A stretch of 64,000 nucleotides of DNA, taken from assembly GCF_006345805.1 (NCBI RefSeq), contig NC_042998.1:98332001-98396000 (forward strand), in the 5' to 3' direction. A program made the position numbers and the translations under genes. A model generated the notes under the pieces. It worked only from the letters and a program-made list of their open reading frames with translations, was not told the DNA's origin and searched no databases. Below, one piece after another: positions 1 to 64,000 of this stretch; position 1 is the first letter of the stretch; each line of letters starts with the position of its first letter. Source of the DNA: Octopus sinensis (taxonomy: Eukaryota).

Positions 1-785
1 ATATCTTCATATTTATTCTCAATCAATAATGTATATCTCGATTTGATAATTGTTTTCACACAGATGTTGCTATGAAATGCTAATATTATTTAAATTTTGT
101 TTTGCATTTTTTTTACTAAATTCTGAAATTATATTTTATGCGTATTTGTATCATAAACACTGTTTGCTTTAAAACATAGAAAAGGTACTCTCATTTTAGG
201 AATTTGGTCCCTAATATGTTAAATCTACCTTTTGGTTAATCTCTACAATGTATTTATAAATCTAAAGGTTTATAAGCTTTAGATCTATAAATATATTGAC
301 AAATGAATTTTCATTTCCGTTCAAATTTAGAGACAAAAAAACATACTTATTAAGGATGAAACTTTCTGGCAATGTAAAAAAAAGAGTATGAAAAATATTG
401 TAGATGTGATAATTATGATCTAAGTATTCTGAGGTTATTTAAGCATTTAAAGTATTGCATATCAAAATGATGTTACTAGGCTAGATTAACAAATGTTAAA
501 AGCATATGACTAATAAAAAGCACATTAAAAAAATGAAACAAAGAACAAGCCTTTGTATCAGCTTTAGTGAAAATACAAATCTGATCCAGATTGCAGAAAT
601 AAAAGGCATGAAATAAATGGGGAAAAAAATTATGAAATGATACATTTAATGTCATATAACTTCAGTATGGATTTTTTGTACTAGGAAATAAATGGAATTT
701 CAAATTTTATTGCTGATGAAGTAAGTATCAGTTTGAACACAGGAAACACTCCAGTGTTTCCAAGATAGCCAAGTTGGACTTAAAA

Positions 786-972
786 TAATGGTTTCAAATT
801 TTGGCATGAGGCCAGTAATTTTGGAGGAGGGGATAAGTTGATTATATTGACCCAGTGTTCAACTAGTAATTACTTTATCTACCCTGAAAAGATGAAAGGC
901 AAAATCAGCTTCAATGGAATTTGGATGAAGATGGATGAAATGCTGCTAAGCATTTTATCTGAGGTGATAACA
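786..972 (-). mobile_element. tRNA-derived SINE, family S1 (decayed)
   Basis: Reverse complement matches the copies at 63598-64000 (ctttcatc core, tttgaaaccatta tail). Confidence 0.75.
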
Positions 973-2518
973 ATTTAATTTTAGTTAATTTGAGATTAAA
1001 TTGTAACCCATCTGTAATTGAGAATGATAGAAAGAAACACCAACACTGTAATACTGTTTGAATCCATTGTGTAATAAACTTTAATTTGTGCTAGTTTCTG
1101 GTGTTTGATTAATAACTCATCTACAAAGTCCTTATTTTCTATTCTGTCAAAAATATCTGCATAAATAGAGTAATTATATCACAGGAACAGTTAGACTATG
1201 AAATAGAAATGTGAACTATATTAGTAAGATAGTTTCTTTTTATTGATACTTAAGGCAGCAAGCTGGCAAAATCATTTGCATAAGAGAGTCAATCTCTTCA
1301 ATCAGCTCATAGTGCCGCCTGCCTAGTGTCTGTGACTGAAGAGGAAATAACTATTCCAAAATGCTAGCATCTCCAGTCTGGGTAGGTGGCGCTATGAGCT
1401 GATCTAGGTGTATACACAACATTTGTCAACAAACTGGATTTACTTTCCCTGACAAAATGCAGCGAGTGGCTTGTTCCCCAGTTCAAACTCTCTGTAAGCA
1501 TATTATAACACTACAATTTTATTTATCACTGCTTAGCACTCCATCTCTGAAATGTTTAATGGTATTTCATCTGTACTAACATCCTGAGTTCAAATGTCAT
1601 CCTTTTGGGCTGATAAATTAAGTACCAGTTGAGCATTGGGGCCTGTGTAATCAACTTAACTACTCCTGGGTAAGAGTATAAAAACAGTATCCCTCTGCCA
1701 ATCCATGTTGAGTCAGTGTGGCAGAGTAGGCTCATCAAACCAGTATGATCTCAAGCTCAAATTCAGTCTCCACAACAGACTGTGGTTGGTGGAGGGAACA
1801 TGCTGAGGACTTTGTCCTGCAGTGGACTAAACATAGGTAGTCCAGTCCAAACCTGACCTATATTCACAGTACTCCATTTGTAACAATAGATTGTCACATA
1901 TGCAAAACCACTTAATATTTTAATAATATTGTTTAGTCATAAATATTTGTAATTTCTATTGTATGCTGTATATCTCTTTGATAGTCCATACAATAATTAT
2001 TGTGAGGATTGTATTAAACAATGCAAGTCTCATTTCATTTATTAACATGAACAAAATATTTGAAGTAAATATTGAAAGAAATGAAAATCATCCAAATTGT
2101 TTTCAAAAATTGTCACCTGTTCATGAAAGCTGTGCAGTAATTCTTCACAACCAGATTGTATTAATAGTATTGTATTGTTATTAATGTTATCAAGACGTGT
2201 GATATGAATCTAACTCCAACTTAAGCTGATGTATACCATGTATACTCATTTGTGCAATAAAGGCTGAGAATAGATTCAGTGCTTTCTCAAAATTCCCCAG
2301 ATCAAACATTGCCATATGATGAATAAAATGGAAACCAGTAGACAGAGATAGTTATAACTCTTGTTCTTAAGAAAATTTATATTTTGGGGCAGAATATTAG
2401 AAATAAATGACACTGCTTTTATGGCAGTGACACTCATTCATCTACAGCTATCTCTTGATGTCAGATGAAGGCAACATGAACATACACAATCTACTTAAAG
2501 ACATATATGACAGTTTCT

Positions 2519-2731
2519 TATTTCTTTATTGCCCACAAGGGGCTAAACATAGAGGGGACAAACAAGGACAGACAAAGGGATTAAGTCGATTACATCGACC
2601 CCAGTGCGCAACTGGTACTTAATTTATCGACCCCGAAAGGTTGAAAGGCAAAGTTGACCTCGGCGGAATTTGAACTCGGAACGTAAAGACTGACGAAGTA
2701 CTGCTAATGTTTCTGACAGCTCGCTGCCTTG
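2519..2731 (-). mobile_element. SINE family S1, young copy with target-site duplication
   Basis: CpG-rich core gaaaggcaaagttgacctcggcggaatttgaactc, flanked by tatatgacagtttct at 2504-2518 and 2732-2746. Confidence 0.88.
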
Positions 2732-2764
2732 TATATGACAGTTTCTGCCATTTACGACATATAT

Positions 2765-2890
2765 GACAGTTTCTGCCTACCTAATCCATTCACAAAGTTT
2801 TATTTGACCCAAGGTGCCACGCAATGAGACTGAATCCGAAACCATGTGGTTGGGAAGCAAATTTCTCAACCACATATCCATTCCTGTGCA
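2765..2890 (-). mobile_element. SINE family S2 head fragment
   Basis: cccaaggtgccacgcaatgagactgaatccgaaaccatgtggttggg matches the 39420-39577 copy. Confidence 0.7.
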
Positions 2891-3290
2891 TATATCATCA
2901 TCATTTAACATCCACATTTCATGCTAGCATGGGTTGGACTCCTCTGTAATATGAGAGAGAGATAGAGAGGAAAAGAGTGCAGCAGACTTGATTCCATTAC
3001 CAAACTAATACTTTATTTATCAACCTTAAATGGATGAAAGGCAAAGTTGACTTCAATCTAAAGGGTCTTCAACCTAATATTCACAGCTATTATTTATGGC
3101 TTTGTTTCAACATCCTTTCCAGAACAAAATTATTTCACATGCTCTTAAAGTTTATAAATTCTAACATTTTGATTTAATGTATGAAAATTTTGTTTTTAAT
3201 TATATCCATTTATCTCTTAAAATACTGATGGTATGGAATGAAAAATGTAATTTTTTTATTTATCAATCTTCAATGCTTTCTTTTCATCAG

Positions 3291-3417
3291 AGATTCTTTG
3301 AAAAGACAGATGTGTCAAAAGATGGTCAAGTTAACTTTGCTGAGTTTGTCCAATATGTTGCTGAACATGAGAAGAAACTGCGGCTGTTTTTCCGTAACAT
3401 CGATACAAATCAAGATG
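3291..3417 (+). CDS. SLC25A25: SCaMC mitochondrial ATP-Mg/Pi carrier, exon 2 (127 nt; EF-hand 2 and start of EF-hand 3)
   Basis: Acceptor ttttcatcag|, donor G|gtaagt. Translates RFFEKTDVSKDGQVNFAEFVQYVAEHEKKLRLFFRNIDTNQD-G with EF-hand loops. The symbol is the closest family label; invertebrates usually have one orthologue of SLC25A23/24/25. Confidence 0.95.
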
Positions 3418-6019
3418 GTAAGTGCTTAGTTATTCTTTTTGTTCTACACCATTTCTTGACTTTTGTTTAAATACCTCTTCTTCAGGAGCTCTGCAATGAG
3501 AAACAGCCATTTCTGTAGCAGTTCTTCTTTAGCCCTAAGTTAATCCTAATCAAACAGGCTTATGATCAAAGGTATTCCACCAAGACCGTCCTAACTTTTT
3601 ATGGAGCAACATATGATTTAATGTGTCATTTTTTTTTTTTTTAAGATGACAGGTTGTGATTCAAGGGAGATAGATCTAACTGCTATTTTAGTAGGTGAAG
3701 AGGCTGCATAGCCTCTCTTATTGGCTTATCTCTGAAGAAATTATTTCTAAAAATTGAATATGGTCAGATCAAATCATTAGTGAATATTTACTTGTACTTA
3801 ATGTTTGGAACATTTTATTGATCTAGACCTCAAATCATTCCTTAATCTTAATATATATATATATAATTTAGTACCAAATTGTAAATGAAAATTGTTGTAA
3901 AACATTAATTTATTGTGATATATTGTACTTCTGTTATGTCCCAAACTGTTACCTCATCACATTAAGCCATGTTATTATAATAATTTTGTGGAATATTTTC
4001 CAAACCCTCAACTACAAACTGTCATTTTAAGCAAAATTATCAGATATTTTGTTTTCCATACATAGACATAAGCCTTGGGTTTATAAGCCAGAGGTACAAA
4101 AGATTTGAATGTTTATGCATATCTCAGATTTAGATTTGAAACTATAGTAGTTTCAGGTATCTCAGTGTGCTTAGCATCACACCATGTTGCTTTTAGACAA
4201 CAAAATAATAGATAGCTAACAAAAAGTTGGCTCTTTATGTCATTTAACATTAGGAAGGTATATTGACATTATCAAATAAACACTGATGAAAATTACGAGC
4301 GGAATTAATTTCATTGAAGTTAAGATACCTATTTTATTACCTTCTGTTAGCAAAATGTAGGACTTAGAGAATGGTAGATGGAATTGATGCATTCATGTTC
4401 CAGGTTCAATCCCACTGCTTCATGCATTAAGCTAGTGTCTTTTACTATAGTCTTATGAGTGAAACTTGGCTGATAAAAACTAGAAATCTTTTGTGTATGT
4501 ATGTTTATGTATACCATGTCAGGTCACTCTTAGTGCCAATAATAGTAATATGTAACCAAGTACTACCTGTTACATAATCAGGCTGTTGAGAACTAACCCT
4601 GCCAAGAAGGCAAAGAGGGTGGTTTTCGTTGGATACCCTACAGCAATGCTTCTCAAACTATCTGATGTGGTGTACTGGCAGTTTTTTTTTCCAATGTGCC
4701 AGGTACTGATAATATTTCTTAGTAATATTAATTTATACCAGAAACAATATATATAATGAATATAATAAAAGTTGGCAATTTTTTTTTATCTTATGTTTAT
4801 TTTGTAAACAAATAATACAATATTAGATAAGCATTTTATAATGTTTCTTTCTTTTCTGGAAACTCGCCACTGACCAGTGCCAGTCTGTGGACCACCACTT
4901 TGAGTAGCACTGCCCTACAGGATGAAAAACAAAACCTATCAAAGAGCATATGAACTTAGTAGAGTTAACAACCATCTAACAGCTGGGAGTGAGAGACCCC
5001 TAATCTTTGTTTCAATATCTATCTAGGAAAAAGAAAACTCTGTAACATGTAATTTTGCATTCAACAGCAATATTGAATGTGTTTTAGTTTTCTTAAGTGA
5101 TAGAGTATATTTCTTATCTTTCTTTATACTTCACCTTCAATACTTCATTACTTTTTTTTTTTCCTCCACATTTTAAATAAAAATCTGTGTTATAATTACA
5201 TATTTTCTGACTGATATAGTAATATATTTGTGACAAACCAGCATCACTTTACTGACCAAACTGCTTATTATTTTTAAGTTTTTTTATTATTTTATTATTG
5301 AGTTCTGACTCTGGATAATGGGCGATACCATCTCAAAAATAAGTGTCCAATTATTTGTTTTACTTGCTATATCCTGCTTCAGCAAATTTGAGCTTGTTTA
5401 TCCAACAACGATATTGTGTAGTTGATGTCATAATAAAGTTTAACATTGCTGATAAGCTGTATTGTTTGCTTTCTAGCTTTATCTAAGAGAAAATATATAT
5501 ATAAATCCCTGTCTATCAAGTCAAAGTTGCTGAAAGTAATTGGAATGTAGATGTAACTACAGAAGACCAAAAATGACTTTTTGAAAGTACCTAGTTGGTA
5601 TGCACAAGAACTGGATATATAGTAAAATTATGCTGCACAGATGTGCTCAATCTGTTTGTATCGGAAAAATAAATCCTATTGTCACTGAATAGAGTTTTAT
5701 ATTCAATGAAAGGGTCGATTTTAGAGGTAAAAGAATTATCAGTTGATTTGTTTGTGGGTGAGATGTTTATTGTTACCATCATTTTTTGTGGTATTTTCCT
5801 GACCTAGAATACACGATATATGGAATTAAATAAGTTTTAGTTTGTGAATTGTATCCAGAGTGATCTTTTCTTGTTGCAACTACAGTGAAACAACCTTCCT
5901 TAAATATTAGAAAGTAATTAGTTTAATATATTAAAAATGAAAATGTTGAGGGGTGTTTTTCCGAACACCAAACTATACTTATGTAGGGGAGATAATTGCA
6001 TTTATTTCCCTTACTTTGA

Positions 6020-6195
6020 ATGGCGGGAATTACTGGCAGTCATGAGCGTCCGTTGAGCAACCGTTTCGACAACGTTTCATGAGTACAAAGTGGTTTTACT
6101 GTATTGTTTTCTTGCTTTTTATTTGATGAAAATACTCTTTGATGATTGATAATGTCCTATAAAAATTGCATAGACGTCACAACTTCACTCTATAT
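6020..6195 (+). promoter_or_regulatory. Candidate intronic Pol II promoter in intron 2
   Basis: Six CpGs in 6024-6074 in otherwise CpG-poor DNA. TATAAAA at 6158-6164, GACGTCA at 6173-6179, Inr-type TCACTCT with A at 6187 (TATA at -29). Confidence 0.35.
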
Positions 6196-6689
6196 ATTTA
6201 AAAGCTAATTAAGAAATTGTTACTTTTATTATTGTACGAAGTTAATAATTGAAAGTATTTTAATGGAATATGTATATTTTGTTTGATTATCACTTGAAGG
6301 TAATTTTTTCTTAGAATTTGTATCTTTTTTTTTGTTTAAGTTGTTTAGTTTCGGGTCATGATCAAAAGTATTCCAGTCGTAATCATCTTTTTTAAGGATA
6401 TCTTAAAATATATAATTTAACTTAGTCTCTCTCTATCGAAGGGTATGTGGGTATGTGTAACTACTAGGTCAAATGAGCACGTAGAGACTCTTCATTTAAC
6501 TTCATGTGTTATGCTTACAGACATCAGTAACCATGGATTTCCAACCCGTTCTGTCTATTACACGGCGAAGGTAAAGGATACGTACACCCGGTGGTTAGGC
6601 TCAAGAATCTTGTCTACAGTGGTTTCTTGGCTGTTACAAAGTGTTCAGTTCTCATACAATGGCCATTGAATTTACTCTGCAGTCTTGAA

Positions 6690-6960
6690 GCTCTTCGATG
6701 TTTTCGCACAGGAATAATTATGCGAACTGCTGAATCCAAGTATATAGACAGGACAAAACACCAACAACAACAATATTCATTATGCAGACAACACAGTCCT
6801 CATAGTAACAGAAACAAACATTAGTTAATACTTCTATGAAGTATTAACTAATACTTCTATTAGTTAATATTTCTATGAAGAAGGTGTAAAGATATGTCTG
6901 GATTTTAACAAAACAATCATAAAATAGTACCAGTTTGCCATATAAGAATTAATAGAAAAA
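6690..6960 (+). mobile_element. Decayed RTE-like reverse-transcriptase fragment
   Basis: 6751-6819 reads GQNTNNNNIHYADNTVLIVTETN, matching the NINNLRYADDTVL-type motif of RTE-clade RTs. Confidence 0.55.
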
Positions 6961-7286
6961 TTTTGGAACACATTTTTGTTTATATTTTATGTATCTTTCA
7001 GCATGAATGTAATTTATTTTAATTAGAGCTTTACTCTTCAAAACTTTATATTTTTTCACTTCAGATTTGAAAATATCGATTCCTTTGTATTTCCATATGA
7101 AATTTTCTGATAATTAATTTTCCACTTACAAAAAGCTTTTTTTTTTATGGCAGGTATGACAAATGAAGTTTCAATACTCTACATTGCTGATATTGTATTT
7201 GTATATATACTATTTTGTTTTCTCTCTCTTTTGAAAAAATTTATTTAATACATCTTTATTTCCCTACTTCATTTTCCATTTTTAAG

Positions 7287-7374
7287 GAGCCATTGATGTG
7301 TCAGAAATCATCACATCCTTCAAAAATTTGGGATTACATGTGGATCAAGCCGAGGCTGAAAAGCTCCTGCAAAG
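7287..7374 (+). CDS. SLC25A25: SCaMC exon 3 (88 nt; EF-hand 3)
   Basis: Acceptor ccatttttaag|, donor AG|gttaga. Phase 1 in, phase 2 out. (G)AIDVSEIITSFKNLGLHVDQAEAEKLLQ(R) completes the loop DTNQDGAIDVSE. Confidence 0.95.
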
Positions 7375-9000
7375 GTTAGAATGTTTAAAGCTATACAGTG
7401 ATGGTAGTTATTCTTATGCTGACTATTCCAACAGTTTCTTTGCATCAGTGTTGTTATTTATTTCAGTTGAAACTCACTGGATGTTTCAAACCACTGTCTT
7501 ATAATACTTCTTTGCTTTCTATATATTATCATCTTTACAATATTAGATAAATCAAATTCTAGTTTAATTTCAAAACAAAACTTGGTTTATCATCTTCACT
7601 ATTTCATTTCTAAGTTCAGATCTTGCAAAGGCCAACTTTGCCTTTTATCCTTCAGTAGTCTGTGATAAAAATAAAAAATTTTTTTTCAAAGTCAAGTATC
7701 TGGGTTAATTTAATCAACTTTGTCTTTCCTCAATATTTACTTTTTTTGGTGGGTTGTGATTGTTAGTTAATGAAGCTTCACGTATGATAGTGAAAAAAAT
7801 GTGGTTTCATTGTATAAATTTTTAGCTTTATATTCATAATTCTTTTTTGCTTTTCTCCTCTAAACAATTAAATATAAAGCATCTAACTTCGAAAGAAAAA
7901 GACCAATGTCTGTTTGGTGTTCTTTTTTCCTGTATTTGCAATATGTTGGCTGGTCCTAAAAGCATAGACATTTGCACGCATTGTTGTGGCTATTTTTTTT
8001 TTTAGATACTAATCCCTTCAACTTTGAAAGTGATTCTTGTCTTTAGCTGAGTTAATTGAGGCATGTAAAGTTATATCTTAAGTCAGTGGACATCACACCT
8101 TCAGTTATCTTCAAGCTGTTTTTTCAGTTACCATTAGTTGTTATTTAGCTCCAGATCAGCCCTAACTGAGTAGATCTACAGCCGATGATGTTACAGCCAT
8201 AGCCAGGTTTTTTTTTTTTGACATTGTGTATTTAGGAGACATTATCAAATAAGTCTTTCCCCGCCTTTTTTTTTAAGATGGTCGCGTATGATTTGAAGGC
8301 AATTTGACTTTATTCTCCACAGCTCAAGTAACATAAATGCTTTCTTGTTGGGTTGTAGGTTATTTATTATTGTTACTGTTCAATCTGTTGATTATGTGAT
8401 GCCCAAAGTCTGCTGTTATCATTTGACGTTTCGTGGATTTTAAAGTTAGGACAAGTTTATCTGCAGGATCTGGTTCATCACTTTGGATTTGCTTGTGACA
8501 GCTCCATAGACAACCATTTTATTTGTTCCTATCTTCTTTATTGAAGAAAAGTTTCAATTACATTCATTTGTCCCATTGTGTTACTAGAATTTGACCATAA
8601 TTATTTTGTAATTTATAAAATATTTTTTCAGAAACCAAAGGTCAAAGTATATATTTTGCTGACATTTTTATGTTGTTAAAAAAGAAATGTAGAAGTGGTT
8701 GAAAACATGACATACTAATTTATATTTTTCTTTTTCTGAAACTTTTTTATTGGATTTTAACCTTTGAGCTATTATTCAATCACTGTAGCAGTTTATTATT
8801 GAGTTGATTAATCTAAACGCTTAAGTTTTAGGTTACCAATAGTTTCTCTAAACATTTGAAAAGGCTGCATGAAGATTGTTCTATTTTCTGAGTTTTAATG
8901 TTAAGATGACTGCATCAGAACAATATATGTGATTAGAATATAACTGATACTCTTGTTTGTTGCCCATTTTTAAACCATGTGAGTGTACCTTTTCTTCCAG

Positions 9001-9045
9001 AAATGAGACTTTTGATGCATCTTATAAATCACCATTGTGCTGGGG
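9001..9045 (+). CDS. SLC25A25: Candidate alternative cassette exon of SCaMC (45 nt, +15 aa between exons 3 and 4)
   Basis: Acceptor taccttttcttccag|, donor GG|gtaagg. Length is a multiple of 3, phase 2/2 matches intron 3, no stop: (R)NETFDASYKSPLCW(G). TGCATG at 8866 and 9071. No transcript evidence available. Confidence 0.6.
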
Positions 9046-9858
9046 GTAAGGTCGTGGCTTGTCAGCAATCTGCATGGAAATGTAGGTAAACTAAGATAGA
9101 TCGAGTGGTGTTTATGTGAAAAACCCAGGAATTAGATCCTTAGACAGCTTCTGTTAAGCTATTTGTGTTTGTGGTTTTGTAAATAGCTATTTACTCAGTT
9201 GTGTTGTCTTTTAGACTATTCTTTACCATCACATTTTAGGTGTGTGTTAAAGTTATAAACTTTGTGAAATTGACTAAATTAATTATGCTATTTTCAGATT
9301 AACATTAGAGATCTTTTTTAATAAATATAATTTATAATACTACATATTTAGTGAGCTGTTTTACCTAATAACCTCCTTTAAGAACTTAATTTTGTTTGAT
9401 CTCTAGTTTCCATTCCTTTTTACTATATTTCAAATAGTTAAGTATTTACAGCATGATAGTTGGGTAGTCATTGAAGTGGCTTTTTTATTTTATTTTTATG
9501 TTTTTTCATTTGAATCTGACTTCTGTATTATATAACAATTGTTTGAGATTCTTTATGCTAGAAGAAATGTCTTATTTTCATAAATGTTCTCAAAAGATTC
9601 TGTGGTACTAATGTAAATATTTAATGCTTAAAAATATAATTTTCAGCAGGCCTGTTTCTTTTTCGACTCAAGTTGGTACCTATGTCGACTATCACTTTAT
9701 ATTGAACATCAGTTAATTAATTCATAATACAGTTATTTAAATTTAATTAATATAGCTGATTTTCTTAAAGTGGACTGATACTAGCATTCATGTAAGTACT
9801 TAGTTACAATTTTTTTCTTGTCTTATAAGATTTAAATTTATAATGGATATATATATTA

Positions 9859-11258
9859 TCTAATAAGTAGGAAGGCAGACAAACCACAAATCCCATCAGG
9901 TAGATGGCCCTGCTCGCTCTGTAGAAAAGGCAGAAATTCTATAAGATGTACCCAGTGTAAGCTATGGACACTTAAGAGGTGCAACAGTATCAAAGGAAGG
10001 CCAACTGGGAAGATAGTTTTTGTATGTGGCTGATACTCAGGAGCAATAAACACTGAAAATGTGCAGAGAACAACTTCCACCACATTCCAGGGGGAAAAAC
10101 TAGAAGTAGTTGATAGCTTCCGTTACCTCGGTGACCAAGTCAGTAGCGGGGGTGGGTGCTCTGAAAGTGTAGCTGCTAGAATAAGAATAGCCTGGGCAAA
10201 GTTCAGAGAGCTCCTACCTCTGCTGGTGACAAAGGCCTCTCGCTCAGAGTAAAAGGTAGACTGTATGATGCATGTGTATGAACAGCCATGCTACATGGCA
10301 GTGAAACATGGGCCGTGACTACAAAGGCCATGTGTAAGCTTGCAAGGAGCGAAGCCAGTATGCTCCACTGGATGTGTAATGTCACTGTGCATATTTGACA
10401 GAGTGTAAGTGCCTTGAGAGAAAAGTTGGACCTAAGAAGCATCAGATGTGGTGTGCAAGAGAGACGACTGTGCTGGTATGGTCATGTGGTGAGAATGGAT
10501 GAGGGTAGCTGTGTGAAAAAGTGTCACACTGTAGTGGTTGAGGGAACCTGTGGAAGAGGTAGACCCAGGAAGACCTGGGATGAGGTTGTGAAGCACGACC
10601 ATTGAACATTAGGCCTCACTAAGGCAATGATTAGTGACTGAAACCTTTGGAAATATGCTGTGCTTAAGAAAACCCAGCAAGTCAAGTGAGACCATAACCC
10701 GTGGCCTATGCCAATGGTGTAACAAACCCACTTATGCGTACTTTTCCTTCATTGGGCACTAAATTCTGCTTGCGAAGACTTGTTGAAGCAAGTGAAATCG
10801 AAATCAAATTCGATGACAGCACACATAACTGGCATCCATGCTAGTGGAGTGCTAAGAGCACCATTTGAGTGTGATCGTTGCCAGGGCCGCTGACTAGCTC
10901 CCGTGCTGGTAAAAAGCATGTAAAAAGCACCATTTGAGCGTGATTGTTACCAGCGTCACCTTACTGGCACTTGTGCTGGTGGCATTTGAAAAGCAACATT
11001 CGAGTGAGGTTGTTGCCAGTGCTGCTAGACTGCCTCCTGTGCAGGTGGCACGTAAAAAACACCATTTGAGTGTGGCCATTGCCAGTGGCACGTAAAAGCA
11101 CCCACTATACTCTCAGTGTGATTGGCATTAGGAAGGGCATCCAGCTGTAGAAACTCTGCCAGGTCAGACTGGAGCCTGATGCAGCCATCTGGCTTGCCAG
11201 TCCTCAGTCAAACTGTCCAACCCATGCCAGCATGGAAAGTGGACGTTAAATGATGATG

Positions 11259-11260
<2 letters not shown>
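9859..11260 (+). mobile_element. 5'-truncated RTE-clade LINE (RT C-terminus, 3'UTR, (TGA)n tail)
   Basis: Frameshifted ORF pieces WPCSLCRKG..RCTQCK, LEVVDSFRYLG, RIRIAWAKFREL, MLHGSETW, RRLCWYGHVVRM, GRGRPRKTW. Tail ccaacccatgccagcatggaaagtggacgttaaatgatgatgat. Confidence 0.92.
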
Positions 11261-11262
<2 letters not shown>

Positions 11263-11306
<44 letters not shown>

Positions 11307-11344
11307 TGCCCCAGCATGGCCACAGCTCATGAGCTGAAACTAGA

Positions 11345-11389
<45 letters not shown>

Positions 11390-11400
11390 ATATATATATG
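11263..11400. repeat. (TA)n microsatellites flanking a short SINE-tail piece (11302-11348)
   Basis: (TA)n at 11263-11300 and 11349-11382, read directly. Confidence 0.9.
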
Positions 11401-11553
11401 ATGCAATAAATAATTTTCTTGACTACTAACCTTTAGTGATGAAATTTTGTTTAAATATTTACATCAGTACCACATTTTGATTAGTTTGATTGCTAAGCAT
11501 TATCCAGGTCTATTGCAGAGTACCAGTTTGGATTCAAGGTACCAGTTTGGATT

Positions 11554-12761
11554 CAAGGGTCAGCTGAAAAGTTCATAGGCTGACCATAATACTCTCATAG
11601 AATGTGACGAATGAGGTTTATTTTTCAACATAATCCCACTTACGGTCCACATGCTTCTTCTATCAGTGTTGCAGTTCTTGGATCTCATTAGTGAAGAAAC
11701 TTTTATTACTGCAATACTGATTTACAGCCAAGTAATTTTTCATGTTGGTGAATAGATGAGTCAGATATGGCCAAATCAGGAGAAATGGGAGGGTGAACAA
11801 CCAGTTCAAAGCTACTGTCATGCACAGAACCCATTGAAAGCAAAGACTTGTGTACAGGAGCATTGCCTTGATGAAACAAAACTCCTTTTGTCAGTTTTCC
11901 TGGACATATGGTCTTATAGATTTTTGTAATTGCCTCAATAAGTTGGCATAATACTCTTCTTTTGATGGTGTGGCCCTTTTAAACACAGTGCCTCATGTTT
12001 CTCAAAAAACTGAGGCCATCATCTTCCCTGCAGATGAAAGGACCTTGACCTTCTTTGGAGCAGGTGAAGAAGGGTGTTTCCACAGCATGGATTGTCTCTT
12101 TGTCTCTGGCTCAAAGTGATGAAGCCAACATTCATCCTAGGTTTGTAAACCACCTGGATCTGCCTGAAGCAATGCCAGATTTTCCTGTGATGTGATCAGC
12201 CTGGTGCACTTTTGATCAAGTGTCAGAAGACGTGGCACCCATTGTGCAGAAACCTTCATCATGTCAAGTTCATTGTGTAGAATATTCTCGACTCACAGGA
12301 TATGCTAAGAGCATTGGCTATTTGATTTATAGTCAGTCACCTATCAACTGTCACCATGTTGTGAGCATGGATGTTTTCCTTGGTGGTGGCAGCTTGCAGG
12401 ACATCAAGATGTTGAATCATATTCAAGACTCTCCCTGCCCCTTTTAAATTCGGATCCCCACTTTTGCACTTTTAATAAAGTAGGAGTGTCGTCCCCTAAT
12501 GTAACCTAATGTCAACATGAATGTCCTTGGGAGCCAAACCCTCTGTCTGCAGGTATTTAATGACCAGACAGTACCAAATTTTGTCAATTTTTGAAGAGAA
12601 GTTGTTACTGGTTACTTTTGAAATCTTCAAATAATCAGATGTGAGCTTATCTGAAAAGAAACAATTCAGTTATTAATAAGTTTGAAATTAATGCTTGTAA
12701 GATTTTACAGCTCTAGCATCACTCCTTCATAATCAGCCTATGAAATGTTATTTTATGCATA
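11554..12761 (-). mobile_element. Mariner transposon relic (lineage 1), transposase pseudogene
   Basis: Minus strand reads DECWLHHFEPETKRQSMLWKHPSSPAPKK, VLFHQGNAPVH, HPPISPDLA and WDYVEK*. Partial TIR match ttcataggctga (11572-11583) / tcagcctatgaa (12733-12744); outer TIR parts are decayed. Confidence 0.85.
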
Positions 12762-15700
12762 CTTTACTATGCTGGTATAGGTTGGACAGGTCATCGTGGT
12801 TCAAGTCAGTTCTTTTGAGTTGTTCCATGTCAGATGGATTACAATAATTGTATGTGCATCAGTGGCCTCAGAGATCAAAATGTAGTATAGACAATGCTTC
12901 ATTGTCAAAGATGAGGTTCATAGTCTGAAAAATAAACTTAACAGCAAATTCTAGACATTTAGACATAGTATATTGTTTTTATTTAGCCTCTCATCAGTCC
13001 TAGTGACTTATGATCAAAGATATATCAGCTAAGTCAACCCTATCTCTTTTTCAGGCCTAGTTTATCTTGGACTGTATTATCTCATTTTACAAAATAACTA
13101 TGTAGGGTTTCCTTCCTTGGTTCAAAATAATATTTTCCATTTATTTGTGGAGGTTGGCAGTTAAATGTTGTTGGGAATGGTTACGGTCATTTGAATTAAG
13201 TCTGATATATTACTGGTATTCATTTGTACACTGGAGTGATGAAAGGCAAAATTGATCACGAAAAATTTAATTTCAGAATGTACCATAAGACATTTCATTG
13301 TTTCTGTTGACTCCACATGTTGAAGGCATTGAAAATGTACATGATTACATTATTCATTCGGCTGAAAAATGAAATGAAAGTATTAAGATAACATATTAGG
13401 TAATGAAGTGTGTAGAAACTTGGAGAGCTGATATAGTGCAGAGGATAATTGAGAGTTCTTAATCACAAAATCTTACTGGTATTCAGACTGAAACAGTGGC
13501 TTGACTAAGCACTGAGCAACAGAATATATAGGATAACTGCTGAAACTATTAAAGCTAAGCTAGTAACTTAAAATGAGTGAAAGAAAGAGGGAACTTGAAC
13601 TCATTTTGGCACAGTAAAGTTGGCAAATCACCAGTGTTTTATGTGAAGAGGATAATAGTTGTAATGTATTGAATTGTGAAACAGAGAGAAATATAACTAG
13701 TAAGAATTTACTTACGATCAATAATATTGATATATGTAAATCTCACTATGACAGATTGTAAAACACATAAGAATGGGATAGGTAGCCTACTCCAAAAAGG
13801 ACCAAGGGAAAAGGCAACTGTAGTAATTAAATATGAAATTACAAAGATTAAGGAATTACTTTGTTGCAGGGGCTACAAAAATCTTGCATCAGGAATGTGA
13901 CCATATTTGGTGTGTAGGAAAACAGTAAATTAGAATGCAGTTCAGTAGGTATGAAGAGCACTGGTATTTTTTAAACTTTTGCAATGAAATAGCTAACAGT
14001 GTGAATTGTTATTTGTTATAAAGCAAGGTTATAGAACAAATGGGCATTCATTGGACCTCATGACCATTATCTTGGTCTTGTTGGTGTTCAGGTATAAACC
14101 ATTTATTTCACTGGCATGTTGTACACAGCAACAGATTCTTGGACTCCTTACAGCTAATTGTGAAAAGGGTGCTATCATCATGTTATAAGCTACTGATCCT
14201 TGATTTAACCTTCCATGGTCACTTGCATTACCATTTCCCTAGTTACATTGTACCAGTTCACTGACAGGATGCATCTTGACTAATGCCTTTGCTTCTGTCA
14301 AAGCAGTCATGATTACTGCTTCCTATATGGACTGTAGCATGGTGTTTTTGCATATGCAATTTAGATTAATCTGATATCTGGGAAACTCATAATGTGCATA
14401 GTGTTTCTCAGCTTTATGTGGACACATATACCTTCATGTAATCAACTAAACACAAGTACGTCATCAAATGTTTTATTGTGTGTCTTTAGGATCAAATGAA
14501 TGCTCACCATTTGCAGACCCCCCCTCCCAACCCCTTGGAAAATCAGGCTTGTTCCTTAGGAATCTTAGTTCATTATTGGTTTCACTTGCTACAAAATAGT
14601 GTGGTGCAAGATCTTGCTAGCATGGCAGATGAGGGTAAACTTTTTGTTCTTCACTTCCTAAGTATCACCTTTTTCCAAGGTGATGAAGTCGTGAAGGAAT
14701 CGTTCATTGACCTGGTGGCATAAGGAGGAAGGAAAGATCAAAGAGATACTGAAACTAGTAATTATAGTTTGCTAGCAGTGAAGTCAGTGATTGCAGTATA
14801 TGAGGTAGATAAGACATTTAATCTTTTTACTATCATATTTTTACTGAAATACACTGCTTTTGTTAAAATTAATTTTGAAAATAATTTAGTAAAAGAACTT
14901 TGTCAAAGATAAGCAATTTCTTAATGCTTTTTCTTAATAGCATAGTCTACAAAACTGTATAGTATCTTTAACCAGCATTTTTTTGTATTAAACGTATTTG
15001 GCCCTCACTCATTCACGTTTTATCCTGAAAGCAGCATAAGGCTTTTTTCTTATCTTTTCTCAAAGTCAAAATGTGGTATAAAGTTATCTTATTCTTACAA
15101 AATAAATTACTAAAAACTCATAAAGAAGTATATAAATAGAATAATTTGTCTAGAAATTATTAATGCTTGCAAAGTTGAATAGTAAGGTTTAGTTCAGTTA
15201 AATTTCTGTCCAAGTATATTGGGAAGCAGGGGAAAAAGGAAAGAAAATTGTAGTTTATAGCTTTACAAAGAGATGGATATGAGAAATTCAGTAAACAGGA
15301 AGCTATTATCATAATGATAGAATAAGTTGAAGGTAGAAGATACCTATTAACTGAAAAAGAAAAAAACATGTTACATATCAGATGAATTGTCTTTTTTTCT
15401 ATTAGTTTGGTAATTTAGCCATCCTTTTAAATTTTTAATTTTTTCAGTTAGAAAAATCTTGTAAACTGTGATGTTCAGTAATCAGTGTATTGGACACTCA
15501 CTGTATGATTCATGTCTAATTCATTAACATGCATGTATCATATCTACTGAAACGTCTTTTTGGTAAATTAAGGATATTCTTCCATTTTCTGCAGTTAGTG
15601 ATGATTTATATTGCCTGTTGCTTGCATGGGTTGAATGGGTCCTTTAAAATAGCTTTTTGCCATTTCTTGTGTTCCTTTGTCATTTGCTTTGTAAGAGTCA

Positions 15701-18380
15701 ACATCCTGAGATAAACGTTCACCCTGCCATCCTTGGTATTTCTTTAATACTGATAAAGATATTAGATTGGAACTGTAAGTAATACTTATGAACAACCATG
15801 TTATTTTTATAACAACTTTTAATGTACTGAATTAATGAGAAGAGGAAAAGTTTTTCTGGCTACAAAAATGTTAATCCAATATTAAAAAATTTAAGGCAAT
15901 ATTTCCCATTGTGATAAATTCAGACTTAAGAAAATTTTACTTGAAAGCAGTAACAAATATTATAATTTCACAGTCAACTTTAGAATGTGTTGACTTAAAA
16001 CAGGTGTCACACTAGACCTATGAACATTGAATATGCTTGGCTTTGTCTTACAGTTCTGCAAAAAAAAAAAAGCCAAAAATCAGCATTTAAAACATTCTTG
16101 AAATAGCTGAGTCAAAAGCTACACTCACACCAGATAAATGAGTTTATAAAAAGTATATTTTACATGTCCAATCTTAGTTTAATTGATATTTGCATTAGTA
16201 GAAGACTTATTTATAATTAGTTGGAAAACTGCCATTTTTAATATGATGCTGTAATAACCAACAAAAGCAGTGAATTACCAAAATAGATAATTTTGTTGTG
16301 ATGTCAGATTATGAAATTTGAATATTTTGTGCATTAATATCTCCATTTTTTTCACTCGCTGCTTCAGACAAAATATTTTCTCCACTCAGTTCAGCATCCT
16401 CCCATTGAAAGTCTTCCCCTACAAGCATCACTTTTTAAGTATGCTTCAGTTTGTTTTAAATGGGTTATTATTACTATTTATGGAACAATTTGAGGGGGAC
16501 TTTTATTGTCTTCTATTTTTACTTTCTTTTTAAGTAGAAGGTTCTGACCAAACCTAAACTGCTTTTTATCTTTTGTGTTGATTAAACATTTTACTGTGAA
16601 AATACTTTTTAAAAATATTATTGATATTTTAAATAAGTAGCTGTAATTAGTTGTAAATAGGTTGGTTGTTCCACTCATTAAGTGTTCAGTGTACCCACTA
16701 ACTGAAAAGGTAAATTTTTTTTTGGAGGAAGTGAAGTGGGAGATTATGGTAGTTAAATCTTTCACAAGGAAACTAGGTAAGAAACAGCCTACCTCAAGTT
16801 CACCCAGTTCAAATAATAGTCATGTGTATTGATTGTTATGGATAGTAAAAGAGAAAATTTAATAGGTAAAATTATTAGTTGTTTTGTTAATTTGGCATAT
16901 CCATGCAGTGAATTTAGATAATCAAATGGATAAATAATGTTGTCCAATCAGTAGTTTATTTACACAAATGCTAATAACAATGAAGGTGAACCTAGAATAC
17001 TTGGGAGGATAATAAGAAACAGGGTAGGTCTTACTTGAATTATCCAAGAAGGTGAGAAGTAAAAGATGCTTTATTTTTAGCAAACTAAATGAAACAGAAA
17101 TACTTGGCTAAAAATAAGTGAAGATACTTTTTAGCTTAACTCTGGTAAAAATACTATTGTTTTGCATTATATTAACTATTCATTACTGCTTGTTTTTCAC
17201 CGTCACATTGCTAACCCAGTCACTTATATTTCTTTATCTTGCTGATCATACTGGTTTTCAAAAGCCTGCCTATCTACTATTTGCTAGTATATTTCATGAA
17301 TTCTTAGCAGGTATTTGAGTGGAGTTCAACTCTAATTTAATTATAAATTTTAAGGCATCTTGCAATATTTTGATGCTGTAATTTTACTCTTGATTTTATT
17401 GATATATTTTAAAATGTTGATTGAAGAGAGGGAAAAGCACCAACAGTTGTGATAATGTTTTGTTTTTTTTTTGTACTAATAGTAAGGGGAATAATTTCGG
17501 CTTTTTTGTTTCCAGTTCTTGTGAATAAAAAAAAATATATGATGTGGAGTTGATTTTGTTCCTGGTATTATATCCTAAAAGTTATTACTATAAACTTCTT
17601 TGATTTCCTATTCCATTGATTCAGCATTTATTTTTCTGTAGTGTCATGAAATTGAATGGGTCTTCAGTACACCATTTTTACACATTTGTATCTAGTATTA
17701 TCCTGACATAAGATTTTTGTTTAGGCAATTATTTTAAATTATAACTATTGTTTGATTCCCTCTACCAGTTCATAGCAACTTCTCATTTAGCATGTCAACC
17801 ACTTACATTTCAATTTGTCTATTGACTAGAATATGAAATGAAAATACAAATAAATACAAAAGTAAACAAATAGTACTCATTTCCAGTTTTAATTTTAAAA
17901 ACTAGACTGCTGACTAAAGTCAAAATTTTGCATAATTAAAATTTGTTTTTATATAAACATAAACCTATGAAATATTTTAGGGGGCAAACTCAATAGTAGT
18001 CTCATAATCCAGTTACAATCCTGATTCAATTTCCACGGTGCAGATTATAAATACTCATAACATTACTTGTTGAATGAATTAGTCCAGTACCCACAAATGC
18101 CACAAAACAGTTGTAGTTAGTGTACTGGTTTGGTGTATAAGGCAACTGGGTGTTATAACATGACTTTCAGAATTTGCATTTAAAATATAGGTTAAGGTTA
18201 TTTCTACAGATATTCTATAGAAATAACCATAACAAAATAATGTAAAAAAGCACTGCTAACACAGTAGAAGGTAGTGTTGACTTACAAAAACATTTAATGT
18301 ACTTTATAGTATATTATGGTTGCATAACAAAATACCACATACCTACAAATCATTAGTCTTAAAATATAGATTTTGAGCTA

Positions 18381-19612
18381 TGTGGTGGTATCAAAAAGTT
18401 CCCGGACTAGTTATGTTTAATAAAAAAAAAATTTAAAAAAACATTTACCTAAGTTTTAACATTATCTCCTTCAAAATAATCACCTTGTACAGCAACAGAC
18501 CAGTCTCAGTGTTCTTGCCGCTTTTGGAATCTGGCCTGGAAGTCGTTTTCTCTAAGTGAGTTGAGGACCTTCCGCAATTTGCTCTTGATTTTGACAATGG
18601 TGTTAAAATGGTAACCTTTGAGCTGCATTTTCATTTTGGGGAAAAGATGGAAGTGCAGAAGCAATACCATGTTGTTTTTGGCGAGAAACTCACAAGTAAG
18701 GAGAGTTCAGTGACAGGGTGCATTGTTGTCCTGAAGAATCCAATTCTCACACTCCACAGATCCTGTTGCTTTTCCCAAATGTCCTCCACCAAAGCTTCAA
18801 AACATTGCTGTAGAACTCTATCAATGGTCTGGCCCTGGGGGACGAATTCTCAATGTACAATACTGCAGATATCAAAAAATGATGAGCATACTCTTGATTT
18901 AGCTGTGACTCTGCTGTGTCTTCTTCAGTCATGGTGATGAAAGGCTCTTCCATTGTGACGACTGCTGCTCTCAGGGTCATACCCATTGATCCAACTCTCG
19001 TTACCAGTGATAATCTTCGACATGAAGGATGGCTCATCAGTGGCATGCTGATGGAGATCTTGACAGACTTCCTGATGTTTTTTCTGCTCAGTGGTCAGCA
19101 TGTGAGGGGCAAACTTGGCAGAGATACACTGCATGTTCAATTCAGATGTTAGGATTGCCTGCACAGACTCATATGACAAACCAGCATCAGTAATGTCATT
19201 GATTGACCTCTGACAATTCTCATGCACAAGCGGTTGAATTTTCTCCACATTTCTAGGCGTGACACTTGTGGGAGGTCTTCCAGATCACTCATTGTCTTCC
19301 AGGGATGTTCTTCGACTTGAAACATTGCGTATGACCCATTGCCATGTTGCCATAAGCTTGTCGAAGCATGGTCAATGTCTCAGCAAACTTCCCAAGTTTA
19401 ATGCAAAATTTAACATTGGCTCTTACTTTCAACTTCCTGTCCATGACAATCACAGACTATAGCATAAATGTGATCAAAAAATCACAAATTTTGCAAGTAA
19501 ACACAGCGATGTCACTCAGCACAGTCTCATGAAAGTCACTGCTAGTTCTCACTGTACACACAGCTGTTGGCATGGTGCAGAATTAGTCTGGGAACTTTTT
19601 GATACCATCTCA
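18381..19612 (-). mobile_element. Mariner transposon (lineage 2), 1232 bp, with TIRs and TA target duplication; transposase pseudogene
   Basis: TIRs tgtggtggtatcaaaaagttcccggacta / tagtctgggaactttttgataccatctca, TA at 18379-18380 and 19613-19614. Minus strand reads ISAKFAPHMLTTEQK, IITGNESWINGYDPE, FPKMKMQLKG and GDYFEGD. Confidence 0.93.
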
Positions 19613-20079
19613 TACTTACTGTATATTGTCACTATCTGACAATATGTCACAATGGCAGATTACAATTTTTGGTTTTTGGTTCAGTGTACGAAACTTTTTC
19701 ACAGGAAGAATGTACATGATTTTAGCATATTTTAATATATGTTGAACCAAAACCAATCTTTGTAAATGAGGTTGTGTAAAGGATAGTAAAAGCCATAAAG
19801 GTTTCTATCTGGCAATCGGAATGATATTTCAGTAGTCACATAGGCATTGGAATCTCGCACTGATAATTTAACAACCATCCTAATGACAGGTGGAATGTTA
19901 CAGTTAAGCATACTGCTAAGAAACTGTCTTGGCTATTGAAATTTAAGTCATTTCAAATAATAGCAAAACACTGATAAGGCATCAATTATTCTTCAGGAAC
20001 TAAACTAATATGTTATCCAGAATAATTTTACCATTTACTTAAAATAAATTGAATCACAGTATATATTGTAAGATGTAAA

Positions 20080-20305
20080 GGCATATGGCCTAGTGGATAG
20101 GATGTGGCACTCACAAGTTCAAGATTGTGGTTTCGATTCCCAGATCAGCAGTGTGATGTGTTCTTGAGCAAAACTCATTTCACATTGCTCCAGCACACTC
20201 AGCTGTAAATTGGTAACTCTGTGACAGACTGGCATCGTATTCAGAAAGAATGCTAGCCTGTTGCTTAGCCAGTAGGGTGGCATCATTTGAAAGCCACAAC
20301 AATGC
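20080..20305 (+). mobile_element. tRNA-derived SINE, family S3 (CORE-like body)
   Basis: Box A TGGCCTAGTGG at 20086, box B GGTTTCGATTCCC at 20129, then gttcttgagcaa...cattgctccagcacactcagctg. Confidence 0.75.
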
Positions 20306-23300
20306 AAGGAAGTGCAGTGTGTAACTACATCCTGTAGTATGGTCAGTACAGTGATATTGTAATATATTACAAATACTGGTATAAAATATATTGCAGATAG
20401 CTTCTTGAATTTTTAAATTGTCTTATTTTATGAGACCACTGACTGTCAAGGTTCAGATTTTATATTTGGTGTTTAAGACAACTCCAGGTTTATGGATTTT
20501 TTTTAAAGGTTCAAATTCCATCTTACACACCATATATAATGTTTTCACTACAAAAGTCAATACTTCCAGATTTCTCTTGGATAAAAATTGTAAATAATCT
20601 TTTTCCCATACCCCTCTCAATGGATGATTATTAGTCCTATTTACTTGTGGACAGTGTTTTCTTCAAGTACGGGTGGAGGTGGAATTGTGTTCTGCACTGC
20701 AAATCATTGTATCACTTAGTTAAACAGCAGTGGTGTGAATTTTTAGGATACTTATTTTTGGTTATATGGGCTTGCTGGATAACAACTGTCTCACTTATGG
20801 GTCTATTGTAAGATCCTAATGGGATTTGAACCATTTATCCTCATGTTACCGAGCTATAGCATCAACTTAGCTAGTTGCAACACGATAATAGGAAAAACAA
20901 AACTGGGGTGGAAAAAAATATTCATCTTATTTTTAAAGAATTATAAATATAAGAATAAAAGTAGATGTTAAATAATAATAATCATTAACATTTTTTTTGT
21001 AAGAGATAAGGTGTGTTATATACTTTACTACTTTTATTTTGTATTATTTTATTTATTACCTTTTAAATTAATAGTCATTCTGATTAAGCAGTTCCACCCG
21101 TTCGGCATTCCGTCAGTAACTGCCACCCCTATCTCAATATTTCCACTGCCCAATAGATTTAATCAATATTTCTGGTTGTGGCGCAGTTGTTGTCTACTGT
21201 CCCATTTCTGATAATGTAGAGAAACATCACATCTCTCTCTCTGTCTGTCTCTCTCACACACATACACACACACATATACTTACATATATGTATATATTTC
21301 TCCCAGTTGCTTAGACAAGCCTGCATAATTCATGAAGCTTCTATCACATCTGCAGCAGTAGATTTATCTGTAAGTCTATTACAGCTGATTTTTCAGTATT
21401 ACTGTTGATATAATTGTATTAATTTGTAGTTATTTTTTTTGGTGTTATATTCATATCTTACCTTCTGTCATCTTTGAAAGTCAAGGAAATTACTATCGGT
21501 TTTTCTGCTGTACTTAAGTGTTTAAGCACTAATCTGCTACCAGCTGCTTGCATTTATGCACACCTATAATTCAGAAAATTACTTCCTGTCTCTAATCAAA
21601 TATCACACCTATGATAATATTCCCATGCTATCAATATACGTTTGAATTTTGCAGCACAAAATCAATTATTTGTTGTAATTTCAGGTAATAAACATTGCTC
21701 ATTCCTCATATTCATGGAACAAAAAAAAATATAATTTCTTCTGGTACTGCAGCAAAGACTCTACTGTTCGATATTTCATTGAATATAGAATACAGTTGTA
21801 AACATAAAAATATGGCTTTACTTTCTAAAGCTCATGCTTACGTACCATGTGTCTCCTCTCTCAGTTTCTCTCTTTCTCTTTCTGTCTATCAAACAGAAAC
21901 ACGTACATGCATCTTTAACTGTCTAACAAGGTGTTTGTATTCTCAGGTAGTTAAAATTTACATTTCTGTTGTTTTGCCACTATATACCTTGCCAATGTTT
22001 GACAAATTTTACATTTTTATTTTTAAATAACATCACACTATTTCTCCTTCATGTCATTAGCTTGTTGGTAAAGACTAATTAAAGTAAAGGTCATTGCTGC
22101 TTTCTTTCTCCAACAAAACTTTAGATATTAATATTGAATTCATTATTTGTTAGCCGTGAGAATAATGTGCACCTTCTCTCCAACTTAATTTCACCGTTGC
22201 ATCAAGTTATTTTTAATGTACATATTTTTTGTCTATTAAATTAATATCTGATAATTATTCTTAAATAAGCTTCAACATTAATTAGCAGTTTTCATCTTTA
22301 TTTTTTTTTGTTTTTTTTTGCTCTCTCTCTCTCTCTCTCTCAATACTTCTTTGGAAGAGAAAACTTGTGGAGTGAGTGAATCAGATTGACTTTCCTGTTC
22401 TATAAATTATCTAACCCTCTTAATATCAATATTTTGTACAAATGACTGCAGTATATTTTAAGTTGATTAATTCAAAATAGCCAGTCTGAACCAACATCAG
22501 CCTATGTTACTTTAACTGTTTATTGCTTTATTTTGTTATTGTTACTCAGTAAATAAAACAAATTAGTGTTAAGAACTGATATACCCAGTATTTTGTTGCT
22601 TTTTTTGTGTGTTTACTTTACTTAGTTGAGCAAAGTAAATCTCTGTGTACAACATTTTTTCCAACTGGTATGGTTTAATACAGATCTTTCTGGTCACATT
22701 TAGCACTCACCCAGATAGCAATAAGAGGGTTGGTTATGCTTGGTTACTTAATAAATTTTTTTTTATAATCATGCATGAGTGATGACCCAGGTATTTCACT
22801 GATATGCGTAAAAAAAAAAAAATTAAATCCACATCAAATTTTAAAATGACAATTCTTAATTTATCTGGTTGCTAAAGAAATTTATATCGAAAAATAATAT
22901 GAGTTACTAACTAGTGTAAGGCTTTTGCTGCACGTGTGTTGTGTATGTTGTGTACGTAGTAATTAATTATAAGACATGAAAACAGTTTATTGCAAAAATA
23001 AAAAAAACGTGGGTTTTTTTATGTGAGGTTGCCTCAGCTATTAAGTACTAGAATATGCTGTTTTAAGATTTGATTGAAAGGGTAAGAAATATGTTTTATT
23101 GATGCATATTTTCATTCATTTTTAGTTATTGAAGCTGCTACTACTGTTATGTTTTCTGTCTATGCTAAACACTGACCTTCCTATATCATGCTAGCTACAT
23201 GTCAATACTGTACAACTTGTTTTAGAAAATTCATTTGTTGATTATACTGTTGTTTATTGTATATCACTTCAAAATTGTCAAAGTTCTATTAATTTTTCAG

Positions 23301-25253
23301 CATTTGAATGAGAATGCAAAATCTGAGACAAAATTTCTTTGTGTTTATTCACATTAGAAAAATGTTTTCTAAGAGATTTAGATACTCTACTTTTTTAACC
23401 TTCTAAAAGCACAAAAAGTTTGATTTTAATGCTTTTGTAAATTAGAATATTGTTGCAGAAGCATTTTCTTTTGTGATATTGTGTATTGACTTAGTCTGTG
23501 ATCTTTTTTTTTTTTTTTCACAATTATCATAAATTACATTTTTTGGTAATTAATATGAAATGTTACCAGTGCGGTTAGTAAAAAAAAATTCTATTATAAA
23601 CCATATTTGAAAACGAGTTTAATATAGATTTACACGCTCTGTTAAGATGGTGAATCTATTAAGATTTTGTGAATCATCTTTATTTAAAAAAATTTTGGAA
23701 TTTGATTTTATTTTTCCATGAAAGTTGAAAAATATTTAAAGAGAAAGGGAATTTTGGTAAACTTCTTATACCTGCCATCCTCTGTTTTCTACAAACGATA
23801 AAAAGGGACTTCTAGCATAAAACTTTTATTCCACTGTTTGACACACGCAATCTATTTTTCTTTATCAATTTGTGAATTGAGTCTTTTTCATATTAAAAAC
23901 TGGTTGAATAAGAGGAAAGTGTATATCGAGAACTGGAATTGAATCATATTTTTTAGTGGGGGTAGGGAACCTAGGTTTTGTGTGCAGTTTTAGCTAAGTT
24001 TTTAAAAGGTGGTTTTTGATGTTTAGCTCTAAGTTGGCCCTGGTATTCAAGCCATAATCTTGCTTTGATCAGGCAACCTACATCATTGAATGTGTTCATA
24101 GTTTTTCAAAAGATGGTAGGGTGTTGTTTGATGGATTTTTCTTTTTCTTTTTTTTTATGTTTTTTTTTCTAGCTGGTTGAGATACTGCGTAGTGCTCCAT
24201 CATTGGCTTTTGAATAAATTATTAGAGATTGTGAAACCTAGCCTGTGTAAAGAATATGTATGGTTGTATGAATTGTGTATTGATCATGAGTGGGTGCAGA
24301 GTAATTTATGTCTTAAAAATATATATTGTGGTTTTATGTGATTTTGAAAGAGTCTCAACTTAACATATAAATAATTTTAGCAATGGAATGAATTTTATGC
24401 CAAAGGAAAAAGATGTCTAACATTTTGATAGAACCTCTCATTGCAGAAATGAAATGTTAGCTCACCCATCATTTCACTTCATCTCTCTCTGATGAAAAGT
24501 TCTGTCTAAAACAGACTTCAGTTCCTCACAATATAAAATTTATTCCATTGGTTGAACTCTGTATTATTTGGAAAAGCAGAAGTTCAATGTAAAATAAAAA
24601 AAAAATTTTTTTAAACCTATGATGCTCCCCCAACTCTCATCAGTCCTTTTTCTGCTGAACTTCGACTCCTATTCAATTTTGTTCTCTTTCCAGGTGAATT
24701 CCCTCTCTTGTTGCCTCATTTAAAATTTTCTGCCAGTCCTTTTGTTTTTATGCTTTTTTTTTTATCATATTCACTTTGTTGCACCTATGTTTTCCATGTA
24801 GTTGTTCAGTTTGTGCATTGTTATCATAATGAGTCCATCTCTGAGTGATTTATAACAATATAATAGTTATAGAAACCAAAAAAGGTCTTAGTTTTTCAAG
24901 AACCTATCTTTACAGTCATGCTATTCTGTAAATATTGCTATTAAATGTAATTTCACTGCTGAATATTACTAACATGTTATCTACTTAGCTTATGAGTTTT
25001 TAATTAACAATAACTATGTTGCTGATAATCATCATTGGCTATTTCTCTACTTGTTTCTTTTGGAAATCTATTTACTGCTACAGCTTTTAAACGATCTTTT
25101 ACTTGCCTTACCAGTTTAGGAATGAATAGAAAATATTGATTTGGTGGATAAGACATTAACACAAATGACAATAAACTTAGAACTTTATTGTTCAGAAGTT
25201 TAGATACTGGAAAGTAGGCAGATGATTATGTAAGACAAATATTTCGTTTTTAA

Positions 25254-26318
25254 CCCTTTCGTTACCAAACCGCCCGAAAAAAATTTTGGTTAATGTGACC
25301 AAGCCGCCCAAAACCGCCCGAATTTACCTATTCATATTTAAATGAGAATATCAGAGCAAATCTCTTTAGTAATTCGTGAAAACACGTATTATACTTCGTA
25401 AAGAGTTCAACTACAGTTTTGTACAAAAATCGAAATGTAATTTTAATTCCGTGAATTTTGGGAGATTTTTTTTCCGAAATTTGTTCCTATTGTGTTTTCA
25501 AAATTTGTAATTCTGACAAAAAATGGATACGAATTTCATTATATCAAGCAGCGAGTTAGAATTCGAAGGATTTTCTACTGAAGACCTTCATAAATCTAAC
25601 TCTATGACTGAAAAAAAAAAGCATGTGGTATTTGATAATGAATCTGATGTTTCATTTTCCGAAAGTGAAAACAGTGAATCCGAGAGCTCCGACAGCGATA
25701 AAGAAAATGAATTGGCACCTGAATGGAGTGAAAATTTAAAAACTGTTTCTTTCGGTGATTTTTCTGAAGAAACTGGACCAAGTCACAGACTTTCCCAGAA
25801 GAGTAAAGCCTTAGACTATTTCTTTTTACTTTTTCGAATGAGCCTATTTGAAATCATTACGGCGGAAACGAACCGTTACGCTAAATGTAAACAAAACGAA
25901 AGAAAGTGGTTTCCCATAACCTTAAATGAAATTAAGACTATTTTGCCATAAATATTATTATGGGTATCAGAAAGTTACCCAGAATAACAAATTCTATCGT
26001 AAAATTTTGTTGTATACCCAATTGAATATTAGCTAATAACCCATTTTCTATAGCGATGTTTGAACAAAATTTTAATAATTTTATATTTTGTTGAATTTAC
26101 CTGTATCTACCTGCAATTAGTCACTTTGTGACAAAAATTATAGTATAGAATTGGTTGAGAACATTTCATTAAATTATCTTCCAAACTTCACGTTAATATA
26201 TTGATAAATAAAAAAGTTATAGTTGTTTAATGAAACCAGACTAAATTTATGATTATGTTAGAAATTAATTGAAACACATAAGGGGTGTATTTTGGTCAGA
26301 AATATAGTACCGAAAGGG
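25254..26318 (+). mobile_element. Internally deleted piggyBac (PGBD-like) transposon, 1065 bp
   Basis: TTAA at 25250-25253 and 26319-26322; TIR ccctttcgttac / gtaccgaaaggg. ORF 25523-25951 has an acidic N-terminus and DYFFLLF..LFEIITAETNRYA..ITLNEIK, continuing after a frameshift as FAINIIMGIRKLP. The catalytic core is absent. Confidence 0.92.
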
Positions 26319-28090
26319 TTAAATAAGTTTTTTTTTTTTTTGTTTTTGTTAAGATCTTAATGAAAATTCTGTAAGTGTTTTATGAATATCAGACATTCTG
26401 AATCTCCTCTATTCTGATTTTATCTTTGAATCATATAGGATGATGAAGAATGGCAGAAATCTTCAAAAATTCTTTGAAGTTACTGTGTATATTAGAGGAT
26501 AAGATTTAAGGATTACTTTACCCTTCTGATATCAATCCATCAGAGACCATCCCTAGTTCTATGATCTAAATTAAAACCTTCCTTCAAAATTTCATGTTAA
26601 TTTATGTTCCAAACATCAGCTTAATGAGTTATTTTATTAAATTTTTCATTGTTTTAAAAATTCATTGAAACACAAGCAGTGCATTTTAAAGAAATATCAT
26701 AACAAAAGTGTTAAAGCCTCTAAATTCAAATTCTTTCAGCAATTCAAATCATTACAATCACATCATTTTCTATAACACCTAGATACATAAATAAAAGATT
26801 GCTCTAGTTTTATCTTTTTTATCAAGATGCAATGGTGGTGCATCAGCATGGCTGCAGCTATGAGCTGAAACTACATAAAAAAAAAGGCTTTTGTAATTAT
26901 GCATGAAATACTTGTTTGTTTGGAAGGTAAATTTTGTAAATTTAGCATCAACATTTCATAGTCTTGAGTCTTTTCTTCTGGGTGAAGTAACCTTGGCATA
27001 TGTACCTGCCCCTTTATAGGAGATAGATCCAATGTGACTGGTGTAGACATTATTGCCAAAATTTGAATTTTAACTGTATATGTTCTCAGTCAAGTGTTTA
27101 TTTTGTCTAATCGGTAGGTGTGGTCCCTGTTTAATTTAGCATTGTGATGTGCTTTGAGTACTGCTTCCATCATTAATCACACAAACTTACAAGTCTAGAA
27201 AAGTCAATGCATTGGGAAACTTCACTGTTTCAAAACAATTTTTTACAAGTATATACTCAGTATATCATGTTGCAAAGAAAAGCTGTTCCTTATGTATGTT
27301 TATACCACCATTATCATTTAATACTTGTTCTCCATGCTGGCATGGATTGGATAGCCATATCATAATAATAATTTTCCCATGTTTTCCATGCTGGTATGAG
27401 TTGGACAGGTCATCACATTCAATGTCAGTTCTCATTTGGAGTTACTACCCTTTTAGATACATTTCACTTATGCATTCCACTTTTAGCATGGTTTCTACAG
27501 TTGGAAGTCTTTTCTACTGTCTGTTGATCACTTTACAGAGTCCACAGGTTCATTTCATTATGACTGAAGAACAAGGGTGAGTGGATAAAGAGAAAACCTG
27601 AAAAAAGGTTCAGTGGAAGATACAAATGGCAAGGAGTGATGGGGGAGACAAACAATAGTGGAAGTATAGGAAAAAGGCAATATTAATAGCTACAATTTTG
27701 CTATTGTGAATGAGAGATCGAGTGATGGAACAGGCTGGGGAGAAAGAGTGATGGCAGCATGAAGCAGATCTCATGTGGTCCCTTATATAAGCATTTTCAT
27801 GAGAGAAAGGTAGATATAATGATAGGTATAGCGGTGGTGGGGATACCAAAAACGAATGAGTCTAGTGTCATCTCATTACACAGACAGTATGATGCAATGA
27901 ATAGGACAGATTTACAGTTTCCCTCTGACATTTGAGAGAATCTATTTTACTTTTGTTTTAGTGTTTATTGCTCTTGTATATCTGCTTTGTATGAAGCCTA
28001 CCTTCCCTGTTTGCTTACTTGTGATTCCACTATACACCTCTTGTGTTTCCATTGTTTACATGGCTAGACTGTATAGAGTTTCTACCTATC

Positions 28091-28286
28091 CAACCAAAAT
28101 ATTTTACCTGTTGTATGCTGAACCTGGCCAGATCTAGCCTTTCACATCTACCCTACAATGTCAAATAAAGATAAACTATCATATTATTGAAATCTTGAGG
28201 CCACAAAATAATGCATAGCTAATTCAAAACAATGTGAATAAATAAGCATTACATTTGACAGAGTAATCTGAATACTAGAGGGTTAA
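28091..28286 (-). mobile_element. TTAA-type MITE, partial copy
   Basis: Reverse complement of 39818-40021 (gcattcagattactctgtcaaatgt core); ends agagggTTAA. Confidence 0.55.
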
Positions 28287-28879
28287 AACTAATGGTTAAC
28301 TGTAACAGTATTCCAAGTTTCTCACTTCTGTACAGTTGTTTGGATTAAGCAACAACATATTTCACTACTTCATTAAGACAATTGTGTGTGTGATTTAATG
28401 ATTTTTGGCAGCTATTTCTAGTGAAATGAGCAAATTTTAAGAGATAACATGAAATGGTTCAAGCCTTAATGAAGAAAAAAGAAATGACGAGGACTTTGAT
28501 AGATTGTCCTTTGTATATTAAATTCTTTAAGTCCACTGCCAGTTTTAGCCCTGCATTTTTGTATTCAAATTTTGTTTTGCTTTATGAGCATGTAAAATAT
28601 TTTAAACTAATATTTTTTGTCTTTTAACAGATAAATTTTAATCTGACCATCATTAACTACTCTATCCAAATATAGAAAAAAATAGGTGCTAGTTTTTGAC
28701 TTGCTTGAATATTTGTTAGAGCGTATGTCAGAAATTATAGAAGCTAGGAGGCTCAGGTTGTTTTTTTTTTTTTATTAATGATTACTATGAAAAATATGAA
28801 ACCTTGCTTTCTTTGAAAAATACATATTTGAGCTCTATTTAACATCTCATACACTGGGTAAACTATAAATTGAAGGGGG

Positions 28880-29620
28880 AAGGGCAGACTTTTTGATTTA
28901 GCAAATCCTCCCAGATTGAAATGTTGATTTAGTTGATCTGTAGTTTGTATACTTATAAGTCAATGTCTACAAGAAAAATGTTTCTGGTGAGGGAGTAGCA
29001 ACAGACTAGTTTTGAGGAAGAAGGATTGGTTGAAATATTCTGTGCAAGATCTAAATGCTGTTATACTGTAGGGGTAAAAGAAGGAAGAGCAAACAGGGTA
29101 TGCAGTTATTTACTTCAGAGAAGCAGAGGCTATTGAAATGTTGATTGGTTGAAGAGTCAGCTAAAAGAAAAAGCATGTCGGTGACTGTGTTTGATGTATG
29201 TTGGTAAGTGAATGTTTGCCAGCCAGTTGAATAGCCTTTTTTAAATGCAGTCTAGACTTTGTTATATGTAGCAGCAGTGCAACCACCACCACCACCACTG
29301 TCCCATACATGTGAACTGTATTCCAATGTAAATTTTACTTGAGCTTTGTAAAGGTATGGTCACTAAAATATTTTATGACTTCAGCAAGCAAGCTTAGTCT
29401 TTGGGAAGCAGTTTTGGGAATGTTAGATATGTAAGGTTTACCCTCAGTGATGACTAACACTTGCAAAGACTATGAAAATTTTAGTTGCATGTCCATGTGT
29501 AGAAAGAGTGGAGTACAAGTTGTTTCTCGTGCTTCTTGTACTGTTTGTGTGCTGTAAAAGAAATTAGATTGCCATGTTCCATTGAAGAATTATAGTGCAG
29601 TTTCTTTTTGAGTAATGTAA
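28880..29620 (-). mobile_element. Old CR1-group (L2/Crack-like) LINE fragment
   Basis: Minus strand near 29290-29355 reads YLYKAQVKFTLEYSSHVWDS, followed by SHRHA and FNSLCFSE, which resemble conserved C-terminal RT motifs. Confidence 0.6.
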
Positions 29621-32600
29621 GGTTATTTTAAATATTTCTTCCAATTAAGTAATGAACTGAGAGTGGGTTTGTACTTTGAACAAAGCCCAAGTTATATTTT
29701 TATGTAATCTTTTAACACAATTTTAGGTAGTGATGTTTTTATATTCAATTTTTAACTGTGTAATCCATGCTAGCTCTTCACTTTTTCCAATACAATCGTA
29801 AGTAGATTTATGTTTAGATTAACCTAATATCAAGTATGATTAGATTAGTGCTAGCTGGTGTCAGTATTTCTTTTAGCGTTTTTGTTTGTAATTATTGATT
29901 GAAATTTTTTTTTATGTATTTGCTCCTATTGCCACCCCCACCTTTACTCCCATTTAGTTCAATTAGTGATAGAAACAACTAATTGATCATATAGATTAGT
30001 GAGACAATGTGGTTTGTATAACTCTTAATAGGATTTCCTTCAGACTTGTGATGCAATTTATATGGATTTTCTTTTATATGTATATGAACTGACCATTTGG
30101 AGAGGTTAACCTTTTATTCCTTCATCACCTACATACACAACAGCATCAGAACAACCATCCCATTCCTTACAAATTTGAATGTTACATAATCAAGATTACA
30201 CCAGTGAGTCTTAGTTTACTTTTCAAGTTCAGAAATGTTTGTATATTTGAGACTGTGCACCTATATATAAACATGCTGGACAGTCACTATCATATTCACT
30301 CTGGATCTGTTTTTGTTTCCCCATGCACCAAGAAAAAGCTAGCTCACCCCTTAACTATCAACAATGTTGAATTTTTATAACAGTGTTCAGTCTGCTGAAA
30401 TTCACTTCTTCCACCTGGCTAAGATGACTCAAAAAGCTTTGGACACTGCCCTTATTTTTCAGAATTTATGTATAAAAAAAATTACTATAGGTCATCAATA
30501 ATATAATGTTGCTTAAAAAAAAAATGCTAGTTACCCTTCAGGTTATGTTATTGATCTCTGAACTACTAATCCAAAATTTCATTGAAATACTATTGTCAAA
30601 ATTATTTTTTCATTTAGTTTTTCACAGTTGCTTGTATTTTGCCACATATGTTACAATTATGCACTTACATTTATACATGCACACACACACATGTGGTAAC
30701 TATGTAATAAACTGTCTCATTTGTCATTGAGTTATTTGCACATCACATGAAGACAAAGGTTTTCATGTGATGTGCAAATAAGCTGTCAAACTGGTGAAAC
30801 ACCTTTTAATCCAAACTTTTGACTGGCTGATCTTACTTGTGTAAGTTAATTAGTTCTTAGAGATTGAAGTAGGTTCATAAGTCCCATTATGCTGCATTTC
30901 CATAACATACACTAGTGTATGCTCTCACTGAAATGCTCATCATCATTAATCAAAGAAATGCTTGTAGAAATAGCATGAACTCAGAAAAGAAAAGCATACA
31001 GTTTGATGGCAGTAACTCAGCATGACTTTGCAATCACTCAGAGATACATATACAAAGTATGAATGGAAGAGTGGCCTGTTTGGTTATGCCCAGTTAAACT
31101 AAAAACAATAAAGAATAACTTCAGTTCACCTTATTGAGAATGGCTCATAATCATGAGTGAAGTATTACCAAAAGAAAGAAAAAAAGAAGTTTGTAATAAA
31201 ACAGTTTAAAATTTTGAAGTAGGTTGTGTTTATAAGCAAGTTTCTGTATAGTGCAGAATGTGAACTGAAGATTAGTGCTTATTCTCAGGAACCAATATAG
31301 AAAACATCAATTGATTTAGCTTTATAAGGTTTTGAATTATTTTACCTTATCTTAACCATGTGATGATTTTAATTTTTGCTAGATGTAGTTAATCCATTGT
31401 CTATTTATTAGGTATTTGTCAGTACACATTTAATTAATTTCTTCTTGCAAAAATATCTTGATTACTACACCTGCTTTTATATTACCAATTTTAGTGTTTA
31501 GCATGTACTAACAGTTATATTCTTCATTGAATAATACAAATTTCCAGATGCTCCATTAGTGGAAGCTACTTCCAAATTTTATCTTTCTAATGAAAAGGAG
31601 CTAATAAATTTGTGCAAAGTAATACATATTTTAAGATTTCGCCTTCAATTACTAGAACATTGCACTAATGCCTGTATAGTTTTAAGCTTATTTTGCTATT
31701 ATTGTTTGAGATCTTATAAAATATTAAAAAATTGAGCCTTGATAATCGGCATCTTTATTCTCTATATTATTGTCACCAATATCATTGTTTCAGCAGGTTC
31801 TCAACTCTGTCATCATTATTCATAATCATCAGTTTATCAAATCTATCATGATTATCATTTAACAGTTTTCTCCATTCTTTCTTCTTTCACTTCATTTAGA
31901 CATTATCATTGGTCCTAGACTAATTGTAGACAGTGGGTGCTAATACTGTCAGGTGCAACCCAAAGTGACCACAGCACAATTGAAAAGCGAAATCTTATTA
32001 CATCTTTTGTGTACTGATTAGCTATGCAGTCTACTTTATCGGTTTCTACTTATTTCTTTCTTCTAAACAGAGGCCAACCTTCAGAAACAGATGTTTGTTT
32101 CTTTTTCTTTGTAAGTATACGGTCTTAGAGTAGTCTGAATCAGAATTTCAGTCCTCCCACTTTTGTTTTTACCCCCCCCCCCATTAGAACCAAAGATGGT
32201 TATTTTAGCAAAAAGAATTGTGTTATTGATTTCCTATCTTGACTCTACTTCATTGAGGAGGTCACCTTGTACCTATAAAAGACTATCAAGATTGTAAATA
32301 CCAAATCCTGAATTTGTTCTCGGCCAGTTTCAGTTTATCTAAATTATAGGTTTGGTTTCAGATTTAACCATGTAATTCATTACTGTATAAGGTATTTTCT
32401 TATTAACAAATTGATTTTTAGTTTTCATACTTGATATTACTCTTTAGTTACTGTACTATTTCAATTAAAATAAAAATAACTTGGTTGCTCTTTCTCTATT
32501 CTGTTAATGTCTGATTTCTATCTTATCAGATGTTAGACAATCCAAATTTTGCAATTGCGTCAGAAGTTACCTGTCAAGGTGGCTAGTGAAATCTACAATT

Positions 32601-33353
32601 ATGATAATTTCATTCTTTGTGTGTTTTTGCATATTTTGATTGAGGTTCCTCCCTTTTTTTTTTTTTACCTTACTCTCATGAAATATTTTCTTCTCACTAT
32701 GTAAAACAATGAATTCTTACCTTTTTCTTTTTTTGGGGGGTGGGGGTGGATATACTATGATTTTAAATATTGTATTTGTTTATTTTCAGTGTTTTCACTT
32801 GTGCAATTTATTAAAATATTTTCTAGTTCAATTTGTGAAGATAATTTAAAAAATGAAGAAGAGAATGTTATTGCTTCAGGAAGTGCCATTTATCAAAACA
32901 GAAACACTCATCAACAACAAGCATTGTTTGAAACATTGCAATTCTCTTGAATCTAAACCAGCTTATTTTATTTATGCATTCTAATGTGATATTTGCTGAT
33001 GCAGAATTTCATTAATATTTTTGAACTCTAGTGGGGTTTGTTTTTCCTTTCGGTTTTGTGTTCATCTCTAACACAAAATAGAAATTTTTGTTTGAGAGAG
33101 AGGATTGCAATATCATAGTACTTAGCTTTTAGTATAACTATGTGCTATTTTGAATTATCATTTTATATGTTGCTTGTTTTAATGGTAAAAGTCTTCAGCA
33201 GATCTAGGGACTCCTAAAGATAATAGTTTGCAACTGTTTAACTTCTTAACTGAATAGGAAATGATGATTAACTTGTGGATAAAAGGCCAGTGTTTCAAGT
33301 AATATTATCTGAATATCTGTAGGTAGGAATATCTGTAGGTAGGTATATTGAGC

Positions 33354-33584
33354 ACAAACCATGACTAGGCCTAGTAGTAATAAATATCCACTACCAAGAT
33401 GAACTAGCTATACTAGAACCTGGAAAATTAGTTATGATATTTCAGATTATTTTGCCCATGTAAACAATGAAATACCACCACCATAGATACAAACCATGAC
33501 TAGGCCTAGTAGTAATAAATATCCACTACCAAGATGAACTAGCTATACTAGAACCTGGAAAATTAGTTATGATATTTCAGATTA
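33354..33584. repeat. Two identical 96-bp direct repeats (33354-33449, 33489-33584) with a 39-bp spacer
   Basis: Base-by-base identity read from the sequence. Confidence 0.95.
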
Positions 33585-33630
33585 AGAACTCTTTCGTTGC
33601 TTTCCATGACACTAATTTTCTATTTAAGAC

Positions 33631-33766
33631 ATCATCATCGTTTAACGTCCGTTTTCCGTGCTAGCACGGATTGGACTGTTCGACTGGGGTCTGGGAAGCC
33701 AGGAGGCTGCACCAGGCTCCAGTCTGATCTGGCAGTGTTTCTACAGCTGGATGCCCTTCCTAATGC
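33631..33766 (-). mobile_element. RTE 3' tail (short truncated LINE or tail-sharing SINE)
   Basis: Reverse complement of 11125-11260 with 17 mismatches in 136 bp. Shorter tail copies at about 2895-2940, 34485-34528, 40230-40265 and 60960-61130. Confidence 0.88.
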
Positions 33767-34448
33767 ATGTAAACGCATCATTCATGTAAACTCAGAAATA
33801 TAGAATATTTTTTTCTACTCTAGACACAAGGCCTGAAATTTTTGGGGAGAGGGCCAGTCGATTAGATCAACTAATGGAGATCAGCAGCAAAAAAAGATTT
33901 TAAAAAACCCAGTTTCCAGAACATCATCATTTGTTCTTTGCATATATGCTAAAAATAAGTAAATCTCAGTGGAATCAGAAATGATCAATTTATGAAACAT
34001 TTGTGAGAATGAAAGCATTCCAACTGCTGTCATCCTGTCAGAAATTTTTCACTTTAGCTAGAATGAGTTTTCCAGCTGTTGCCATCCTATCTTTTTTTTA
34101 AAATTCAATATTCAACTCAAATAGATGCAATGAGTCGCAATTAATAAAACTGAATGCAATCTAAAGTAATAGATACAATTTATGAGAGAATCTTTCAGCA
34201 TACTTCTGTCATGCATAACAATGAATTTTTTATACCCTATTAATTTCATTATGACAAATAATGTCACTTGCTTATAAACTATGTGGAGGTGTAGAAGCAT
34301 GCGCTCATCACCACCATCATTATCATTATTATTTCAAGTCTGGCTTCCATGCCAGATGGTTCAACAGGATCTGACAAGCCAGATGACTGTGTTGAATGCT
34401 AATGTCTGGATAGCTGGTTGTCTTATAAACACCAACCACTTTACACCC

Positions 34449-34486
<38 letters not shown>

Positions 34487-35235
34487 TCATCGTTTATCGT
34501 ATGTTTTCCATGCTAGCATGGGTTGGACATAGACACATACACACACACACACATTTGTTTTGGTGTCACATGTCTTCATATGTTAGTATGGATTAGACAG
34601 CTACATATTAGTGTGGCATTGTTTTGCAGCTGGGTACATTTCCTGTCACTAACCCATCCTGTTTATCAACCAAGGTAGTTTTCACTCCTGTCTTCAAAAA
34701 TCAGTATTACCAGATAATCTGTTGACAAAAATATGTCAATTTTTCATGTGAAGCAAAGGATGCATACATTCATGCACATGAGCACTTGCACACACACTTT
34801 CTTGTGTGCATATATACATACATTTTATTCATGTCCATTTTTCTATTCTAGCATGAATTAGATGAATACATTATTGAGGCATTGCTTTACATTCAGACAT
34901 CCTTCCTGTGTATAATTCTTACTTGTTTTTCAAGTATTGAATCCCTTATTCCACACATTTTCAAAAGTACTAAGTCGGTGGATTATTTGTTGGCAGGAGT
35001 AATGTCAACATCACCACCTCCACTTGTAGCTTCTTTCAGTTTTTATCTATCGAATCCACTTACAGACCTTTGGTCAGCATGAGTCTAAAATAAGAGACAC
35101 TTTTCTCAGGTGCTGCACAGTGTTACTGAACCCAAAACCAGTTGGTTGCAAGTTGAACTTTTTAACCATATGGCCATGCCTATGTGTTGCATATGTGTAT
35201 GTACAAGTGAGTGTGTGTGTATCTATGTATGTGCA

Positions 35236-35267
<32 letters not shown>

Positions 35268-35426
35268 ATCATTTAAGGTACACTGTATAGATACAAGTTA
35301 TTAATAGTAGTAGCTCATATCTTTATACTGTGTACATTAAATGATATTTATCTCATTAGATGGAGTACTTTGTTTACTGATCTTACCCTTAGTGCAACTG
35401 TAAACTATATACATATACACAGATAC

Positions 35427-35484
<58 letters not shown>

Positions 35485-35734
35485 CAGACACACACATACT
35501 GTGTATGTATGTATATGTACACACATCAGTTAAGTTGTGCCCAAGAAGGTTCATACCCAAAGACTAGTATAGCAGCATCACAGTCAACTGTTACAAGAGG
35601 AAAGATGTCTTAGAGGAAATTATAGAGGTATCAAATTACTGAACCTGTTCATGAAAGTTGCAGAAAGTTGTAGCTCACGTAATTAATTAGAGAGTATGTG
35701 TGTGTGTGTTAGAATTAGCCTAGATACTGTTTTC

Positions 35735-36880
35735 CTGGTGAGATAATTGCAGAAGTACTTAGCTGAAAGGAAGATGCTGTACTTAGCATTTGTCATTCTG
35801 GAGAGAGCCTTCAACAGGACCCTTCACTGTGTGATCTAGTAGTTGCTCATGATGCTAGGGTTAGACAAATGGCTTGTGAGAGCCATGTACAGAGGCACTA
35901 TCAGTAAGGCGAGTGTTAACAAGGACTGAGGAATTTAGTGTCCAAGTAAATTCATCAGGGCTTGATCCTTAGCTTAGGTTTCCATATCATAACAGAGGGG
36001 TATAAGACCAGTTGCCCATGGATACTGATGACCTTGTTCTTATAGCTGAATCTCCCATAGAATTAGAAAATAAAATTCCATATTTGGAAGCAAAACCTGG
36101 AATCAAAGGGTTTCAAAGTTAATTTAGCAAATAACAAAGTTTTAGTTAGTGGGGAAACAAGCAAGAGTCTGCGTCTATCAGGGAAATGGCTTTGTTCAGT
36201 TTGTAGAAAGAAAGTATCTAGAAATTCCACACATTGTACTTGATGCAAAATGGAAACATAACGGGTGCAGTAACATCATAGGCAGGTTCATAGAGAAAGT
36301 AGACTTTGTATGTGGCAGATATACAGGAACAATAAGCACTAATAATACATGGGAAATAGATTTTCGTGAATACCCAGGAGGATCCTTGGAAATAGTAGGT
36401 ACTTTCTGTTACCTAGGTATTGCTAAATTTGCAATGGAGGATGTTCTCAAAAGTATACTTTGTAGAATAAGAACAGGGTGGGAAAAGCTCAGAGAGCTAT
36501 TACCTCTGTTTGTAACAAAAAGGACTTTCTCTCAGAGTGAAAGGCAGATTGTATGATGCTTGTGTATGAACATCATTAATACATGGTAGTGAGACATGAA
36601 CCCTGAAAGTAGGGATATGCAGAAACTAGAAAGACATGGAGCTTGTATACTCTTTTGGATGTGCAACATTGGTGTGTGTGGGTGTACAACAAAGTGCAAA
36701 TATGATGAGAGAAAGTTGGGCATAAGAAGAATCATATGTGGTGTGCAAGAGAGAAGACTGTGCTGGTATGGACATGTGATTCATATTGATGAAGATAGCT
36801 GTATAAACAAGTGCTGATTACTTGTGAAAGAGGGAAATCCAGAAAGACATGGGACAAAGAGGAAATGACAATGGTCTGAG
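35735..36880 (+). mobile_element. Decayed RTE-clade LINE (RT domain)
   Basis: Remnants of the AFVDLEKAF, HQG..LS and DDLVLIAES..ELE..LESKG.KVN motifs, plus FCYLG, RIRTGWEKLRELL and RRLCWYGHV. Confidence 0.88.
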
Positions 36881-38368
36881 ATGCCTCTGAGGAGACCCAC
36901 CCATTTCAGAGAAGCTGAAGTTCTGGAAATTGTGTCCAATTTGCTTGTGAATCCTTCCTTCCTACCTTCTCACCCCCTATCACTGATCCCTCCATCACTA
37001 GCATAACTGCAGTGTACTGCTGTTGTAACTGAAAACAGAATTACATCTTTCTCACTTCCAGGAATAACTTCACTTAAAATCCATTCTCCATTCACATTTT
37101 ACACACTCACTGTACATCTCTCTCTCTTTCCCACCCTGTGTACTTCATCTGCCTCTCATTCTTGTCTACTATATTATTATTACTGTTCTGCTGCTCTCCA
37201 CTCCTTTCTTTATTGACAATCACCTCTCATACCTTCCTTCAAACTCATATACCATCAATCACTCTCCAACCCATATTCACCATTATTCAGCCATCAGCTA
37301 CTCTCTCCCACTCATTTATTATCAACCATCCTGCCACCCTTGTTCATCATACATTATATTATATTCATTCCTCCTCCATCTTTGCTTGTTACTAATCTTC
37401 ACTTTCTTTCTCCTCATACAATCTTGCAACCTCTACCCATCCACTTTTCCTGTCCTGTTCCACTCCTATTTAGCTTCTTATACCTTGAGGGCTCCCTTGA
37501 CCCCTTGTCACTGCCATCTTTATCTCTCTTTCTAGCTCTGCTGGAATTACTCCTGCCCAGCAATATGTCTCCTATACAGCAAGAAACTGTCCTGGCTCCT
37601 TTCTTCAAATTTTGACTTTTCATCACCCCAAGCTACACAGTGACCCCACTAGTATTGGTGCAATGAAATATGCATTCAGTCCATCCTATAAAATGGTTGT
37701 CATTAGGAAGGGGATCAAGCCATAGAAACCATGCCAAAGAAGCTTATTTCTCAACCACATAGTTTCAGGTTCAGTTTCCCTGCACTTTGAACAAATGTTG
37801 GGTTGACCAAAGCTCTGTGAGTGTATTTCATAGACAAAACTGAAAGGAACCCATCATGTGTATATGTATGAGTGATTGTGTATTTCCCTCATCTCCATAT
37901 GTGCTTTACATGCTGGTTTGTAAACAGTGGTTTCACAAATGTCTTTTGTTTGCAGTCCACTATGAAAGCATGTACAGTCTTCTTGACATGTGTAATCTTT
38001 GTAAACAAAAGGGTCATTTTCATGTAATTTATTTCCTGATCTCCATGTAAGCATGTCTGGGCTATTTGTTGTTCAATAGACTGGGAGATTATTCCCTTAT
38101 TTGGAAATTGGCGGGGGTTGGCATCAGAAAGGGCATCCAGTTGTAGAAAAATCCAACCAGACATACTCTATTTGGACTCCTGCAGATGGTATAAATAGAT
38201 CCTAAAACAGTGACATTGATGAAAAATAAAGCAAATAGATGAATGGGATAGCAACTTCAAATAAGTTCTAAATGTATATTCTTTTTAATCTAAGCAGCAT
38301 TTGTCATTTGTTTTCAGGTATATATTAATATTGCTTTACAATGTTTCTTTTCTACCTATTTCTTTAAG

Positions 38369-38480
38369 AATGGACAAGGATGGCACTTTAAAAATTGATT
38401 GGGACGAATGGCGTGAATATCTCCTTCTTCATCCAAGCCAGAATATCCACGACATTATTGCTTATTGGAGGCATTCTACA
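38369..38480 (+). CDS. SLC25A25: SCaMC exon 4 (112 nt; EF-hand 4)
   Basis: Acceptor tatttctttaag|, donor ACA|gtgagt. (R)[37 protein letters not shown]. Confidence 0.96.
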
Positions 38481-38735
38481 GTGAGTCACTTTATTATATA
38501 AAAAGCTTTGATTTCTTTCTCCCCCCCCCCCTCCATAAAGCAAATTTTATATGTCATGTTTAATTCTTTTGGTATTGTGGAACTTTATTTTCATAACTGT
38601 CTCTTGTATCGAGTGAAAGATAATTGATTTTCCTGATTCAAAGATTATCAAGAAATATGAATGTGTGAAGAGAGAGAGAGTATGCATGTATGTGCGAGTT
38701 TAAAATGTAGCCCATTACAAAAGTGAATCCAACAG

Positions 38736-38990
38736 TCATCATTTAACGTCCATTTTCCATGTTAACATGGGTTGGATGGTTTGACTAAGAAAAGGTAAGT
38801 CAAGGAACCTCCCCAGGTTCCAATCTGATTTAGCCTGGTTTCTATGGCTGGATTCCCTTATGCCAACCACTCCAAGAGTGTAGTAGGTGCCTTGTACATG
38901 CCATCAGCACAGGTGCCAGTTACGTGACACTGGCGTCAGCCACAACTATGACCTTACTTCACTTGACAGGTCTTCTCAAGTATGGTATAT
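38736..38990 (-). mobile_element. RTE 3'UTR/tail fragment
   Basis: catcatttaacgtccattttccatgttaacatgggttgg tail; body shared with 50413-50650. Confidence 0.8.
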
Positions 38991-39149
38991 CACCCAGTTT
39001 TTGTTGATATTAAACCATTTAGCCCATAACAAAAATATTAAGATATGATGTTTGTGATGTTATGAAATATCTTAAAATTGATTCTCCTGTTCACTAGAGT
39101 AAAACAGATTGATCAGTCAAATAGAATTTTATCAAAATATTAATTCTCT

Positions 39150-39369
39150 TTTACTCTCTTGCTTGTTTCAGTCATTTGACTGTGGCCATGCTGGAGCACC
39201 GCCTCTAGTCGAGCAAATCGACCCTAGAACTTATTCTTTCTAAGCTTAGTACTTATTCTGTCGGTCTCTTTTGCCGAACTGCTAAGTTACAGGGACGTAA
39301 ACACACCAGCATCAGTTGTCAAGTGATGTTGGGGTGTACAAACACAGACACACAAACATATACACACAC

Positions 39370-39412
<43 letters not shown>

Positions 39413-39577
39413 TACAACAGTCTTTTTTCAGTTTCCGTCTACCAAATTCACTCACAAGGCTTTGGTCGGCCAGAGGCTATAGTAGAAGACACTTGCCCAA
39501 GGTGCTACACAGTGGGACTGAACCCGAAACCGTGTGGTTCGTAAGCAAGCTACTTACCACACAGCCACTCCTACGCC
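39150..39577 (-). mobile_element. Full-length tRNA-derived SINE, family S2, with internal (CA)/(TA) microsatellite
   Basis: Head (reverse complement) GGCGTAGGAGTGGCTGTGTGG...GGTTCAGTCCC, CORE-like caccttgggcaagtg and a 3' stem-loop. Fragments at about 4370-4500, 35057-35181 and 37750-37880. Confidence 0.88.
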
Positions 39578-39817
39578 TATGTAAAACATCATACTCTTGT
39601 GAATGAAATGTGGTACGATTTGATAGAAGAAACGCTGCAGGGCAGTGGTATTGAACCTCAGGTAAACTTATTACAAAGCAAATTTTCTTAATCACATGAC
39701 CCAAGTTCAGTATAATATGGTGAGGTAAATATAACTGACAACAGCAGTGCCCCAACATGGCTGGTGGGTTCAAATAGCTAGAAAAACACCTACGCCAATG
39801 GTTGCCTGTTTGTTTAA

Positions 39818-40021
39818 TCTATCAGCATTCAGATTACTCTGTCAAATGTATTGCTTATCAATTCACATTGGTTTGAATTAATCATACATTATCTCGTAGC
39901 TTTGAGATTTCAATGATGTGGTTGTTTATTTTTAGAATAAAGTGTAGAGACTGGATCTGGCCAGCTTGGACATAAAGCAGTATATTTGGGTTGGATATGG
40001 CCAGTTTAAAAGCTGAAGAGT
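39818..40021 (+). mobile_element. About 204-bp MITE flanked by TTAA (piggyBac-type ends, decayed)
   Basis: TTAA at 39814-39817 and 40022-40025; second copy in the opposite orientation at 28091-28286. Confidence 0.55.
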
Positions 40022-40886
40022 TTAAGGGAGTTTTGGCCCTCTGAACACTGAGAGAAGGTTATCTTCAATCTGAAAGTTGAGGCAGATTTTCAAGTGAATC
40101 TCTAGCAGTTCTGTAATTCATATCAATTTTAACAAAGGCATTTTACAACAAGATATAATTTTTTGGATGGATTATTTTTCTGCAATAAATCATCCGTTTA
40201 AAAGAAATAAAGCACCAATAGCTACACATTCATCATCATCCTTTAATGTCTGTTTTCCATGCTGACATTTTTATATAATTCACTTAATATTTTAAAAATA
40301 TTAAATGTATGTCTATAAATAGTAAAATAAGATAATAATTCTGGATATCTTTCCATTGAAGTATGACTCAGCTTTTCCTCATGAGATTTCTGTTTGATCT
40401 ATTTTAGATTGCCCCCACTTCTCATGATAGTACCTTGAATTTATTTTAGAAACAATCTACTTTTTAAGATAACACTGTTAGGTCACATGGGGTAGTGACA
40501 ATTATAATGATGAGGACCCGTGTGCTTTTAGAACATATTGACATAAATCAAAAGAAATAAATGATCAATTATTAACTCAAAGTAGGGAAGAAACAAAAAA
40601 AGTAAATGTTTTACCATTCTCATATGTTAGATAAATATCATCACATGGTGTCTGATGTCTTTACTGAAGAAAGATCAAAAACAGGTTGTAACTGATCATC
40701 CTTTCTCTGTAATAGTGTTGGTAATAATTATAATTTCTTAAAAATACGTAAGGCCACAAATTGGGTTGGGATGGAACAATTATATCAATTTTAGCCTTAG
40801 TAGTATTTGAACTTAGAATGTAAATGACTGTTATTAAATACTGTGAAATATTTTGTTCAACACTAACTATTCCACTGTCCTTTATA

Positions 40887-41220
40887 TAATGGTTTCAAAT
40901 TTTGGCACAAGACCAGCAGAGAGGTTTAAGTCGATTATATCAACTCCAGTGTTTTACTGGTACTTATTTTATCAACCCTGAAATGATGAAGGGCAAAGTC
41001 ATCCTCGGTGGAATTTCAGCTCAGAATGTAAAGATGAACAAAATGTCAATAACCATTTTGAGGGAAGGCTTTAGTTGACACCATCGGGCCCCAGTATTTT
41101 GATGTGTACTTGATTTTATTGGCCCCCAGAATGATGAAAGGCAGAGTTGACCTCAATGGGATTTGAGCTCAGAATATAAAGGACCAGAAAAAAATACTGC
41201 AAGGCATTTTGTCCGATGCT
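40887..41220 (-). mobile_element. Two tandem SINE S1 copies
   Basis: The S1 core (gatgaa.ggcaaagt..cctc..tgg.attt.agctcagaat) occurs at about 40980 and about 41135. Confidence 0.8.
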
Positions 41221-41803
41221 TTTTTAGTCTATTATATAAGGTGTTTATATAATAGTCTATTATTTTACTAACTTTAAATAGTAGTAGTAGTGATTTTTTT
41301 TTTTTTTAAATGATACATTTTTAAGGATGAATATATTCACCTGAATTAACCCCAATATTTTACTTGTGTTTATTGACCTTGGGGCGATGACAGATACAGT
41401 CAGTTTTGATGGAATCTGAACCAAGTACATTGAGGGATGTAAATATTAGGTACTTAGTTTGACATTCTACTGCCAAAGCAATAAAATATTCTTTTGTCTA
41501 AGCTTAAAAGAGAACAACAACCAGGAGAGTTGCAACACTTTAGGCGTTAACTTTTTCGATGATAACAATATCTTCACTGACGTTAAAGAATAGAGATTTT
41601 AAAGCTGGTGTTTAGTACCAGTCTTAATAGTGTTTGAAATAAATGTGTCTCTGGATATGACCCTGGATACGCTATCCCCAGTATTTCAATAACCAATGTT
41701 GTCTTCATAATAGTAGTAATGATAATAATAAAAATATGATGATGATATTTCATGACAGTAAAACTGTTGTTTTCTACACTGAAATAATTTTGGTATTTGT
41801 CTG

Positions 41804-41844
41804 GAATTCAACAGTGTTGAATTCAACAGTGTTGAATTCAACAG
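41804..41844. repeat. 15-bp tandem repeat gaattcaacagtgtt, 2.7 copies
   Basis: Read directly. Confidence 0.9.
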
Positions 41845-41889
41845 AACTCGGGTTGAGTGCTTCTTGGGAAATACTCTACCTTTATAACC

Positions 41890-42876
41890 CTACCAGGACC
41901 TAAGATATATTCAGGTAGGTCGCCCTACTCGATCTGTAGAAAAGGTATAGGTAGAACTCCATAAGATGTACCCAGTGTAGGCTATAGACACATAAGAGGT
42001 GCAGCAGTATTAAAGGAAGGTTAACAGGGAAGATAGTTTTTGTGTGTGGAAGGTGCACATGTACAATAAACACCAAAAATGTACAGAAAATAGATTCCAT
42101 CACATGCCAGCAGGGAAAACTAGAAGTAGTTCATAGCTTCTATTACCTAGGTGATCAAATCAGTAACTGGGTTAGATGCTCTGAGAGTGTAGCTGCTAGA
42201 ATAAGAATAAGCTGGGTAAATTTCAGAGGGCTTCTACCTCTGCTGGTAACAAGGGCTCTCTTGCTCAGAATGAAAGGCAGACTGTGGAACATGGGCTGTG
42301 ACTGCTGAGGACATGCATAGGCTTCAAAGAAATGAAGCTAGTGTGCTCCACTGAATATGAGTGTCCTGAGAGAAAAGTTGCAGATATGAAGCATCAGATG
42401 TGGTGTGCAAGAGAGACGACAGTGCTGGTATGATCATGTGATGCATATGGATGAGGACAGCTGAGTGAGGAAGTGTCGCACTCTGATGGTAGAGAGAATC
42501 TGTGGAAGAAGTAAACTCAGGAAGACATGAGATGAGATGGTGAAGCACAATTTTCGAATGTTGGCCTCACAGAAGCAATGAGTGACCGAGACCTTTGGAG
42601 ATATGTTGTGCTTGAGAAAACCCGTCAAGCCAAATGTGATCGTAGTCCTGGCTGATGCTAGTGTTGTGTAGTTGGCCTGTTGAAAGCACCCTTCATTCAT
42701 TGGGCAATATGCTGTGCTTGTGAAGACCTGTCGATCCAAGTGAAATCGTAGTCATGGCTGATGCCAATGTCATCTAGCTTCTACCTGTGCAGTGGAGTGT
42801 AAAAAGCACTGTTCAAGTATTGGGCCTCATGGAGGTAGTGGTGTTGAACCAAGTGAGATTGTAGTTGTGGCTGATG
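41890..42876 (+). mobile_element. 5'-truncated RTE-clade LINE with repetitive 3'UTR
   Basis: Same ORF pieces as 9859-10620 (RCTQCR..THKRCS, LEVVHSFYYLG, RIRISWVNFR). The 3'UTR repeats aagtgagatcgtagtc.tggctgatg. Confidence 0.9.
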
Positions 42877-42878
42877 TG

Positions 42879-42915
<37 letters not shown>

Positions 42916-42930
42916 GTGTGTGTGTGTGTG
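42875..42930. repeat. Compound (TA)n(CA)n(GT)n microsatellite
   Basis: Read directly. Confidence 0.92.
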
Positions 42931-43835
42931 GATAAACTTGCAGAAGATAAGCACTCAGTAACATTAGTGCTTACTGTTCACTATTTAATTTCCTTAGCTA
43001 TTTCACTATTTCTATTTTAGTAATTAATACAGGTGTTAGAAAACTTGTTAATTATGCCTGCTATTTTAAATTCTGATCAAAAGTAATAAATCTCATCTGA
43101 TAATTGTGACAGTGCCCTCATTAATATTGTATTCCCCTAAATACATGTGATGCTTAAAATGAGGGGACACTTAGAATGTTATCTGCTTTCTAAAGCAGTT
43201 TTATTAATTGGAATAAATTGAAAAAAATGTGTGATAAGGAAAAGGGAAAGTTTTCTAGACAGATAACTTACTGACATTTAAGAAACAGACTTTGAAACTT
43301 CTCTTAAATGAAGCAAGATAATGTCTGCCAGTTCAATTCTCTTGTTTTGCCACACAGAAAATTTAAGTTGCAATTTCATAAAATTCTGTATTTTTGTAAA
43401 TGTTTAATTTATTCATCTTTTATCTGTACATATAATCCTTAAAAAAAAATTTTTTTTAATGGTTGTGCAATAAGCCAATGATATAACTATTAAAATATTC
43501 CATTACATGTTCATGACGTAACTGTTAGTCATAGCTAATTCTGTGTTATCTTCAAAATCTCATTCACATATGAGCATGTGAGAAGAGAGCATATGTAGTA
43601 TATAGGACATACTATTATACCGGCTACAGGCCTTCGGTTTTTTACAGCTGATATGCTATCACTCTCTGTTACTACCTGATTGTTTTATGTACCTTTCTTT
43701 TTTATACTTCCACTAAACAGTGCTATTTGGTCAAATTGAAATATGCTAACACTTTTTCTTGTCCCTCAACACATGCTATTTGCCAAGATTGACCCTTTGA
43801 ACATTTTTGAATACTGTCCATCACTCTCTATCCAG

Positions 43836-43994
43836 GTAATCGACATTGGAGAAAATGTCATTGTACCAGATGACTTTACAGAAAAAGAGCTACAGTCAGG
43901 CATGTGGTGGCGTTACCTCGTTGCAGGAGGCACTGCTGGAGCTGTTTCAAGAACGTGTACTGCACCCCTTGACAGACTAAAAGTTCTTCAACAG
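43836..43994 (+). CDS. SLC25A25: SCaMC exon 5 (159 nt; linker, helix 1, signature PLDRLK)
   Basis: Acceptor ctctatccag|, donor CAG|gtaata. [53 protein letters not shown] contains the Px[DE]xx[KR] carrier motif. Confidence 0.97.
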
Positions 43995-44171
43995 GTAATA
44001 ACCGTCTTGAAAGTGTGTTTCAGTATTTCTTAGTGTTTTCTTTGTTACATTTATTAATACTTCTCAAGTAAAATATCCCTGTTGTTCTAGTACATTCATA
44101 CTCACTCATTCATTTGCTGTTGCTTCATTTTTTTTTTTTTTTTTCATTTTTACTGTCTTTTAATTGATTAA

Positions 44172-44453
<282 letters not shown>

Positions 44454-46217
44454 TAAAATTATATTTATATATTCTGTCTTTAAATAGCTTACCTTTTTTC
44501 CCTATCTGTTTTGATCCAGACTTATGCTTGTTTCATTAAATGCTACAATTATACATTATATCCAACATTTAATTAATGTAATTCATTGCCAGCTATATGA
44601 TTATTTTATTAGAACTATAAGTATGTAACTGAAAATAACATTGTCTTATAATGATTTGTTCCCTCTAATTCCTTTCAAATTGTTCATTTTTTTTGTCTAT
44701 TTTCAATATTTTATTATTAGAAAAGGGCGGAATATTCTTACAAACATTTCTGATGATAAAGATTAGCAGCTTTTGGGGGAGTGGGGGGGGGGTTCTATGG
44801 TAGTAGTAGAACTGAATTTCTATCATTTATCATTTTTTTTTTAAATGGAAAGCTAAAATAAACTTTCAGATGTGATCTGAAGACAAGACTATTTAGTTAA
44901 ATAACTTGTTTTACTTTTACTACAAGTAGAAATACAAACATTATGTACATAATATACAATTTTGAAATGATTTGTGTGATTCAACTGAAGTCTTATGTTG
45001 AGTAAAGAGAGAGATGGTGAGTTAATGATAATTGAAGAAAACAAAACACTTCCTTAGATTAAGCATAACTGTGTTAACAAGAATTTACCAATTTTGTGAA
45101 AATCTGTTGATTTTGTTTATAATATAGAACAGTCATGAGCAAACTATGGCCTGCAGGACTTTCTGAATAACATGCCTAACAAAAAATTGCATTGAAATTT
45201 TTTTTAGAAGTTTGGCCCACCTGATGATGACCTGTGTCTCATGTGGCCTGCTTCTTGAGAAACACACAGCAAGGTGTAACAAGAATGTGTTTGAATTTGA
45301 ATCACTTTAGTTTTGATGCTGTAAAATACTCTACTTACGTTTTATATGAAAACCATAATGAATAGTGAACACAGAAAGTTGCTTTTGTTTCCATATACTA
45401 GTATAAATTTGAATTTGGTAATGATAAAAGTAGGACTGTTTTCTGTGATCTTTCAGAATTTCTTGTTTCCAGTCTATCTTGTGTATAAAGCTTTTTAAAA
45501 TATAATGGTTGAATTCAGTAGTTGTCATTACAGGCTTATTTATAAAGGGGTGGGACTTGAAATTTACTTTATTTCATCTTGTGTTTTTGTTTTGCTGAAT
45601 GGCTGTTCCATATTGCTAAACTGTGTAAGATGCTTTAAGTTTCTTCGGATTTCTTTAAAATGCTATTTTAGGGGGCATTTTCATGCATATTTGTTTTAGT
45701 TTTCACTGGTTCTAGAAATTTACTAAGCTTCTCTGTGTCTGAATGTTGATTAAATTTTGGGTTTTTAAAAAAAATATTATACAGTAACTAAAGCAAAGAT
45801 AAGGACCAGCATGGAAAAATATTCCAGGAAATATTTAATGCAAGCATCTAGATTAATAGTTACTGGAGAAATATTTACCTACTTAATGTCTTTTAGCAAA
45901 ATATTACTAAGTTACAATAAACTTGATTTGACTAGGAGTATTTTGTTCCTTGTTTTTCAAATTTGAAGCTTTGTACATCCTAACAATTTTATAAAACATT
46001 GGTTGAATTTGTTTATCTGATCTATATTTGCACTGAACTTACAGTATTTAATTCAATACATATATTTAATCATTAGCTTTTGAATAAAGCAAAATAATTT
46101 CCCAAATTTTATGTTTACAAGAATATATCTTTTTAAAATTATTAATCCTTTCTGGCTGTACTCCCTGTGTGTTTGTTAACTTTGAAAATAATTAAAAATA
46201 TAACAAAATTTAGTTAA

Positions 46218-47955
46218 GTAATTGACTTTCATTATTCAGCTGGTGTTTGGAACGTATGTTCTTACATAGAATTTGATGGAACATGTAAATTTCACTATGA
46301 ACACTTAACAGTTTTAGAATTTATATAACAGAACTTGAAGCAATCTCGTGCAAGTTGGTATCTTAAAGAAATCCTGTCTTTGCTAAACTAAGTCTTTAAT
46401 TGTGAATATTTGATAGAAACAATATCTCACAAAATGATTGGTTTAGTTACTCCTTGTAATATTTCTGCCTTTGGAGATTTTCTTGGCTGTGGATTTTGTT
46501 CCGTAATTAATTTGATAGTAGTATTCAGTTAATGTATTTTGATAAATGTTGCAATAATGTTCACTTTCATATTATCAATCAACATCATAATTTTAACATT
46601 TGCTTTGCTTTGCTTTGTTGTTCAAGGTTGGAGGATTGGCTGTACAGTATCATGTCATATATCTTAATTCTATGTCATCTCATCTTAGTTTTGATGTTAC
46701 TACTTCTTCCCATACCATTTTTGGTTTACTTCCACTGACTATGTCCAGTGAATTTCTTTTGCCTACATCATTCAAATTGCATGTAAAATATTTTTCCTGC
46801 ATATGCTAGCCCAGTGTCTTTGGTACTTTATCATTCAAGCTTAACTTTTCTTATAAGTTAGCTATATATATCCATTGGCCTACATTCATTTATTTCCTCT
46901 CTAATCACAGCACATCATTTACATCTATGACTCTTCTTTATTGCTAAACAATATCATACTTCACACATAATTTAGAGAATTGTTGTAGCTACTGTTTCCT
47001 GTAGATGTAGTACTTAAAATTTCTTCCTTCTCTCTTGAACCTAGTCTAGCCACAATACAATCATTAGCTAATTGAACCATCTAAATAATAGAACATACCT
47101 ACATGTAGTTCATGACTTTTTTCTCAGTAGTTCATGACTTATTTCACTAGAGGTAAGTTCTGCACAATTAGTAACTAGAGATAAGTAGCACAAATTAGGT
47201 AATAAAGCTAGTGATTGCATTGTAGCTAGGATTCAATGTCATTTTGGTATAAGTTTCAGTTAACTTTCTTATTTATCCACTGTTTGTACTGACTACACAC
47301 AACTGAGTCTGCTTTAATGCTTATTTACAGATCAAGGTCATTTCTCTTATACTATTGTAACTACTACTAACTATAACTAGTCCACTTTGAGAGGTTTTTT
47401 TTTCTTTCTTTTTACTCAAGTCTCTTCTAGATTTTTAATGTTTGTAATTGACTTTCATTATTCAGCTGGTGTTTGGAATGTATGTTTTTACATAGAATTT
47501 GATGGAACATGTAAATTTCACTATGAACACTTAAAAATTTTAGAATTTATATCACAGAACTTGAGGCAATCTCATGCAAGTTGGTATCTTAAAGAAATCC
47601 TGTCTTTGCTAAACTGTCTTTAATTTTGAATATTTGATAGCAACAATATCTCACAATATGATTGGTTTAGTTACTCCCTGTAATATTTCTGTCTTTGGAG
47701 ATTTTCTGGGCTGTGGATCTTGTTCTGTAATTAATTTGATAGTAGTATTCAGTTAATGTATTTTGATAAATACATTTTTTATTTATCCACTGTTTGTACT
47801 GACTACACACAACTGAGTCTGCTTTGATGCTTACTTACAGATCAAGGTCATTTCTCTTATACTATTGTAACTACTACTAACTATAACTCGTCCACTTTGA
47901 GAGATTTTTTTCTCTTTTTACTCAAGTCTCTTCTAGATTTTTAATGTTTGTAATT
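46218..47955. repeat. Local duplication A-X-B-A'-B'
   Basis: A 46218-46547 matches A' 47444-47771; B 47269-47449 matches B' 47779-47955. Both pairs show scattered substitutions. Confidence 0.93.
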
Positions 47956-48179
47956 CTCTGATAGATTTTGCAATGAAGGTCCAACAAAATTAGCTAGAGT
48001 AATATTTTTACATAACACTGAACAATTTCTTCTCTTCCACATCAAGAACAATTACATTAATTATTGCTCTTCACTGCATTTTTAAATATTGTCTTTGCAA
48101 GCCAATTATCCAGCCATTCTTATTTTAAGTACTTGTTCTGTAAAAGTTCTACAAATATTAACATTTGATCATCATAATA

Positions 48180-48360
48180 ATATTGTACTGCCAATGGATT
48201 ACTAATTGTTGTGTGTCTTCTGCATCTATTACCCAAGTTTTATTATCATACAGCATTACATTTATTAATAACATTTTGTATTGTTGTCCTAACAGAGAGA
48301 GAGAGAAAGGAAAGCTTCTTGTTGCCAGCTCATTTGATGGTGGTGTTGATTTTTCTGTCA
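48180..48360 (-). mobile_element. Very old RTE fragment
   Basis: Minus strand MLYDNKTWVIDAEDTQQL resembles the MLHGSETWAVT segment of the other RTE copies. Confidence 0.45.
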
Positions 48361-49367
48361 TGGAGTAGATCAGATTTGTTTATTTGTGGTACCAGCAGTA
48401 GAGAAATTGTTTTTCCTTTGTGCTATATATAATCCTATAAAGAAAATATTTGTATCATTGTGAAATATATTCTTTAAAATATGTTTAACACTATTAATGA
48501 GTCTTGAGTATAAATCTTCAGTTCCTTTGTGGGTTACATAGATCTTAAAATACCATTTTCTCTATTTGTATAGTTTGATTTATTTTAAAGTTGAAAAATC
48601 CAAGAAGTGTGAAGGAACTCATATACACATCTCAATACAAATGACTAGACATTTTGGGTGCAAGAAAGATAAGAAATAACCCAGTCTCTCTCTCTCTCCC
48701 CTCTCTCCTTCCCCACTGTCTCTGTTTTTCTTCTGATGAGACTTTCATTCAAATAATTTCATTTTATTTCTCCTTATTTTTTTATGGAGAAGAAACTAAT
48801 TTACTGTGATTATAAAAAACACTGTGGATATGAAAAATATAACAGCTTTCACAGAAGGGAAATCTCTAACTATATTTTACTTTATCTATAATAATGTCTC
48901 ATTTATTTATCCATTTTATATTACTCATTTTCTCTTCTTCACCGTAAACAATTATTACACATATTCTAACAATTTCATATATAATTAATCTATTACTTAA
49001 CTGAGTAAGATATAGAGTATGTATTTCTTTTGATTTAAAAAAAAAAAAGGTTTCCATTATAGATTATTGAACTGCATATTTATTCCATTAATATACTTCA
49101 GAATGCTAGAATTGATGCAGTTCTTAGTACAAACTGTTTCTGGAGAATTTTTGTTACGAACATTGAAAGTTTTCATTTTATTTATGGCTGTTTATTAACA
49201 AATTTTTTAAAACTGAAATCAATACGATCTATTAACACCTGATGAATTATTGAATTCTTGTTGCTAATACTAACATTTCTAATCTAATAGTTCTCAAAGA
49301 TTTCTATGATCTATAACATTCAGGTTTCATTATACATCAGAACTAGTACAGTGGGTTGACAGATTTA

Positions 49368-49992
49368 AATAATAATAATAATAATAATAATAATAATTGT
49401 GTACAGTGCTCAGGTGCACTACAACTCATCTAAAGTGTATATATAATCAGGTGTAGTTTCGGCGGATTTCGGAAAGCATGAGGGCCTTAAAAGATGCAGT
49501 GTCATGGCAGTCAACAACTGACGCAGGCAGTTTATTCCATGCTTCAGCAACTCTGAGCGTGAAAAAATGTTTCCGAAAGTCATGGGAGCTGTATTGTTTT
49601 CTGACTTTGTAGGCATGTCCACGTGTGTTAGACACATGGAGATCAAAAAGGTGTTCAGTGTTGTTGTTGGTGAGGTGGTTGATAACTTTGTGGGTGTTTA
49701 CCAAGTCCGTCGCCAAACGCCGGAGCTTCAGTGAATCCATGCCCAGGGAAACAAGGCGCTCAGAATATGGTAGGTGTCTGATGGAGGGTATGCGTTTGGT
49801 TGCACGTCTCTGGACAGATTCCAGGAGGTCAATGTTCTGTGCAAGATAGGGGTTCCAAACTGATGATGCGAATTCCAAGTGTGGTCGTACCATAGCTGTA
49901 TACAGTTTTAAATAGATGGCTGGAGAGCGGCTAACAAAAGACCTGCTGAGTGATGCCAAGACACCCTCGGCCTTCTGAGCAAGCTTGACCAT
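49368..49992 (-). mobile_element. 5'-truncated CR1-clade LINE with uninterrupted RT C-terminus and (ATT)n tail
   Basis: ORF 49447-49992 has LYTAMVRPHLEFASSVWNPY, LESVQRRATK, LPYSERL, TRGH and FFTLRVAEAWNKLP; (AAT)n at 49368-49397. Confidence 0.93.
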
Positions 49993-50412
49993 TATTTTAC
50001 TGCTTTAACAACTGGGTTGATGTAAGAACTTCAATGTTTACTCAGCTGGATTGTAGATACATACATGTACTGGTTGTGAAAACAGACATGGAAATGGAAA
50101 ATGAATGGCATATTTCTCTTGAAAATCAGAACTTCATGCATAGAAAACCACAGAATCATTTAGAGGTATCCCTACTGTCAGTTACAATGTGTCTTTAGTA
50201 TACAATATTTCACCACATAGAAATTAATAGATGGGCTATGTACAATACAGAAAAATAGACGCATATTATGTTTATTAGTTGAGCATGAACCACTACAGGA
50301 ATTATCAAAAAAATACAAGAATATATAAAACTGATACAATAAAAGAATACATAAAATTGTTCTTGGTTATGAAAATAGGATGCAGTCAATTACCCGAGTA
50401 ACATCATTATTA

Positions 50413-50650
50413 TCATCATCATCATCATCATTTAACATCCGTTTTCTATACTGGCATGGGTTGGATGGTTTGATTGAAAACTGGTAAGCTGGGGCAATCT
50501 GATTTGGCATGGTTTCTGGATGCTCTTCCTAATGCCAACCACTCTAAGAGTGTAGTGGGTGCTTTTACGTGCCAGTTACGAGACACTGGTATCAGCCGTG
50601 ACTATTATCTCACTTGACAGGTCTTCTCAAGCATAGTATATTACCAAAGG
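50413..50650 (-). mobile_element. RTE 3'UTR/tail fragment
   Basis: (TCA)n tttaacatccgttttc...ggcatgggttggatgg; homologous to 38736-38990. Confidence 0.8.
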
Positions 50651-52369
50651 CCTTGGTCACTTAGTCGCTACCTCCCTTGCTTGTAATTACCAAATGAAAA
50701 ACTACATAAAACTTTACATACAAAGCTACATTTTCAATATATAAGGTAAATTGTTTCATATCTATTAATATTTGTATCTTTGAATAATGACATTAATCAA
50801 ATATGTTATCTCCTTGTACTGAAACATCTGTCACCAAATGGGTTAGTCCCAAAAGGGCTTGCTCAGTTATCTCTTTCTGTGAGTTCAATGTACTGAATTT
50901 TTAAAAAAAATGCTGTGTATATAGGGAAATAATTCAGCAATTTGATTTACATAAAAATGTATTCTATGGTGTATTGAAGAATCAAATATTAGCAATATTT
51001 GATATTTGCTGATGATAGCATAATAATTACTTTGAGTAAGTAATGGATAATTGATTGAAACTGCTGTATATTGTAGGTGCTACATTAACCCTTTTAGTTA
51101 CTTCCCAAGTGTCTAAATTGAATACAAAAAATAGTAAACTCAAATGAGCAAAATATAAATTAAAAATACAGTTTTAAGTAATTACCATAAGAGATGTGAA
51201 TACATTGTGTGTTTTTCTGCAAATATCATTATTCTTTATTCTTTCAAGGCTATTTGTGCACTTTTCTTTGTAGTTGTTTTAATGTAGGTAAGAAATAGCT
51301 GAAATAATAGCTTTTTAATAAAAAGAACTTGTTGGCTTTGTCTAAAGTGTAATACTTTAGTTTGGTACTTATTATTCACACACATGCACACACAACATTG
51401 TGTATTTTGATTTGTGTCTAGATATATTGAAAATGTATGTATTATTATTTTCTTCATAAATGTACGCGCGTGGAATAATATAAACCCAATTTTGATATTG
51501 TCTATATGTTACCTTAATTATTTTCTGGAAATTTTATTAATAAAAAAAAAAATCCCAAGGGGATGGGTAAGGAAGTTAACATTCAGCTTGAACTTATGTA
51601 GAGTGAGGGTTAAAGAAAAGGCATGAATAGTGATTGAATTCCAGAGGGTTGTTGTTTTGAGAAGGGAGGATTCGTCGAAGTGTTTTGTATGGTGTTTGAG
51701 AAGTGATTGAAATAGGTATAATAAGAAGAGGAAAGGAAAATGCATAAAGACAATGTAAGCAACGTCCTGTCTAGTCAGTATATAGAAGCAATTTATTTTA
51801 CCTGAAATAATGATATTCAAATAACTCTAATCTATAGAAAAATTATACAATTTGATGATTGAATTTATTTATACCACTTTTATGTTTGAAAATATTGATG
51901 CAAGCATAATCATTATCACTAGTAATGCCATCAGTGCTGGCATTACTAGTTTTCATAATCAGTTTTTAAAATTTTTTTTATACACATTTGAATCCTCTAA
52001 AACTTCTTATCTTAAAAAGAAGGAAAACAATTTCTGTGATAGGTAACTAATCAATATGATGTCATTTTTGTTGTCTCAGTAAGACCACTAGTACATATAC
52101 ATTCTGATGTGGTAAAAAAGCTAAATTTCTAACTTCAAACTTGTTAAATGTTTTCAAGTTTCAAACTTGTTAACAAATGTTAGCTCCAATGTTCTTAAAT
52201 TAAAAATATTTCAATATTTATCAATGACTTTTTGAGGAGCAATGAAAGTTAATGGGCAGATTTAATTTCCATGTTTACAAAATAGTGCCTTATTTTACTT
52301 TTCAAGGCTTGAAGCACACCAACATGTAGCATAGAATTTATTTGTGCAAATGCATACCAGCATTTAATA

Positions 52370-52500
52370 TTAATTTAATATGGTGAGGTTGACTTTGCCT
52401 GTCTTCCTTTCGGGGTTGACAAAAAAATTCCTGGTGAACACTGGGGATCAGTATAATTGACTAAACACCTCCCCCCAAATTTTCTGGTCTTGTGTCAGAA
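52370..52500 (+). mobile_element. SINE S1 fragment
   Basis: gaggttgactttgcctgtcttcctttcggggttgac core. Confidence 0.7.
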
Positions 52501-55500
52501 TTAGGACTTTTTGAATATTTAGTTCAAATCTTGTCTAACTGATGAGGTAATATAATATATAAGGTAATATTACATATAGTATTAAAGGCTTTGGGATTCT
52601 CTGATTTTGAATGTAAATCAGCAATTAAGTTTTTCAGTGGCATTAACTGGATAGAATTTACAATAATATTTTTGTAACAGTTGAAAAATTGTGTGCACGC
52701 ACACGCATATACACACCCCTTCTCAAAGAATAACTTTCAGTTGTTACAAAAATACAATTGTAAATTCCATCTAGTTTATGCATTTGACTGTGCATATATA
52801 TCTATATATGTGTAATGGTGATGTAATATCTATATATCTAATATGATTATGAAAGCGTTGTAAATGTATGGAATAAATACCTATTTTCTCATCTCTTATC
52901 TGTTCGGTGTGTGTGTATGAATGTACACTCACACACACACGAAATACTTTGGAATGCAATAGCAAAATTGTAGTTAAGTGAACATTTTTTACTAATCTAA
53001 ATTACCATATTAAATTATTTTGACATGTTTTTAATAAAATAATACTTAAAAGAAAATACCACTCAATGTCAGGAAATATTAACATTAAAAGAACCAATAA
53101 AAACATAGTGTTAATAATTTCTTTATTCATTATTTAAAAATTGGAAGAGTACTTATATATATATCCATTACTGAACTTATATATATATATATATAGATAT
53201 CCTATTTTATAAGATTTTGCAGTGCAGTCTAAATAACCCCACATTATCTGCACAACTTTTCTACTTCTGTTCCTATTAATTTACTGGTTACTGTTGCCTT
53301 GGTTTACCATTCTTCACTGTTCTCTTTTACTTTTCTAATTATTTTTCTGTTGTCACTTATACAAAGGATTGCTTTTGCTTTTTTTTTTTTATAAACAAAA
53401 AAGGACTTGGAAACTTTCACTGTTGTAAACTTTTTCAGAAATATTGGCTACAAACAAGCTTCCTGCTTGCTGCATCATGGATGATGGTCTGACAAAATCA
53501 CCTGCACTCCTTATAAGTCAAAATCCTGCTACTTACAAGGAACAGGTACGCCCTGTAAGGAGTGTTTTGGTCTCAAATGTAGGGCATGCTAAATTAGTTG
53601 TTTTGTTTCAATTTTTTTTTATTATATATTTTCTAGACTACTAAGTAACTTGCTATTTTATATTTGAATATACTATTGTGAATGATTCTTTCCTTATTGA
53701 CAATAGTTCAAACCAATATCAACTCTTGTTGCTTCTGATTAAATGCTGTTATTATGATCCACTTCAGTGTTTATTTCGTGTGAGTCATGTCTGGTTTGCA
53801 TTACTATTCAAAATACATCAGTATTTTTTTATCAATCATTTATGGGGAAAATGGACACTATAAAAATATCCATGATTTTTAGGTATATAAGTGCATAGAC
53901 TATATCTGCTTTTGAATTTTGTGTTTAAAATGTTGCTGCAGACAACTAACTCTTTTTAGTTGTCTGCTTTTAAAATATAGTCCTTAAGCTATGTTTTACA
54001 ATTTGCTTTGTTTGTATTTATTTTTTTCTCCTTATCTCTCAATTCATCATATATCTAGTAATCTGATTAGTTTTTTTTTTCTTCATACCAATTACATATG
54101 CTATCAACAAAGTGACCCAGGTTATATACTTTGGGAGCATTCTGCATACTAAATACAAATGTGATAAGGTCTTGTGTATGTAATATGAGTTAAAAGCATT
54201 CAATCAACTGAAGTTATCCAAACACTTGCACAAAATGCCCTTCTAGACATGTTTAAAATAATTATTTTAAAAAAGTGATCAGCTGATCAAAATTCATGGA
54301 CAATACTTGACAAGGGAGATTACTCTATTCTGCACTCTTTAACTTGGTCCAAAATACTCCATTGACTGATCTTATTGACGTTCTCTTATTTTAGACTTTG
54401 ATCATTCCTGGAGGGAGTTTTGTCCACTAATTGTTTGGATAGCCAAATTACACTTCTGTGTTAACAAGATTTTAATATGCAAGATCTTTGCTTTCACTGT
54501 ATATTGATAAATTTTAGGCAAACTTGTGAATTCATTTTAATACATACATTGGTTGGCGAGCATTTAAAACATTTTGGAAATCTACAGCTTAATTATTTAG
54601 TTAATTAATATTCAGTAATCATCTTTTTTGCAATGCTTCTAAACTGAGATAGTGGCCTAATTTGAAATGCTATAGAAACATTAAAAGGAAAAGCTTCTGT
54701 AAAGAAAATGTAGGAAAATATTTTATCTTTTTAAAATTTCATTTATTAAATTAATCTTCTCCATCGTTAACCACCATAGTTTCATGTTATTCACATTTAC
54801 ATGGATGGTCATTTTTTTCCCCCTGTTAATATTCTGTTTTTAAATCTGAGTGGTTCTTGGCATATATTTTTCTTTACTCTTATTTGTAAAAGCTGGTTTA
54901 TGATATAAATTTCTCGTAACTCCTGTGAAGAATATGATAACTAAAAATTATGCATCACACTCTAGAAATATAACTTATACATTTTACAGAATATATGTTC
55001 TATATTAGCTGTTTTCTATTTTCTTTTTGACTTCACTTCAGAGGGGTGGTTGAAATAGGTTTTTTAATAACTATAGTAGCACATTATCAACTATAGCTGC
55101 TGCTATCTGTTGATACACTCAATGCATATATTCACCTAAATTAAAGGCATTTGTTATGGATTCATTGAAAAAATTTTGATGTTTCTCAATACAAGAAAAT
55201 GTTGATAGAAATTGCATTTAAAATTAAAATACTTATACTGCTATTGTTTTGTTCTCGATTTAGAAAAAATATTTATTTATTTATTTTACTTTCAACACAG
55301 ATTTTGTTATATCATTAGTGTCCTAAGTTTTGACATTTTGTCTTCATGGCAAAAAGCAAATTTGAAACCATTTTCACTGGTCAAAGCCCATGACCACATG
55401 TGAGATCAGTGTAATCAATTACTGCTTTTAAAGTGGAGTTTAGTTCAGTGCTGCAAGCCAACAAATGTTTTATTATATTGCTGCTTACAATAGTAAATTG

Positions 55501-57161
55501 TACAATCCTGAGGTACTGATGTGCTAATTACCACAGATGAACTAGGCTGTTGGGAGTTAACCTTGGCTATAGATGCAACATGACACCTGTAGTATGATAT
55601 GAATGTCCAGTCTCTTGCGCATTTATTCAGTACCATGTCAACATAGCCATCTGGCTTTGGTACTCAAATGTAAATAATTTTAATTGTGTTTTTTTAATTA
55701 ATATATTGAAAGTAGATACCTAAAGCATATCTAATGTAGACATGTGTGAAGTTATTTATTTGAAAGCCTTTAACTGTAGATGTTATAGATGATGTGAAAG
55801 CATTCTATTGTTCTCTGAAGTAAATAGAAAAAACCTGGGAATCCTCTTAGCTACCCAGAGAAATAATTATTTAAATTGATGTATATAACAGTAACTTAAC
55901 AGGATGGTTTTCCTAATATGTATATTGTTTATTAGTCCACTATGTACTTAATGAAACTGCTATTTCTCTGAGTCACCAAACATAAAGAGTGCATCCTTTC
56001 TGCTGAGAGGATAATTATCTCCAAAATCAAGTATGTAGGACAAGTCTCAGTTCTTTTTCTGTTTACTTCAGAGACCAATAGGATATTTTCTCAGCATCTG
56101 TAATCTCCACAAGTAAAGGCTTTCAAATAAATGTAGATGTATTTACATTAGACAAGTTTCAAATATTCTGATTAGCTCTATATAAGCATATACTATTTAA
56201 CTAAAAATAGATAATTTACTCAATATATTAAATTTTTTTCTCCCACTCCTTTTAGTTAAAGAAGTATCATAAGAGTTATAATTTTTCTTCAAATTTTCCA
56301 TTTAGTGTTTTCTTAATGTTTGTCATTTTCTCAAGTGTATTCAGTTCTTGTATGTTTGGCAGGTGATTTGATTTGCACTCATATTGAAACAGATAGTGTT
56401 GTGTTTTGGTTTATCCATGTTGTTTATTCACTAAATGTTAAAAACATTATTTATGAATGAATAAGGGGTAGAAAGCATTTTAATAATTGACAAAGAAAAT
56501 TCAGATGTGACCAAAATGCTAAACATATGCACACACTCATAGAAATAACAGTAATAAATTAAATTGTAAATATCCACAATACATGCATACAACTGAATTT
56601 TTCCCCCCTCAAAAAAACAAAAAACAAAACAAAAAAACAAATTATAACTTCTCACTCTCTTCAGACAGAATTGTTATTTATAAAATTGTTGTTGAAGTAC
56701 TTGGGGGTTTTGGATGTTAAGAAATTTCCTAGGAAGTGTATTTCTACCAATATAATCTAATGTCTTTATTGAAAGTTTACTGCTAGATTTTGAATTGTTA
56801 AAGATTGATTGTGTTTTTTCTTATTTAGTTCATTGGGAAATTTGTCTCTTACTTACCATAAGTTATTAAATTGGTTAAATAATTTTTGTATGGGAAGAAG
56901 TGTTCTTTCATTACTTTGTCAGTTTGCAGATTCTATTCTTGTTTTTCTATGATTTTGAAAAAAATCTTGTTTCAAGGCTTTTATTCTTAATTTAATGTTA
57001 TCCCTAATGTACAGTATTATTGAAAGAAAATGAATCAAATGTTTCCTAGAACAACTTTATATCTTGTCCCTTTTTTTTTCTGTTTGTGTGTTTGTGAATC
57101 TATATTTGTGTATATCTGCAAATTATATTATGTCTTTTTCTTTTTCCATATTTAATTACAG

Positions 57162-57269
57162 ATCAAATCTCTTTTCAAAAAAGACAAACATGAACTTGGA
57201 ATGGCAGAGAGATTTATTTCTGGGTCATTAGCTGGTGCTATCTCACAAACTATTATTTACCCCATGGAA
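57162..57269 (+). CDS. SLC25A25: SCaMC exon 7 (108 nt)
   Basis: Acceptor tttaattacag|, donor GAA|gtaagt. [36 protein letters not shown]. Confidence 0.96.
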
Positions 57270-57854
57270 GTAAGTTTATTGAGTGGGCTCTTTTTATTTT
57301 ATATTCATTGTATATGTATAATGTGCACTCATATATGCTTACATACATATATTGCCCTACAGAAAGAAATAAAATCTCACATGTTAGTCTCTTGCTGCCC
57401 TTGCTTATTTGATATCCTTTCATTTCTATATTTTTCACTGCTATCTGTAATGATGGAAAACACTGGATTTGTTCATATTCAGTTTTCTTCCTCTTCCCAC
57501 TGCCGGTGTCTCTATATCTCTTCCTTCTATCACAATACCCGAATAATGTGAGGTTGCATTGGGTCTATTGTTATCTGATGCACTTCTTCTTTTACCCTTT
57601 TGTATTGCTTGCTATCTCTTTGCCATGTCATTCGTTTATTGATATTCATCACTTTCTTGATTAATCCTGACTTACATGGTTTCTTATCAGCTAACATTGC
57701 TCTTCTATACTGCAAGCCACTTTTCCATATATTCTGGGTAACTCATTACTAGCATCCATCATACTCTCTTAGCACCAACTATTTCTACAACTACCCATCA
57801 TTTGCTCTCTCTTTCTCTCTCTCTAGCAAATATATAGCAGCTACTAGTATCTCT

Positions 57855-58075
57855 TTACCATTACTTTAGGGATAAAAATCTTTACCGAGCCATATAGACT
57901 CATAGAGCCAGTTTCCTGGTTTCCATGGCATATATATTCCCCACTGATCTGTCGCAGGATTACTCATTTTTGTCTGCTGAGTAGACTAGAGTAACGTGCA
58001 ACGAAGTGTTTTGCTCCAGGAATCAAAACCACAATTGTATGATCATGAGTCCAACACCCTAACCACTAAACGATG
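57855..58075 (-). mobile_element. SINE S3-like copy
   Basis: Reverse complement resembles the 20080 copy (head gtttagtggttagggtg...gtggttttgattcctgg). Confidence 0.6.
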
Positions 58076-58795
58076 TGCTGCCACTTCTCTCATTACACCT
58101 TGCCATTACTGTCTCCCTTCCATCTCCTAGTACTCTATCAATTTTCACTCTTTTACTACACTGTCACTTTGTTTTCCCTATCAGATTTTCACTTCTTTCT
58201 TATTACTCTTTCTTCTACTTGCTCTGTTGGTTGTGTTGTCATGAAGGATCGGACTGTTTTGTTTTGTGGGGTACAATGCAATTTCATTAATGTTAGTGCC
58301 ACCATAAAATCCTCCCTGTGCACTTTGTTAAAGGATTAGGAAATTAGCAGAAACAGTGTTGGGTTGAGAAGAGCCTTTAGTCTTGTGAAGGACATGACAA
58401 CCCCTCTGGTACTGGTGCTACAATAAAACGCATTCTATATGCTCTGACATGGACCAGGATACTTTTCCAGCACAGCATGGAAAGTGGTCATATGAGGAGA
58501 ATGAAAGAAGAAGAAGAAGTCACGGCGGCGGCGTGAATTATATTTTTCATTTGTATGGGTTAATGACATTGACAAATTGAAACTAGTGATAGAAAGTAAG
58601 ATCAGTAGTAAGTTCCAACAGATAATGTGCATTATCTAAAGTCTCAAAACAAATTTTGTGTTTGTGGTATAATTTTAAATCATATCTGTAGGTGAAGACT
58701 TGAACATTTAAACCATTCGGTCAGATGTGTTCAGTGTTTTGATATTGACTCAAATTTGCAGTTTTTATATATTTTTCATGTTTTATATATTTCAG

Positions 58796-58963
58796 GTACT
58801 GAAAACAAGATTAGCTGTTCGAAAAACTGGACAATACAAGGGTATTTTTGATTGCGCAAAACAACTCTTCGGAATTGAAGGTGTTTCTTGCTTCTATAAA
58901 GGCTACATTCCAAACTTAATAGGAATTCTTCCATATGCTGGAATTGATCTTTGTGTATATGAG
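58796..58963 (+). CDS. SLC25A25: SCaMC exon 8 (168 nt)
   Basis: Acceptor tatatttcag|, donor GAG|gtaaat. [56 protein letters not shown]. Confidence 0.97.
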
Positions 58964-60243
58964 GTAAATATACTTTTTGGTTATATTTATATATTATATT
59001 TATATTAAATTTTTTTTCCATGAAGTAGCATATGTTCATTTACATTTTGTTGGAACTCTCTTTCATGAAGAAATCAATTGGTTTTATTGGGCATGCAAAC
59101 CAGATTGACTATATTCTAACCAGAAAACAAGATAGATAAATGTTTGTAAATGCAAAGTCCTTCCCCAGTGAAGAATGATATGGAAGCTTGAAGATTTAGA
59201 GATGTCTTAACTGAAGTATTTAATGAGATGAAAGTGATAGACATATAACACAGAGGACATGTGGAAATTCTTATGGGACGACCTACTGGGGACTACAAAC
59301 TAAATCTGGCTGATGCAAAGTCCCAGTCAGACCAAGGGTGACATGGTAGTGGATCAGTGAAGTAGACAGTCATAAAAGTGAAGAGAGGTTTGGAAGAATT
59401 GGAGTAGATAAGGCTTATCTCAAAGAGAAGCTAGGCAATAGATAAATTTAGCAAGAACAGCCACAGTCATGCTCTTACCATGTTCACTTCACTCACCCTG
59501 ACTCTATCCCTTCACTAGAATCTACAAGTATACAGAAATAGATTGGGCAGTGAGAGTACAACATGTCCATCTAACTTCACTCCATGCAGTTCATCACTAC
59601 ATGTTACAGTGTGCAATATGGTTTTCAGCTAGGTGATAGCATGGTATAACTGGAATGGATCTGTGGTTAAGACTAGTTTATTTGGTTAATTATCTTGGAA
59701 TTACACAACAACATATCTGTGACTTTGTACTGGTGTAAGAATCCAAGGCTTGTACAATGCCAAACAAAATGCCTTGCATTATTAAATTATGGCTTTTAAT
59801 ATTCTCAGTTCAAACTGTACACCACAAGGTTTACGTTACCATTCATCTCTCTATTGTTAAAATACCATTTCCTAAAATTTGTATCTATGTGTCAAGTTTT
59901 TGTCATTTCCAACCTAAAACCATTTCATTCCACATACAATACCCATCACTCACAAGCATGACAGTAGTATGTAGTATGCTGTCATAATTGATGTCATGTG
60001 CATCCTTCACCCAGTGGAATAAAAAGTCCACTGGACGGAGAGGAGACGGCACCAGCACTCAGCTGAGTAATCTGGAAGAATGAGAAATGACGGCATGTGG
60101 TTTGGGTGTTTGGGTTTCCATCTATAGTCATGGGTTAGATTCCAAGTTGTATGTTGTATCTTTGAGCAAAGTACTCCACTTAGATTAATAATATCCTAAA
60201 GAAAGGTATGAGCATTACAACTTTTCATTCTTCTCTTTTTCAG

Positions 60244-60391
60244 ACATTGAAGTCAATGTATCTTGCCAGAAGCAAAAGCAAACAAGATCCAAGCATTTTT
60301 GTGATATTGACCTGTGGTACGATAAGCAGCACTTGTGGCCAACTAACAAGTTATCCTCTAGCTCTGGTCCGAACTAGACTCCAGGCTCATG
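60244..60391 (+). CDS. SLC25A25: SCaMC exon 9 (148 nt)
   Basis: Acceptor ctctttttcag|, donor G|gtatta. TLKSMYLARSKSKQDPSIFVILTCGTISSTCGQLTSYPLALVRTRLQAH-G, with the SCaMC-typical third signature PLALVR. Confidence 0.96.
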
Positions 60392-61709
60392 GTATTATTT
60401 TGTATAAATTATCTTTCTCACAAATCCATTCTTGACTATTCAGGCAGTATCCAAATTGCTCATGTTCTTATTTTCCGTAATTCCCCCACATATTTGATCT
60501 GTTTTTGCATCAGATGATGGAATTTCTTGACTTTTCATTTGAGCTGTCCAGCAGTAGGTGAACAGATCTGGCATGCTGCCTACACTACATTCATCTCGTT
60601 GGGAGATGCAGGCGACGATTTGTTATTATATTAGGGCAATATACTAAATAATGTAATGTTATTTAGTTAAGATTCCTTACATATCTGGTTTGTTTGGCTG
60701 GATGCTGAAGCTATTTTAGCTCTTTTTTTTCTTGTGTGTGTGTTTTGGCATGAAGGCATACACTTAAAAATATACTCATACAGGAAGAGAGCAAAACATT
60801 ACAATGTATTTGAAATGAACCTGATTGACACTAACTGGGCCAATCTCCGTGTGTAGATAAAAAGCAACACAAGCAGAAAGAGAGAAACGGTAGAACTGAA
60901 TTTGCTAAAATGCAGTTATCGCCCTTGATATGTTGACTTTATCATCACAGTAATTTCATGTTCGTTTTCCAATGCCTCGAGGATTGGACAGTTTGACAGG
61001 ATTTGACAATCTGCAGAACTGTGTCAAGATTCAGCGTCAGTGTTAGCATAGTTTCTACACTTGGATGCCTTTCCTAATGCCAGCCACTTTACAGTGTGTA
61101 TTAGGTGCCTTTTTTGTCACACTGGCACTAATGAGGCCACCGGTAACTTTCAAGACAATGAAAAAGATAAAATCCCCTCAAATGAGTATAGGTGTATTGG
61201 ATAGAGGGGGAGGTGGTTTTATAGCTGAGAGATAATCACAGGTGTTTTGTTATAGAGGTGATGACAAGGAGCCAGAGTGTACTCAAGGCACAAGGAGGAA
61301 AGTATAGGGAACAATACAGACACTGAAAGACTATTATTATTAAAAGCAGAAAAGATTATTATGCCACTTGTGAGCTATGCTCCTTAAGATGTTCTTATGT
61401 AGAATAAAACAAAATTTCTTGATGTCAGAACATCTGAGGGCCAACATATTCAATGTTAAATGAATTCAGTACCAAATCAGCATGGCCATTTGGGATGGGC
61501 TGAAAGACATCCCAAACCTAATCTAATGATAGTCAAAATATCCTACTGACGTTATTTGGTACTTTGAATGGTATCAGTAAGATATTAGGAATTAATTTAC
61601 TTTGCACTATTTTCTTCACATTTAGCCTTGAGGTTATTTTTGTTGTTGCTAAAAATTTGGATTTGTTTGTATAATTATATAATTTGAACTTTTTTTTTTT
61701 CTTGCTCAG

Positions 61710-61879
61710 GAGCTTCTCACACAATGACCAGCATGTTCAAAGACATTTTAAGGAAGGATGGTTTCAGAGGACTTTATCGAGGTCTTACTCCAAATTTTAT
61801 GAAAGTGGCACCAGCAGTTAGCATAAGCTATGTAGTATATGAACATACTCGGACTGCATTAGGAGTATCTTCAACTTAA
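61710..61879 (+). CDS. SLC25A25: SCaMC exon 10, coding part to TAA stop
   Basis: Acceptor ttttcttgctcag|. (G)[55 protein letters not shown]. Absent from the ORF track but in frame with exon 9. Confidence 0.96.
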
Positions 61880-62259
61880 CATGTTAATTTCACGAACTCA
61901 ACATCAACACAAAAAGAAAAAAAAGGGGTCAGTTTCTATCTCCCTCTTACATGTTCTCATTATCGTTGCATTGAGAACATAGACAGAAATAGGTACAGTG
62001 AAAAAACAAAAAAGACCTGAGAACTAGTCTGGAAGCAGAAAGTGACTCAATAAGAGTTAAGAAATGAAGATCTTATATATAAAAAAAGATTGTTCAAGAA
62101 AATGTTAAAACAGTGTTTGCTACTGGAAATTTGATAAAATGTTTTTATTGTTGCAAGATGCAAGATAACCAAGTACATGGAATAATGGAATATTCATTCC
62201 TGGAAAGAAACCTGCCTTAATGTTATTGTTTTTGTTTTGTTTTATTTTTTTTATAAATG

Positions 62260-62470
62260 GGATTGACAGAATCATGAGAGCATTGGACAAAATGCCTTGA
62301 GGCATATTTAGTTACAGCTCTTTATGTTTGTAGTTCAAATCCCACAAAGGTCAACTTTGCCTTTCATCCTTCAGGGCTAGATAAAATAAAGTACCAGTAA
62401 AGTACTGGGGGTTGATTTTAATCAACTAATCCCTCCCTACAAATATGTGGTTTTGTGCCTGTCTTAGAAA
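62260..62470 (+). mobile_element. SINE S1 in the probable 3'UTR
   Basis: gttcaaatcccacaaaggtcaactttgcctttcatcc...ataaaataaagtaccag core. Confidence 0.8.
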
Positions 62471-62562
62471 TGGTTAAAATTATTCTGAGAAAATAGAAAA
62501 TTATTTTGACTTGACTGTCACTTTATTGTTTTTAATTCATAATTTAACAATTAAAATGCATC

Positions 62563-62568
62563 AATAAA
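62563..62568 (+). terminator. Candidate polyadenylation signal AATAAA (alternatives at 62385-62390 and 63346-63351)
   Basis: Hexamer downstream of the stop codon. Which site is used cannot be decided in AT-rich sequence. Confidence 0.3.
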
Positions 62569-63597
62569 TATTAAGGATTGGTGCTTACAGGATGTGCTGT
62601 ACTCATACAGGAAACATGAAGTAAATAGCTTGCATATAATGTTTGATATCGCAAACATTTACTTCATTTTTCATTCTTTATTTGGTGTGATTTTCAACTA
62701 GGATAGGAGAATTTGAAGGAATATGTAAGCAGTCATCAGGATTGTAAATATTTTAACATAGTCAGTTTTTTTCTTCTTGGATGATGGTAAAATACATTGT
62801 GGAAAAGGCTTGGCACCTCATACTAGGATCTTTTGGTTTATAATGTTATGGATTACAATTGCTCTCACTAATGTATGTTTGAATGTGCATGTTTATGTGT
62901 ATTAATGAAATACAGTAGATATCTTTGCAGTAAATTCTACTGTCAAAATCATTTAAAATCCATATTTTACATTCCTTTTTCACTTCTAAATTTCATTTGC
63001 TCTAATCTGGAGCATAGTTCTAATCTACTTTAGAAATAATAATTCCTAATTTTGTGATCAGTCTCTTTAGAAATGTTGTCAGAGTAGTGGTGAGCAATAC
63101 ACTGTCTTTCACTTGCCTGATCAGATGGCTTGTTCTTATTTTCCTTTTGTTGGTGCCTCTTTCATTTCTGATTTTTTACCTCCTGTGCCTCTCTTTCTCT
63201 TTGCTTTTATTAGACTTCCTGAGTTTCTCTCTCTTTCTCTTACTTTTATATGATCCTATACTGATCCAAAGCTAAGTTCTTAATCCTTTTTTTGTGTGAA
63301 GATAACATTTTTTAATGTGTTTCATCAAACATCATCCATAGTAACAATAAAGAAAAGTGATGACAATGTGTCATATAAAATATTCAATATCATATGCTGC
63401 TGATTGCTTTTTAATTCACTTTTTTTAATACCCAATTTACTTTTAAATTCAATTTAGTGTGCTACTTGTTAACATCTATATTTTTTTAGTAGTTTTATTA
63501 ATATGTAAACATTTTTTTTAGTATGTGTGTATTTTGTATATGTATTTGTAGCCTGGGAAGGTTATTCTGCTAATAATAAGCACACACTGGTTCTAAT

Positions 63598-64000
63598 AGC
63601 ATGCTGGGTAAAATGCTTAGCGGTGTTTCATTTGTCTTTATGTTCCAAGTTCAAATTCCGTTGTGGTCGACTTTACCTTTCATCCTCTCGGGGTCAATAA
63701 AATAAGTACTAGTTGACCACTGGAGTTAATGTAATCGACTACCCCATCCCCCTAATTGCTGGTCTTGTGCCAAAGTTTGAAACCATTATTATTACTTAAG
63801 GCAGCATGCTGACAGAATTGTTAGAAACGCTGGGCAAAATGCTTAGTGGCATTTCATCTGTCCTTACATTCTGAGTTCAAATTCCGCCGAGGTCAGCTTT
63901 GCCTTTCATCCTTTGGGGGGTCAATAAAATAAGTACCAGTTGAGTGCTGGGTTTAATATAATCGACTTATCCCCTCCTCCAAATTTCAGGTCTTGTGCCT
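63598..64000 (+). mobile_element. Two tandem SINE S1 copies (63598-63790, 63800 to window end)
   Basis: Both carry gttcaaattccg..g.ggtc..cttt.cctttcatcc...gggtcaataaaataagtac; the second has the head ggcagcatgctgacagaa. Confidence 0.88.

Follow-up and report, generated by a model that had tools for sequence, protein, structure and literature searches.

The window, a stretch of 64,000 nucleotides that is 100% identical to Octopus sinensis chromosome CM016860.1 (the contig encoding XP_036354467.1), carries on its + strand exons 2-10 of a calcium-binding mitochondrial carrier gene of the SCaMC/APC (ATP-Mg/Pi carrier, SLC25A23/24/25) family. Through the ATP-Mg/Pi carrier, cytosolic calcium determines how large a pool of adenine nucleotides the mitochondria maintain. 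Exon 1 lies ~23.6 kb upstream of the window, and exons 2-10, when joined, give an open product of 406 aa. The exons within the window are:

3291-3417, + strand: exon 2 of the SCaMC gene
7287-7374, + strand: constitutive exon 3, encoding the last part of EF-hand 3 together with the EF-hand 4 entering helix; ends ...AEKLLQ plus AG, phase 2
38369-38480, + strand: constitutive exon 4, encoding the calcium-binding loop and exiting helix of EF-hand 4 and the first part of the amphipathic linker helix
43836-43994, + strand: exon 5 of the SCaMC gene, constitutive
44181-44321, + strand: exon 6 of the SCaMC gene
57162-57269, + strand: exon 7 of the SCaMC gene
58796-58963, + strand: exon 8 of the SCaMC gene
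60244-60391, + strand: exon 9 of the SCaMC gene
61710-61879, + strand: exon 10 of the SCaMC gene

The best database matches to the 406-aa product were octopod proteins named SCaMC-2, with EF-hand and PF00153 domains, and its N-terminal domain aligned with the regulatory domain of human SCaMC-1 (4N5X) at E = 1.5e-43. Judged from its sequence, the product has the four EF-hands, the amphipathic linker helix and the three Mito_carr repeats by which SCaMC/APC ATP-Mg/Pi carriers are recognised, and we assign the gene to that group. Exon 3, which matches the annotated octopus SCaMC proteins, shares 95.6% identity with its counterpart in Argonauta, and exon 4 shares 91.8%.

Within intron 3, ~1.6 kb past exon 3 in Octopus, lies a short segment that had been predicted from the sequence to be an in-frame cassette exon. 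The segment and the elements around it are:

8866-8871, + strand: second TGCATG, 130 nt upstream of the exon
8947-9263, + strand: conserved island comprising the cassette and its flanks; 337-column alignment with Argonauta, 73.6% identity, 188 bits
8981-9000, + strand: polypyrimidine tract and 3' splice site gtgtaccttttcttccag; weight-matrix score 3.49
9001-9045, + strand: alternative 45-nt cassette exon ('exon 3a'), encoding NETFDASYKSPLCWG; in RefSeq isoform X1, skipped in X2
9046-9110, + strand: 5' splice site and conserved intronic block; positions +1 to +33 identical with Argonauta at 32/33 (97%), the next 32 nt at 81%
9071-9076, + strand: TGCATG, an RBFOX-type consensus site, 25 nt past the exon end; invariant in O. 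bimaculoides and Argonauta (three octopods)
9163-9213, + strand: T/G-rich runs downstream of the exon; partly conserved, ~65% identity with Argonauta

Direct reading of the DNA bore out the original prediction on the splice sites, the 45-nt length, the phase and the absence of a stop. The acceptor reads ...gtaccttttcttccag followed by A, the first exon base, at 9001; the last cassette bases, up to 9045, are ...TGGGG, and gtaagg occupies 9046-9051. Exon 3 closes with two codon bases (AG) and exon 4 opens with one (A), and the cassette preserves this phase of intron 3, with a spliced translation that runs EKLLQR-NETFDASYKSPLCWG-MDKDG without a stop. The segment combines, as expected of a cassette exon, consensus 3' and 5' splice sites, a frame-preserving length and an open frame. 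The predicted position of the insert at the start of the EF-hand 4 loop also held, as alignment to the human SCaMC-1 structures 4N5X and 4ZCU places the 15 additional amino acids two residues ahead of the first Asp of that loop.

The exon had been described as hidden, which it is not, as public RefSeq annotation already contains it as isoform X1. XP_036354467.1 (O. sinensis SCaMC-2 isoform X1, 477 aa) has exactly NETFDASYKSPLCWG between EKLLQR and MDKDG, and XP_029654787.1 (isoform X2, 462 aa) lacks the cassette peptide; both RefSeq products were retrieved from the 90%-identity cluster of the best protein match. The predicted exon and its exact 15-residue peptide therefore exist in RefSeq: the X1 insert, an automated model on the same contig as the window, does not differ from the prediction in any residue. 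Because the isoform is already in RefSeq, the exon does not count as a discovery of the genome scan.

Inclusion and skipping products are thus both annotated in O. sinensis, at the level of gene models. The annotations of O. bimaculoides, O. vulgaris and Argonauta contain skipping products only, so that one of the four cephalopod annotations has the inclusion form; inclusion may therefore be rare or tissue-restricted, its support consisting of one automated gene model together with conservation. Searches of protein fragments assembled from sequencing runs gave, for an 82-aa query, one unrelated snail fragment and none with the cassette; for a 181-aa decapod-based query they yielded no N-terminal model from a cephalopod and, again, no cassette. 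Literature searches that were not aimed directly at isoform X1 yielded no paper on it.

Among the O. vulgaris products, CAI9718017.1 (334 aa) starts at MDKDG, corresponding to position 38370 of the window onward, and is without EF-hands 1-3. Its start at exon 4 implies that transcription begins at an alternative site, either inside intron 3 (31 kb) or beyond it. Short human SLC25A25 transcripts are comparable, in that they start at the constant exon preceding the optional exon (PMC6468709).

The strength of the splice sites was scored with a crude position weight matrix built from approximate metazoan consensus frequencies. On this scale the cassette acceptor (3.49) falls within the range of the nine real acceptors of the gene (-3.4 to 10.5, median about 3.4), and the cassette donor, at 6.16, scores above all eight real donors. 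Across the 30,994 nt of intron 3, 42 acceptors and 4 donors match or exceed the scores of the cassette sites, and the cassette is the only acceptor-donor pair of such quality with a spacing of 9-300 nt. Dinucleotide shuffles of the intron (n = 200) yielded such a pair in 72% of cases and a pair that was also in frame and open in 5%, the pair thresholds having been chosen after the candidate had been seen. At p about 0.05, the sequence statistics taken alone are suggestive, not decisive: they make the cassette a reasonable suspect, not a proven exon. We dropped them as proof, in view of the 5% of equally good shuffles and the post hoc thresholds. The status of the exon is instead settled by annotation and conservation.

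Orthologous loci were compared in O. bimaculoides and Argonauta hians. The former says little, because identity is about 94% across the whole region; its exon is intact with a single change, K to I, and the 3' splice-site segment 8981-9000 is identical at 20/20 positions. With Argonauta, no more than about 2% of intron 3 is alignable. The island at 8947-9263 is the top non-exon match in the intron, of which it makes up ~1%, and the remaining collinear islands score at most 87 bits. Conservation in related species, on which the prediction had been staked, was found here: A. hians keeps the exon in frame, with its two splice sites and the TGCATG past the donor. The orthologous exon has 42 nt (AAATGGTACTTTCGAAGCATATTATTCACCGTTGTGCTGGGG, encoding NGTFEAYYSPLCWG) and lies ~1.2 kb past exon 3, in frame when joined to Argonauta exons 3 and 4. 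It differs from the Octopus exon by the in-frame deletion of one whole codon (3 nt) and by changes that include the synonymous TTT>TTC and CCA>CCG. The acceptor segment is identical to 8981-9000 at 17/20 positions with TTTTCTTCCAG invariant, the donor GTAAGG is intact, and SPLCWG, the C-terminal part of the insert, is invariant among the octopods. The retained frame, splice sites and SPLCWG show coding-type constraint on the predicted exon since the octopus-argonaut divergence, and it is this conservation in Argonauta that we regard as decisive for a genuine exon.

These data also bear on whether the segment could be a non-functional pseudo-exon, that is, a chance pair of splice sites used occasionally as splicing noise and picked up by automated annotation. 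The 5% of shuffled introns that give an equally good in-frame open pair would fit such an origin, as would the presence of the inclusion isoform in only one of four cephalopod annotations and the failure to find an assembled transcript fragment with the cassette. However, a chance pair would not be expected to keep its splice sites and frame in Argonauta, where the differences amount to a one-codon indel and synonymous changes, nor to sit in a nearly invariant flanking intron and coincide with the strongest conserved island, ~1% of the intron. We consider a pseudo-exon extremely unlikely.

A second possibility concerns the conserved block as a whole, which might act primarily as an enhancer within the intron, or supply the 3' end of an alternative first exon that uses the donor at 9046 only and gives an N-terminally truncated product from MDKDG. 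However, the acceptor TTTTCTTCCAG is invariant, the reading frame survives a 3-nt deletion, the RefSeq model treats the segment as an internal coding exon, and the conserved block starts only about 54 nt upstream of the acceptor. Set against this are the annotated 334-aa product of O. vulgaris, which begins exactly at exon 4, the higher conservation of the intron past the donor than of the exon, and the existence of other conserved non-coding islands in the gene. On balance, an enhancer or first exon in place of an internal cassette is very unlikely.

An exonised transposon was also considered; the cassette region is single copy in the 89-kb locus and is not an obvious one. A scan of the window against Rfam gave no match, which means that the conserved block belongs to none of the known RNA families. 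In the decapod Acanthosepion pharaonis, the gene model starts at exon 4 and the 10 kb upstream that were examined contain neither exon 3 nor the cassette, so that this species is not informative on absence.

Several other parts of the locus are conserved or repetitive. In intron 6, positions 53245-54025 form a single-copy block that aligns with the Argonauta locus (33769-34580) over 849 columns at 76% identity with 105 gap positions; it exceeds every exon of the gene in length, shares no long ORF and has the appearance of a conserved non-coding element. Just upstream of exon 5, some 310 nt of intron (43525-43835) are conserved with Argonauta within a 509-column match of 75% identity and could be a splicing-regulatory region or another optional segment. 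Small islands collinear with Argonauta occur in introns 2 and 3 at 5981-6019, 21256-21400, 29837-30097 and 32224-32270. Introns 3 and 4 also contain three related ORF fragments on the + strand (9836-10602, 36146-36814 and 41988-42305), the first of them ~800 nt past the cassette, whose peptides (...CSESVAARIRI.W.KFRELLPLLVTK..., ...RRLCWYGHV...) look retroelement-derived.

Regarding regulation, both copies of TGCATG named in the original prediction, at 9071-9076 (25 nt downstream) and at 8866, are present, and the UG-rich runs that it put at ~9160-9210 were read at about 9163-9213. On its + strand the window has 15 copies of TGCATG, about one per 4.3 kb. The copy at 8866-8871 is present in O. 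bimaculoides and lies outside the block alignable with Argonauta; its significance is doubtful. The downstream copy is a conserved (U)GCAUG in the proximal downstream intron, as is characteristic of RBFOX-regulated exons. When bound downstream, RBFOX favours inclusion in the tissues that express it, typically nerve and muscle. The exon itself is 80% identical with Argonauta, below the 97% of the flanking positions +1 to +33, and a flanking intron that is better conserved than the exon, with UGCAUG just downstream, is a classic mark of a regulated alternative exon. The octopus cassette is alike to RBFOX-regulated exons in being short and frame-preserving, in having more conservation in the intron than in the exon and in having UGCAUG within 30 nt downstream. 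The conserved hexamer suggests that inclusion is probably promoted by an RBFOX-type factor acting at the downstream UGCAUG. Our search of the literature on RBFOX, microexons and SLC25A25 found no paper linking an SLC25A25 exon to RBFOX.

Optional exons at the same place in the protein occur in other animals. In human, mouse and chicken, SLC25A25 has an optional 36-nt exon, the 'second conserved segment' of Calabrese et al. 2019 (PMC6468709, Sup-Table 16), and this supernumerary exon comes after two constant exons that follow alternative first exons (PMC6468709). In human it reads AATACGAACGGGCCATTTCTGGGGCCCTGTCACCTA between AG and GTAAGT (PMC6468709). Situated after the third coding exon and before the one that follows, the human exon translates in phase 2 as (R)IRTGHFWGPVT(Y). 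A 12-aa insertion at the exon 3/4 junction of human SLC25A25, which the original prediction had put forward, is thereby confirmed by the published sequence (PMC6468709). The vertebrate exon resembles that of the octopus in being short, frame-preserving and optional, in following the third coding exon just before EF-hand 4, and in its phase, its conserved AG/GT bounds and the W-G in its peptide; it has been kept from chicken to human. The vertebrate insert has 12 residues compared to 15 in the octopus, and the two have no significant similarity (p = 0.2).

Cassettes at the same junction and in the same phase as in the octopus were also found in amphioxus and sea urchins, with isoforms annotated both with and without them. 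The amphioxus cassette has 63 nt (FTLRLRTFLAQGTSVFGACRC) and is identical in two species (Branchiostoma belcheri/floridae, isoforms X1/X3). That of sea urchins has 78 nt, is Cys/His-rich and is conserved from Diadema to Strongylocentrotus (S. purpuratus, Lytechinus, Diadema setosum). These lengths of 63 and 78 nt differ from that in the octopus, and the peptides are unrelated to it. In B. belcheri (8678-8740 and 8070-8132 of two sequences examined), one TGCATG precedes the acceptor by 18 nt and another follows the donor at a distance of 41-49 nt, and the Lytechinus cassette has no TGCATG within 300 nt downstream. We also observed that the spacing in the sea-urchin peptide (KGCKGCRDH.P.H...HG..ECVCY; Lytechinus locus 8029-8106) recalls a metal-binding or disulfide motif, which is unusual within an EF-hand domain. 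Further isoform differences in these genes are an extra 30 aa between exons 8 and 9 in amphioxus isoform X1 and a 26-aa insert at the exon 4/5 junction in Lytechinus isoform X1.

Among other molluscs, intron 3 is 156 nt long in Haliotis, 1,044 nt in Pinctada and 547 nt in Solemya, and in none of the three does it contain an in-frame open pseudo-exon. In Argonauta the same intron measures 11.5 kb and in Octopus 31-33 kb, which illustrates how greatly introns have expanded in octopods.

The original prediction had proposed a splicing switch that is either ancient or convergent, and the comparison leans towards the convergent alternative; the ancient one fares poorly, with unrelated peptides and mollusc introns that lack the exon. 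Smith-Waterman scores of the insert peptides against shuffles gave p = 0.2 when octopus was paired with human and 0.4-0.87 in the remaining pairings, and homology of the inserts between phyla was accordingly rejected as unsupported (shuffle p 0.2-0.87). What the lineages do share is the position and phase of the intron, without detectable similarity of the exons, and the intervening lineages have either unrelated cassettes (amphioxus, echinoids) or none (Haliotis, Pinctada, Solemya).

A single exon of the bilaterian ancestor, homologous to the cassettes of vertebrates, amphioxus and sea urchins but missing from gastropods and bivalves through loss, would account for the use of the same intron and phase in four lineages, for the strong conservation of each cassette inside its own lineage and for the downstream TGCATG of both octopods and amphioxus. 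Yet no significant similarity of the peptides was seen across phyla (p 0.2-0.87), and a common origin sits uneasily with lengths of 36, 42-45, 63 and 78 nt, with the introns of Haliotis, Pinctada and Solemya, which lack an in-frame open pseudo-exon, and with the absence of TGCATG within 300 nt downstream in Lytechinus. Moreover, other introns of these genes have also acquired lineage-specific optional segments. We consider such an ancestral exon possible but unlikely. The fuller scenario, in which an RBFOX-controlled bilaterian switch was kept in vertebrates, amphioxus, echinoids and octopods, with losses in gastropods and bivalves where the intron became short, seems to us more doubtful still; if true, the switch would be one of the few alternative exons common to cephalopods and vertebrates. 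Given the unrelated peptides, the differing lengths, the short exon-free introns in other molluscs and the lineage-specific segments elsewhere, the cassettes probably arose by independent exonisation at a structurally permissive site. Optional exons of this kind have already been described for vertebrate SLC25A25; their recurrence across phyla and the conserved UGCAUG may be new.

To consider what the insert might do, both octopus isoforms were modelled with AlphaFold2 from the same 27-sequence alignment. In the X1 model the helix ends at residue 126 and residues 128-149 form a loop with pLDDT below 50; the 10-residue blocks of 121-150 have mean pLDDT values of 28-48 in X1, compared to 60-67 for residues 121-150 of X2. 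The mean pLDDT of the models is modest (68 and 72). They offer weak evidence that the insert is an unstructured loop, with lower confidence for EF-hand 4 in X1. It is also conceivable, if speculative, that the Leu of SPLCWG sits, relative to the loop, where the skipped form has a Leu.

We propose the following mechanism. An RBFOX-type factor would bind the UGCAUG downstream of the cassette and promote its inclusion, and the long isoform would be enriched where the factor is expressed. Inclusion would place the 15 residues between the entering helix (...AEAEKLLQR) and the calcium loop of EF-hand 4, in the N-terminal regulatory domain. Most likely, the insert would change the calcium affinity or the coupling of the EF-hand 3-4 lobe and thereby shift the calcium threshold for adenine-nucleotide transport. 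In the human carrier, calcium binding is coupled to the carrier domain through an amphipathic helix gripped by this lobe (PMC6283063), and for this reason an altered calcium threshold or coupling seems the likeliest consequence. RBFOX control and altered calcium sensing are each plausible on these grounds. Overall, we estimate a probability of about 0.82 that 9001-9045 is a genuine alternatively spliced coding cassette of the O. sinensis SCaMC gene, with the proposed RBFOX and calcium-tuning mechanism.

Among the papers searched, we found no functional study of any such insert. The occurrence of a conserved optional exon at the entry of EF-hand 4 in at least four lineages (vertebrates, amphioxus, sea urchins and octopods) points to a recurrent route to an alternative carrier form whose calcium sensing is changed, for which the octopus exon, with its invariant downstream UGCAUG, provides a clean and cheap test case.
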